A DNA stretch of 46,566 nucleotides. Origin: an uncultured archaeon. Lineage in GTDB: Archaea; Asgardarchaeota; Lokiarchaeia; Sigyniarchaeales; SOKP01. The notes below the pieces were generated by a model. The model saw only the letters and a list, made by a program, of their open reading frames with translations. It was not told the DNA's origin and searched no databases. Shown here in pieces: positions 1 through 46,566 of the stretch (its first letter is position 1; each line of letters begins with the position of its first letter). Position numbers and translations under genes: made by a program. Where the stretch lies: assembly GCA_964508365.1 (NCBI GenBank), contig CAZDTP010000029.1:1-46566 (forward strand), in the 5' to 3' direction.

Positions 1-159
1 GAAAAAAAGGTAAAAGAAAACATCTTAAACTTAGCTCCTGGGGGTAGATATATTTGTTGCCCTGTTTGTAGCTTACCTTGGGGAGTATCTATTCCAAATA
101 TCTTAGCGATTCCAAAAGCAATTGAAAAATATGGAAATTATCCTATAAAAAGGAATTAG
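1..159 (+). CDS. C-terminal fragment of a uroporphyrinogen decarboxylase / MtaA-CmuA methyltransferase family protein (5' end outside window)
   Basis: Frame 1 reads EKKVKENILNLAPGGRYICCPVCSLPWGVSIPNILAIPKAIEKYGNYPIKRN*. This matches the typical URO-D family C-terminus (lapgGryI..p.c.lp..v...Ni.a...a..kyg.YP); compare the end of 27379..28539. Confidence 0.7.
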   Translation, partial: EKKVKENILNLAPGGRYICCPVCSLPWGVSIPNILAIPKAIEKYGNYPIKRN

Positions 160-505
160 AATTTAATATTCATCCAATGGTATCTTCTAATGGTCAACCA
201 AACCCTAATCCCGCACTTATTCTGTTAAATACTCTTTTAGTTTTACCAATTCGACACGAAATTTAAACTTGAATTTATTTTTTTATAATAATGCTTTATT
301 AATGAATTTAGAATAATTTTTTTCTGGTATTAAAAGGATTTTTATTCGATTTTGATTCAAAGCGTGCTTAAATATAAATATATTTAATAAGATTAAATTA
401 TAAATGTTTAAAATACGCTTCTATAAAGAATCTTAACGTTCTATAGTAATTAGAGTCGATTTTAAAGAAAATGAAGTCCCCTATTTTAAAAAACTTCAAA
501 TTTTA

Positions 506-1762
506 TTGAAGCTCGAGCCTACTGATTCAGATAATGAAAGAAGAAAGAAAATTCTTAATTTTTTCATCGTTTGGATCGATACGGTAGTAGTAATAATATG
601 CTTAGCTTCGCTTATAATTATGTTTTTTGGTCTACAACAAGACTACATCGGTGAAATGTTATTCCTTCTTTTAGGTGGCTTAATCTTCTTTATTGCGGCA
701 GGTGTCACATTTTGGATGAATAATGTTTTTACGCGAAACTATGCTAGTTATATTTTCTTGTTATTATTAATACTTATAATAATATTTACTGATACTCCCT
801 TCCAATTAGTTGAAGGTCGTGGCTTGTTAGTATTTGCGTTGCCTATTATAATAACTAGCTTTATTTTGAAACCAATATACAGTTTCAGAATGGCAGGAGT
901 TGTGAGCATCATTATTATTATTATTTCAATTACAATTAATATTGTACCCAATATTTCGGTTATAAGTATCTATTTTATAATAGCTTTAATTGTGTGGTTT
1001 TCAGCAAATAATTTAGAGCGCTCATTAAATTATGCGAAAGAAAGTAAAGTAGAAATGCAAGATGCAAGAAATAAGATAGATATATATCGAGACATATTTT
1101 CACATGATATGCTAAATATCTTTCAAAACATTAGATCTTCAGTTGGTTTGTTGATTGATGCAAGTGAGAAAAATCTGGATGTTAATAAAAGTTTCATTAT
1201 GGAAAATTTAGCAAATCAATCAATAAAGGGTACTGAATTAACAAGAAATGCTAAAAAACTATTTCAAGCTGATTCATTTAATGAAAGTATGCAAACTATT
1301 AACTCCTATGACATATTACTATGTTCTATTGAAAAGATAAAGAAATTTTATTTAAGAAAAAAGATATTTATAGAAGTTGACTCGAAATCAAAAAATTATA
1401 ATCTACTAGGAAATCCCTTGTTAATCAATGTATTTGATAACATTCTCGCAAATGCAGTTGAACATAACCTAAATGATAAGATTGAGATTCATATTAGGAT
1501 ACGTAATATTGAGCAAGATAACGATAGATTCATCAAATTCGAATTTATTGACAACGGTATTGGAATCTCTAACGAAATGAAAAAAATTCTGTTCCAAACT
1601 AATTTAAAAGAACCAGTAGCAGAAAGAAGTATCGGAACTGGTTTATTACTAGCGAACACGATCATTAAAAGCTTTAAAGGTAGTATTTCTGTAGAAGATA
1701 AGATTAAAAACGATCCAAGCAAAGGAAGCAATTTTATAGTAACTATCCCTGAGGTGAGCTAA
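506..1762 (+). CDS. Membrane-bound sensor histidine kinase (TTG start)
   Basis: The N-terminal half has about 6 hydrophobic helices. H-box is IFSHDMLNIFQ, N-box VFDNILANAVEHN, G1 DNGIGI, and G2-like SIGTGLLLA. Confidence 0.9.
   Translation: MKLEPTDSDNERRKKILNFFIVWIDTVVVIICLASLIIMFFGLQQDYIGEMLFLLLGGLIFFIAAGVTFWMNNVFTRNYASYIFLLLLILIIIFTDTPFQLVEGRGLLVFALPIIITSFILKPIYSFRMAGVVSIIIIIISITINIVPNISVISIYFIIALIVWFSANNLERSLNYAKESKVEMQDARNKIDIYRDIFSHDMLNIFQNIRSSVGLLIDASEKNLDVNKSFIMENLANQSIKGTELTRNAKKLFQADSFNESMQTINSYDILLCSIEKIKKFYLRKKIFIEVDSKSKNYNLLGNPLLINVFDNILANAVEHNLNDKIEIHIRIRNIEQDNDRFIKFEFIDNGIGISNEMKKILFQTNLKEPVAERSIGTGLLLANTIIKSFKGSISVEDKIKNDPSKGSNFIVTIPEVS
1751..1757 (+). promoter_or_regulatory. 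Shine-Dalgarno motif GAGGTGA inside the 3' end of the kinase gene, serving the receiver gene
   Basis: The same GAGGTGA motif precedes starts at 17817-17823 (+) and 34189-34195 (-). Here it lies 6 nt before codon 1764. Confidence 0.55.
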
Positions 1763-1763
1763 C

Positions 1764-2132
1764 TTCGCAAGCGTTTTTATTGTAGAAGATGAATCATCAA
1801 TCGCAATGCTCTATGAGGAATTACTGTATGCTTACGGATTCGAAGTATTAGCTGTCGCAAAAAACGGTGAAGAAGCGGTTAATAAATATAAATCCTTTTC
1901 AATTAAACCAGATATTATCATAATGGACCATAGAATGCCAATTAAAACAGGAATTGAAGCAACGGAAGAAATCTTAGAAATTGATAAAAATGCCAAAATC
2001 ATTTTTGCGAGTGCTGATGAAACAGTCAAGCAAATCGCATTGTCGATCGGAGCACTCATCTTTGAGCTAAAACCGTTTGATAATAAAACACTTATTGAAG
2101 ATATTAATATTTTGTTAGGGAGTTCGCAATAG
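1764..2132 (+). CDS. Stand-alone CheY-like response regulator receiver domain; true start uncertain (ORF track uses ATG 1806)
   Basis: The frame upstream of 1806 reads F-ASVFIVEDESSIAMLYEELL (beta1 plus acidic pair). It also contains DIIIMDHRMP (phospho-Asp), FASAD and LKPF. Confidence 0.85.
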   Translation, partial: FASVFIVEDESSIAMLYEELLYAYGFEVLAVAKNGEEAVNKYKSFSIKPDIIIMDHRMPIKTGIEATEEILEIDKNAKIIFASADETVKQIALSIGALIFELKPFDNKTLIEDINILLGSSQ

Positions 2133-2234
2133 TATCGATAAGTTTCTTATTCTTTTGTTTTGACATAAAACAACAGATTTCTGAACAAAAGTAAGATTAG
2201 AAACTTTCAAAAGTTAACAAATTTTTAACTATTC

Positions 2235-2915
2235 ATGGGGAATTTTGATAAATATCTACAACCTACCGAATTTTTTGATTTTAATAAAAAATTTGTAAGA
2301 GAAAAAGCTTTTGAGATTGCCGAAGGTTTAGAAACTGATAATGAAAAAGCAAAGGCACTTTTTTATTGGGTAAGGGATCAGATTAAATATAATATGCACA
2401 CATACATTCCATCCATAAAAGCTAATTTTAAAGCAAGCGTAACTTTAAGACGAAAGAATGGTTTCTGCATATCTAAATCTGTCCTGCTATCTTCTTTTGC
2501 TCGAGCAGTAGGAATCCCCGCGCGGATTCATTTAGTCGATTTGATAAATCACAAAATATCTCAAAAAATCATAGATTTTATGGAAACCAATGTGATGCAC
2601 TACCATGGGTATAGCGAACTTTACCTTAATGATAAATGGGTAAAATTAACCCCTTCGTTTGACAAAGGAACTGCAATAAAAGGAGGATTCATTCCTATGG
2701 TTGAATTTGACGGCGAGAACGATGCCGTATTCGCTACTTATGACAACGAAGGAAGAAAATTTGGAGAATACGTCCAAGATAGGGGAGTACACGCAGATTT
2801 ACCTCTTGATGTTATCGAAAAGGTGTTTTATGAAAAGTATCCAAAATTTTATAGTTTTATTAAAGATGGAAAGATTGAACGTGTAAATGATAAAACACTT
2901 ACCTATAAAAGATAA
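2235..2915 (+). CDS. Transglutaminase-like cysteine protease domain protein
   Basis: ALFYWVRDQIKY, GFCISKS (catalytic Cys), RAVGIPARI and HGYSELYLNDKWV (catalytic His) are all present. Confidence 0.85.
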   Translation: MGNFDKYLQPTEFFDFNKKFVREKAFEIAEGLETDNEKAKALFYWVRDQIKYNMHTYIPSIKANFKASVTLRRKNGFCISKSVLLSSFARAVGIPARIHLVDLINHKISQKIIDFMETNVMHYHGYSELYLNDKWVKLTPSFDKGTAIKGGFIPMVEFDGENDAVFATYDNEGRKFGEYVQDRGVHADLPLDVIEKVFYEKYPKFYSFIKDGKIERVNDKTLTYKR

Positions 2916-2922
2916 GCTAATT

Positions 2923-3846
2923 CTAACTAAAATAGCTTTCTTTTAAACCTAATTCTCGTAAATATATCTTATATTTGCCCAATATACCCCCGTAATTTCC
3001 AGCAGAAATCTTAAGCAATCCATCTATGTCAGAAATACCTTCTATAGTCTTCTGCATTGCTAATTTTACATCATTAAGGTTAATTCCGTTAAATACAATC
3101 TCTGGTATTGATTTTACTTCTGCTGGGACTTGAAACTCCTCTGAAGATAGTTTATCTTTGAGCGAAGGGCAAAATGGATGATTTGTTGATGGACCAATTT
3201 CGGGATACTTAGCATCAGGGGGAACAGGTTTTGAACCTGCAGAACATACATCAAAAGTAGTACATACATTATCGAGTTCAGCCAGTATTTTTACTGCCTT
3301 TCTTCCAATCTTAATTCCAGATTCAATTGAGTCACAAAATAACCACAAATTCCCTCCCATAACGCCTTTAGCGTAAGAGATGTTTTCTTCAATTGTGAAA
3401 TCGTAACCCATCATGATTGGGATGTTAATCAATTTTCGATTAAATTTTTCGACTTTCCACTCGTATCCATCACCACAGTGACCCACATTATCCATCATAT
3501 TAAATTTTAACTCTGTTATTTCTGGATAATAATCAAAAACTGCAGTTGTTGGAACGACAAGAATACCTTGTCTTACTCTACGACCTAATTGATCGTAAAA
3601 CTTAGCAGTAGCTTTCTTACCTGTTCCTGTAACCCATAGTTGAACGATTGCTCCCAGCCTTCCATCGAAAGATTCTTTTTCTGTAAGCCATCGAACAATT
3701 CCACCCTCTGCATCTCCGAAAACAGTTGAAGGAAGTGCAGTAAATGCGTTTACGGCTCTAGTTAAGAACTCTGCGTCTTGTGCAGTGACCATTAATTGGA
3801 CAACTAATCCTTCAAAAGCTTCACAATAAGTATCCTCGACTTCCAT
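2923..3846 (-). CDS. ftr: Formylmethanofuran:tetrahydromethanopterin formyltransferase
   Basis: Ftr signature segments: EDTYCEAF, R(V)RQGILVVPTTAVF, GVMGGNLW, SAGSK, GPSTNHPFCPSL, EIVFNG, ISAGNYGGILGKYKIYL. Confidence 0.95.
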   Translation of the reverse strand: MEVEDTYCEAFEGLVVQLMVTAQDAEFLTRAVNAFTALPSTVFGDAEGGIVRWLTEKESFDGRLGAIVQLWVTGTGKKATAKFYDQLGRRVRQGILVVPTTAVFDYYPEITELKFNMMDNVGHCGDGYEWKVEKFNRKLINIPIMMGYDFTIEENISYAKGVMGGNLWLFCDSIESGIKIGRKAVKILAELDNVCTTFDVCSAGSKPVPPDAKYPEIGPSTNHPFCPSLKDKLSSEEFQVPAEVKSIPEIVFNGINLNDVKLAMQKTIEGISDIDGLLKISAGNYGGILGKYKIYLRELGLKESYFS

Positions 3847-3983
3847 TATTCATCCCTTGTTTCTTATAATAAATAATATTCAATTGATAATACATGAATT
3901 ATTTGGATCAAATAAAAATATAAAATTAAAAACTTATTACCTAGTAATTAATAATAGTTTTATTCTATAAACAACTTCAAAGA

Positions 3984-4916
3984 ATGATTATTATGCCCGT
4001 CGGAATATATCTCTACGAGATTGACCAATCGTTTGGACCAAATATACTAGCAGAATATTATCTTGCTCAAGATAATAAAGTTTCTAATGATACTTTAAAA
4101 GAATTTGAAGAAAAACACATTCAAAAAGAATTTTTAAATACGATTTATTGGAGAGAAGATTTAAGGTATTATTCATCTAAAATTAACGCTTCTTCTATAG
4201 AAAGAGATAATCTGTTCTTAGGCTTCGTACTTAAGCAAGATGAGGATTTAGTTACGTCCAAGAGTATACTGGAAAACATCGCAGAAAAGGTTGTTGAAGG
4301 TTTTTCAGAAGATAAAGCTAAGCTTGAATCAATTTTACAAAAAGAATTTGATTCCATCTTCACTTTAATGGAAAAATTAAAAGAGCCTGCTATGATCAAA
4401 GAAACAATCAACAACAAGACAAAAAAAATGCTAGATGATGGAAACTTACAAGAGGCTAGAGAATTGATTAATTTGGGAGAAGATATCCCAGAAAAGTTAG
4501 CTGAAGAAATTAAAATGGCTGAGCAGTTATTAGAAAACAAGTTTTATAAGAAAGCTAAAAAGAGTTTTCTTAAAGCAGCAGAGTTAGCAGACATTATTCA
4601 AGAAAACGACATTGTTTCGTTTTTAATAAATAAAGCTGAACAGGTCGGAAAATTACCAGATTTAATTAAACAACACGAATCCTTAATGAAAGATGTGGAG
4701 TCAACTACTGAGGAGTTAAAAAATAACAAACTTCATTTATACCATGAGTTAATTAGACCAATTGAATCGTTAATAAACATATCTAATTCTTTTGAGCAAC
4801 ATGAATTAACAACTAAATTAACTGAATTATTAAACTGCTTTAAAAGAGCTGATCAATTAGCAAAAGAATTGTTTAGCTTAGATACAAAATTAAACGAGAA
4901 AATAACTAATTTATAA
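3984..4916 (+). CDS. Hypothetical protein with a longin/uDENN-like N-terminal domain and a helical (TPR-like) C-terminal region
   Basis: The N-terminus GIYLYEIDQSFGPNILAEYY...YYSSK...FLGFVL resembles a longin beta-beta-alpha pattern with the 'GP' motif. The C-terminus has amphipathic helical repeats (KKAKKSFLKAAELA). The fold call is by eye. Confidence 0.45.
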   Translation: MIIMPVGIYLYEIDQSFGPNILAEYYLAQDNKVSNDTLKEFEEKHIQKEFLNTIYWREDLRYYSSKINASSIERDNLFLGFVLKQDEDLVTSKSILENIAEKVVEGFSEDKAKLESILQKEFDSIFTLMEKLKEPAMIKETINNKTKKMLDDGNLQEARELINLGEDIPEKLAEEIKMAEQLLENKFYKKAKKSFLKAAELADIIQENDIVSFLINKAEQVGKLPDLIKQHESLMKDVESTTEELKNNKLHLYHELIRPIESLINISNSFEQHELTTKLTELLNCFKRADQLAKELFSLDTKLNEKITNL

Positions 4917-4964
4917 AAAAATTTCTTATTAACTTGATGTTAATCATATTATTATTTATTTTAT

Positions 4965-6773
4965 TTACTCTAATGGTTCTTCGGGCTCAAGTGGAATGTA
5001 TTCCCCAATATCTGTAAAAATAATTCTAGCTATCTCCCAACCCTCTTTGGATGGATAAGTTAACGCGTTAGATATAAGAGACTCACCAGTTTCATTAGTC
5101 AACTCTACTTTGTGAATAGTAGTATTGTTCTGTAAAATCATCTCAAATTTAGCACCGCTACTTCCCGTAGGAACTATTAAAATGGCTGAATCTATCGCTT
5201 TTTCATCAATAGCATCCTTCAATCTTTTCGCAGCGTAATACCCTGCGACACCAGCGCTTCTATCGAATGTTTTTATAGAAGGGATCTCCAGTCCCCATTT
5301 CTTCCCCTCAAATTCGATTAAAGCGGCTAATGTTTGGCTCCGTTTTCCTATCATGAATTTATATTCTATTTGGGTGTTGAATTTCTTCTCTTTAGACTCC
5401 CCAACTTTTATAATACTTTTTAGGGATGCTCCAGCAACTGATGAAGGATTAACATCTATTATATATTCTTCCTCTGCTAAAATTTCCTCTATAGTTTTCT
5501 TTATAATCTCTCTTGGCTTTGAAAAGTCTATAATTTCTTCTTCCTTTTCTCCCGTTGGCGGTTTAGCAGTTGCCACAATTTCCGCACCTGCTTCTAACAA
5601 CTCTTCTACGCTCATTTCCTCCATAACAACTTTGTCAATAAACCTTCTACAAAGTTTAATTGAGTTTCTTGGGTTTCCTTGCGTTTTTTCATAAATCATT
5701 TCAATAAGCTTTTCGTTCAAAGGAAATAATGGGTATAATGGAGGATTAAGGTTGTTATCTTCCCAGAATGCTTCCATAGACTTGCTAAAAAAGATTTTCA
5801 AGTCGTTTAAACTAAATGGCTTCAATTCTTGTTCTGGCTCCATTCGAGATCGTAAAGGCGGATCGGCGATTTCCAATATTCTCGGCCAAATTTCTTTTAA
5901 GACAGCTATTATGATGACTAAACCTTTAACTTCGTTATATAACCTTTTAAGTATTTCAAGGAATTTTCTTTCAGCCACTTCTCCAAGCATACGATACGGG
6001 GATTCTAATTCGTCGAAATAAAGGATTAGAACTCTATCTAAATTTTCAGTTATTATTTTAATCATAGCAAGGCAGACATCGTCTTCTTCAACAACAGAAT
6101 TTATTCCAAGTTCACTTAGTTCTTCTGGATCTAGATCTTCTCCAAGCAACCATCTTTCTGCTAACGCTTTCTTATTTTTATCTAACTGATAAGTGACTAA
6201 AGCCTTCACGCAATCTGCGAAAATGCCAGGGAATTCTCTAATACCCTTTTGAATAACTTCTTCGATCTTAGGTTTTTGAAAGATACCGCCTTTTTTTCCT
6301 CCCCACTTTTCTCTGACTAATCTTTCTGAGACAATATCGAGGATTTCTGGGCCTACATCTTCGATAATGCATGTATAAACATGTAATAGGACTCTAATAG
6401 ATGCAGGTGGGCTGGGAACATAAATAATCGTCCAATCGGCTGGTTCAAGTTGGTTTACATCAATATCTTCTGCTTCTGTACCACCTTCTAGTTTTTTTCT
6501 ATTTTCTCTCTCCTTATCTTTAAATGAATGATAAGCATGAGTTTTTCCAGTTCCCGCGGACCCTAGGATGGGAATTAATCGAGCTGATCGATCTCTATAA
6601 GTTTGACGTACCAACCTATAAACTTCTCTGTCGATATAGCTTCTTGGGCGTGATATATCGATTTTATCAGGTATATCCCCTCTACTCACGAAATTAGAAA
6701 AAGGTAGAATGGGTGCTTCACGCAATACATCCAGATACATTTCCTTATCATCATCTGAGAGTTCTGAATACAT
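4965..6773 (-). CDS. AAA+-type P-loop ATPase of unknown function with an extra C-terminal alpha/beta domain
   Basis: Walker A is ILGSAGTGKT, Walker B ILYFDELE, the arginine-finger-like segment LRSR and the sensor-2-like segment GNPRNSIKLC. Confidence 0.8.
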   Translation of the reverse strand: MYSELSDDDKEMYLDVLREAPILPFSNFVSRGDIPDKIDISRPRSYIDREVYRLVRQTYRDRSARLIPILGSAGTGKTHAYHSFKDKERENRKKLEGGTEAEDIDVNQLEPADWTIIYVPSPPASIRVLLHVYTCIIEDVGPEILDIVSERLVREKWGGKKGGIFQKPKIEEVIQKGIREFPGIFADCVKALVTYQLDKNKKALAERWLLGEDLDPEELSELGINSVVEEDDVCLAMIKIITENLDRVLILYFDELESPYRMLGEVAERKFLEILKRLYNEVKGLVIIIAVLKEIWPRILEIADPPLRSRMEPEQELKPFSLNDLKIFFSKSMEAFWEDNNLNPPLYPLFPLNEKLIEMIYEKTQGNPRNSIKLCRRFIDKVVMEEMSVEELLEAGAEIVATAKPPTGEKEEEIIDFSKPREIIKKTIEEILAEEEYIIDVNPSSVAGASLKSIIKVGESKEKKFNTQIEYKFMIGKRSQTLAALIEFEGKKWGLEIPSIKTFDRSAGVAGYYAAKRLKDAIDEKAIDSAILIVPTGSSGAKFEMILQNNTTIHKVELTNETGESLISNALTYPSKEGWEIARIIFTDIGEYIPLEPEEPLE

Positions 6774-6840
6774 ATAAATTCCCTCTACTTAATTGTTTTT
6801 AATATATTTTGATTTTAAATAACAAACTTTTTAGTTGGAA

Positions 6841-6857
6841 TAAGTTTATTAAACTTA
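6841..6857. promoter_or_regulatory. Perfect 8-1-8 inverted repeat TAAGTTTA-T-TAAACTTA in the divergent ATPase/hsp20 intergenic region
   Basis: The repeat is read directly from the sequence; an operator function is inferred. Confidence 0.35.
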
Positions 6858-6975
6858 ACAATTTTTTCTAGAATAAAAGCTATTATATTTTTTGCTTTAG
6901 TATTTATATTTAAATTTATATTTAAAAATTTAAGTGTAATTAATATCTAGATATATTTTACAAGGAAGTGATAAA

Positions 6976-7620
6976 ATGTCGGATAAAGACGATTATGATG
7001 ATGAAGACGAGGAAGATAATGAAGATGAAAATGTAAATATATTCGATGTATTCAAGGGTTTTGGTGATCCTAACAAACTTTTTAAAAATTTCGACCCCGC
7101 TAAACTAATTAATTCGAAAGAATTTCAAAAAACATTTAAAGAAATGTTTAAACAGCTTGCCAACAAATTACCTAAAGAATTACAAGGACTCTCACCCGAA
7201 GAGATTACTAGAGAATTTATGAAAAAAGGACCGATCATGTATGGCTTCAATATAGGTTTCGGTCCAGATGGAAAACCAATAATGGGTTCATTTGGGAATA
7301 TAGAAAAAGAACCAATCTCTGGCGAAACGAAAGTAAAGAAGAACAGGGAACCTTTAGTAGAAGTAAACGAGCAAGAGGATTATATTATTATCATTGCTGA
7401 AATGCCAGGAGTTAACAAAGAAGACATCCAATTGAATGCTACTAATAGATCTATTACGATTTCTACACAAAAAATTGTTTCGGGGAGAACATATTTTAAA
7501 GAAATCGATTTACCCGCAGTAATTAACCAAGATTACGCAAAAGCTCGGTACACTAATGGGATTCTAGAAGTTCGGTTGAAAAAGATTAAAGAAAAAGGAA
7601 AACCTATTGATATAGAGTAA
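6976..7620 (+). CDS. hsp20: Archaeal small heat shock protein (Hsp20/alpha-crystallin family)
   Basis: GPIMYGFNIGFGPDGKP, REPLVEV, AEMPGVNKEDI and ARYTNGILEV match the archaeal Hsp20 pattern. The N-terminal tail is acidic. Confidence 0.92.
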   Translation: MSDKDDYDDEDEEDNEDENVNIFDVFKGFGDPNKLFKNFDPAKLINSKEFQKTFKEMFKQLANKLPKELQGLSPEEITREFMKKGPIMYGFNIGFGPDGKPIMGSFGNIEKEPISGETKVKKNREPLVEVNEQEDYIIIIAEMPGVNKEDIQLNATNRSITISTQKIVSGRTYFKEIDLPAVINQDYAKARYTNGILEVRLKKIKEKGKPIDIE

Positions 7621-7666
7621 AAAATCTGAATATCAAATTTTCTTCCTAAAACTATAACAAATAGAT

Positions 7667-7686
7667 CGTGAAACGCCAATTTCACG
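7667..7686. terminator. Hairpin CGTGAAA-CGCCAA-TTTCACG between convergent hsp20 and DHH genes
   Basis: A 7-bp perfect stem with a 6-nt loop in a convergent intergenic region; function is inferred. Confidence 0.3.
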
Positions 7687-7747
7687 TACTTTTGTATATT
7701 GAATAGTATTACTTCTGACTATCTCTAAATATTACGTTTAACATTTA

Positions 7748-8698
7748 CTAACTAAATTTACTAATATTCTTTTTTATATCTCCAATGAAAAATTCTGTAA
7801 GTACATTAGGGTTGTCGAAAATATATGCGTATTTAAAGCCTGCTCTTTCTTTATGTCCTCCTCCTTTAAATTCCTTAGCAAACTCTCGACAATTAAGGAA
7901 ATCGCTGTGAATTATAATTTCGTTATATCTTGAGTCGATTCCAATAAAAACCTTCGCATAGGGGTATTTCTGTTTTATTAACTTCGTAATTTTACCGCCC
8001 CCTAACTTAGCCCACGAGATAACAACATCTCCAAAGGGTTCTAAAGAAATTATTATTGCCTGTCCTAGCGCAAATGCTGACTCTTCTTCGAGCCACTTTT
8101 TTAAAGATTCTAATTGAGCTTTAAACCATTTATTTTCAAAATCACCCTCAGATAATAATTTGACCACTCTGTGTTTATTGTGATCGTTATGAGTCCCTCT
8201 ATTAAAGCTGATAATTGATTGGAAATTTGAAGCTATCTCGAATAATTCAGTCCTGAAATCTGTATCTCTGGCAAATTTAGCGATGCTATCCGATATCACA
8301 TCGTTTGGCAAATAGTAATCTCTAACAATTTCCGCTGCACATCTTTCGGGGTCGTTTATATATGTATGAATTAAGTTTCTCAATCTATCTTTTATCAAAT
8401 CATCAACTATGTGATGATCGAACCACGATATTTTACACCCTCGCTTTTTCGCAGTTTCAAAAGAGGAAAATAATACTTCAAAAGAGTCGTTAAAACCTAT
8501 ATCAGAGATTATTAATTGCGAAGGAATTTTATCAGTTTCTAAAATTGATTGAATTTTTTCAACGAAATCAACATATGTAGCGAATTTATAGATTATTTGC
8601 GTTTTTTGGTGTTCCGGTAATAGATCAAAATAACGTTTAATTATTGCTTGTGAACCAATTCCGTCGAGATCATGTTCATGGGTAATTGAGACAATCAT
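7748..8698 (-). CDS. DHH family phosphoesterase with DHHA1 domain
   Basis: Motifs THEHDLDG, ISDIG, WFDHH and C-terminal GGGHKERAG. Confidence 0.9.
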   Translation of the reverse strand: MIVSITHEHDLDGIGSQAIIKRYFDLLPEHQKTQIIYKFATYVDFVEKIQSILETDKIPSQLIISDIGFNDSFEVLFSSFETAKKRGCKISWFDHHIVDDLIKDRLRNLIHTYINDPERCAAEIVRDYYLPNDVISDSIAKFARDTDFRTELFEIASNFQSIISFNRGTHNDHNKHRVVKLLSEGDFENKWFKAQLESLKKWLEEESAFALGQAIIISLEPFGDVVISWAKLGGGKITKLIKQKYPYAKVFIGIDSRYNEIIIHSDFLNCREFAKEFKGGGHKERAGFKYAYIFDNPNVLTEFFIGDIKKNISKFS

Positions 8699-8765
8699 TT
8701 TGAAGTTAAATACCTCTTAAAATTAATTAAAGTAGAAGAGTATTTCTGTTTTTTGAATTCCCATT

Positions 8766-9218
8766 TTAGAATAAATCTAGATATGGCTCAACTTTTTCTT
8801 TGTTTCCGTTGTTGCTTATGAATTCTAAGATTTTTTTAGCCAGTTCTTTTTTTTTCTCGTAATAAATTTTCATAAATTCTTCTCTTGTTTTATTGGGGTA
8901 TCTTATTTGTAACGCAGGATCTCTCCTTGAACATCCCCCTTTTCTCATACAACAATATGAAATTGATCCAAAACACACGATATCAGAGTCCCAGCCATTT
9001 TCTCTTGAAAAATCTTCTTTAATTCTAATAAAATCCTCTGGACTTAGTTCTAAATCTTTTAAAGTTTCATCCCGCTTACATTTAAAGCCAAAAGTAAGAG
9101 AGTACCCTGGTTTACAGCAAAAAGTTAGACCGCGATAATCAGCATCCATGCATATATGGATTGGAGCATTTTTCCATCCTGGCAAATCTCTAAGCTTCTC
9201 TGGATCTAAATCAACCAT
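8766..9218 (-). CDS. Cys-rich protein resembling the methanogenesis marker 9 domain
   Basis: WKNAPIHIC...DYRGLTFCCKP...C.RD...CFGSISYCC...C.RRD contains 8 Cys, including two [FY]CC motifs as in the marker 9 domain. Confidence 0.75.
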   Translation of the reverse strand: MVDLDPEKLRDLPGWKNAPIHICMDADYRGLTFCCKPGYSLTFGFKCKRDETLKDLELSPEDFIRIKEDFSRENGWDSDIVCFGSISYCCMRKGGCSRRDPALQIRYPNKTREEFMKIYYEKKKELAKKILEFISNNGNKEKVEPYLDLF

Positions 9219-9370
9219 AGTCTAACCCTAAAACCTATTCTTAAACTGCTGAGTAAAATTCACTAAAAGATATTAAATTTATTGTTTCTAGGGTAAAATA
9301 AGACACCCTAAAGCAAATAAATTGAAATTATGAAATATAAGAGGGCCCGATGCGAGAATTGAACTCGCCT

Positions 9371-9400
9371 TACCCCAGCGATAAGAGCGTTCTTACGCTT
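9371..9400 (-). other. tRNA intron 3 (30 nt, variable region, position 45/46)
   Basis: BHB motif: helix CCCU/GGGG, bulges AGA and UAA, inner stems AGCG/CGCU and AAGA/UCUU. Confidence 0.85.
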
Positions 9401-9413
9401 CTAGGGATTCACA

Positions 9414-9443
9414 TAGGAGAATTTAGTAAGGAATACTAAGTTT
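9414..9443 (-). other. tRNA intron 2 (30 nt, anticodon loop, position 32/33)
   Basis: BHB motif: helix GGGG/CUCC, bulges ACA and UAU, inner stem AAcUUAGUA/UACUAAaUU. Confidence 0.88.
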
Positions 9444-9460
9444 GTCCCCAATACTAACCA

Positions 9461-9492
9461 TTATACAGCCTTAGAGCTATTTTCCGGGGCTT
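9461..9492 (-). other. tRNA intron 1 (32 nt, D-loop, position 15/16)
   Basis: BHB motif: helix GUAU/GUAU, bulges AGA and AAU, inner stem AGCC/GGCU. Confidence 0.85.
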
Positions 9493-9533
9493 CTATACGA
9501 ACCGGGCCATTGTAAAGTTATTAACAGTAACAA

Positions 9534-9550
9534 TTATAATTTAATCTTCT
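9534..9550 (-). promoter_or_regulatory. Candidate BRE/TATA promoter of tRNA-His
   Basis: The minus strand reads AGAAGAT-TAAATTATAA, ending 26 nt upstream of G-1. The context is AT-rich, so specificity is low. Confidence 0.4.
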
Positions 9551-9580
9551 AAAAAAATTTTATGCGTTTTAATAAATTTC

Positions 9581-10195
9581 TTATGTTTTAACCACTCTTA
9601 TTAAATAATTTAGGAATTGATCGATAGCAATTTCTAATTCTCCGGAATTATCAACGACAAAGTCCGCGTCGGGAAAAGTTTGGTTATCCTTTGCTCTTTG
9701 GATTCTATCTTGTAATTGTTTTCCGCTCTCTCGGGCTCTTTCTTTTATTCTCTGCAAAGTTATTTCGAAAGGTACTTTGATAAAAACAACTAAAATATTA
9801 CGGTAAATGCTACGAGCTTTTTTCACAATTGTTCGGCTAACATTTACGATTACGGGGTGTCCTTTTTTTAACCAATCGTCAATTTCTATTGGAACACCAT
9901 AATCTAAATCGTAAATGTGCCACTCAAGAGCAAATTTATTCTGAAGAGACATTCCTTTAAATATTTTTGGAGTTATTGCGATATTATCCTCTGTTTCTGA
10001 AGATGGTCTTGTAATATATCGCTGAGTGAGATGAATTTCTTTTAAATTAGATGGAAATCTTTTAACTACTTCAGAAATTAATGAATCTTTACCTGAACCT
10101 GAATTACCTACAACTAATACTAATATACCAGGAAAATTTTTTATCATTAGCTCTCCCATCTTCAAAATTTTACTACTTAAAAAAGATTTACTCAA
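9581..10195 (-). CDS. phnN: PhnN-like ribose 1,5-bisphosphate phosphokinase / guanylate kinase-like protein
   Basis: GNSGSGKDSL P-loop, RYITRP, FALEWHIYDLDYGVP, VIVNVSR and DNSGELE match PhnN. The real start may be a downstream ATG. Confidence 0.75.
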   Translation of the reverse strand: MSKSFLSSKILKMGELMIKNFPGILVLVVGNSGSGKDSLISEVVKRFPSNLKEIHLTQRYITRPSSETEDNIAITPKIFKGMSLQNKFALEWHIYDLDYGVPIEIDDWLKKGHPVIVNVSRTIVKKARSIYRNILVVFIKVPFEITLQRIKERARESGKQLQDRIQRAKDNQTFPDADFVVDNSGELEIAIDQFLNYLIRVVKT

Positions 10196-10356
10196 TATAA
10201 TATTTTTTTCAAACCTTAGTTAAAATATCTCATGATAAATAATTGATTAAAATTTCATGTATTTATTAATGAAAAATAAATAAATTTTTAAGAATGATCA
10301 ATGTTATGAATCTTGGTAAGGAAAAAATAATAATGATTAATCACAATTAGAAAACG

Positions 10357-10779
10357 ATGAGTAATAAAGATAGTGGAATTTCAGAGATTTCGGAAATACC
10401 AGAGAGTTATCAAAGATATCTAGATATAATCTATAATATTTCAAAGAAAAAAAAGGGAGGTTGGGTAACTAATAAAGAGATAGCAGAGAATCTGCAGGTC
10501 GAACCTGCTTCAGTTTCTGGAATGTTAGATAAGTTAAAAAAAAATAACTTAATAAAATGGGAACCTAGGAAATCAATTAGACTTACAGATAAAGGAAAAG
10601 AATATGCGCTTCAACTGGAAGAAACTCACACACTACTTCGGATTTTCTTTAAAGAAATCCTAAATTTAAGCGATAATGAACTCATAGAGAAGATATCATG
10701 TGATATTGAGCATCATATAACTTATGAAGTTAAAGAATCTTTTCGTAGTTTTATTATGAAATATCATGATCAGATTTAA
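10357..10779 (+). CDS. DtxR/MntR family metal-dependent transcriptional regulator
   Basis: ESYQRYLDIIY, IAENLQVEPASVSGMLDKL (HTH), LTDKG and CDIEH. Confidence 0.88.
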   Translation: MSNKDSGISEISEIPESYQRYLDIIYNISKKKKGGWVTNKEIAENLQVEPASVSGMLDKLKKNNLIKWEPRKSIRLTDKGKEYALQLEETHTLLRIFFKEILNLSDNELIEKISCDIEHHITYEVKESFRSFIMKYHDQI

Positions 10780-10828
10780 TTATAATTAATTCTTTAAAGA
10801 AATATTATATATTTTAGATGATCCGACT

Positions 10829-11581
10829 ATGTCCGAAGAGTTAATTAATAAAATTAAAATCGTTGAAGAATTTTTTAATGGTTTTTCTAATTTTATCGAA
10901 CTTGAAAATTTCAGATCATTTCTTTTATTAACTTTAACGAACCAAGTTCCAATGAATATTATGGCTCAACTTGGTCTTGGTGGGGATAAAAGTATTATAA
11001 ATCTGCCATATAACCCTGTTTTCAATATATATTACCAAAAAATCAATCTATTATCATCAAGTTCCATAGTATTATATACTAAGTCTGATCCAATAACGAA
11101 GGAATTTGTTTTAGAGAACAAAGACGACACCTTTAAGAAATTTTTAAGTTTAAATGAAATAGAACTCGCCTTTAGAGGAAAGGAGAAATTTATTTTTCCA
11201 AAAATTAGCGATTGTAGCATCTTAGAAGATTCTTACCTTAACATTAAAGTTGATGATCTGTTTCACAATTTAGAATCGTTTATTTCTTACGCACAACCAA
11301 ACATTTTATTTGTTTTTGATGCTAAAACCGCTTCAAAACCAGATTTACTGTTCACTTTTAATATGACACCTCAGTTTCCTAAAAAGTTAGATGAAAATGT
11401 GTTACAGATTGATGTATATTTGGATTACGAGCATATAACAAAAGATATAAACTATTTGAAGCGGGAAGCAGATTATAGTCTAACTTATTTAAAAGATATC
11501 AAAGAGATGAGTCATGCAGAGCTATATAAATCCTCGTTTTCACTAGTGTTACACATTAAATCCATTAATAAACCATTCTGA
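10829..11581 (+). CDS. Hypothetical protein
   Basis: A 250-aa open frame co-oriented with the DtxR gene; no recognisable motif. Confidence 0.65.
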   Translation: MSEELINKIKIVEEFFNGFSNFIELENFRSFLLLTLTNQVPMNIMAQLGLGGDKSIINLPYNPVFNIYYQKINLLSSSSIVLYTKSDPITKEFVLENKDDTFKKFLSLNEIELAFRGKEKFIFPKISDCSILEDSYLNIKVDDLFHNLESFISYAQPNILFVFDAKTASKPDLLFTFNMTPQFPKKLDENVLQIDVYLDYEHITKDINYLKREADYSLTYLKDIKEMSHAELYKSSFSLVLHIKSINKPF

Positions 11582-11628
11582 TCTTATTGTTTTTCAAGTA
11601 TTAAGGTACTAATATATATTCGTCATTA

Positions 11629-11661
11629 ATTAAGCGCTTAATACCATCAAAGCGTTAATAC
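11629..11661. promoter_or_regulatory. Perfect 14-bp palindrome ATTAAGCGCTTAAT followed by a degenerate direct copy (AAGCG-TTAATAC)
   Basis: The palindrome is at 11629-11642. AAGCGCTTAATAC (11632-11644) recurs as AAGCGTTAATAC ending at 11661, about 90 nt upstream of the RHH gene. Confidence 0.4.
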
Positions 11662-11744
11662 TCTTTATTTATAAATGATCCGACGAAATATGAATCATAT
11701 ATAAACATTAAAAGCAGCATTTTTTATAATTTTTAAACAAAGGG

Positions 11745-11957
11745 TTGAGAAACATGAAAATTATAACTATAAACCTACCTGAAAAATATCTAGAAGCAAT
11801 TCAAACTCTAAATGATTTAGGAGTATATCCGAGTCGAAGCGAGGCAATAAGAACCGCATTAGGCGAATTCTTGCATGATGAACTTAAAATGTTCGAAAAT
11901 TTAGAGGACGATACTTTTAAAATGCTTGTTAGGAGCAATCAAAAAAACAGGTCATAA
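11745..11957 (+). CDS. Ribbon-helix-helix (CopG/Arc/MetJ/NikR-like) transcriptional regulator; likely start ATG 11754
   Basis: MKIITINLPEKYLEAI...YPSRSEAIRTAL. Confidence 0.85.
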   Translation: MRNMKIITINLPEKYLEAIQTLNDLGVYPSRSEAIRTALGEFLHDELKMFENLEDDTFKMLVRSNQKNRS

Positions 11958-11983
11958 TTTTTTTTTTTATTTCAAAATCTATG

Positions 11984-12448
11984 TTAATCGACATTAACAG
12001 GCACTTTGCATTTGTTGCACCTTTTTGCACCACGAAATAGTTGATTTCCACAATCTGGGCAACGATATCTATTCATTTCTGCTTCAACATACTTCTCGGT
12101 TCCGTGTTGACGCCAAAATGGAACTGATCGAAGAATGACTTTTTTCCCAACAGGGATGGGAAAGTTATCAATATACTTACATGGAAATTCATCACATTGG
12201 TAACAACCTTTAATATTTTTATCTTTACAGCATTTTTTAATAGCGCACGCTTGGCAAACCGGGAAAACAGTACCCTCTGAAAGACAACCTGTGCAAGCTA
12301 TATCATCTACAGTTTTTGCAAATGCTTTATATACTGGTAATAATTTCTCTTTAAACTTCAAATTATTATTTTCATGCGCAATATAGATTGAACACACCCC
12401 ACACCATAAGCCGCAAGGAGCTAACAATTCCTTTTTTACTTCAACCAT
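11984..12448 (-). CDS. DUF3795-type Cys-rich protein with C-terminal zinc ribbon
   Basis: APCGLWCGVC, CTGC, CAIKKCC, GCYQCDEFPC, CPDCG and CNKC. Confidence 0.8.
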   Translation of the reverse strand: MVEVKKELLAPCGLWCGVCSIYIAHENNNLKFKEKLLPVYKAFAKTVDDIACTGCLSEGTVFPVCQACAIKKCCKDKNIKGCYQCDEFPCKYIDNFPIPVGKKVILRSVPFWRQHGTEKYVEAEMNRYRCPDCGNQLFRGAKRCNKCKVPVNVD

Positions 12449-12591
12449 TATTTATCACATCTAAATATTATTTAAAACTTATTTTCTCGATTTTAATAAC
12501 GATATATAGTATATTAATTTTAGATAATGAATTATATTAAGACATAACTTATTAACAATAAAATAAAACATAGGTATAATTAAACTCAATC

Positions 12592-13638
12592 ATGAAAGTT
12601 GCACGATATTATAACAATAACGATGTGAGACTTGATGAAATACCTAAACCAACGATTGGTCCAGGAGAATTATTGGTGAAAGTTAAAAAGTCTGGAATTT
12701 GTGGCTCGGATGTCTTAGAGTATTATAGATTTGCTAAAATGAAAAAATTAGGGGTAGATAATTTGATTCTTGGACACGAGATCGCCGGTGATATCGTTGA
12801 AGTGGGAGAGGGTATTAAAGGTTATAAAATTGGAGATAGAGTTTTCGTTTCACATCATGTACCATGCTTCGATTGCTATTATTGTAAACAAGGACATCAC
12901 ACAGCATGTGATCTTCTTCATAATACTAATTATGATCCTGGGGGTTTTGCCGAATACATTAGAATACCTAAAATAAACATTGAAAAAAAAGGCGTTTTTG
13001 TGTTAGATAAGTCTGTTACCTATGAAGATGGAGTATTTATTGAACCGTTTGGCTGTGTTTGTAGAGCGCAAAGATTAGCAAATGTAGGAAAAGGATTAAC
13101 CGTCCTAATATTAGGAAGTGGAGTATCCGGAATCTTACATGCTAAATTAGCAAAACTTAGAGGAGCAAAAAAAGTCTTTGCAACCGATATAAACGATTAT
13201 AGATTGAGGAAAATCCAAGATTTTGGAGTGGATGAAATTTTTCACGCAAGCGAGGATATCCCTTCGAAACTTCTGGAAATTAATGATAATAAATTAGCTG
13301 ACATTGTTATTGTATGCACAGGGGCTTTATCGGCAGCGAATCAAGCTTTAAATTGTGTAGCACCGGGAGGTACAGTGATATTCTTTGCAGTCCCAGGACC
13401 TGGTGTTAATTTAGAAGTTCCTATAAACGATTATTGGAGGAATGAAATAACAATCACGACTTCATACGGCGCTGCACCTGAAGATCTCCAAGAGTCATAT
13501 GTGTGGATATTATCAAAAAAGATCAATGTTACAGAGCTAATAACTCATCGATTTCCTCTAAATCAAGTAGGAGATGCATTCAAAATTGTTACTGAGGCTA
13601 CTGAGTCTCTTAAGGTTGTTATCGAACCTGATAAATGA
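12592..13638 (+). CDS. Zinc-dependent medium-chain dehydrogenase (sorbitol/threonine dehydrogenase-like)
   Basis: GICGSD, GHE, structural Zn site CFDCYYCKQGHHTAC, EPFGC and Rossmann GSGVSG. Confidence 0.92.
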   Translation: MKVARYYNNNDVRLDEIPKPTIGPGELLVKVKKSGICGSDVLEYYRFAKMKKLGVDNLILGHEIAGDIVEVGEGIKGYKIGDRVFVSHHVPCFDCYYCKQGHHTACDLLHNTNYDPGGFAEYIRIPKINIEKKGVFVLDKSVTYEDGVFIEPFGCVCRAQRLANVGKGLTVLILGSGVSGILHAKLAKLRGAKKVFATDINDYRLRKIQDFGVDEIFHASEDIPSKLLEINDNKLADIVIVCTGALSAANQALNCVAPGGTVIFFAVPGPGVNLEVPINDYWRNEITITTSYGAAPEDLQESYVWILSKKINVTELITHRFPLNQVGDAFKIVTEATESLKVVIEPDK

Positions 13639-13653
13639 GTACTAACTAAATTA

Positions 13654-14613
13654 CTAATTAAGGAATTCACTTCGTTCAATATGCTTACGAATTATCCCAG
13701 ATTCCCAAAAATTATAAATTTCTAATAAATAACCTTCCATTTTCCTCTTTGGAAAGAAAATGTCTAGATTAAGTAAATAATTTATCGTATCCATAGATAT
13801 ATTTGTCAAGTTATGAGCCTTGATTGCATTATCAACAAGTTCTTGATTTTTCGCGATTTTTTCTCTCATGTAAATAAATGGAGTTTTATCAGGGCTTTTT
13901 ACAATATAAGAATGGCTAGATGTTAAAAAATTTGCCCGCTCTAGGAAAATTAACTCAGCTTGCGTAATATCTATTAGATACTGTTCAATTGAACATTCTT
14001 TAAATCCATACCATGGACCAAATCCATCTTTTTCAGGCCTTACTTTATCAAATCCTAGGCAGCTTATGTGAAATAGTCGTTCTTCTGGAATTAAAAAGCC
14101 AACATGAGCTCTGGAATGACCTAATAAGGGAATCGTTTCAATTGTAAGGTCTTCAAATTTAAAGATAAGACCCGGTTTGAAGGGGGTGACCTCTTGACAT
14201 TCTTTATAACCATTTTTTTTCGCAAACTTATTTATAACTGAAAAATCTATTTCTTCAAAAAAACCAAATCCTTGATAAAAATTGCGGAGATCTAATAAAT
14301 GTGCGTGTTCTGGAAAAGGAGCGTGAATTTTAGCTCCAAGTGTCTCCCACTGATGGACATGTGCTATATGGTCCATATGTCCATGTGAGCATATATAGTT
14401 TGTAAAAGGACCATAAATATCGTCCAATTTATCTATAAGATGAGGTTCGATATTTAAATCTAACACAATAGAACTATGATTTCTCCTTTTTTTCGGTAAA
14501 ATAATAATACCGTCACTACAGGAGAAATAAAACGGAGGTTTTTTCTGATGAACAAATAATATATCTTCTGTTAACTTCCTAATCTCTAAATTATCTATTT
14601 TTGAAATAGTCAT
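13654..14613 (-). CDS. Metallo-beta-lactamase fold hydrolase
   Basis: SHGHMDHIAH motif and GHSRAH. Confidence 0.85.
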   Translation of the reverse strand: MTISKIDNLEIRKLTEDILFVHQKKPPFYFSCSDGIIILPKKRRNHSSIVLDLNIEPHLIDKLDDIYGPFTNYICSHGHMDHIAHVHQWETLGAKIHAPFPEHAHLLDLRNFYQGFGFFEEIDFSVINKFAKKNGYKECQEVTPFKPGLIFKFEDLTIETIPLLGHSRAHVGFLIPEERLFHISCLGFDKVRPEKDGFGPWYGFKECSIEQYLIDITQAELIFLERANFLTSSHSYIVKSPDKTPFIYMREKIAKNQELVDNAIKAHNLTNISMDTINYLLNLDIFFPKRKMEGYLLEIYNFWESGIIRKHIERSEFLN

Positions 14614-14652
14614 TGAATAAAAAAAAAGATATTGTCTAATTAAATTAAATAA

Positions 14653-15435
14653 TTATAAGCCTATTGGACCATCCTGATAAATGCCATAAGCCTCATCCAC
14701 AGAGGCATTCTCGTGGACTATTGCTCTCACTGCTTTAATCATTCCGATAGGCTTATCTGATTGGAAAATATTCCTTCCCATATCAACCCCTACGGCTCCC
14801 GCATTGATGGCGTTTTTAGCCATTTGCAAGGCATCTTTTTCAGGTAATTTTTTCCCACCAGCAATAACAACTGGTACGGGACAAATGCTCGTAACATTTT
14901 CAAATTCATCGCAATAATATGTCTTTACAAAAGTAGCTCCTAACTCGGCAGCCATTCTACTTGCCATACCCAAATATCGGTAATCTCTTACCATTTCCCT
15001 ACCAACCGCAGTGACTGCTAATGCTGGGATGCCATATTCTTGCCCCCAATTTACTAATTTCGATAAATTCATTAAGCTCTGTTTTTCGAATTCACCTCCT
15101 ACGAAAATTGAGCAAGTTATGGCTGATACATTTAATCTGATAGCCTCTTCAATGGTAACAGTAATTTCTTCGTTTGATAGCTCCTTCAGCATACTAGCTC
15201 CCGCTGATACTCTTAGAACAATTGGAATGTCGAAATCGGCAGAAACACAACTTCTCAGCATCCCTCTGGTTAACATTAACGCGTCAGCATATTGAAATAA
15301 AGGGTTCAAATCTCCAAAACACTTAAGAGACCCCGGAATATTACCAAAGTATCCATGATCGACAGCAAGCATCACACATCGTCCAGACTTAGGTTTGATT
15401 ATTCTTGCTAATCGATTTTGCATTCCCCAATCCAT
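14653..15435 (-). CDS. lsrF: LsrF-like class I aldolase / 3-hydroxy-5-phosphonooxypentane-2,4-dione thiolase
   Basis: MDWGMQNRLARI, LAVDHGYF, ELGATFVKTYY, PVVIAGGKK and GVDMGRNIFQSD. Confidence 0.88.
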   Translation of the reverse strand: MDWGMQNRLARIIKPKSGRCVMLAVDHGYFGNIPGSLKCFGDLNPLFQYADALMLTRGMLRSCVSADFDIPIVLRVSAGASMLKELSNEEITVTIEEAIRLNVSAITCSIFVGGEFEKQSLMNLSKLVNWGQEYGIPALAVTAVGREMVRDYRYLGMASRMAAELGATFVKTYYCDEFENVTSICPVPVVIAGGKKLPEKDALQMAKNAINAGAVGVDMGRNIFQSDKPIGMIKAVRAIVHENASVDEAYGIYQDGPIGL

Positions 15436-15597
15436 ATATTCTTCACTTCAAATAATTATTAATAAATTTGTGGTATTGTTTAGTTATTGAAATAATTAAT
15501 TCATTATCTTTTTTGTACTTTACCTAATTAGGCTAAGATCTTAAAAGTAATTTTTCAGGTTTTTTAATCCTAAATTTCTTATTAGTGATGATTTTTA

Positions 15598-16434
15598 TTA
15601 ATTTTTAATCTTACTACCTACTTCCTTTGAGATCCTTCTGTTTATGAATTCTTTTATTAATAGGATTCGCTTTTTATTAACCGTAGATAAAATCAGTTTC
15701 TCTTTCAGCTTCGTAATTAATTCCTTTTCTTTAATGCTCTTAACATCTTCCAAAAGTTTTTGTGCTAATTCTACATCACTAATAAATTGGTTGATATATT
15801 GAGCTAAGTATTTTAATTGCTCACTTTTGTCCTTTTTACCTAGAGCATTGCTTAAAATTGACTTCTCAAAATCAATTTTTATCTGCCAAGGTACTTGAAT
15901 GACTAATTTTCGATTATTTATTAAAAATGCGTTAGAGTGTGTTTTTATCATATTTGTGTAAAAATTATTAGGATTAGGAAATATAAAAGAGTCAAATTCT
16001 TCGTCCTTGATAGCATTTGAATTTCGATATTTCGGTGGAATTAACCTATCAATCAATTGATTTAATTGCTCGATGTCTAGGGCAAATTCTTCGTTTCTTA
16101 TAACAAAAGAAGGGTAATCGAACAATTTAGCATGTATCAAACCAGCAACACAATTTAATCCAAATGCATCTATAAGTTCGTCTAAAGTCAGATCAATTAA
16201 ATCTCCAGGTAGCTTTTCTTTTTGGTCTAATGACACAGAAGTGTCTATTATCTCATATCCAATTATTTGCCCTTTAGTTGAGATAAAAACTATAAAATTG
16301 TGATCTTTACATACCGCACCCTTAGGTACTTTAATCTTGACAGTTCCAAACTTTTTTTGGAGGAACAATGAAGCCGGAACAGAAATTTCTTTCCTACTTC
16401 CACATTTTGGGCAAGAAATGTCAAATTGCTTCAA
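15598..16434 (-). CDS. Hypothetical protein with N-terminal zinc-finger-like domain (TTG start)
   Basis: ISCPKCG...VCKDHNF gives a CxxC...CxxH-type metal site; the rest is helical. Confidence 0.7.
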   Translation of the reverse strand: MKQFDISCPKCGSRKEISVPASLFLQKKFGTVKIKVPKGAVCKDHNFIVFISTKGQIIGYEIIDTSVSLDQKEKLPGDLIDLTLDELIDAFGLNCVAGLIHAKLFDYPSFVIRNEEFALDIEQLNQLIDRLIPPKYRNSNAIKDEEFDSFIFPNPNNFYTNMIKTHSNAFLINNRKLVIQVPWQIKIDFEKSILSNALGKKDKSEQLKYLAQYINQFISDVELAQKLLEDVKSIKEKELITKLKEKLILSTVNKKRILLIKEFINRRISKEVGSKIKN

Positions 16435-16687
16435 TCATGTGCCCTCCAATATCTATATAAAACCATTTTGTGATGCTATATCAATTATTAAATTACTTAA
16501 TTCTAATTTAATTACGTGTGATATATTCATATTTTTTTTACAAAAATACTAAAAAAGTTCTCATTAAAAAATTTAAACATTTACAAAAAATATTTATATA
16601 TTAGGAATAAAATTAACCTTATTCTTATTTAGTTGTAAGTTTAATGTAGTGAATAGATAAGCAATAACCGAATTGTAGTGAATTTTT

Positions 16688-16912
16688 TTGAAAAAAATTG
16701 TCATTGATAATATTTTATGCATTAAATGTAGAGATTGCGTAGAAGCATGCCCTGAAAACCTATTTTTTTCTCCTCCTACTCCCATAGGCGAAAAGCGTAA
16801 GGTGCTTTTCATTGATCCAAACGATAATTGTACAGGTTGTGGATTATGCATCGATGTCTGTCCTACCAATGCACTTGAGCTCAAATACAAGAACTATACA
16901 AATTCCTATTAA
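16688..16912 (+). CDS. 2x[4Fe-4S] ferredoxin
   Basis: CIKCRDCVEACP and CTGCGLCIDVCP. Confidence 0.92.
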   Translation: MKKIVIDNILCIKCRDCVEACPENLFFSPPTPIGEKRKVLFIDPNDNCTGCGLCIDVCPTNALELKYKNYTNSY

Positions 16913-16934
16913 ACGCTTCTAAATTTCATTACTA

Positions 16935-17660
16935 TTAGTTGGTTGAAGAGTTCAAAAGGTCGTCAAACAGGCTCATCCATTCTGAAAAAGCTACTACATA
17001 ATCGAAACCGCAAATTTTTTGGTAATGTCTATTATCAAGTAATTTTATAATTAATTTTCCTCCTTCAATCGTTTTTCCGTGAGGACCATAGGGATTAAAT
17101 TTCATTTTACCTTCCGAGATAGATACATAATCACAAACGAAAACTACGTCTTCGTAAGTATAAAAAGTAAATCCGGGTGTATGACCGTCAATATGAAAAG
17201 CCTTAATTCCTGATAATTGAAAATCTGTATCAAACTTTTTATCAAATGTGTGCTTTTGAGACATTATATGTTTTGAATCCTCAATGTGAATCCAAACAAA
17301 AGCTGTATTATAACTTCGATATAGGTTTGACGCTCCAAGAAAGTGGTGATGCGTAAATATGATTTTATCCATTTTTTCTAAAGTACTATCAAATGTAGAA
17401 GGGCAATCTATCCAGATGGTCTGATCTTCTGTTTTTATACTATAGGCTGTGTGTTCTAAGCCTAAAGGTGGTGTAGAATTCAGCCGTTTAACTTTATTAG
17501 TTACTTTCGTTTCTAAAACTTTATAATTTTCGGTACAATTCTCTGCTGTTATGAAATTTACATTTAAAGCACTGCAGAAAGGACATCGTTCTGGAAAATG
17601 CCCTATAATATTAAAATCACATACTTTACATACATATTGTTCCTTTTCAAATAAATTCAT
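16935..17660 (-). CDS. Rubredoxin-like domain fused to a metallo-beta-lactamase-like domain
   Basis: YVCKVCDF...CPFC (rubrerythrin-type metal knuckle), then IFTHHHFLG, GHTPG and VCD. Confidence 0.75.
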   Translation of the reverse strand: MNLFEKEQYVCKVCDFNIIGHFPERCPFCSALNVNFITAENCTENYKVLETKVTNKVKRLNSTPPLGLEHTAYSIKTEDQTIWIDCPSTFDSTLEKMDKIIFTHHHFLGASNLYRSYNTAFVWIHIEDSKHIMSQKHTFDKKFDTDFQLSGIKAFHIDGHTPGFTFYTYEDVVFVCDYVSISEGKMKFNPYGPHGKTIEGGKLIIKLLDNRHYQKICGFDYVVAFSEWMSLFDDLLNSSTN

Positions 17661-17819
17661 TAACTACACCACTAAAAGAAAAAAAAAAACGGACAGTTCA
17701 GTAAACAAAAAAATATTATGATTTTTAACTCACTAAATCAATTATTTTATAAGAAATATTGATATATATTTTATAACATAATACCCGAACATAACTATTT
17801 TCACGATTCAGAACGCGAG

Positions 17820-19112
17820 GTGATAATTAATTTGGAACTAAATATCAGTAAAGAAGATTCAGATTATATGTACGAAATTATTAGAAGAATAATTGAGGAA
17901 TGTGGGCCTAGAATGCCATGTAGTTCGCAAGAGGCTCAAAGTGCTGAGATCATCAAAAAAGAATTAGAAAAAACGTGTGATGATGTAGCATTAGAATCTT
18001 TCTCTTGTAACCCTCGAGCGTTTTTAGGGTATATAAAACTAGATATAATATTAGTTCTTACATCCTTTTTAGCGTTTTTTCTGATACCACTTAATCTAAT
18101 AAATTATTGGGGGTACTTGATGACATTAATTTCTTTCTCTTTAAACTTGATTTCGTTTTTAATTTTATGGAACGAATTTTTCAACTATCGTGAGTTTATT
18201 GATCCTTTATTTAAATCTAAAAACTCTCAAAATGTTGTAGGAAGAATACATCCTAAAGATGAAGTTAAAAGGATATTAATTTTTTCAGGTCACCATGATA
18301 GTGCACTTGAGTTTAATTTATTAACCCGTCTAAAGATAGGTTATCCCGTATTGATTCTACTTGGCATTAGCATAATGATCATATGGCTTGTTACCTCACT
18401 AATAATAGTTCTGTTAATCCTCGTAAATCTATTTTATTACGAATTATTTATCGTATTTATCCTCACACTTTTCATTATTGGTATCCCTGCGTTTATAGGC
18501 TTGTTTTTCTTCGTATCCTTCGGGGATAAAGCAAACACGGTACCAGGCGCTGTTGACAATTTAAGTGCAGTAGCAATTGTATTAGCTGTTGGTAAAATCC
18601 TCAAAAAAAATAAAGAAATCGTCCCTAAAAACACTGAAATTAGATTAATTTCTTTCGGTTGCGAAGAAGCTGGTCTAAGGGGAGCTTTCAGATATGTTTC
18701 TGCGCATTTTAACGAATTAAAGAAGTACGAAGCGGAGTGTGTAAATATGGACGCTATTCAGAGCAAAGATTACATTTCTATCATCGATTTTGAGCCTTCA
18801 ACGAGAACTAAGCATTCTGATGTTATGGTCAGAAAATTAAAAGAAGCTGCAAAAAGTGCAAATATAAAGGTGAATGAGTCTGCACTAGGAGGATCGGGGA
18901 AGACGGAGAAGATAATAGGTCAAATTACGGGCGGTACTGATGCTACAGCCTTTTCAAAAGCAGGAGTTAAAGCCGCAAATATATCTGCGATGGATCTTAA
19001 GAAAATGCTTCAATTTTATCACCAACCCACGGATACTCTCGATAAAATTGAAAAAGAAGCCCTTGAGCGCGTTTTAAAGATTTGTATTGCTTACATTACT
19101 AACGAATCATAA
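17820..19112 (+). CDS. M28 family metallopeptidase with transmembrane inserts (start may be TTG 17832)
   Basis: Zn ligands GHHDSA, GAVDNLS, GCEEAG, NMD and YHQPTD, interrupted by two hydrophobic hairpins. Confidence 0.85.
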   Translation: MIINLELNISKEDSDYMYEIIRRIIEECGPRMPCSSQEAQSAEIIKKELEKTCDDVALESFSCNPRAFLGYIKLDIILVLTSFLAFFLIPLNLINYWGYLMTLISFSLNLISFLILWNEFFNYREFIDPLFKSKNSQNVVGRIHPKDEVKRILIFSGHHDSALEFNLLTRLKIGYPVLILLGISIMIIWLVTSLIIVLLILVNLFYYELFIVFILTLFIIGIPAFIGLFFFVSFGDKANTVPGAVDNLSAVAIVLAVGKILKKNKEIVPKNTEIRLISFGCEEAGLRGAFRYVSAHFNELKKYEAECVNMDAIQSKDYISIIDFEPSTRTKHSDVMVRKLKEAAKSANIKVNESALGGSGKTEKIIGQITGGTDATAFSKAGVKAANISAMDLKKMLQFYHQPTDTLDKIEKEALERVLKICIAYITNES

Positions 19113-19156
19113 AATAGATTTAGTGTAAGTCCAAGAAAAATAATTTTTGGATAATG

Positions 19157-21766
19157 TTACCTTGGTTCTTCTTTAACAACTAGTTTGACTAATAATATCC
19201 CTAAAACAGAAGGGATTATTCCAACGCCTATAATTGCAAATAATACTAAATCAACGATACTATCGAATGTAAAATATATAAATAATTGCCCTAAACTATC
19301 TATTAAATAATGTAAAATAATAGAAGGGATTAAACTCTTAGTTTTAATAAAAAGATAGCCAAAGAGAAAGCCTAACAGTGAAGCGTAGATTACCTGTAAC
19401 CCTGTTAAAACCAAATATTGTCCTACTAAGAGGTTAAAAAAATGGAATAAACCAAATAATATGGATACGACAATTAATACCGTTGTTCGAGAATATTTTC
19501 TTAAATTTAAAGTAGAAATTACCCCTCTAAAAGAAACTTCCTCCCAGATTCCTGGAATTAACATTATTATAAAAATAAACCATCCAAAGATCGAAATACT
19601 AGTTCCAGGATTCCCAAAAATTACATCTAAATCGAAAGTATAAGTACCAAATATTTTTCCAGTAATATATACGCTAATGAAATATATTAGTGAGCAGCTA
19701 ATTCCAAGAAAAATATTGCGTCCTATTTTTCTATCAGGTTTTAGTCCAATAGTTTTAACGTATTCTTTTAAAGATTCTTTTCCATTTGGAAGACCTAGGG
19801 ATCTTCGAACAATCAATAACCAAAGCAATGCCATTACACCAAAAGTTACGAAGAAATCAATAAAACGCAATACAATTAAAGGTATATTTTCAAATATCAA
19901 GAAGAAAGGCAATTCAATTAATCCAGGTAAGAATAAAAATCCAGCATACAAAAATAATAAATTTACAGTCCCAAATAATGGGTATTTACGGAATATTTCT
20001 CTAATACTTATAGTGTGTCTCTTTTCCAATTCTTTTGGAAACATACTATTGAAAGAAAGCAATAAAACGCCTAAAGCGAGGATTCCACCAATAAAAGTTT
20101 CGAAAAACATCAAACTCGGACCAAAAAATAATAACAAAATGCCACCCATGAAGTTGAAAGCAAAGAAAATTAGATACTGAACTACTCCCATTATGAACCA
20201 TTTTGTTACCTTTTTCTCAGGAGTAAACTCCTCCACTACAAATTTATATTTCATTCTGCCAAAAAATCTTATTTTCATCTGAAACATTGACAGTAGCAGG
20301 GTTAATACAACGGGATAATAAGAAATAAATGAAAACAAATAACTAAGGAAATCTGGATTTCCTATGAACAAGATAATAGGTAAGAAAAACGAAATTGTTT
20401 GAATTGAACCTAATAATAATAATTTCGCTTTCGCTTGGTCGCGAGTACGTATTGGTAAGGACGAGAGAATCGATGCACCAGTATCTTCCATATTTAAAAA
20501 TCCCGAAGTAAGCATCATTGAAATCATAGGTTGATAAAGAGTTACTAGAGCCCAAATTATAATGAAATCTTCAATAAATGAATCCATAAGCCCTGTAGGG
20601 CTGATAAATATCGGGATTAATGTCATAAACGGAAGAATAAAGGGCATTATAATGAACATAAAAGTCTGAATATCTCTTGTAGATGTAGATAAATCTTTAC
20701 GGATATAGGCTTTAATAGGCGTTCGGGACTCGATTAAAACCTCAATAGGTTTTTCAGAGATTTTTTTTGAAGATGATGATTGTTTCGCTTCAAGAGACGC
20801 TGATGAAGTTACCATTCTCATAGCTCTTAAAGCCCTTCTATAAATAAAAAAGGTTAATAATATAGAAAGACCAACTCCAAATAAAGCTGAGACCCATAAA
20901 ATTGGAGTAAAGCTTAACGGCTCCATGGACATAAACATTAAAAATCCAGACGAAAAAAGGAATGGAATTAAACTCATGATTATATTAACTATCAGTGGAA
21001 TATCTAAAAAAGCCATCAAATTAATAAAGTCTCCTGCTGCAGTGATTATCCATTGCATGAAAAACGAAGCAGAAAAGATGACTACCATATAACTTAACAT
21101 TGTGAAAATTCGAATGAGAGTGGCTTTCCGAGAACCTGCTTCGCTGATTTTTAGTATGCTACTTATCTTTCCCGCTATTAATACAAGTATACTAAAAGAA
21201 AACATAACATAAATAACAGAAATCACCAGAGCGACTAGTGTTAACAGGATGTTAAGAGAGATAACGAAAATTATTATAGGAAAAGCAAGAATCATAGTAA
21301 TAAGTCCTACATCTAAGTTGCGGAAAACGGTCATAAAACCTAACTTTCTTAACTTTTCCTTGGATAACGGAAGCGTTTCATACCATCTAAACGCATCTCC
21401 AGACATCATAGCGCCGATAGCGAACATTCCGAGCATGATGAGGTAAAGTAATTGCATCAAATTAAAAGATCCAAATAGGATGCTTCCAGGAATCAATACA
21501 GAATCTGGGATTATAACTGGATTGCTAAGCATGGATATTACCTGAAAATAGGTACTAATAGTAGGTAAAACACCTATAAAAAAAAGCATCGTAGCAAAAA
21601 CTATTTTCATTGCAATCGCTTGCTGTTTAATCGAACCTTTATTTTTCTTATATTTTTCCATAAGACGAGCTTGGTTTGCACCACTAGATTGAACTTGGGA
21701 CTCCATCACAATTTCTAGATTAGTATATTTTGCAAGCTTATAAAGTCCCATTTCCTTTTCTGTCAT
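19157..21766 (-). CDS. ABC-2-type exporter permease fused to a CPBP (Rce1/Abi, CAAX-type) intramembrane protease, copy 2
   Basis: Two TM blocks are separated by AYIRKDLSTSTRD. The C-terminal region carries WEEVSFRG, FGLFH and HYLID. Confidence 0.8.
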   Translation of the reverse strand: MTEKEMGLYKLAKYTNLEIVMESQVQSSGANQARLMEKYKKNKGSIKQQAIAMKIVFATMLFFIGVLPTISTYFQVISMLSNPVIIPDSVLIPGSILFGSFNLMQLLYLIMLGMFAIGAMMSGDAFRWYETLPLSKEKLRKLGFMTVFRNLDVGLITMILAFPIIIFVISLNILLTLVALVISVIYVMFSFSILVLIAGKISSILKISEAGSRKATLIRIFTMLSYMVVIFSASFFMQWIITAAGDFINLMAFLDIPLIVNIIMSLIPFLFSSGFLMFMSMEPLSFTPILWVSALFGVGLSILLTFFIYRRALRAMRMVTSSASLEAKQSSSSKKISEKPIEVLIESRTPIKAYIRKDLSTSTRDIQTFMFIIMPFILPFMTLIPIFISPTGLMDSFIEDFIIIWALVTLYQPMISMMLTSGFLNMEDTGASILSSLPIRTRDQAKAKLLLLGSIQTISFFLPIILFIGNPDFLSYLFSFISYYPVVLTLLLSMFQMKIRFFGRMKYKFVVEEFTPEKKVTKWFIMGVVQYLIFFAFNFMGGILLLFFGPSLMFFETFIGGILALGVLLLSFNSMFPKELEKRHTISIREIFRKYPLFGTVNLLFLYAGFLFLPGLIELPFFLIFENIPLIVLRFIDFFVTFGVMALLWLLIVRRSLGLPNGKESLKEYVKTIGLKPDRKIGRNIFLGISCSLIYFISVYITGKIFGTYTFDLDVIFGNPGTSISIFGWFIFIIMLIPGIWEEVSFRGVISTLNLRKYSRTTVLIVVSILFGLFHFFNLLVGQYLVLTGLQVIYASLLGFLFGYLFIKTKSLIPSIILHYLIDSLGQLFIYFTFDSIVDLVLFAIIGVGIIPSVLGILLVKLVVKEEPR

Positions 21767-21779
21767 GATCGGCCTACAC

Positions 21780-22574
21780 TTAGTTTCTGTCGCTAAAAGA
21801 TTTTCTCAACTTTTTTACTATCTCGTTTACGCTTACATCTTGTTCTGTTAATCTTAAGAATACATCTTCTAGATTAGCTCCTAGCTGATCGGCCTGCTGC
21901 CTTAAATCATCCATAGATCCAATTCCTACAATCCTTCCTTGATTCATTATCGCGATGCGATCACACAAATCTTCTGCAATTTCCATAATATGAGTCGAAA
22001 ATAATACCGCGCCACCATTCTCGATATGAATATCTAAGATTTCCTTAACAACTTTTACAGACTTTGCGTCAAGCCCCGAAAGTGGTTCGTCTAAAATGAG
22101 TAAATCGGGATCGTGGAGGATTGAAGAAATTATTTGAATTTTTTGTTTATTTCCATGAGAAAGAGTAGCAACTAACTGCTCGTAGTATTCTAAAGCACCT
22201 AAACTCTCCAAGTATTCTTGAGCTCTTTCTGAAGTTTCTTCTGGATTTAATTTGCGTATTGACGCAATAAAATTGAAGAGGTCCTTTGGAGTCAAACTTT
22301 TAAAGATAAGAGGCTCCTCCGAAACGTAGCCCACACGACTCTTAATTTGAACTTCATCTATTTCGGGATTTAAATCCATAATTTTAATGGTGCCTTCGTT
22401 TGGTTCGAGTAACCCTAATAATAATTTAATAGTAGTGGTTTTACCGGCTCCGTTGGGTCCTAAAAGACCAAAAACTTCTCCCTTTTTTACATCAAACGAA
22501 ATCCCATTGACTGCTTTTACATCCCCAAAAAATTTCTTTAGTTCGCTTACAGAAATCATAACATTATCATTCAT
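21780..22574 (-). CDS. ABC transporter ATP-binding protein, copy 2
   Basis: GPNGAGKTT, LSHGNKQK, LLILDEP, SGLD and FSTH. Confidence 0.95.
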   Translation of the reverse strand: MNDNVMISVSELKKFFGDVKAVNGISFDVKKGEVFGLLGPNGAGKTTTIKLLLGLLEPNEGTIKIMDLNPEIDEVQIKSRVGYVSEEPLIFKSLTPKDLFNFIASIRKLNPEETSERAQEYLESLGALEYYEQLVATLSHGNKQKIQIISSILHDPDLLILDEPLSGLDAKSVKVVKEILDIHIENGGAVLFSTHIMEIAEDLCDRIAIMNQGRIVGIGSMDDLRQQADQLGANLEDVFLRLTEQDVSVNEIVKKLRKSFSDRN

Positions 22575-22607
22575 TCTACATCAACATATTAAAAATTTTA
22601 AATTTTT

Positions 22608-25241
22608 TTATTGTTTATTAATTAAAAAGTCTTTATTTTGATCCTTCCAAAAAACCAATTTTGTTAAACCAATATTCAGAATTGCTGGAATAACGCCTAA
22701 AAATATGATTAAAAATACTCCCATGAGAAAAATGTTTTCGATGTAAACATTTAGAAAAATAAGTCCTATTGTATCAATTAAGTAATGATAAATAATGCTT
22801 GGAAGCAGACTTTTAGTTTTTATATACATATATCCCATAGAAAAACCAATCAGGGTTGTATATATAACCTGAAATAGCGTATAAATATAATCTCCACCCG
22901 ATAATAAAACCCCTATAATGTTAAATGCGTGTGCTAATCCAAAAATAACCCCACTTATTAGAATCGTAAATATTTTTTTATATTTTTTTGAAAGAAGAGG
23001 TATAACAACGCCTCGAAATGCCACTTCCTCCCATAACCCTGGCCTAATCATAAAAATCCAAATAAACCAACCAAGCAGAAAAGGATAAGGATTTGGATTT
23101 CTAAACAAGAACTCAGGAGCAAAATGAAATACTCCTAAAAGATTAGCACCAATAAACAAAGTACAACAAAGAATAGCAGAAGAGCCAAATCCAACAATAA
23201 GGTTTCGAACTAAAGGTTTAACCCTTGTTAAACCGATTGTGTTAGTATAACCTAGAATTGTATCATCTTTGCAAGGCAATTTCATTCCTTTTGGAACTAT
23301 TAGGAGGAATAAAAGCGCTATAAAACCCTCAATCAGGAAGAATTCTACGAATAAGATCCCAATAAATTCTAACCCCATAATGAGGGGAAGAAAAATAATC
23401 TCAATAAAAGTTGCAATCCATGGAAATAATATGAATAAAAGCATTATTACGATACCTCCAAGAATAGGTTTATTTCTCAGTAATCCCCTTGTTTCAAACT
23501 GTGGTAACTTATCAACATTCGGGAACATTTTAGTAAAAGTGTAAACAAGTACAGATAATCCAACAAATCCTAAGAAATACAGTATGAGTATGGCGGGTGT
23601 AATTCCTAGAGTAATGAAAAAAGTAAATCCAAGTATCAGAATAAAAATACAGACTCCTACATCAGCAGCAACTATAGATACCCATCTCACTAATTTATTT
23701 TTAATAATAATTTGCTCAAGCACATATTTGTATTTCATTGTACCAAATAATCGTACCTTCATTTGAAATACAAACAAAAGTAAAGTCCATGTAATCGGTA
23801 AGCTAGCTAATATTAAAATAAAAACATTTACAGATTGGGTTATTATTGTTAAAACTATAGCCATGAGACTCATAGAAATTCCATGTATGATTAACATAAG
23901 TACTAATTTTGCTTTCGCTTGATCCCGGGGCAAAAGAGGTAATGATGCAAGCGTGGAGGAACCAGATTCTTCCATATTTAGTAAACCTCCTACTAACATC
24001 AATGGTATAAATTGGCTTGATATCATAATAATAGCCCACAAAATCATAATACTAAAAGATGAAGACACTTCCATCCTTATAACTTGTTGCATCGATAAAA
24101 TCATAATCATTGGGTAGATAAGCGGCATTAATATAAAAATTAAAGATTGATAATCTCGCATCGAAGAAATTAAATCTTTACGAATATATGATTTAATGGG
24201 GGATGTTGATTTTACTTCTATTAATATTGGTTTAACCTTTTTTTTTACATCTTTCTTAGTTCTTGAGGAATCTAAATCAAAAGTAGCAACGCTCGATAAA
24301 GACCTGATTGCTATTTTGTAAGTTAGGAAAGTTAGCCCCGCTAAAAACCCCATCCCCACTATAGTTGAGGCCCATAGACTTAATGGAACTTGGTCAGGGA
24401 TCATACTTAAACTCACCAAATATCCTGGTGCAAACGGTAGTGGGATAACGCTTAGGATCATGTTTAATCCCATTGCAGGAGGATTTGTACTAAAATCAGC
24501 TATAAGAGAATATATGGCGTTTAACCCGAACTGCAGAACAAAACTCGAACCAAACGCTATAAAGAAAAAACCCATTAGTGAGAGTATTCTTAAAAAATTA
24601 GCTTTACCTGATTTTCTATTCGATTCTGAGAACACCCGGCTGAACTTTTCCCCAACAATAATTAAAATACTCGCTCCAAATATAGTTATAAGAAAAGAAG
24701 AAATAAGGCACATAAAAAAGGCAAAAATATTTTGCGTTATAACAAAGAAAATTATTGGAAAAGCAAATGTCATTACTATTAGTTGTATATTTAGGTTTCT
24801 AAACAGTGTCATAAAACCTAACTTTTTTAAATCCTTTCGAGATAATGGTAATGTATGCAACCATTTAAAGGCAGAACCTGACATCAATGAACTTATTGCA
24901 AACAATCCAAAAAGGAATAAATACAATATAGATATGATTAAAAATATCCACACAAAAAAACTAATTAAATATATTCTCCCTTCTACAGGATAGAACGGGT
25001 TAATACCTTCAGAAATTGCAAAATACATCATGATTGAAAGAAGAGGCATTAGCACCATTAAAAGACCTGAGAAAAACTTTAACAATGTTGCTTGCTTACT
25101 TACATATTTTGCATTTTTCTCACACCTCTCGAGCAATTTGGATTGATGTGCTCCTGATGATGCTAGTTGAGAATCTAAAATCATCTCAAAATTTGTAAAT
25201 TTTGACAACGAATAAATGTTTAATCCTTTTTTTTCTTCCAC
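22608..25241 (-). CDS. ABC-2-type exporter permease fused to a CPBP intramembrane protease, copy 1 (GTG start)
   Basis: SYIRKDLISSMRD; C-terminal WEEVAFRG, FGLAH and HYLID; paralog of 19157..21766. Confidence 0.8.
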   Translation of the reverse strand: MEEKKGLNIYSLSKFTNFEMILDSQLASSGAHQSKLLERCEKNAKYVSKQATLLKFFSGLLMVLMPLLSIMMYFAISEGINPFYPVEGRIYLISFFVWIFLIISILYLFLFGLFAISSLMSGSAFKWLHTLPLSRKDLKKLGFMTLFRNLNIQLIVMTFAFPIIFFVITQNIFAFFMCLISSFLITIFGASILIIVGEKFSRVFSESNRKSGKANFLRILSLMGFFFIAFGSSFVLQFGLNAIYSLIADFSTNPPAMGLNMILSVIPLPFAPGYLVSLSMIPDQVPLSLWASTIVGMGFLAGLTFLTYKIAIRSLSSVATFDLDSSRTKKDVKKKVKPILIEVKSTSPIKSYIRKDLISSMRDYQSLIFILMPLIYPMIMILSMQQVIRMEVSSSFSIMILWAIIMISSQFIPLMLVGGLLNMEESGSSTLASLPLLPRDQAKAKLVLMLIIHGISMSLMAIVLTIITQSVNVFILILASLPITWTLLLFVFQMKVRLFGTMKYKYVLEQIIIKNKLVRWVSIVAADVGVCIFILILGFTFFITLGITPAILILYFLGFVGLSVLVYTFTKMFPNVDKLPQFETRGLLRNKPILGGIVIMLLFILFPWIATFIEIIFLPLIMGLEFIGILFVEFFLIEGFIALLFLLIVPKGMKLPCKDDTILGYTNTIGLTRVKPLVRNLIVGFGSSAILCCTLFIGANLLGVFHFAPEFLFRNPNPYPFLLGWFIWIFMIRPGLWEEVAFRGVVIPLLSKKYKKIFTILISGVIFGLAHAFNIIGVLLSGGDYIYTLFQVIYTTLIGFSMGYMYIKTKSLLPSIIYHYLIDTIGLIFLNVYIENIFLMGVFLIIFLGVIPAILNIGLTKLVFWKDQNKDFLINKQ

Positions 25242-25242
25242 T

Positions 25243-26049
25243 TTAAGCAGACTCCTCTATTTTTTTCTTGTAAGATTTCCTTAACTTCTTTACAATCTCT
25301 TCTACAGAAGAATCTTCTTCAGTTAATCTGAGAAATACATCTTCGAGACTTGCTCCAACTTTATCAGCTTGATTCCTAAGCTCCTCAATCGTTCCAAGCC
25401 CTACTAATGTACCTTTATTTATTATCGCTATGCGATCACATAGATCTTCTGCTATTTCCATAATGTGGGTAGAAAAAAGCACTGCTCCACCTTTTTCAAT
25501 ATGCATTTCTAATATTTCCTTTACCACTCTTACAGATTTCGCGTCAAGTCCTGCTAATGGTTCATCCAATATCAAGAGCTCTGGTTCATGTAGTATAGAG
25601 GCTATAATTTGCATTTTTTGTTTGTTTCCATGTGATAAAGTTGCAATCATTTGTTCGTAATATTCCGTCGCTCCTAAACTTTCGAGGTATTCTTGTACCA
25701 TCTTGGTTGCTTCGTTTGCATCTAATCTACGGATCGAAGCGATAAAATTAAACAAGTCCTTAGGTGTAAGTGATTTGAATATTAACGCTTCTTCAGAAAC
25801 ATAACCTACTTTCTTTTTCATTAAAACCTCTTCACGTTCTGGATTTAAACCGAGAACACTTATGAAACCCTCCATCGGTTCTAGTAGTCCTAACAAGAGT
25901 TTAATAGTAGTTGTTTTTCCAGCCCCGTTTGGTCCCAGAAGTCCAAAAATTTCTCCTTTATGAACATCAAAAGAAATACCGTTAACCGCTTTAATTTCGC
26001 CAAAATATTTTTTTAAATCTTTCACAGAGATTATTTTATCGTCTATCAT
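25243..26049 (-). CDS. ABC transporter ATP-binding protein, copy 1
   Basis: GPNGAGKTT, LSHGNKQK, LLILDEP, AGLD and FSTH. The stop lies 1 nt before the next GTG start. Confidence 0.95.
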   Translation of the reverse strand: MIDDKIISVKDLKKYFGEIKAVNGISFDVHKGEIFGLLGPNGAGKTTTIKLLLGLLEPMEGFISVLGLNPEREEVLMKKKVGYVSEEALIFKSLTPKDLFNFIASIRRLDANEATKMVQEYLESLGATEYYEQMIATLSHGNKQKMQIIASILHEPELLILDEPLAGLDAKSVRVVKEILEMHIEKGGAVLFSTHIMEIAEDLCDRIAIINKGTLVGLGTIEELRNQADKVGASLEDVFLRLTEEDSSVEEIVKKLRKSYKKKIEESA

Positions 26050-26311
26050 TATATGTTTTCCCTTAAATATTAAAACACGGCTTCTATTATAATTACGATA
26101 ATAAAATTATCGATTTGAATATATTTATTTATATTTTAATCTATATCTCTTCAATATATAAATGTTATGAAATTTGCTTCCACTTTAAAAGTTGACATGT
26201 AAACAACTTCTAGTAAGTATTAGTTTAGCATATATGAATATATTTAAATATATTAAAATTTCAAATTTCCGCAATCTGTTTGTTTAAGTTGTAATAATAC
26301 TAAAAAATTGT

Positions 26312-27283
26312 TTACATCTTTCTGTTATTCTTCTGCTTTACGATAAAAACTATTGAAAAGACAACTATTATCGATCCAATTAAATGAAAAATTGTAAAAA
26401 GCTCACCCAATAAGAAAGTGGCAAATATGGCGGTAACAATTGGAGTGGGCGAGAAGATTATTGTAGCGTTCGATACATCCAAGTATGAGAGTGCTTTGTA
26501 CCAAAAAAAAAGTCCCAGTCCATAAACAGACCCCATTAATACAAAATAGAAAGTATTATATGGGTTATAAAAAACACTAAAATCTAATGGTGAAAAAATA
26601 ACGAATGTAATTATTAATATGATTCCACTTAATATATTTCGAATGAAAACCATCTGAATAGGGGTGATTTCTTTTCTAACAAACAAAGGTTTAGTTATAG
26701 TATGCCCAAACATCCACATCGCAGTTATTAACAATACTATAAAAACACCTATCAAAATCTCAGCGTTAAAACTAAGAAAATTGAATGATCCTTGAGTTAT
26801 TGCTAATACTAGGCCGAAAAAAAGGATAACCGAAAAAATGATTTGAACTCTCGATACTTTTTCTTTTAACAACAGAAATCCATATATTAATCCAAAGAAT
26901 ACAGAGGTTTTTTGAGTTAACGAACCATTAATTGCTCCAGCTAGTTTATATCCTACGAAGTATAAAAGCTGATTTATTCCAAATATTATACCTATAAGTA
27001 GCAATAACCAAAAATTTTTCCGTAAGCTTCGAATAAGTGAAATTTCTGGAATTAAATTAGTATTTGGCTTCTTTTTCTTCTTATTCATATGTGTCTCCAA
27101 AAGCATTATGGGAAGAAAGATAAACGCCTCGATCAAGCATGTCATAGCAGCGAATGCGTGCGAATCGATTGATTTAGCCGAATTTGCTACAATTGGTTGA
27201 AATCCAACGAAAACAATTCCTAAAATTCCAAAAATTAAACCTTTTCTTAAATCACTGCTCAAGATATCTAAGAAAAACATCAA
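26312..27283 (-). CDS. EamA/DMT family transporter
   Basis: About 10 TM helices in two EamA repeats (FLLLKEKVS; FLLGELFT..HLIG). Confidence 0.88.
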   Translation of the reverse strand: MMFFLDILSSDLRKGLIFGILGIVFVGFQPIVANSAKSIDSHAFAAMTCLIEAFIFLPIMLLETHMNKKKKKPNTNLIPEISLIRSLRKNFWLLLLIGIIFGINQLLYFVGYKLAGAINGSLTQKTSVFFGLIYGFLLLKEKVSRVQIIFSVILFFGLVLAITQGSFNFLSFNAEILIGVFIVLLITAMWMFGHTITKPLFVRKEITPIQMVFIRNILSGIILIITFVIFSPLDFSVFYNPYNTFYFVLMGSVYGLGLFFWYKALSYLDVSNATIIFSPTPIVTAIFATFLLGELFTIFHLIGSIIVVFSIVFIVKQKNNRKM

Positions 27284-27378
27284 AAAATTAAAAACTTTTA
27301 CAATAGAGAAGAAAAGAGCAGAACAATCTTGAATTAAAGAAAAACATTATTATTGATTAACTCTTTACATAATAGATT

Positions 27379-28539
27379 ATGAAAAGTTTCGAACGTATTT
27401 GGACAGCATTGAATCTCGAAGAGCCAGATCGGATTCCGACTCACACCATTAATATCGATGGAAATGTTGCTGATAAAATCCTAGGTCCCCCAAAAAGAAA
27501 CGCGTTTGACATATTTGATGAGATGGAAAAGAAATATCCAGATGATTGGGTAGATAAAATTAACGATATCCTTCTTGACATTGAAATTTCAACATTTTCA
27601 AAAACAATAAGAGCAGGTTACGATTTAGGTTTTGATGGAGTGGGAGTAGAATACATCCCCTTTATCCTTGAAAGCCTAACAGAAATGACAGACATATTTG
27701 GAAAGAGACATAAGGTAAGAAATATTGATGGTAATCCTTATCCAGATTATTATGGCGGATACATTAAAAATCGAGAAGATTGGGAAAAGTATCCTAAGCC
27801 TGATATAAAGGAGGAATATAATAAAGCTAAAAAATTTTACAAGGGAGTTTTAAGAAAATGCCGCGATATAAACGATGATATCTGCATTTTTGCTCAAAAC
27901 GCCTTAACATCGGTTTTTCCTCCCGTTTGGCAGGGTATGGGGATGCCCTATTTCGCTCGGGCGCTTAAAAACGATCCGAAACTTGTTAAGGAACGTTTTC
28001 GCTTCACTACAGACTATACCTTAACTACCTTTAAAGCCTATCATGATTGCGGGGCTAAAATTTTTCTTGAAGGGGGAGATATTGCACATTCAGGAGGTCA
28101 ATTTATGAGCCACAAAAACTTTAATGAATATTTACTCCCCCGTTACCAAGAAGTCTCAGAACAGATTCATGAATGGGGTGGGAAGTATATATTACATACT
28201 GATGGTGATGTCACTAACCTATTAGACTTTATCATAGATTCTGGATTCGATGGTCTCCAATGCCTCGAACCTCCCCTTGTTGATTTATACGATGTGAAGA
28301 AAAAAGTTGGAGATAAATTATGTCTATCAGGAAATATTGATACAAGGCATATTCTCGTAAAAGGTTCTAAAGAAGAGGTAATTGATGCAGTAAAACACGC
28401 AATTAAAGCCTTAGGGCCCAATGGAGGGGCGATGATATCTCCCGCCAATTTCCATCCACAAATGTCAGTTGATCGTTTAAGATGGATGATTGAAGCTGCG
28501 AATAAATTTGGTAAATATCCCTTGCCAGAAACCATTTAA
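27379..28539 (+). CDS. Uroporphyrinogen decarboxylase / MtaA-CmuA-like methyltransferase family protein
   Basis: ERIWTALNLEEPDRIP, D(I)FG, ILHTDG, KVGDKLCLSGNID and KALGPNGGAMISPAN. Confidence 0.88.
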   Translation: MKSFERIWTALNLEEPDRIPTHTINIDGNVADKILGPPKRNAFDIFDEMEKKYPDDWVDKINDILLDIEISTFSKTIRAGYDLGFDGVGVEYIPFILESLTEMTDIFGKRHKVRNIDGNPYPDYYGGYIKNREDWEKYPKPDIKEEYNKAKKFYKGVLRKCRDINDDICIFAQNALTSVFPPVWQGMGMPYFARALKNDPKLVKERFRFTTDYTLTTFKAYHDCGAKIFLEGGDIAHSGGQFMSHKNFNEYLLPRYQEVSEQIHEWGGKYILHTDGDVTNLLDFIIDSGFDGLQCLEPPLVDLYDVKKKVGDKLCLSGNIDTRHILVKGSKEEVIDAVKHAIKALGPNGGAMISPANFHPQMSVDRLRWMIEAANKFGKYPLPETI

Positions 28540-28573
28540 TAATTATTGATTAAGCATATTAAATCTTTATTTT

Positions 28574-29545
28574 TTAAGATCTCTTAGCTTTTCCACTTAA
28601 ACCTCTCTTTTCTTTAACAATCATAATGATGGAAAAGACAATTATGACTGTACCTATTAAATGGAAAATAGTGAAAATTTCTCCAAGGAAAAGGAAAGAA
28701 AAAAATGAAGAAACAATCGGAGTTAGTGATATAATTATACTAGCTTTTCCAATTTGAATATAAGTCAATACCTTGTACCAGAGATATAAACTGACGCCAT
28801 AATCTAATCCCATGATAAGGAAAAATATGAAATAATTTGGATTCAGTACTATAGCAATATTTTCAAGTGGAAAAATTAAGAAATATATGATTGTCAATAA
28901 CGTACCTGAAATAAAATTTCGAAAAAAGACGACTTGAGATGGGAACAGCTCATTTCTTTCAAAACTAATTTTTGTAAGTGAATGAACAAATGTAAATATT
29001 CCTACGCTTAAGAGAAGAATAGCTACGCCTAGATTGAATTCAAGCAAATTAAAAGATCCACCGGTAATCGCTATAATTAGTCCAAAAAACAAGAGAAAGC
29101 AAAATATGATCTGCATCTTGGTAATCTTTTCTTTTAATATTATAAATCCAAAGAACAAAGCTAATATTATTTCTGATTTTAATGTTAGGGAGCTTATTAT
29201 TGCTCCTGCCAATTCATAACCTATATAAAGTAAAATTGGAACTGCGCTAAATGTTATTCCTATAATTATAATCATTCTAAAATTTGATTTCTTTTTCCAA
29301 CCGTGAATTAAAGATAAAATCTTTTTATTTAGCTCTGAATCATTCAATATTTGTTTTTTAAATTTGCTTCTTTCTATTAAAAATATAGGAAAAAAGAGTA
29401 TAGCTTCAATCAAGGCTGTTACAGCTCCAAACAAATAAGGATCAATTATACTAGGGCGTGCATTAGAAATTACAGGTTGAAGTCCAATTGTGAAAATGCA
29501 AATCGAACCATAAATGATTCCTTTTTTTAAATTATAATTTTCCAC
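28574..29545 (-). CDS. EamA/DMT family transporter (paralog of 26312..27283)
   Basis: Same architecture: ILKEKIT and FLFLGEIFTIFHLIG. Confidence 0.88.
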   Translation of the reverse strand: MENYNLKKGIIYGSICIFTIGLQPVISNARPSIIDPYLFGAVTALIEAILFFPIFLIERSKFKKQILNDSELNKKILSLIHGWKKKSNFRMIIIIGITFSAVPILLYIGYELAGAIISSLTLKSEIILALFFGFIILKEKITKMQIIFCFLLFFGLIIAITGGSFNLLEFNLGVAILLLSVGIFTFVHSLTKISFERNELFPSQVVFFRNFISGTLLTIIYFLIFPLENIAIVLNPNYFIFFLIMGLDYGVSLYLWYKVLTYIQIGKASIIISLTPIVSSFFSFLFLGEIFTIFHLIGTVIIVFSIIMIVKEKRGLSGKAKRS

Positions 29546-29673
29546 ACTATTAGAAAAAGATTAATTAATCATTAAAAACTTGGGAATTAAACTCAAAAAA
29601 GAATAAATTCAAGGAGAATCTGTAAAGATGGATATAACTAAAGAAAGACCAGAGAAATAATTAGAATACCTAA

Positions 29674-31491
29674 TTATTTAGTATAAGTTCCAAATTTAGG
29701 AAAGCTTTTTAATTGATCAGAATTAAAGACGGGTCCATCTTTGCAAACAGTAATATTATTATTTACTCCTATGCAACAAGAACCGCATATTCCTAACCCG
29801 CATTTCATTTTTCTCTCTAAACTGGCTTGAATTTCAATATTCTTTGATTCCGCAAGTTCAAGAACTTTTTTCATCATAACTTCGGGTCCACATGTAACAA
29901 TCAAATCGAAGTTCTCCTTATTAATTAGATCTTCTACGGGATCAGTTACAACACATTTTTTACCAACAGATCCGTCTTCAGTAGTACACATCGTATTTGG
30001 AATCAATCCCAACAATCTCTCAGCGAATATTAACGAATCTTCATCTTTAGCTCCAATTGCAACTTGTACATTTGCTTTATTTTGTTTTAGAGTTTCTATT
30101 AAGGTTGTTAAGGCTGCGATTCCCATCCCTCCTCCTACTACAAGGATATTCTTCGAATCCTCATAATTAAACGAATTTCCAAGAGGACCTCTAATTCCAA
30201 TTGAATCTCCTTCGACCAATTCAAATAATTTGGATGTTCCCTCTCCTATTTTTTTAACAGTTATTTCGATAAGGTCTTCATCTATGCTCGAGATGGACAT
30301 TGGTAAGAAGTCAATATCAGGGAGCCATAATATGACAAACATTCCTGGTTTGTAAGCGCCCGCAATCCTCGAGTTTCTAATCATAAAACTTTTAATTTCG
30401 GGGGAATGGTTAGTTATTGATTCTATCTTGACGATATCAGTTTTATTTCTGGTTAGATCCAAAATGATTTCTTTCATGTTGTGTTCTAAAGGCACTGTTT
30501 CGATGAACCCTTGTTCAATGGCCAATTCATAAACTTGTTTACCTCTTTCTGTTCTCACAATTAGGGTATTCCACCCATCTTTACTACCATACTTTCCAAT
30601 TGATAAATCCGCGAAGGAAGCTGTGTAATCAGAACAGGAAAAGCAAGCTTTTCTAATCGCTTTTTCATATAAATTATTTAGTGGTATTTCTTTCACAGTC
30701 GAATTACAGATTATTTTCATGTTAAAGTTATCATTATCGATATCTATTTTATCTATCTCGCTTGATTTAATCCCGAATTCACTAAAAACCATTTCTAATA
30801 ATTGGTTATAATAAGTTCCAAAACAAAAAGTCCCAATAGCCAATGACACTAAATCATATGCTTCGTAATCAAAAGCAGGATGGTTTTGTAGTTTTCTTAG
30901 TGCCTGAATCTGACAAGGAGTGCCTACAACTGCAATATCTGTGCGTTCTTTATTGATAGCATCTCCTAAAAGTGAAAGTATTGGACCTTGACTTGGTTTG
31001 TATCCCGCTCCTTTGATTATATCCTGTGAATTCTGGGCTATTATTGGGAATGGCCTAAAATTATCGTCTTTATCTGTTATAATGGACGAATCAATTAAGT
31101 TATTTTCCATAGCGATCCATAGTAACCCGGTTAATGGACCAGCATTAGTTGGTATCCTTTTTCTTGCTTTATCTGTTAACTTAACTGAAACGATATCAAG
31201 ATAATGCCCTAAAATCTTATCGTGTTTCTTTCCAAAAACCCAATTGTCTAATAGCGACAAAGTTATCGTTTCAGTTTCTGTTTTTGGACAGAGATTATAG
31301 CAAAGTCCGTATCCATCTTTACATGTGTTCATATCTTTGCAGGACCCATCCTCTATTGGGATCTCCTTTTCTTTATCATATAAAATGTTTGTACAAAATG
31401 CCCCACAAGCTCCACAGTATACACATTTCCCCGTTTGAATTATTTCTTCGTATAACTCTTTCCAACCTTTTTGAACCTTCCCAAAATACAT
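29674..31491 (-). CDS. Fusion of an F420 hydrogenase/dehydrogenase beta subunit (FrhB/FpoF-like) and a PyrK/NfnA-like FAD/NAD-binding [2Fe-2S] electron-transfer domain
   Basis: N-terminal part: CVYCGACGAFC, C..C...CYNLCP, VVGTPCQIQALRK, IGTFCFG, CFSCSDYTASFADLSIG. C-terminal part: PGMFVILW, IRGPLGN, VGGGMGIAAL, TEDGS, CGPEVMM, SLERKMKCGLGICGSC...VCKDGPVF. Confidence 0.9.
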   Translation of the reverse strand: MYFGKVQKGWKELYEEIIQTGKCVYCGACGAFCTNILYDKEKEIPIEDGSCKDMNTCKDGYGLCYNLCPKTETETITLSLLDNWVFGKKHDKILGHYLDIVSVKLTDKARKRIPTNAGPLTGLLWIAMENNLIDSSIITDKDDNFRPFPIIAQNSQDIIKGAGYKPSQGPILSLLGDAINKERTDIAVVGTPCQIQALRKLQNHPAFDYEAYDLVSLAIGTFCFGTYYNQLLEMVFSEFGIKSSEIDKIDIDNDNFNMKIICNSTVKEIPLNNLYEKAIRKACFSCSDYTASFADLSIGKYGSKDGWNTLIVRTERGKQVYELAIEQGFIETVPLEHNMKEIILDLTRNKTDIVKIESITNHSPEIKSFMIRNSRIAGAYKPGMFVILWLPDIDFLPMSISSIDEDLIEITVKKIGEGTSKLFELVEGDSIGIRGPLGNSFNYEDSKNILVVGGGMGIAALTTLIETLKQNKANVQVAIGAKDEDSLIFAERLLGLIPNTMCTTEDGSVGKKCVVTDPVEDLINKENFDLIVTCGPEVMMKKVLELAESKNIEIQASLERKMKCGLGICGSCCIGVNNNITVCKDGPVFNSDQLKSFPKFGTYTK

Positions 31492-31492
31492 T

Positions 31493-32107
31493 TTAATTGT
31501 TCTCCTCCTTTAATTGGTTTAGAAAATTCATTGCTTCTTGTTTTCCTAGTTTAAAAGCTTCTAAGTTTTTATCTAAAGTAGAATTCGGAACAAATTTCTT
31601 TATAGTCTCTAAAGCAGATTCTTCGGAAAAGATTCCCGAAAGTATCATAAAGATACCAAACAAAATTGAGTTTCCAAAAACAATATTCCCGAACTTTTCA
31701 ACCGCTAATTTTTGGATGGGAATACCCAAAACCTTATTCATTTTTTTTACTGCTTTGAATTTTTTAATTGTAGTGGTGTCCCATACTAAAAATCCTGTGT
31801 TTTCCTCATCCTTTACAAAATCTACCTTAACATCATTAGCAGATTCTTCTGATAAGACGATTAAAAAATCGTACGGTTTTAAAGCTTTAGGGTAATCTAT
31901 AAGCTCTATATTTTTATCTAAGTCAATAACTACTTCTGCCCAACATTTTCCTCCTCTTGCAGCAGCGGAATAGGCTTCAGTTTGCGTAGCAGCAAGTCCT
32001 TCATAGATTGAACTTGCCATTATTATCATTTTACTAAGGGTGATAACTCCTTGTCCACCAAACCCACTTACTCGAATTTCATAACGAGACACGATTTCAC
32101 CTATCAC
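31493..32107 (-). CDS. 2-oxoacid:ferredoxin oxidoreductase gamma subunit (likely start GTG 32092)
   Basis: EIRVSGFGGQGVIT, QTEAYSAAARGG and NSILFG. Confidence 0.92.
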   Translation of the reverse strand: MIGEIVSRYEIRVSGFGGQGVITLSKMIIMASSIYEGLAATQTEAYSAAARGGKCWAEVVIDLDKNIELIDYPKALKPYDFLIVLSEESANDVKVDFVKDEENTGFLVWDTTTIKKFKAVKKMNKVLGIPIQKLAVEKFGNIVFGNSILFGIFMILSGIFSEESALETIKKFVPNSTLDKNLEAFKLGKQEAMNFLNQLKEENN

Positions 32108-33014
32108 CTTGTGCTATTTTTTGTATTTTAGCGTATTCTTCGGAATACTCGGGTTGATCTGGTGCATATCTAAATTCTCCAACAATGTATTTGTTAAATA
32201 GTTCTTCTTCATTCATGAACTTGGCTTGGTTTATTCTGACACTATTTCTTTTTATCCAATCTATCATCTTACCTGCTGTATCCATCTTCTCTCCTTTAAA
32301 TCCTAAGTATTCTGATCCAAGGTTATTTAAATTTTTACTCCCGAAGTAGGTAACGCAAGGAGTGATTAATTCTATCACAGAGGTTCCCTTATGCTTTAAT
32401 GCTTTTCTAAAATACTTCATAAAAGTGCGTGGATGCGCAACTGTTGTTCGTGCTACATAAGTTGCTCCCGCAGCCAAAGCCAGTTTAACTCCATCGCTTC
32501 TATTTTCAAACATTTTATATGGTGTCGTTGTGCTTTTAGCACCAAATAATGTCGTAGGTGCAGCCTGTCCACCTGTCATTGCGTAAATACTATTGTTGAA
32601 AATTAAAATAATACAATCTAAATTTCGACGGCATGTGTGTATAAAATGATTACCTCCGATACCCAAACAATCACCATCACCAGTAAAAATTATTGGTTTC
32701 ATAAGAGGATTTGCCATTTTCATACCTGTCGCTAAAGCTGGTGCACGACCGTGGAGAGACAAAACTTTTTGGGTTGCGTAGTGTACTGTTAATAGCATTT
32801 GAGAATAGCACCCTATACCAAGAACTAGTGGATATAGTTTTGGATCAAGTTTTTCATCTTCAAATAGTCGGGTAAAGATATGCCCGATGATTCCATATCC
32901 ACAACCTGCGCATAATCTAGACGAATAATTACCTAATAGGTGTCCAGCGTATGATACTAATACATATGGATTTTCTGGTTTCTCGTTTGGATACATAGGC
33001 CCTATTCCCGACAT
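32097..33014 (-). CDS. 2-oxoacid:ferredoxin oxidoreductase beta subunit (TPP-binding)
   Basis: LCAGCG, GIGC, LHGRA, GDGD..GIGGNHFIH, NNSIYAMTGGQ and ITPCVT. Confidence 0.95.
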   Translation of the reverse strand: MSGIGPMYPNEKPENPYVLVSYAGHLLGNYSSRLCAGCGYGIIGHIFTRLFEDEKLDPKLYPLVLGIGCYSQMLLTVHYATQKVLSLHGRAPALATGMKMANPLMKPIIFTGDGDCLGIGGNHFIHTCRRNLDCIILIFNNSIYAMTGGQAAPTTLFGAKSTTTPYKMFENRSDGVKLALAAGATYVARTTVAHPRTFMKYFRKALKHKGTSVIELITPCVTYFGSKNLNNLGSEYLGFKGEKMDTAGKMIDWIKRNSVRINQAKFMNEEELFNKYIVGEFRYAPDQPEYSEEYAKIQKIAQGDR

Positions 33015-34192
33015 TATTTAGCAACCCCCTTTATAACTTTTAAAATATCATTTGGATGGTGAATTTCACATACATTTGGAATCCTAATAATAGGGGTGTT
33101 AAGGTCAGTAACCCTTTCGACTTGTTCTGCTATAACTCCCGTGTAATTTAATTCTGGAACTATAACCACTTTGGCATCTTTAACCGCTTCTTTAACTTTT
33201 TCGTCTGGAAAAGGCCAAATTGTTATCAACCTAAAAATTCCAACTTTTATACCTTCTTTTCGAGCTAAATCAACCGCCCGATAACTCGCTCTAACCGGTA
33301 GTCCATACGCTATTATGATTATTTCAGCATCATCCAATTTATAAGTGTCCGTAAGAGCTATTTTATCTATATTGCTTGTAATTTTTTTAATCATCATTTC
33401 AGTGAATAATTGGGGTTTAGGGGTTGGCATACCTTCAAGACTATGAGGTTGAGAAAGAAACATGCCTGGACAGTAATCTGTGCCCATAATCGGTGGTTTA
33501 GGGATAATATATTTTCCTGTACTTTCATCTTTATATGAAAATTTTCCAGTGATATCTTCAGGTATTTCCCGCTCGATTACCATCTTTTCCAATTTTTCCT
33601 TAGATGGTATTTTAACTACTTCATGAAGATGTCCTAAATAAGCATCTGACATAATGAAAACAGGGCAGCGATAAGTCTCTGCAAAATTAAAAGCGACAAG
33701 GGTTAAATCATATAATTCTTGGCAACTCATAGGTGCTAAAGTAATTACTTGAAATTCGCCGTTTCCAGCAAAACGCATTAACCCTATATCGTTATGATGT
33801 GGTTCAGTTACATATCCCGTTCCTGGACCGTTCCTTTGTACGTCACAGAATACAAAAGGGATTTCTAAGTTCGCGGCCATTGAAATTGTTTCTGTCATTA
33901 AACATATTCCGGGACCAGAAGTTGCTGTCATAGCTTTAGCTCCAACTAAAGAAGCTCCAATTACAGCATTGATTGATGCTAATTCGTCTTCCATTTGCAT
34001 ACACACCCCTCCAATTTGGGGTAACCTAACAGCCAAATGTTCTATCACTTCTGTGCTTGGAGTAATAGGATACCCTCCGAAAAAATTTAATCCTGCAGCT
34101 AATGCCCCCTCAGACATCGCTATGTTTCCCATCATTAAATATTTACCTTCCGGTAAAAACCTTTTGTTATTTCCCATATCCATTTTTCTCAC
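33014..34192 (-). CDS. 2-oxoacid:ferredoxin oxidoreductase alpha subunit (likely start ATG 34183 after SD GAGGTGA)
   Basis: GNIAMSEGA, GYPITPSTE, QMEDELAS, ATSGPG and DVQRNGPGTG. Confidence 0.95.
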   Translation of the reverse strand: MRKMDMGNNKRFLPEGKYLMMGNIAMSEGALAAGLNFFGGYPITPSTEVIEHLAVRLPQIGGVCMQMEDELASINAVIGASLVGAKAMTATSGPGICLMTETISMAANLEIPFVFCDVQRNGPGTGYVTEPHHNDIGLMRFAGNGEFQVITLAPMSCQELYDLTLVAFNFAETYRCPVFIMSDAYLGHLHEVVKIPSKEKLEKMVIEREIPEDITGKFSYKDESTGKYIIPKPPIMGTDYCPGMFLSQPHSLEGMPTPKPQLFTEMMIKKITSNIDKIALTDTYKLDDAEIIIIAYGLPVRASYRAVDLARKEGIKVGIFRLITIWPFPDEKVKEAVKDAKVVIVPELNYTGVIAEQVERVTDLNTPIIRIPNVCEIHHPNDILKVIKGVAK

Positions 34193-34196
34193 CTCA

Positions 34197-34490
34197 TTAT
34201 ACTATGGCTTTTTTTATCACATTTCCATTATCTAATTCATCCAAAATATAAATACACCAATCCGGGCAACCATATTCGCATCGTTTACATGCTGTGCAAT
34301 ATTTTGCTTTTCCCTCTTTAACTCGTGGAGTATAAGCGATTCTCATATTTAACTCGTCTCCCATCTCTAGAATTCCCGTTGGACACACATATACACAAGC
34401 TTGGCAGCCTCCACACCGATTTTTATTTAGGAATAGTGAAAACATCTTATCCTTGTTTTCTAATAATTTTGGAATTTTAAACCAACTCAC
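34197..34490 (-). CDS. 2-oxoacid:ferredoxin oxidoreductase delta subunit (2x[4Fe-4S])
   Basis: CGGCQACVYVCP and CTACKRCEYGCPDWCI; first gene of the operon. Confidence 0.9.
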   Translation of the reverse strand: MSWFKIPKLLENKDKMFSLFLNKNRCGGCQACVYVCPTGILEMGDELNMRIAYTPRVKEGKAKYCTACKRCEYGCPDWCIYILDELDNGNVIKKAIV

Positions 34491-34691
34491 ATTTTATCTA
34501 TTATTAAGTTAAATATTCTAATAATTATAAATTTCAATTTATTCTTTATTAAGCATTTTTGAATAAAAGCTTAAAGTTAATAATCCTCAATGATTCGTAA
34601 CATTTTTCCTAGCATAGATTAATCAGTAAACAATTTTAATATCAAATATCTATCATAAATTATTAAGAAATTAGAGAGCTATGATTAAAAA

Positions 34692-35432
34692 TTGACAAAG
34701 TTAATCTTTTTAGGATGTTTATCAAAAACTCGTTATCAAGAGACAAGTAAAAATGCAATTAAAATTATCAATTACTTAGATCCAAGCTACATCGTTTTAG
34801 AGGATATTCCGTGTTGCGGAGCTTTATCTTATCATATCGGCAGTGATATCGAGTTAAAAAATCATGTGGAATTTGTCAACAATTGGTTCGAATTAAACGA
34901 TGTGTCTGATATCGTGACTACATGCGCAGGATGTTATAACTATTTAACAAAATATTACACCCAATTCTTAGGAAAAGATTTTAAAATTAAAGTTAAGCAT
35001 TTCCTTCAGTTTCTAGCTGAACCAGAGAATATCTCAAAATTAGATTTAAAACATTCTGGTAAGAATTTAAAAGTTAGTTATCACGATGCTTGTCATTTAA
35101 GAAATGCTGTGGTTCCTATCATTGAGGAACCAAGAAAAATCCTAAATTCAATCGAAAATATTGAACTTAAGGAAATGGAAAATAATAAAACTAATAGTAT
35201 TTGTTGTGGTGCTGGAGGAGGTGTCTATTCAATATTTAAAGAAAATAGCGATTACAATTCAAAATTGATTTTTGATCAATTAAATCGTGGTAAAATCTTA
35301 TTAACAGCATGTCCTTTTTGTTTTACTTCACTAACTCGAATTAGAGAAGAGCATCAAATAAAGAAGCCAGTGATTAAATTTGAAGATTTTATTATAAACA
35401 TTATGGAAGGAGTTGATCCACTAAATGAATGA
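34692..35432 (+). CDS. CCG-domain Fe-S protein (LutA/HdrB/GlpC-like)
   Basis: FLGC, IPCCGA, VTTCAGC, YHDACHL, ICCGAGGG and LTACPFC. Confidence 0.85.
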   Translation: MTKLIFLGCLSKTRYQETSKNAIKIINYLDPSYIVLEDIPCCGALSYHIGSDIELKNHVEFVNNWFELNDVSDIVTTCAGCYNYLTKYYTQFLGKDFKIKVKHFLQFLAEPENISKLDLKHSGKNLKVSYHDACHLRNAVVPIIEEPRKILNSIENIELKEMENNKTNSICCGAGGGVYSIFKENSDYNSKLIFDQLNRGKILLTACPFCFTSLTRIREEHQIKKPVIKFEDFIINIMEGVDPLNE

Positions 35433-36726
35433 AAACGGAAAAGATTTATATGAGAATGTCAAGAAAAAAGTTGAAACTTCGCAGGAAGAAGGGACGTTAG
35501 AAAAACAATTTGGAAACTTCTGGAAAATGGCTTGTACGATAAAAACCAGACAACATGATTTAAGGTATTTATATGAAAATACAAGTCGAGAATTTGTCGA
35601 TAAAAATCGCGATAACCTTATTGAAATGCGAGAAGAGTTCGTTAACAATATGGAGTCGTATGTTGAAAAGTGCATCAATATAATGCGTAAGAAGAACTTC
35701 ACTGTTCATTATGCAAAAACAAATGAAGAAGCTCAAAAGATTTTTATGGAAGAATTAGGAGATACTAAGATCATTTATAAGTCTAAATCTAATGAAGCTA
35801 AAGATATTGGAATAATTGATGTTTTGAAGAAGAATAAAATTAAAATTAAAGAAACTGATTTAGGAGATGTTCTGGTTCAATTATTTGAATACGAATTACC
35901 AAGTTTTCAAGTTGGTCCAGGAGCTCATTTTACCGAAGAAGAAATAGCGAATAAAATTAAGGAGGTGTATGGAGTAGAACTTGAACCTAAAGCTCAAGCA
36001 ATTGTTGACTACTTTAGAAGTACTTATAGAAACGAGTTGCTCAACGATGTGAAAATATCTTTAACTTCTGCAAATGCCATATCTGCCGAAGATGGTACGA
36101 TAGTTTTGGGAGAAAATGAAGGAAACATCAGCCTTATTACAAGAGCGACGGAAAAGCACATCGTTGTATGTGGTATTACGAAAATTGTACCTAATATTTT
36201 GGATGCTGTTTTAATTACACAGTTACAATCTCGGATAAATAATGTTTCATATAATTACATAAGTCTCATTTCGGGACCCTCAAATACATCAGATATACAA
36301 GGTACAAGCGTTCAAGGCATGTACGGAGCAAAAGAAGTAGTAGTTATCCTTGTGGATGATTGGCGAACTAAAGCTGCTAACGAAAATCTCATTTATAAGG
36401 ACTTCTTGAAATGTATTGGTTGTAAAAGCTGTATTTTTCCTTGTACTGCATCACGAGCATTTGGAAATATTTACGCATCTAAGTATGGATTAGGTGCTAC
36501 TGCAATAATACGAGATTATATTCACAATGGAATCGAAGCTGCTGTAAATGACGGTCTTTTTCTCTGTACAGGATGCGAAAACTGTTATCACTGGTGTCCA
36601 GTTTCAATAAATTGTGGTGAAATTTTAAAAGATATGAAAAAAGAAGCTACAGAAAAGGGTTTAGCTCCCCCATACTTAGAGCAATATAAGGAGAAGATAT
36701 TTAGAGATAAAAATCCATTTTTATAA
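35425..36726 (+). CDS. LutB/LUD-domain Fe-S protein (lactate utilization protein B-like)
   Basis: KSKSN, ETDLGD, TSANAISAEDG, ENEGN, ISGPSNTSDIQ, GMYGAKEVVVILVD, CIGCKSCIFPC and CTGCENCYHWCP. It overlaps the upstream gene by 8 nt. Confidence 0.88.
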   Translation: MNENGKDLYENVKKKVETSQEEGTLEKQFGNFWKMACTIKTRQHDLRYLYENTSREFVDKNRDNLIEMREEFVNNMESYVEKCINIMRKKNFTVHYAKTNEEAQKIFMEELGDTKIIYKSKSNEAKDIGIIDVLKKNKIKIKETDLGDVLVQLFEYELPSFQVGPGAHFTEEEIANKIKEVYGVELEPKAQAIVDYFRSTYRNELLNDVKISLTSANAISAEDGTIVLGENEGNISLITRATEKHIVVCGITKIVPNILDAVLITQLQSRINNVSYNYISLISGPSNTSDIQGTSVQGMYGAKEVVVILVDDWRTKAANENLIYKDFLKCIGCKSCIFPCTASRAFGNIYASKYGLGATAIIRDYIHNGIEAAVNDGLFLCTGCENCYHWCPVSINCGEILKDMKKEATEKGLAPPYLEQYKEKIFRDKNPFL

Positions 36727-36738
36727 TTTATCTTGTTT

Positions 36739-37926
36739 TTATTTAAAATGCATGTATTGAAATGGTGATGCGGTATTTCTCCAAATAGCGATGTCGTTAA
36801 AACCTAATTTTTCCGCTTGAGTTTTTTCACCATTCAAAACCTTTTTCATCCTTAACCATAGAACTTCTGCAAGTTCCTCTATGGAATTTCCTCCTTTAAT
36901 TATTGAACTAACATCAACATCTATATTTTCTGCCATCCATTCGCAAGTTTTTGGATTCCCACATATTTTTATCACTGGAACTACAGGGTTTCCACAAGGA
37001 GTACCCCTTCCTGTCGTCATAGCGATAACATTTGCTCCTGCTCCAGCTAAACCTGTCATAGATTCCACATCCAAACTTGGTTCGATCATGAGCCATAATC
37101 CTTTCCCTCTAGGTTTCTCAGTATATTGAATTAACCCTTGAATAGGAGATTTTCCTGCCTTTGCGATGGTACCTAAACTTTTCTCTTCTATAGTTGTTAA
37201 TCCACCCTGAATGTTCCCAGGAGTAGGTTGCACTCCAAGGAAGTTAATTCCTAAACTTTTCAGATTTTCTAAAAAACCAGAAAGTAACTCATGTATTTGT
37301 TCTGCAACACTTTTATCAATGGCTCGTTTGATAAGTAAATGTTCAGTCCCAATCCATTCCGTAAATTCTGGTAATATAGAAGTCCCTCCATATTTAACGA
37401 TTCTATCAGATACAATTCCTAATGCTGGATTAGCTGATATTCCAGAAATTGAATCTGATGCCCCACATTCTAATCCTAAAACAATATGGGAGAAGTCAAA
37501 GGGTTCTCTTTTCATTTCTCTTGCTTCTTCTGAAATACTATTTCCAAGCTTAACACCTTTTTCTATCGCAGCTGGTGATCCTCCATTAACATCTTGTAAA
37601 TCAAAATATTCTACTGGTTTTTTCGATTTCTTGATATTTTTAGCTAGCAATTTACTGCTGATATTTTCACACCCTAAACCTACTACCACAGTCCCGAATA
37701 CATTAGGATTCGTTCCTAAACCAATTAAAGTTTTTAGAGTGTTGCTATAATCCGGTCCGAATTGACCACATCCTAAAGGATGAGTAATAGGTACAGCATC
37801 CTTAACTTTATTAGCAATTTGCTGAACTACATTATTTACGCATACAACAGAAGAAATAATTGCTATCTTATTTCTAATTCCTACTTCACCCCTTGGACGT
37901 TGATATCCCATAAATTCTTCATTCAA
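36739..37926 (-). CDS. UxaA/GarD family hydro-lyase large subunit (SuyB-like)
   Basis: FMGYQRPRGEVGIRN, HPLGCGQ, VVGLGCE, GLECGASD, SANPALG, NIQGGLTTIEEKSLG and TTGRGTPCG. Confidence 0.9.
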   Translation of the reverse strand: MNEEFMGYQRPRGEVGIRNKIAIISSVVCVNNVVQQIANKVKDAVPITHPLGCGQFGPDYSNTLKTLIGLGTNPNVFGTVVVGLGCENISSKLLAKNIKKSKKPVEYFDLQDVNGGSPAAIEKGVKLGNSISEEAREMKREPFDFSHIVLGLECGASDSISGISANPALGIVSDRIVKYGGTSILPEFTEWIGTEHLLIKRAIDKSVAEQIHELLSGFLENLKSLGINFLGVQPTPGNIQGGLTTIEEKSLGTIAKAGKSPIQGLIQYTEKPRGKGLWLMIEPSLDVESMTGLAGAGANVIAMTTGRGTPCGNPVVPVIKICGNPKTCEWMAENIDVDVSSIIKGGNSIEELAEVLWLRMKKVLNGEKTQAEKLGFNDIAIWRNTASPFQYMHFK

Positions 37927-38213
37927 AGTTTCAATACCTCCTTAAGATACTGGCTTGTAAGATTATGAGTATGAATCCAATCTCCTCTATTTATATCTTC
38001 TGTAGCAAATCCTATAGGATGGCCATATTTTTTAACCAAATCACCTTTTCTAATGTCTTCTAAAGCGATTTTATGTCCTAAGGGTATATTTTGGTTGATA
38101 ACAATAACGCGATCCTTTACCTTTAATTCAGTTTGGGGTAAAATATCTTCAAGAATTGTAGCACAATTATCATCGGGATGCATTATAATAAAATTAATAA
38201 AATGCTTAGGCAT
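37923..38213 (-). CDS. UxaA family SAF-domain small subunit (SuyA-like)
   Basis: HPDDNCAT, IPLGHKIAL, KYGHPIG and GDWIHTHNL; 4-nt overlap with the large subunit gene. Confidence 0.9.
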   Translation of the reverse strand: MPKHFINFIIMHPDDNCATILEDILPQTELKVKDRVIVINQNIPLGHKIALEDIRKGDLVKKYGHPIGFATEDINRGDWIHTHNLTSQYLKEVLKL

Positions 38214-38337
38214 GATTTATTGACTATTTTATAATTTTCTCGTTTATAATCTTTTTAAACTTTCTAAACATTTATATTATTTAATAATTACACTTGAAAC
38301 ATAATTGTAAAAATTAAAGCATAGGAGTTAAACAAAG

Positions 38338-40173
38338 TTGCCAAACGGATTTTTAGGTAAAATATTATGGGTAGATCTTACTAGTGAAACATTTAAAGAA
38401 GAAGAACTATCAGAACAAATTTATCGTCAATATATCGGAGGATTTGGTCTAGCAACCAAACTCATTTATGAAAATATGCCCTCAAAAACAGATGCTCTCA
38501 GTCCTGAATCTGTATTCGGATTTTTTCCAGGGTTATTAACTGGTACAGTTGCACCATTAACAGGTCGTTTCATGGTTGCAGGAAAATCTCCGTTAACAAA
38601 AACATGGGGTGACTCTAACTGCGGAGGGTATTTTGGTCCAGAAATTAAAAAATGTGGGTACGATGCAATTTTAATTAAAGGAATGGCTGATAGTCCAACA
38701 TATATAACAATATTGGAAGATGATAAGCAAAATATCGATGCTTCAGATTTATGGGGTTTGGATGTTGTTCAAACCGAAGATAAACTTAAAGAAAAATATG
38801 GAAGCGTTCAAATTGCTAGTATTGGTCAAGCAGGTGAAAATTTAAGTTTAATATCTGGAATTGTTAATGATAAAGCTAGGATTGCGGGAAGATCTGGATT
38901 TGGAGCAGTTATGGGATCTAAAAAACTAAAAGCGATTGTTCTCAAAGGAACAAGAAAGATTGAGGTTGCCGATAAAGACGCTCTTATCCAACATACAAAA
39001 GATTATAACGAAGGTATAAACAATGCTACAGCGGGTGGAATTGAGGGTTATAGGACATTAGGAACTACAATGGGAAATGAAATTTTATTTCAAATAGGAG
39101 ATACTCCCTGCAAGAATTGGGGGGGAACAAAAGAAGAATTTCCACCTGAGAGATTATCTAGAATATCAGGTATTGAAATAGATAAGTATAAACAAAAACC
39201 ATACGGATGCTTCTCATGTCCCGTTCGTTGTGGGGCAATCATGAAAGTTCCAGAAGTGGAGTTAGAAGAAACTCATAGACCAGAGTATGAAACATGTGCC
39301 AGTTTTGGACATCTCTTACTCAACGACGATCTTTTGTCAATATTTAAAGCCAACGACTTGTGTAATCGAGCGGGTATTGATACTATTTCTGCTGGGGCGA
39401 CAATTGCGTTTGCAATTGAATGTTACGAAAATAATTTAATTTCTAAGGATGATACTGACGGACTCGAATTGACTTGGGGAAATTCAGATTCTATAATTAC
39501 GTTATTAAATAAAATAATAAATCGGGAAGGAATTGGTGATTTACTAGCAGATGGTACTAAAATTGCAGCAGAAAAATTAGGGAGAGGATCAGAATACGCT
39601 ATGCATTCCTTAGGTCAAGAATTGGGCATGCATTCTCCAAAATATTATAAAAATATGGGAACTACTTTTGCTTTCGATCCAACACCAGGTAGACACACTA
39701 CAGCAAGTTTGGATTTTTTCGTAATGGGACCGATAATTAAACCCAATGGCTTATTTGAGGGAATAACGCTCCCAAAAAAATTTAAGCGTCCTGGTGATGA
39801 TAGAAGTGAAGCTGAAAAAATTTTTACTGCGATAATGCAATTTACTCATAGTCTTGGACTATGTGAGTTTGTATATGTTTTTCAGAAATATCCTCTATTA
39901 GAATTAATTAAAGCAGTTGTAGGATGGGACTTAGACATCGCCGAAGCGATTAAAACAGGTCAAAGAATTCAAACTTTGAGACAAGCATTCACACTCCGAG
40001 AAGGTATAGATATCATTAAGAATAAAATACCTGAAAGGACAGTAACTGTAGATTATTTAGAGGATTATAAAGGATATTGTGAAAAAATGGGTTGGAATCC
40101 TGAAACTGGTTATCCTCTCAAAGAAACATTGACAGATCTTAATTTAGATTTTGTTGTTAAGGATTTATTTTAA
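38338..40173 (+). CDS. aor: Tungsten-dependent aldehyde:ferredoxin oxidoreductase family protein (TTG start)
   Basis: YIGGFGLA, KSPLT...DSNCGG, AGRSGFGAVMGSKKLKA, CFSCPVRC, PEYET, GIDTIS and HTTA. Confidence 0.92.
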   Translation: MPNGFLGKILWVDLTSETFKEEELSEQIYRQYIGGFGLATKLIYENMPSKTDALSPESVFGFFPGLLTGTVAPLTGRFMVAGKSPLTKTWGDSNCGGYFGPEIKKCGYDAILIKGMADSPTYITILEDDKQNIDASDLWGLDVVQTEDKLKEKYGSVQIASIGQAGENLSLISGIVNDKARIAGRSGFGAVMGSKKLKAIVLKGTRKIEVADKDALIQHTKDYNEGINNATAGGIEGYRTLGTTMGNEILFQIGDTPCKNWGGTKEEFPPERLSRISGIEIDKYKQKPYGCFSCPVRCGAIMKVPEVELEETHRPEYETCASFGHLLLNDDLLSIFKANDLCNRAGIDTISAGATIAFAIECYENNLISKDDTDGLELTWGNSDSIITLLNKIINREGIGDLLADGTKIAAEKLGRGSEYAMHSLGQELGMHSPKYYKNMGTTFAFDPTPGRHTTASLDFFVMGPIIKPNGLFEGITLPKKFKRPGDDRSEAEKIFTAIMQFTHSLGLCEFVYVFQKYPLLELIKAVVGWDLDIAEAIKTGQRIQTLRQAFTLREGIDIIKNKIPERTVTVDYLEDYKGYCEKMGWNPETGYPLKETLTDLNLDFVVKDLF

Positions 40174-40221
40174 GTTAATTTCAATTTTTTTCCTTTTTTT
40201 TCTTAAAATTTTAAAGATTTC

Positions 40222-41406
40222 TCAAGAAAATCTTTTACCATATCCTCTGTAGGTCTTGTACTTATCTGTTATTTCACCCTTGCTGTAAATTAATATTTCA
40301 TTAAAATGCTCTAAGGGTTCGCCTGCTTTACCGAATCTACAAAATATTGGATCTCCAAGATTCAATTCAATTTGGTTTGGATTAAAAATAAAGGGTGTTT
40401 GAACTTCTCCAAAACCTTCGTCTTGAGATATTGTTAAATTCTTCGGAATAACCGATATAGGCAATGCTCTCGCGCTTCCAGAGCTCACATACCCTCCTGA
40501 AAAAGCAGTGGCAATATTTTTTCGTGGTTTTCTAACAATTTGTAGAACAAAAAATAAAGATGGTAAGAACTCGTTCAAAGAATTAATTGCATCAAAAATA
40601 TGCGATTTAAAAAGTAATGATCCTATACCTATTTCAGTTATAGAGGGCTCGGTGGCTGTTTCTTGATAGCATCCTGAACCTCCTCCATTTACAATTTCTG
40701 GTTGAAATCCTTCATTATTGAGGGCATTTACAACATTTTGGCGCCATAAATTTACACGATTTCTTGATCTCTTCTTAGCAAATCTGTATAGCCATTTATC
40801 ATCTCCAATACTAGCGTTTTGAGCTTCATAACCCATAATCCCTCGAAAATGTAACTGAGATTTTTTACTAATAATGCGTGCAAGACTTACTACATCTTCC
40901 GGTTTCCTTATTGGACTTCTATAAACGCCAACATTTCTTCCTAATAATTTATCAGCAACATCAATTTCAATCAATGTTCCTAATTCAACATTATTCTTTG
41001 CTGCAAACTCATCTAAAAGATCGATTTGTTTAATATCATCAACCATTACTGTAATCCTAACACCGTCTATTTTTGCAGCGTGACATATTTCTTCTACATC
41101 AACCTTAGACATTGTGGGATAACCTAACAAAATATCTTCAATTTTATAATTTTCTGCGTAAAATAAAGCTTCAGCTGAGTTATAGGTGAAAATACCGTTA
41201 ACAAAATCTTCTTTTTCAACTAAGTTTACTAACTCAGGAACTCTAACAGATTTTGTACATAACCTTAAACTCTTTTTTGTTTTCCTAAGATATTTGCCGA
41301 CCCTCTCTAGATTCTGATTGAAAGCATCAAGATCACATATCGCCAGAGGTAATTTCTTGTTTTTTACTAAATTCTTTAATGTTTCATAACTAGAATTTAA
41401 AATCAA
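40222..41406 (-). CDS. PLP-dependent fold-type III enzyme (D-threonine aldolase / D-serine deaminase-like)
   Basis: RLCTKSVRV (PLP Lys), GIMGYEAQ, VNGGGSG, EIGIGS, GEVQTP and RFGKAGE...HF. Confidence 0.8.
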   Translation of the reverse strand: MILNSSYETLKNLVKNKKLPLAICDLDAFNQNLERVGKYLRKTKKSLRLCTKSVRVPELVNLVEKEDFVNGIFTYNSAEALFYAENYKIEDILLGYPTMSKVDVEEICHAAKIDGVRITVMVDDIKQIDLLDEFAAKNNVELGTLIEIDVADKLLGRNVGVYRSPIRKPEDVVSLARIISKKSQLHFRGIMGYEAQNASIGDDKWLYRFAKKRSRNRVNLWRQNVVNALNNEGFQPEIVNGGGSGCYQETATEPSITEIGIGSLLFKSHIFDAINSLNEFLPSLFFVLQIVRKPRKNIATAFSGGYVSSGSARALPISVIPKNLTISQDEGFGEVQTPFIFNPNQIELNLGDPIFCRFGKAGEPLEHFNEILIYSKGEITDKYKTYRGYGKRFS

Positions 41407-41540
41407 ATCTCATTCAACCTTTATAATAAATTATTTAGTGATAATACATGAAAATTACTTTTTAGATTTTGTTAAAGGAGAATAAACTATAAAAAAAGTA
41501 AAATTGGATTATTTCAGGATTTAAAAAAAATTATATTGAA

Positions 41541-41918
41541 TTATAACACAGCGATTGCACTTATTTCTAATAACATGCTAGGAAGAGGCAAGTTAGATAC
41601 TTCCACCGTAACCCTTGAAGGATAAGCTTCTAAAATACCGTTATCATTAAAGAATTTTTTGTAAACTCCGTTCACTTCGCTAAACGCACTCATATTTTTT
41701 AAAAATACAGTTGTTTTAACAATATTTGAAATTTTACCTCCCCCAGCTTCAACGATCTTTTTTATTTTATTGAGAGTATTTAAGGTTTGTTCTTTAATAT
41801 TTTCATCAGATTGAGGCGATCCTTGACCAGAAATAAATAGTAAATTACCTACTTTTATACCTGGATTATAAGGTCCAACAACGGGAATTCCCGGATTAAT
41901 TATTTCTAATTCTGGCAT
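41541..41918 (-). CDS. ridA: RidA family enamine/imine deaminase
   Basis: GPYNPG, LFISGQ, VKTTVFL, F.EVNGVY..FF and YPSRVTVEV..LP...LEISAIA (conserved Arg and Glu). Confidence 0.9.
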   Translation of the reverse strand: MPELEIINPGIPVVGPYNPGIKVGNLLFISGQGSPQSDENIKEQTLNTLNKIKKIVEAGGGKISNIVKTTVFLKNMSAFSEVNGVYKKFFNDNGILEAYPSRVTVEVSNLPLPSMLLEISAIAVL

Positions 41919-42067
41919 ACTTATTTTAACACTCGATTATTTTTATAGATTTTTATCTTGAATCCTATTAGAAAAGGTAAGGTCAAATGATCTTTCCTTA
42001 ATCCAATAAAAACGAAAAAGATATTTGTAAATAATTGTTCTTTTCAATTAAATCAGCGCTAATTTAA

Positions 42068-43435
42068 ATGAATAATATTATGTCTAAGAAGCTATCAACA
42101 AAACCACTAAGAGGAATGGAAGATTATTATCCTCCCGATTTACGGGAGACAAACTGGATAATTGATACAATCAGAGATGTTGCGGATTTATATAGTTACG
42201 AAGAATTTGAAAGTCCAAAATTGGAACCCATTGAGATTTTTGCCGCTAAATCTTCTGACGAGTTAGTAAATGAACAATCTTTCATAGTTGAGAAGAAAAA
42301 AGGAGAAAAATTAATTTTAATTCCTGAACTTACACCTTCATTAGCGCGAATGATAACAGCAAAACGACAAGAACTAAAAAAACCCATAAGATGGTTCTCA
42401 GTTCCTACATGTTATAGATATGAACGCCCCCAAAAAGGGCGTCGCAGGGAATTTAAGCAAATTAATATTGATATTTTAGGAGAAGATAGTCTTTATGCTG
42501 ATTTAGAAATATTTAACATCATCGTAGACATTTTTTCTGAATTTGGTGCTACATCACAGCAATTTCAGATTTATTACAATAATCGTCGTTTTATAGATTC
42601 TGTTTGCGAATTAATTATGAATGTCCCTAAAGAAAAAATACCTCTAATTTATAAAATTTTAGATAAAACTGATAAAATGGAAGACTCGGAATACGAGAAG
42701 TATGTTTTAGAACATTTTCAAGATGAGATTATTATCCAAGGTATATCTAAGTTAAAAGAGACGGCAAGTTTAAAAGATCTTTTAAACCGATTTGAAGATA
42801 TTTCTGAAAAATTCTACGCCTCCAAAGGGTATAGAGAGCTAACTTCATTTATACACCTTTTAGAAGATGCGAATATTTCAGAGTATTGTACTTTCTCTCC
42901 TAAAGTTGTGCGCGGTCTGGATTATTATACAGGAATAGTATATGAAGTTTTTGATACAGGAAAAGAAAATATTAGAAGTATCTTTGGTGGCGGTCGCTAT
43001 GATGACCTCCTTTCTCTATTTTCTGATGAAAAGATTACAGGAACGGGATTTGGAATGGGAGTTTTAATGTTCTCTTTATTTTTAAAAACCTACGATTTAA
43101 TACCAGAAGAAATTAGGGAAAAAGAGTATACCGATACTATTTTTATTGCCTCAATTAGCGAAAATGTATCTAAATATGCGTTAAAACTCGCTCGAATGAT
43201 TAGAGCTGAAGATTTTCCTTGTATTGTAGATTATCGATTTTCAAATCTAAAAAATCAATTGAGTAAAGCCAATGAACTTGAAGTTTTGATTGTATTGATA
43301 ATTGGTCTAAAAGAGATGGAACAGAATGAGGTTACAATCAAGAACATGAAAACGGAAACACAAGAAACGATTAAGATTAGTTCACTCATTGATAAAATTT
43401 ACGATATTATTGATGGATTTGAAGCCCAAGATTAA
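42068..43435 (+). CDS. hisS: Histidine--tRNA ligase
   Basis: PLRGMED, LIPELTPSLAR, YRYERPQKGRRREFKQ, RGLDYYTG, GGGRYDDL, GFGMG and a C-terminal anticodon-binding domain. Confidence 0.96.
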   Translation: MNNIMSKKLSTKPLRGMEDYYPPDLRETNWIIDTIRDVADLYSYEEFESPKLEPIEIFAAKSSDELVNEQSFIVEKKKGEKLILIPELTPSLARMITAKRQELKKPIRWFSVPTCYRYERPQKGRRREFKQINIDILGEDSLYADLEIFNIIVDIFSEFGATSQQFQIYYNNRRFIDSVCELIMNVPKEKIPLIYKILDKTDKMEDSEYEKYVLEHFQDEIIIQGISKLKETASLKDLLNRFEDISEKFYASKGYRELTSFIHLLEDANISEYCTFSPKVVRGLDYYTGIVYEVFDTGKENIRSIFGGGRYDDLLSLFSDEKITGTGFGMGVLMFSLFLKTYDLIPEEIREKEYTDTIFIASISENVSKYALKLARMIRAEDFPCIVDYRFSNLKNQLSKANELEVLIVLIIGLKEMEQNEVTIKNMKTETQETIKISSLIDKIYDIIDGFEAQD

Positions 43436-43549
43436 GTTTATCGTATCTTTTATTATAGACTATAATTTCTGTATATTCAAATTCAGATGGATATGATTTC
43501 TAAAATATTCGAAAAAAAATGAAATTTTTATAAAGAGGCTGATTCTTAA

Positions 43550-43771
43550 ATGTCTTATGTTTATATGAAAGCTTTGGAAAAGAAGGCAGAAAAATACGAC
43601 AAAGGAATAAAGAATTTAACATTAGGACGCTTAACAACAATTAAAAAATATATTTTAGATAATTTAGTAAATAAGGATGAGAAAGTTTTAGATATCAGCA
43701 TGGGCACAGGATCCTTCGCAATTCTATGTGCTAAAAAAGAGAGAGAAAGGTCTCCAAATATACGGATATAG
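43550..43771 (+). pseudogene. Truncated class I SAM-dependent methyltransferase (N-terminal ~63 aa only)
   Basis: MSYVYMKALE...KYDKGI...KVLDISMGTGSFAILCAKK is a degenerate motif I (normally D-x-G-x-G-x-G). It then runs into unrelated sequence and stops. Confidence 0.75.
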
Positions 43772-43832
43772 ATGGATTATTCTGTTATTATTCATATTTA
43801 CAAATATTACAATTTAGATGTTACGGATTTAA
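43743..43832 (+). pseudogene. Degraded N-terminal fragment of an MFS transporter
   Basis: An alternative frame reads EKGLQIYGYRWIILLLFIFTNITI*MLRI*, resembling the MFS TM1 consensus vYgYRWviL..f...N...QmlWi. The expected Q codon is TAG and the expected W codon is CGG. Confidence 0.55.
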
Positions 43833-43974
43833 ATCATGAATTTTTTTTGAAGATGTAATTTAATCTATTATTGATTTTCATATAATTAAAGGAGTTATTG
43901 GCTATTTTTGAATCATATGACTTAAAGTCTGAAAACACGAACATTATTAAGATTTCAAGTAATTAATTTTATTT

Positions 43975-44952
43975 ATGAATCTAAATCTCAAAAAATTTGA
44001 TATACTTTATATAATTGGTTTAGTTGCAACTACTATTTTCATGATTCTTGAATTGATCTTTGGATTTGTAGCGGTGAATATTACTTTCTTAATTTTCTTT
44101 TGGACACTGAAGCTACTTTCCGGTTTTGGGCTAATATTAACTGTGTCAAATGCTATTTTGTGGATTCTAAATCGTTTTACTGAAAAATTTAGTAAAAAAG
44201 AAGTTCAGATTCTTGTAATTATTCAAGTGATAGTTCCAGGAATATTCGTAGGATATGCAATTTATAGCATAATTTCAAGCTTACCTCCTGCAATACCTCC
44301 GATAGGTATACAGTATTGGATCGATCTTCTAGTTTTCCTTTACGGTATTATCTCGTTAATGCTAACTTTATATTTAATTCCCTTAATTAGAGAAGAATTT
44401 CAGGAAGCTGTAGACATGGGAATAATTAATCGTGTGAAGGAAGGTACAAAAAAAATAGGAAGAAAAGTGAAGAAAGGATACTTTAGCTGGAGAGGAAAGT
44501 ATGCGAAAGTTCAAATTCAAGATCAGATGACATTAGGAGAAGTCCTAGATATCTGGAGAAATCAATTTGCAGTGTATTTGCTTATCCCGATTGCCATAGG
44601 TTCACTTATCTTTACACCTATAGCATTTATTTGCATAGTCTTTTGGCTAAAAATAATTGTTTTTGATAAAGGTGAGCCTAAGTTTTATGAAAGAATAGCT
44701 TTACTTATCTCCATGATATGGATCACAACAATCGCATGTTTGTCTTACACCTTCAAACTTGTATTCTTTACATCTATAGAGCTATTTTTCTGGACTATTC
44801 AGGTGTTTTACCTAGTTGGAATTGTTATCTCCACCGCTATACTGATTCATCAATTCATTAAACTTAAAGGAATAACAATAAAAAAAATTAAGGAAGAAAT
44901 CCATGAAAGAAGAACGGCAGAGGATATTGAGGAAACAGATCAGACTGAATAA
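43975..44952 (+). CDS. Hypothetical polytopic membrane protein
   Basis: About 7-8 hydrophobic segments with a basic cytoplasmic loop; no family recognised. Confidence 0.7.
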   Translation: MNLNLKKFDILYIIGLVATTIFMILELIFGFVAVNITFLIFFWTLKLLSGFGLILTVSNAILWILNRFTEKFSKKEVQILVIIQVIVPGIFVGYAIYSIISSLPPAIPPIGIQYWIDLLVFLYGIISLMLTLYLIPLIREEFQEAVDMGIINRVKEGTKKIGRKVKKGYFSWRGKYAKVQIQDQMTLGEVLDIWRNQFAVYLLIPIAIGSLIFTPIAFICIVFWLKIIVFDKGEPKFYERIALLISMIWITTIACLSYTFKLVFFTSIELFFWTIQVFYLVGIVISTAILIHQFIKLKGITIKKIKEEIHERRTAEDIEETDQTE

Positions 44953-45040
44953 ATTATTTAAAAAAATTTATTAATTCTTTTTGTTTAAAATTAATAATTA
45001 TTAGGTGCATTGCCAAGATTGTTAAAAATACATATAAATC

Positions 45041-45961
45041 ATGAATTTCATTGAAGATTTAATTCAATCGATTGTCGATAAACGCAGTGTTGTATGTATG
45101 GGTTTAGATCCTCGATTGGATAAAGAAGGGGAAATTCCTAAATTTCTAATTAACAAATTTGAAGACCCGAACGCGATCATTCTTGAATTTAATAAAATTC
45201 TAATTGACAGCACATTTGATTTAATCCCAGTTATAAAACCACAAATAGCTTTTTATGAGAAATATGAGGCTCTTAACGCTTTAAAAGAAACCATAAAATA
45301 TGCCCATAAAAAGGATCTGCTTGTCATATTAGATTCTAAAAGAAACGATATCGGGGCGACTTCAGAAGCATATGCCCATTCCACATTTAAAGTATTTAAT
45401 GCAGACGCATGCACTTTAAATGCGTACCTTGGAATTGACGGAGTTAAACCTTTTTTAGAATATAAAGAAAAAGGGGTATTCATATTAGTAAAAACATCGA
45501 ATCCTAGTAGCAAAGATTTTCAGAACCTTTTTAGTGCCAGAATTCCAAACGCTTTAGATTCTGATATAGAAGTCAATGTAGAAAAAATAACCTTAGAAAG
45601 AAATTACATAAAAATGGCTCGACTCGTAGCAGATTGGGGCAAAAATTTAACCCAATTTTCAAATTTTCATAATTTAGGCGTAGTAGTAGGCGCACCATTC
45701 CCACAAGAGTTAAAGTCGATAAGGAATATTGTGAAAAATTCGTATATATTAATGCCTGGTTTTGGAGCTCAAGGTGCTGCAGCAGGAGATATAAAAGGTG
45801 GATTTAATGAAAAAGGCTTAGGGGGGATAGTTAACTCGTCAAGAGGAATAACATATGCTTATTTTAAAAATCAAAAATATCCCGCTGACAAATTTGGTGA
45901 GGCTGCAAGAGAAGAAGTAATTGCTATGAATCAGCATATTAACAAAGAAATTAATCTATGA
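45041..45961 (+). CDS. pyrF: Orotidine 5'-phosphate decarboxylase
   Basis: CMGLDP, KPQIAFYE, LDSKRNDIG (DxKxxD), LVKTSNP, GVVVGA, MPGFGAQG and NSSRGI. Confidence 0.95.
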   Translation: MNFIEDLIQSIVDKRSVVCMGLDPRLDKEGEIPKFLINKFEDPNAIILEFNKILIDSTFDLIPVIKPQIAFYEKYEALNALKETIKYAHKKDLLVILDSKRNDIGATSEAYAHSTFKVFNADACTLNAYLGIDGVKPFLEYKEKGVFILVKTSNPSSKDFQNLFSARIPNALDSDIEVNVEKITLERNYIKMARLVADWGKNLTQFSNFHNLGVVVGAPFPQELKSIRNIVKNSYILMPGFGAQGAAAGDIKGGFNEKGLGGIVNSSRGITYAYFKNQKYPADKFGEAAREEVIAMNQHINKEINL

Positions 45962-45975
45962 GATATAAAGTATTT

Positions 45976-46389
45976 TTATGGCATTTGCGACAATGTTGTT
46001 CCAAATCCAATCATTATAAAAATTATTGGAACAAAAGTAATCAAAAGTATAACAAAGGAACGCTTTAAACCAACTTGATGTAAGACATTTATCACATTAA
46101 GATCTATAAATACTGCAAGGATAACGATAGGAATTATTACATCAGGTTCTCCATGAAATGAACCCAAAAAACCTAGCAAAAACAAGGGAGAACTAATAAT
46201 AAAAATTATTCCAAACTGAATAGCAAAACTTCCCGCAACCCATTTCATCCGAGTCTTTTTCTGAGCATTAGTTACCATTAATGCTAGCTTTAATAATACT
46301 ATGTCTCCTGCAGCAAAAAGGCCCATTATGATAAATGGGATTAGTTCCCCTATTGAAGAATTTCCCATTTGTAAAAAAATAAATAGCAT
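45976..46389 (-). CDS. Hypothetical small membrane protein
   Basis: 137 aa with 4 hydrophobic helices. Confidence 0.65.
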   Translation of the reverse strand: MLFIFLQMGNSSIGELIPFIIMGLFAAGDIVLLKLALMVTNAQKKTRMKWVAGSFAIQFGIIFIISSPLFLLGFLGSFHGEPDVIIPIVILAVFIDLNVINVLHQVGLKRSFVILLITFVPIIFIMIGFGTTLSQMP

Positions 46390-46566
46390 CTTAAAGTTAT
46401 ATCCGTGGAGAATCTATTTAAATTTGATTTAATCGAATATTTTTAATTCCATCAATACTAAAAGATATATAAAAGAATACTGATTTAAAGTTAATTTTTT
46501 TAACCAGTTATTTTAAATTAGAATAAAATATTTCATGCATAATAGCTCACGTAAAAATTATTGGAG

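Follow-up and report, generated by a model that had tools for sequence, protein, structure and literature searches.

A tRNA-His(GUG) gene with three bulge-helix-bulge introns in a Lokiarchaeial genome and its intron alleles across the genus

Results

A tRNA-His(GUG) gene in four colinear exons

The minus strand of the window (the whole 46,566-nt stretch of DNA analysed) carries, from position 9508 to position 9344, a 165-nt tRNA-His(GUG) gene in which four colinear exons of 16, 17, 13 and 27 nt are separated by three inserts of 32, 30 and 30 nt (Table 1). The inserts occupy positions 15/16 in the D loop, 32/33 in the anticodon loop just before U33, and 45/46 in the variable region. Joining of the exons yields a 73-nt sequence that ARAGORN folds into a regular cloverleaf and calls tRNA-His(gtg), with a 7-bp acceptor stem (GCCCGGT/ATCGGGC), a 4-bp D stem that includes two G-U pairs (GTAT/GTAT), a 5-bp anticodon stem (GGGGA/TCCCT), a variable region of 4 nt, and a T arm with a 5-bp stem (GCGAG-TTCAATT-CTCGC). 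Once intron 2 has been removed, the anticodon GUG sits in a 7-nt loop (C-T-GTG-A-A), and U8, A14, G18G19, U33, T54-T55-C56 and A58 can all be read off the spliced sequence. The nucleotide G-1 (9508) pairs with the discriminator C73 (9344), both being encoded in the genome, and a G-1 opposite C73 is the identity element of HisRS. The 3′ end of the gene does not encode CCA. Among the three introns, the sole ambiguous boundary is that of intron 3, which can be shifted by +1 with the product unchanged.

The original prediction had named this locus tRNA-His(GUG) and had proposed inserts of 32, 30 and 30 nt at 15/16, 32/33 and 45/46. The identity is borne out by the ARAGORN call on the spliced 73-mer and by the G-1:C73 pair, and the insert sizes and sites by intron-less orthologues with identical junctions, which are described below. 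A split or permuted tRNA gene is ruled out, given that the four exons follow one another in order on a single strand over 165 nt. Group I and group II introns are likewise ruled out, as inserts of 30-32 nt compare with a ribozyme core of hundreds of nucleotides; Rfam scans of the window and of a 351-nt slice gave no intron match at the locus.

The A/T-rich, TATA-like box TTAAATTATAAT that precedes the gene is a putative archaeal promoter. Comparable A/T boxes lie at roughly this distance in orthologues, although the 68% A+T of the background makes this a weak resemblance. The Cys-rich ORF on the 3′ side of the gene, for which no Pfam match was found, is syntenic with tRNA-His and lies directly downstream of it in most genomes of the genus.

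Table 1. Coordinates of the tRNA-His(GUG) locus and of its neighbours in the window
Feature	Position	Strand	Description
Upstream neighbour, 204-aa P-loop protein	9581-10195	-	weak guanylate-kinase match PF00625, E 1.4e-10
Putative promoter, A/T-rich TATA-like box TTAAATTATAAT	9533..9544	-	-36 to -25 from G-1
Exon 1	9493..9508	-	G-1, acceptor 5′ strand (1-7), nt 8-9, D-stem 5′ strand (10-13), A14, G15
Intron 1, 32 nt, 15/16 D loop	9461..9492	-	hBHBh′: H GTAT/GTAT 4 bp, h′ AGCC/GGCT 4 bp, h 2 bp
Exon 2	9444..9460	-	nt 16-32: remaining D loop, D-stem 3′ strand, nt 26, anticodon-stem 5′ strand, C32
Intron 2, 30 nt, 32/33	9414..9443	-	HBh′: H GGGG/CTCC 4 bp (one G-U), h′ 2 bp + 6-bp hairpin, h 1 bp
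Exon 3	9401..9413	-	U33, GUG (34-36), A37, A38, anticodon-stem 3′ strand (39-43), A44, G45
Intron 3, 30 nt, 45/46	9371..9400	-	HBh′: H CCCT/GGGG 4 bp, h′ AGCG/CGCT 4 bp, h 1 bp
Exon 4	9344..9370	-	nt 46 + 48, T arm, acceptor 3′ strand, discriminator C73
Downstream neighbour, conserved 150-aa Cys-rich ORF, N-terminus MVDLDPEKLRDLPGW, CxxC-like motifs	8766..9218	-

Bulge-helix-bulge motifs at the three inserts

Bulge-helix-bulge (BHB) motifs were defined as in Methods 4.8 of a 2026 preprint (Goswami et al., 2026; 10.64898/2026.10.13.758758) and in PMC4090602. Under this rule the central helix is formed by the four exon bases that precede the 5′ bulge and the four intron bases that precede the 3′ bulge, the two 3-nt bulges lie on opposite strands, and cleavage occurs after the second nucleotide of each bulge. 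Flanking helices, designated h on the exon side and h′ on the intron side, comprise at least 2 bp, and the accepted classes are hBHBh′, hBH and HBh′. Each of the three inserts has the central helix, the bulges and the flanking pairing of a BHB intron of the EndA type. The central helix H is complete (4/4) throughout, and the bulges are AG·A and AA·T for intron 1, AC·A and TA·T for intron 2, and AG·A and TA·A for intron 3, the dot marking the predicted cut. Intron 1 belongs to the hBHBh′ class, and introns 2 and 3 to the relaxed HBh′ class; in intron 2 the short h′ helix is followed, past one mismatch, by a further 6 bp. The three inserts had originally been described as full BHB motifs, a description that is accurate for the 4-bp central helices and 3-nt bulges but not for the exon-side helix of introns 2 and 3, which is a single pair.

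With the site fixed, shuffled sequences of introns 1, 2 and 3 formed a canonical motif in 1.7%, 3.3% and 0.1% of trials, respectively, and 0.8% of all placements within the precursor qualify as such a motif. With rates this low, a chance origin of the three motifs is unlikely. In the 165-nt precursor the three BHBs fit within one nested structure of -44.7 kcal/mol; they have no bases in common, so that all three can form simultaneously and no order of splicing is imposed. The unconstrained minimum free energy (MFE) fold, at -53.3 kcal/mol, is without the three BHBs and lies 8.6 kcal/mol below the triple-BHB structure. It pairs intron 1 with intron 3, a pairing that is not conserved in the congeneric genome G035, and we left this fold out as evidence in either direction.

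Intron-less and intron-bearing orthologues across the genus

The comparison covered 42 genomes of the genus (the window genome and 41 others), and 45 tRNA-His loci were parsed, of which 11 come from duplicate records of genomes already represented. The 16-mer of exon 1 was found in 34 of the 41 other genomes, and among public genomes almost every record that matches exon 4 exactly is titled as a Promethearchaeota or Promethearchaeia MAG, Loki_b31 among them. Across the 45 loci the gene carries 0, 1, 2, 3 or 4 introns, distributed over six or more positions (15/16, 22/23, 32/33, 37/38, 45/46 and 58-60), and yet every locus splices to 73 nt. Fifteen distinct mature sequences result, and 16 loci give one that is identical to the spliced product of the window. 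The labels 7/8, 11/12, 14/15 and 48/49 that were assigned in divergent orthologues are alignment artefacts of using the window mature sequence as the reference, and they were not counted.

Four congeneric loci, each from a different genome (L025, L026, L027 and L048), encode a 73-nt tRNA-His with no intron, and their D loops, anticodon loops and variable regions match the predicted junctions exactly. The BHB cut rule thus leads to precisely the junctions seen in these orthologues. One of the four, L048, scores 55.4 bits over positions 1-71 of RF00005, the whole model, and its sole difference from the spliced product of the window is a compensatory change from A-T to G-C in the T stem. Within the genus, double compensatory changes occur at five stem pairs of the mature tRNA, the T stem and the acceptor covary, and G-1:C73 is G:C in 15/15 distinct mature sequences.

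The introns themselves show a similar pattern, in that within intron families the helices covary and the loops drift. Among 17 distinct sequence variants of the 32/33 intron, the H helix is preserved through C/T changes. The 15 variants of the 45/46 intron include compensatory changes in h′ (AGCG/CGCT to AGTG/TACT) and a 10-bp helix with a swap of A-T for G-C. These comparative data, namely the exact junctions, the alleles with 0-4 introns and the covariation, provide the strongest evidence for the gene and its introns and tell against chance, a pseudogene and retained insertions; the locus is confirmed as a real tRNA-His(GUG) gene with three introns.

Two further loci deserve mention in their own right. 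In L010 (G036:C122, ~35407-35597), the tRNA-His gene contains four BHB introns, at 22/23, 32/33, 45/46 and 58/59, each with a 4/4 central helix, which exceeds the "up to three" introns given for archaea in the tRNAscan-SE 2.0 paper. The record of L036 (DATKTW010000051.1), titled 'Candidatus Nanopelagicaceae bacterium', carries a three-intron tRNA-His locus identical to that of G011 and is probably mis-binned or mislabelled.

Splicing enzymes and a proposed maturation pathway

The host is represented by a MAG of the Lokiarchaeia/Promethearchaeota, Promethearchaeota being the NCBI phylum within the Asgard kingdom Promethearchaeati. Its genome encodes RtcB and two EndA paralogues of 200 and 201 aa (contig 9: 62003-62605, plus strand; contig 1: 52034-52639, minus strand). 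The 200-aa protein aligns over its full length with the Aeropyrum pernix catalytic subunit (3P1Z_B, E 1.4e-33) and retains the Tyr, His and Lys positions, the Crenarchaea-specific loop, and the K44-equivalent Lys within an SKPR motif. The 201-aa protein is closest to the EndA of M. kandleri and M. jannaschii and has Ser at the aligned position of the catalytic His. This loss is the sole basis on which we infer that the longer paralogue acts as the beta (structural) subunit, and the quaternary structure would accordingly be of the (alpha-beta)2 kind. Enzymes of that type with an L1/CSL loop cleave non-canonical and relaxed BHB introns, and Asgard archaea carry them (PMC5829648). The host therefore encodes the EndA type suited to non-canonical and relaxed motifs, an alpha subunit with a CSL-type loop together with a second paralogue.

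It is highly probable, in our judgement, that the segment from 9508 to 9344 is a functional and apparently the only tRNA-His(GUG) gene of this genome, the precursor of which has three BHB introns that are spliced by EndA and RtcB. Transcription would produce a precursor of ~165 nt with introns at 15/16, 32/33 and 45/46. In this precursor, the four intron nucleotides before each 3′ bulge would stand in for the natural partner of one tRNA stem strand, with intron 1 holding the 5′ strand of the D stem, intron 2 the 5′ strand of the anticodon stem, and intron 3 its 3′ strand. Such surrogate pairing would create the 4-bp central helix between two 3-nt bulges, and because the introns hold these strands, the D and anticodon stems would form only after splicing. 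The heteromeric EndA would be expected to cleave both strands between the second and third bulge nucleotides, RtcB would join the exons, and CCA would be added to the 73-nt product after splicing.

A very improbable alternative is that at least one insert escapes removal by EndA at the predicted sites and is kept as an expansion segment, excised by a different nuclease, or cleaved a few nucleotides away from the predicted boundaries. Such a reading could appeal to the exon-side helices of introns 2 and 3, which are 1 bp only, to the energy gap between the triple-BHB and MFE folds, and to the 1-nt ambiguity at the boundary of intron 3. Were the inserts retained, however, there would be no D stem, the anticodon loop would be interrupted ahead of U33 and the variable region would gain 30 nt. 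In the intron-less orthologues, moreover, the junctions are those that the cut rule predicts, and HBh′ introns are known substrates of loop-bearing (alpha-beta)2 EndA (PMC5829648; PMC3241643).

Copy number and detection by annotation tools

The genome comprises 4.07 Mb in 149 contigs, with a GC content of 31.8%, completeness of 100% and contamination of 3.65%. That standard annotation would probably miss this gene had been anticipated, and this proved correct for ARAGORN, which reports no tRNA in the window, and for the Rfam tRNA model, which yields nothing at its gathering score and no tRNA match at E<=10 on the 351-nt slice. By iterating BHB searches, tRNAscan-SE 2.0 may do better (tRNAscan-SE 2.0 paper). 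Genome-wide, ARAGORN finds 29 tRNAs and RF00005 finds 27, while a finder based on the T arm and acceptor, which misses genes with introns in the T loop or acceptor, recovers ~28 credible ones. With only 27-29 tRNAs recovered from a genome that is 100% complete, at least a third of the set escapes detection.

Several hidden or misread genes came to light during these searches. A tRNA-like sequence with a UAU anticodon and two introns, in the D loop and at 37/38, is missed by both tools (C19:20322-20472), and T-loop introns of ~29 nt occur in a Lys-CUU-like gene (C60:82-190) and an Arg-GCG-like gene (C62:15201-15300). The sequence that ARAGORN calls 'tRNA-His(atg)' (C73:4895-4995) is without G-1, has A as its discriminator, and is probably tRNA-Pro(CGG) with a D-arm intron, which it fits better. 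The G-1/C73 geometry is also seen in a candidate on contig 1 (90490-90610), which was judged not to be a tRNA.

The original prediction had also called for a check for another tRNA-His in the genome. No second copy was found by ARAGORN, by RF00005, by a genome-wide search for an uninterrupted GUG anticodon arm with a T arm downstream, or by BLAST of 11 of the 15 distinct mature tRNA-His sequences of the genus, which matched at the window locus only. The window gene is very probably single-copy and essential, although a second, strongly divergent multi-intron tRNA-His may have escaped these searches, more than a third of the expected tRNA set being undetected.

These searches also bear on the idea that the locus is a decaying pseudogene that has accumulated insertions, histidine codons being decoded by another gene. 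The failure of standard finders at the locus would fit such decay, as would the occurrence of tRNA-His fragments in the genus, exemplified by a truncated 5′ copy that lies 2 kb from the full gene in G002. We nevertheless regard it as very improbable. No other tRNA-His was located in this 100%-complete genome, the 'His(atg)' call on contig 73 reading better as tRNA-Pro(CGG), and the four exons give exactly the mature sequence common to 16 loci. All three inserts have perfect central helices, and insertions accumulating during decay would not fall exactly at spliceable sites.

Intron turnover at the locus

A tree built from the 150-aa downstream gene, which served as a local phylogenetic marker, places the window as sister to G032 within a well-supported clade, the members of which mostly carry introns at 22/23, 32/33 and 45/46. 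The flanks of the window gene are 91-96% identical to those of G032 and G011, and introns 2 and 3 are identical or nearly so. Intron 1 at 15/16 is missing in these nearest relatives, in which an unrelated D-arm intron is found at 22/23. A homologue of the 15/16 intron is present in G035, where 25/32 nucleotides are identical and the flanks are ~72% identical. The combination of 15/16, 32/33 and 45/46 introns was independently assembled in G035. That the three introns owe their arrangement to misassembly, with co-occurring strains fused into a chimera at identical tRNA exons, is scarcely credible: the MAG does consist of 149 contigs with 3.65% contamination, congeneric alleles do have identical stretches of ~117 nt, and one pair of relatives (G015/G014) does differ sharply between its two flanks, but both flanks of the window gene match the same two relatives, the sole unique part is the D-arm segment, whose 5′ side is a 16-nt exon too short for a switch in a k-mer graph, and the same arrangement recurs in the separate assembly of G035.

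In that pair, L008 (G015:C44) and L018 (G014:C160), the flanks are 98.5% identical downstream and 84% identical upstream, and the intron sets do not overlap, L008 having 45/46 only and L018 having 22/23 and 37/38. The pattern suggests a recombination breakpoint at the tRNA-His gene. The intron content of tRNA-His changes faster than the adjoining DNA, and recombination at the tRNA is possibly a source of this change. A bolder proposal, which we advance tentatively and consider somewhat doubtful, is that tRNA-His in this Lokiarchaeial genus may be a site of ongoing and very fast intron turnover through the exchange of whole alleles or segments between lineages. If true, the locus would offer a natural series for how archaeal BHB introns are gained and lost, a question left open by the 2026 preprint.

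As a test of transposition, paralogous copies of the three introns were sought elsewhere in the window genome. None was found, the matches being of <=15 nt and at chance level; a 19-nt match on contig 132 sits in apparent coding sequence and was set aside. A truncated tRNA-His copy was observed in G002, 2 kb upstream of the full gene L006. This copy, L050 (G002:C142:44777-44860), consists of exon 1, a 34-nt intron at 15/16, and exon 2 as far as C32, followed by unrelated sequence. Possible readings of it are a fragment of a pseudogene, a remnant of allele exchange, and a 5′ half.

Discussion

Automated annotation is likely to report tRNA-His, along with many other tRNAs, as missing from this genome and its relatives, and such reports could be misread as genome incompleteness or as an odd decoding system. 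If splicing proceeds as proposed, an essential tRNA encoded in a single copy in a Loki-type Asgard archaeon relies on EndA/RtcB splicing of broad specificity, and the heavily interrupted tRNAs of other Asgard classes would extend to a Lokiarchaeial genus. The allele series with 0-4 introns constitutes ready comparative data on intron gain and loss.

The original prediction had regarded triple-intron tRNAs as known mainly from Thermoproteales, a view that is out of date now that Asgard cases have been published (PMC11291895; 10.64898/2026.10.13.758758). A 2024 paper reports that 92-95% of Asgard tRNA genes are interrupted (PMC11291895). According to the 2026 preprint (10.64898/2026.10.13.758758), genes in three focal families carry ~2.2 intervening sequences each, with as many as five in a single gene, 30% of intervening sequences are missed by tRNAscan-SE, mainly in the D arm, intron gains are repeated and often terminal, and EndA has two subunits. 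The gene described here resembles these published Asgard tRNAs in having several short introns with BHB motifs (30-32 nt here, with a published median of ~22-23 nt), mostly at non-canonical sites that include the D arm, in being missed by standard annotation, in the repeated and often terminal gains, and in the two-subunit EndA. It differs in its host, a genus of the Lokiarchaeia/Promethearchaeota. The focal families of the preprint are different, and Lokiarchaeia are not named in its main text. The present analysis differs further in that one gene, tRNA-His, is traced over 42 congeneric genomes.

Multi-intron tRNAs have been recognised in Thermoproteales (Pyrobaculum, Thermofilum and Caldivirga) since 2007-2008 (Sugahara 2007/2008 and Fujishima 2010, as cited in PMC4090602 and PMC8450103). 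As summarised in those citing articles, the Thermoproteales also have non-canonical introns of the BHB, HBh′ and hBH types, up to three per gene, which are cleaved by an (alpha-beta)2 EndA with the Crenarchaea-specific loop. In contrast, the host here belongs to another phylum, has low GC (32%) and is probably mesophilic, and its relative G036 has four introns in tRNA-His. Whereas the introns of Thermoproteales form families across tRNA genes, those of the window gene have no sequence-related copies elsewhere in the genome.

The catalytic EndA paralogue, with its loop, its equivalent of Lys44 and its triad, is similar to that of the (alpha-beta)2 enzyme of A. pernix (3P1Z/3AJV; PMC3241643, PMC5829648). 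The second paralogue departs from the A. pernix arrangement in being full length and in its affinity to the M. kandleri and M. jannaschii enzymes. BHB introns also occur in a protein-coding gene, for which cbf5 in Crenarchaeota is the published precedent; there an mRNA is interrupted, whereas the substrate here is the classical one, a tRNA. Thus, multi-intron tRNA genes of this kind are already described for Asgard archaea and Thermoproteales, and the main contribution of the present case is the genus-wide allele series.

Follow-up and report, generated by a model that had tools for sequence, protein, structure and literature searches.

Our analysis of a 46,566-nucleotide stretch of DNA (hereafter the window) from an uncultured archaeon, which is an Asgard (Loki-type) organism, leads us to favour, with some reserve, a model in which five consecutive genes form one system. 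In this model, a KOR/OGOR-type four-subunit 2-oxoacid:ferredoxin oxidoreductase (OFOR) is joined by a dedicated fifth component, an FrhB::PyrK fusion protein, which would act as the electron output to NAD(P) and perhaps to F420. ORF calls placed the five genes on the minus strand in the order delta, alpha, beta, gamma and fusion, at the coordinates given by the first-pass annotation of this DNA:

34490-34197, minus strand: OFOR delta, a 2x[4Fe-4S] ferredoxin-like subunit (Pfam Fer4 families; best NCBIfam match OorD)
34192-33014, minus strand: OFOR alpha, KOR/OGOR-like clade (Pfam POR_N and PFOR_II)
33014-32097, minus strand: OFOR beta, TPP-binding (Pfam TPP_enzyme_C)
32107-31493, minus strand: OFOR gamma (Pfam POR)
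31491-29674, minus strand: fusion protein of 605 aa (Pfam FrhB_FdhB_N, FrhB_FdhB_C, NAD_binding_1 and DHODB_Fe-S_bind)
28574-29545, minus strand: EamA/DMT-family transporter, a common neighbour of the operon (Pfam EamA)

The junctions reveal the tight coupling reported initially, with adjustments to several gene boundaries. Alpha and beta overlap in a TAATG, and the fusion ATG lies 1 nt after the gamma stop, with a GGAGG 12 nt upstream. The previously described overlap of beta and gamma (11 nt as called), however, is probably not real: alignments with relatives begin at residue 6 of gamma, which makes GTG 32092 its more likely start and leaves 4 nt between the two genes. The start regions also make ATG 34445 more likely than 34490 for delta and ATG 34183, which is preceded by a GAGGTG motif, the more likely start of alpha. 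Pfam annotation of the neighbours identified EamA transporters, a URO-D-like gene and LutA/LutB-like genes, and in line with the first reading no pyrD, nfnB or hydrogenase gene adjoins the operon. The EamA gene lies immediately downstream of the operon in many relatives and is upstream and divergent in two distant lineages (42% and 36% identity in the fusion), an association that does not imply operon membership.

The first four genes contain all four characteristic OFOR subunit domains, and their PDB matches (1yd7, 8ys5 and 6n2n) are those of a four-subunit KOR/OOR-type enzyme. Alpha is closest to 1yd7_A, the P. furiosus 2-ketoacid:Fd OR alpha (5.7e-77), followed by the OGORs 8ys5 and 6n2n, and beta is closest to 8ys5_C, a 2-oxoglutarate oxidoreductase beta (5e-45). 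All OFOR subunit scores against the substrate-specific NCBIfam equivalogs fell under cut-off, including beta against the 2-oxoglutarate-type equivalog (190 bits, cut-off 364); alpha reached 392 bits against NF006412 (cut-off 411).

The fifth gene encodes three redox domains in a single chain:

31237-31491, minus strand: ferredoxin-like domain (fusion residues 1-85), predicted to hold 2x[4Fe-4S] on eight invariant Cys (23, 26, 29, 33, 51, 57, 64 and 68)
30442-31236, minus strand: FrhB-like domain (fusion residues 86-350) for flavin and [4Fe-4S], with Cys 193, 223, 283 and 286
29674-30441, minus strand: fusion residues 351-605, PyrK-type FAD/NAD(P)/[2Fe-2S] domain (Cys 564, 569, 572 and 583; GGGMGIA 453-459; CGPE 534-537)

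Pfam confirmed this architecture as first proposed, with FrhB_FdhB_N at residues 115-175 (35.4 bits, cut-off 22), FrhB_FdhB_C at 185-336 (133.9 bits, cut-off 23.3), NAD_binding_1 at 452-543 and DHODB_Fe-S_bind at 559-594. All 16 cluster-ligand cysteines and the FNR-type motifs are invariant among fusions down to 42% identity. These include C193, C223, C283 and C286, as expected for an FrhB-type [4Fe-4S] next to FAD; the corresponding ligands in MmFrhB are C104, C134, C192 and C195 (PMC3591093). The predicted cofactor set is two flavin sites (2 FAD), one [2Fe-2S] and three [4Fe-4S], and residues 1-85 are likely a docking and relay domain. An AF2 monomer model of the fusion (pLDDT 90.8, pTM 0.87) and sequence searches agree on the relatives of each half. 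Residues 13-351 matched 8riu_B (5e-54), 8rja_E (8e-43) and FrhB (4e-38) by phmmer against the PDB, and Foldseek matched the FrhB half of the model to 8riu_B (TM 0.84, rmsd 2.4 A) and FrhB 4ci0_C (TM 0.83). The C-terminal half matched NfnA 4ylf_A (2e-35) and PyrK 5ksw_B in sequence, and PyrK in fold (TM 0.85). With regard to the PyrK(NfnA)-like label given at first pass, family scores place this half with PyrK proper and not with NfnA: it scored 261.1 bits against the NCBIfam PyrK family NF000796 (cut-off 224) and 173 bits against the NfnA-type family NF004862 (cut-off 220).

The fusion is 66-93% identical across more than 120 protein clusters, in the same 605-aa frame and from independent assemblies, and the two divergent lineages carry the same delta-alpha-beta-gamma-fusion operon. 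This answers the concern, raised at the outset, that the fusion might be an assembly artefact. All named records carrying it are Asgard. The coupling noted in the window is invariant: all 29 loci taken from other genomes have gamma immediately before the fusion, and the five-gene order is repeated in the relatives' contig loci examined, an arrangement far beyond chance. Within the window's family, 40 genomes have both the fusion and OFOR alpha and 24 have neither; the four discordant genomes are incomplete (71-88% complete). Five near-complete genomes without the fusion were found to be missing the orthologous alpha as well. The fusion is inherited together with its OFOR. Given that about one third of the family's genomes lack it, the operon is accessory, which counts against the favoured model.

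Related OFORs place other redox modules at the same position. A paralogous OFOR on contig C56 of the same genome is followed by HdrA::MvhD, and homologous OFORs in other Asgard families have HdrA-MvhD-MvhG-MvhA in the slot of the fusion. These HdrA-type modules indicate that this OFOR clade has been repeatedly hard-wired to flavin-based output modules. OFORs with a flavoprotein output are known from other systems. PadEFGHI (phenylglyoxylate:NAD+) and Azoarcus KorABC (2-oxoglutarate:NADP+) combine an OFOR core with a flavoprotein that diverts electrons away from ferredoxin and onto a pyridine nucleotide; their extra subunits, however, have folds unrelated to the fusion and no FrhB-like domain. 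The OFOR core subunits of the window have weak NCBIfam matches to Pad.

The closest solved relatives of the N-terminal half of the fusion are two F420-reductase subunits of Ca. Ethanoperedens thermophilum, namely zeta of the F420-reducing CODH (8riu_B) and FwdI of Fwd (8rja_E). Each uses its N-terminal ferredoxin domain to dock on an enzyme that depends on ferredoxin, and its FAD/[4Fe-4S] domain to reduce F420 (8RIU and 8RJA; Lemaire, Wegener and Wagner 2024, PMC11493965). Like the fusion, both combine a 2x[4Fe-4S] ferredoxin domain with an FrhB-like FAD/[4Fe-4S] domain and have their gene within the operon of an enzyme that releases CO2 and normally depends on ferredoxin, and zeta is the best match of the fusion's N-terminal half in both sequence and fold. 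The fusion, a zeta/FwdI homologue encoded within the OFOR operon, resembles in gene position and homology the add-on subunits of 'all-in-one' complexes and would, like them, bypass ferredoxin. It differs from these systems in its host enzyme, an OFOR, in belonging to Asgard archaea and not to an ethanotroph, in not keeping the GS[VI]GS and KGK motifs, and in carrying a PyrK-type FAD/NAD/[2Fe-2S] domain where zeta has a short C-terminal dimerisation tail. A genomic prediction for ANME-1 is also relevant: the FrhB paralogue FrhB6 clusters with pyruvate:ferredoxin oxidoreductase, and the proposal is that it lets the oxidation of 2-oxoacids drive F420 reduction (Chadwick et al. 2022, PMC9012536). 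Both are FrhB-family genes in an OFOR cluster, but no PyrK domain was reported for FrhB6, its partner is PFOR and not KOR/OGOR-like, and it occurs in another phylum.

Taken together, gene order and homology suggest how the favoured output subunit would operate. The N-terminal 2x[4Fe-4S] domain would dock at delta in place of free ferredoxin and accept two low-potential electrons from the oxidative decarboxylation of the 2-oxoacid. The electrons would then pass the [4Fe-4S] and FAD of the FrhB domain and the [2Fe-2S] and FAD of the PyrK domain, presumably in that order, and leave as hydride, with the PyrK-type site reducing NAD(P)+ and the FrhB-type site perhaps reducing F420. The net effect would be a strongly exergonic, ferredoxin-independent 2-oxoacid:NAD(P)+/F420 oxidoreductase. 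A point against this scheme is its energetics: if electrons at -500 mV go to carriers near -320 to -340 mV, the difference is lost unless something is coupled to the transfer.

The general idea of the first-pass annotation, that OFOR electrons are delivered to hydride carriers, agrees with these relatives, whereas the F420 reactivity it assumed is less secure. The genome encodes F420 biosynthesis (cofH, cofE and cofD), as had been suggested for checking, and the F420-dependent Mtd. However, the markers of the F420 site in FrhB, namely the small residues S209/V210 in GS[VI]GS and an IGKGK turn (Mills et al., PMC3591093), which derive from a 2013 cryo-EM model and carry moderate weight, diverge in the fusion. 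It has G-K300-Y301-G-S in place of GS[VI]GS and D-I-D-N-D-N-F at the KGK turn. The versions across its family (G-x-[FYIVM]-G-S and T-D-K-N-N-F) show that both sites vary. GS[VI]GS is kept in zeta, FwdI and FrhB, but FwdI lacks the KGK turn although it is a proven F420 reductase. Because both sites are altered and variable, F420 may not be a substrate, and the reactivity of the FrhB-like domain towards it is not assured; a connection of the OFOR-fusion system to the H4MPT pathway is likewise something that we infer.

An unlikely alternative is that the fusion performs Nfn-like bifurcation or confurcation. The FrhB-domain FAD would be the central flavin, trading hydride with F420 or a different carrier. 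Its high-potential branch would lead to NAD(P) by way of the [2Fe-2S] and PyrK-FAD, and its low-potential branch to OFOR or ferredoxin by way of the three [4Fe-4S], so that 2-oxoacid oxidation or synthesis would be coupled to two pyridine/deazaflavin pools. The cofactor inventory nearly equals that of NfnAB, and the C-terminal half resembles NfnA (4ylf_A, and 5jca_S by Foldseek). More broadly, this half shares with NfnAB, PyrK-PyrD (DHODB) and sulfhydrogenase beta-gamma (4YLF, 5JCA, 1EP1 and 9NEZ) the PyrK/NfnA/HydG fold, FAD, an NAD(P) site and a [2Fe-2S] that serve a partner redox protein; in DHODB and Nfn, this cluster usually faces the partner flavin. The high pTM of the model may point to rigid packing of the domains, and HdrA, which occupies the equivalent slot in the paralogous operons, is a known bifurcating flavoprotein. 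In contrast to those systems, the partner here is an FrhB-like domain in cis and not PyrD, NfnB or HydB; no GltD-like (NfnB) gene adjoins the fusion. Against bifurcation, the C-terminal half belongs with PyrK proper and falls below the NfnA-type cut-off, the FrhB fold has no known bifurcating activity, the F420-site markers diverge, and the genome already has a canonical NfnAB on contig C82 (NfnA 358 bits, NfnB 588 bits). It also encodes a separate HydB/HydG-like pair.

We consider it improbable that the fusion is a free-standing F420H2:NAD(P)+ oxidoreductase, co-transcribed with OFOR but not bound to it and built, as Fsr, as a head-to-tail dimer with electron transfer between monomers. Group I Fsr (7NP8 and 7NPA, both matched by Foldseek; PMC10229431) has the same order of ferredoxin, FrhB-like and C-terminal redox domains in one chain with a [4Fe-4S] relay, and a search of the genome, which is 100% complete and makes and uses F420, gave no Fno match (TIGR01915). 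However, Fsr ends in a siroheme sulfite reductase domain instead of a PyrK-type NAD(P) module and stands alone, outside the operons of other enzymes. Such an enzyme would leave unexplained why the fusion is inherited so strictly with one particular OFOR and lies 1 nt from it, and it would have no need of a three-cluster wire. Fno-like genes and the fusion occur together in a sister genus, so the two are not complementary, and the divergent F420-site markers weigh against this reading as well.

Still less probable is a 2-oxoacid:NAD(P)+ oxidoreductase without F420, in which the FrhB-like domain is an internal flavin/Fe-S relay with its pocket closed or filled by the PyrK domain. It would account for K300/Y301 in place of the small S/V pair and DNDN in place of the KGK turn. 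In addition, the PyrK domain starts 3 residues past the helix that in FrhB begins at the F420 access channel, and PadEFGHI and Azoarcus KorC exemplify NAD(P)-reducing flavoprotein subunits. This reading is, however, a sub-case of the output-subunit model more than a rival to it. The variability of position 300 fits an exposed site and not a buried interface, other FrhB paralogues with deviant motifs in Hdr-like clusters are presumed to use F420, and FwdI reduces F420 without the KGK turn.

That the fusion is a pyrimidine-pathway PyrK, or an assembly chimera, can be set aside as extremely improbable: its C-terminal half passes the NF000796 cut-off and public records list it as 'dihydroorotate dehydrogenase electron transfer subunit', but the only pyrD (C10:9783-10625) is directly followed by its own pyrK (274 bits, NF000796), pyrD is absent from every fusion locus examined (relatives and the 42% and 36% lineages), and one 605-aa frame recurs across independent assemblies. 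The fusion is thus independent of pyrimidine synthesis, the possibility that a distant pyrD might be its partner does not hold, and the database label is a mislabel.

Although we favour a dedicated output subunit, a bolder and improbable proposition is that the fusion is a hitherto unknown single-chain bifurcating or confurcating module, which combines the FrhB and PyrK folds and is hard-wired to an OFOR. If true, Asgard archaea could link the oxidation of 2-oxoacids, or reductive carboxylation, to both the NAD(P) pool and the F420 pool at once, without free ferredoxin, and the fusion would be a functional analogue of NfnAB on a different bifurcating scaffold.

The 2-oxoacid:ferredoxin oxidoreductase (OFOR) operon comprises five genes that are close-packed on the minus strand of the window. 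Their open reading frames and Pfam domains are as follows:

34490-34197, minus strand: delta subunit, 97 aa (Fer4)
34192-33014, minus strand: alpha subunit, 392 aa (POR_N/PFOR_II)
33014-32097, minus strand: beta subunit, 305 aa (TPP_enzyme_C)
32107-31493, minus strand: gamma subunit, 204 aa (POR)
31491-29674, minus strand: fusion protein, 605 aa (FrhB_FdhB_N, FrhB_FdhB_C, NAD_binding_1, DHODB_Fe-S_bind)

The junctions read from the sequence match the tight coupling reported in the first-pass annotation, and translation probably begins slightly 3′ of the longest-ORF starts in delta (ATG 34445), alpha (ATG 34183) and gamma (GTG 32092). By sequence, the OFOR is placed in a KOR/OGOR-like clade, a placement that does not assign its 2-oxoacid substrate. 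In Pfam searches of the window, the operon is flanked by EamA transporters, a URO-D-like gene and a divergent LutA/LutB-like pair, and, as noted previously, no pyrD, nfnB or hydrogenase gene adjoins it. The upstream region (34692-40173) encodes LutA-like (CCG) and LutB-like (LUD+Fer4) proteins, a UxaA/SAF-type lyase and AOR; this cluster is kept in at least one relative of 71% identity (locus L133:1-5828) and is absent from locus L132, where aconitase-like LeuCD-type genes lie 5′ of delta. The wider surroundings differ among relatives, with an EamA transporter often close by: in the main family it lies downstream of the operon, and in the lineages of 42% and 36% identity it is upstream and divergent. 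These EamA/DMT transporters (28574-29545 and 26312-27283; also in loci L044, L133 and L137) may carry the OFOR substrate or product. The ftr gene reported earlier was recovered with both FTR and FTR_C domains (2923-3846, minus strand), and an OMPdecase/HUMPS-family gene (45041-45961, plus strand), a candidate pyrF or hexulose-phosphate synthase, lies 11 kb from the operon.

The last gene of the operon encodes a protein with three parts:

Residues 1-85: eight cysteines with ferredoxin-like spacing
Residues 86-350: FrhB-like, with four cysteines (193, 223, 283 and 286)
Residues 351-605: PyrK-like, with GEGT, GGGMGIA and CGPE motifs and a [2Fe-2S] motif, C-x4-C-x2-C...C

When aligned with homologues as distant as 42% identity, these cysteine sets and FAD/NAD motifs show no variation, and the protein is expected to hold three [4Fe-4S] clusters, one [2Fe-2S] cluster and two FAD. 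Modelled with AlphaFold2 from an alignment of 131 sequences, the fusion gives a confident structure (pLDDT 90.8, pTM 0.87) with only three residues between the final FrhB helix and the first PyrK strand. In Foldseek searches, the N-terminal half superimposes on zeta of the F420-reducing CODH of Ca. Ethanoperedens (8riu_B; TM 0.84, rmsd 2.4 Å), and the C-terminal half matches PyrK (5ksw_B, TM 0.85) as well as the NfnI small subunit and SHI gamma. In sequence searches against PDB entries, the Ethanoperedens proteins come first for the N-terminal half, ahead of FrhB, Fsr, FdhB and HCAR. Public records (P0003, P0027, P0046 and others) uniformly name the fusion a 'dihydroorotate dehydrogenase electron transfer subunit', which, judged by its domains, is a systematic misnomer that arises because the PyrK-type half clears its HMM cut-off (261 bits against 224 for the PyrK-proper profile).

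An assembly artefact can be rejected, as more than 120 clusters, drawn at 90% identity, hold the same 605-aa form with 66-93% identity. At the 50% level, with 1.84 billion representatives, just three clusters show the full architecture (P0121, 66%; P0123, 42%; P0124, 36% and contig-truncated), the other matches being FrhB-only, PyrK-only or PyrK-PyrD proteins. The nearest FrhB-only representatives are not OFOR-adjacent: P0128 adjoins NuoJ/K-like genes, and the neighbourhood of P0145 holds no redox partner close by. Candidates for a reverse-order fusion proved to be PyrK with an unrelated C-terminal half (P0151) or PyrK-PyrD fusions (P0185, P0196 and P0265), and the ESM Atlas gave only low-score leads (≤0.76) to bacterial AsrA::AsrB-like fusions. 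Across the phylum (300 genomes), the full-length fusion is confined to the window's GTDB family (42 of its 68 genomes), and all 21 full-length loci in a species-representative collection carry Asgard labels (Promethearchaeota, or Hod-/Thorarchaeota). A literature search pairing 'FrhB' with 'PyrK' found no paper, and the Asgard metabolism papers and archaeal fusion survey searched do not mention the fusion.

The fusion is closely tied to its OFOR. Gamma lies immediately 5′ of it in 29/29 loci, and the delta-alpha-beta-gamma-fusion order holds in nearly all loci with 6-kb flanks and in both divergent lineages. Within the family, 40 genomes carry both an orthologous alpha subunit (≥72% identity) and the fusion, 24 carry neither and 4 are discordant, counts that amount to a strong association and not statistical proof because related genomes are not independent. 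The four discordant assemblies are 71-88% complete with the genes at contig ends, and five near-complete genomes that lack the fusion likewise lack the orthologous OFOR.

Related OFORs are joined to other flavin modules. The closest paralogue in the same genome (contig C56:18575-23960; L131:2575-7959) comprises gamma, alpha (43% identical) and beta, and 22 nt beyond these genes begins an HdrA::MvhD fusion, cut short by the end of the contig and at least 769 aa long; judged by gene content, the genome holds here a second OFOR hard-wired to a flavin module, one of another kind. Homologous OFOR operons of two other Asgard families run into HdrA, MvhD, MvhG and MvhA, a [NiFe] hydrogenase module, at the slot of the fusion (L150, G026:C1:2650600-2659000; L147, G118:C78; L148, G022:C63), which suggests a ferredoxin-independent, H2-evolving 2-oxoacid oxidoreductase. 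Thus, members of this OFOR clade are repeatedly hard-wired to flavin-based electron-output modules, a parallel that favours reading the fusion as such a module.

On balance, we lean towards the fusion being a dedicated fifth component that would hand the electrons of the OFOR to NAD(P)+, and possibly to F420, without recourse to free ferredoxin. In the Ethanoperedens complexes, an N-terminal ferredoxin domain docks at the place of ferredoxin, F420 is reduced by the FAD/[4Fe-4S] domain, and ferredoxin access is hindered (PMC11493965). Like the fusion, Fsr carries a ferredoxin domain, an FrhB-like domain and a C-terminal redox domain in a single chain (PMC10229431), and in ANME-1, Chadwick et al. 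had observed an FrhB paralogue in a gene cluster with pyruvate:ferredoxin oxidoreductase (PMC9012536).

The first-pass annotation raised bifurcation as a possibility; an Nfn-like arrangement for it appears unlikely. The C-terminal half misses the NfnA-type profile (173 bits against 220), and the genome (4.07 Mb, 100% complete) has separate pairs, a canonical NfnA+NfnB on C82 and one resembling HydB/HydG on C4. Adjoining the former is a 920-aa protein with HdrC-like, GltD/NfnB-like and CCG/TfrB-like parts (C82:2845-5607; L129).

Slightly less probable still is a free-standing F420H2:NAD(P)+ oxidoreductase, which does not explain the invariant gamma-fusion linkage.

For F420 as the partner of the fusion, the evidence points both ways. 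F420 itself is probably available: profile searches of the genome found cofH (470 bits against 374), cofE (262 against 181) and cofD (312 against 257), and Mtd (351 bits) and a lack of Fno in the genome search also count in favour of F420. Fno and the fusion are not complementary, however: full-length, below-cut-off Fno-like genes (75-97 bits), almost absent from the window's genus, occur in 28/30 and 4/6 genomes of two other genera of the family, g2 and g7, and the sister genus g2 has the fusion too, so there is no anti-correlation. About eleven FrhB paralogues encoded in the genome, several adjoining tandem-HdrA/MvhD and CCG proteins, also count in favour of F420. On C46 (L152) and C72 (L153), paralogues of 370-497 aa lie beside CCG-domain HdrB-like proteins and tandem-HdrA proteins (1013-1161 aa, one of them fused to MvhD), and these clusters resemble F420-linked complexes of the Hdr type, here in a non-methanogen.

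A relay serving NAD(P) only is improbable. The F420-site markers nevertheless count against F420 as the partner. Mills et al. (PMC3591093) positioned the F420 ring beside two small residues, S209/V210, and a conserved turn, IGKGK. GS[VI]GS is retained in zeta, FrhB and FwdI (the Fwd subunit, 8rja_E), and is replaced in the fusion family by G-x-[F/Y/I/V/M]-G-S (K300-Y301 in the window) and, at the turn, T-D-K-N-N-F (D-I-D-N-D-N-F in the window). This divergence is a warning, not a refutation, because the KGK turn is missing from FwdI too and further paralogues deviate. A role in pyrimidine synthesis, finally, is rejected, as the single pyrD of the genome has its own pyrK directly 3′.

Models of Asgard fermentation assume that 2-oxoacid electrons exit as free reduced ferredoxin. 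In amino-acid-fermenting Asgard archaea, 2-oxoacid oxidation is seen as the chief energy-yielding step (PMC7015854). With two OFOR paralogues in one genome bearing two distinct flavin modules, FrhB::PyrK and HdrA::MvhD, the choice of electron disposal would be placed at the enzyme itself. With disposal decided there, the energetics assumed in models of syntrophy and eukaryogenesis would change. A dedicated fifth component would also extend to OFORs a 'bolt-on reductase' principle demonstrated to date for CODH and Fwd only. The domain assignment also corrects a systematic database misannotation.
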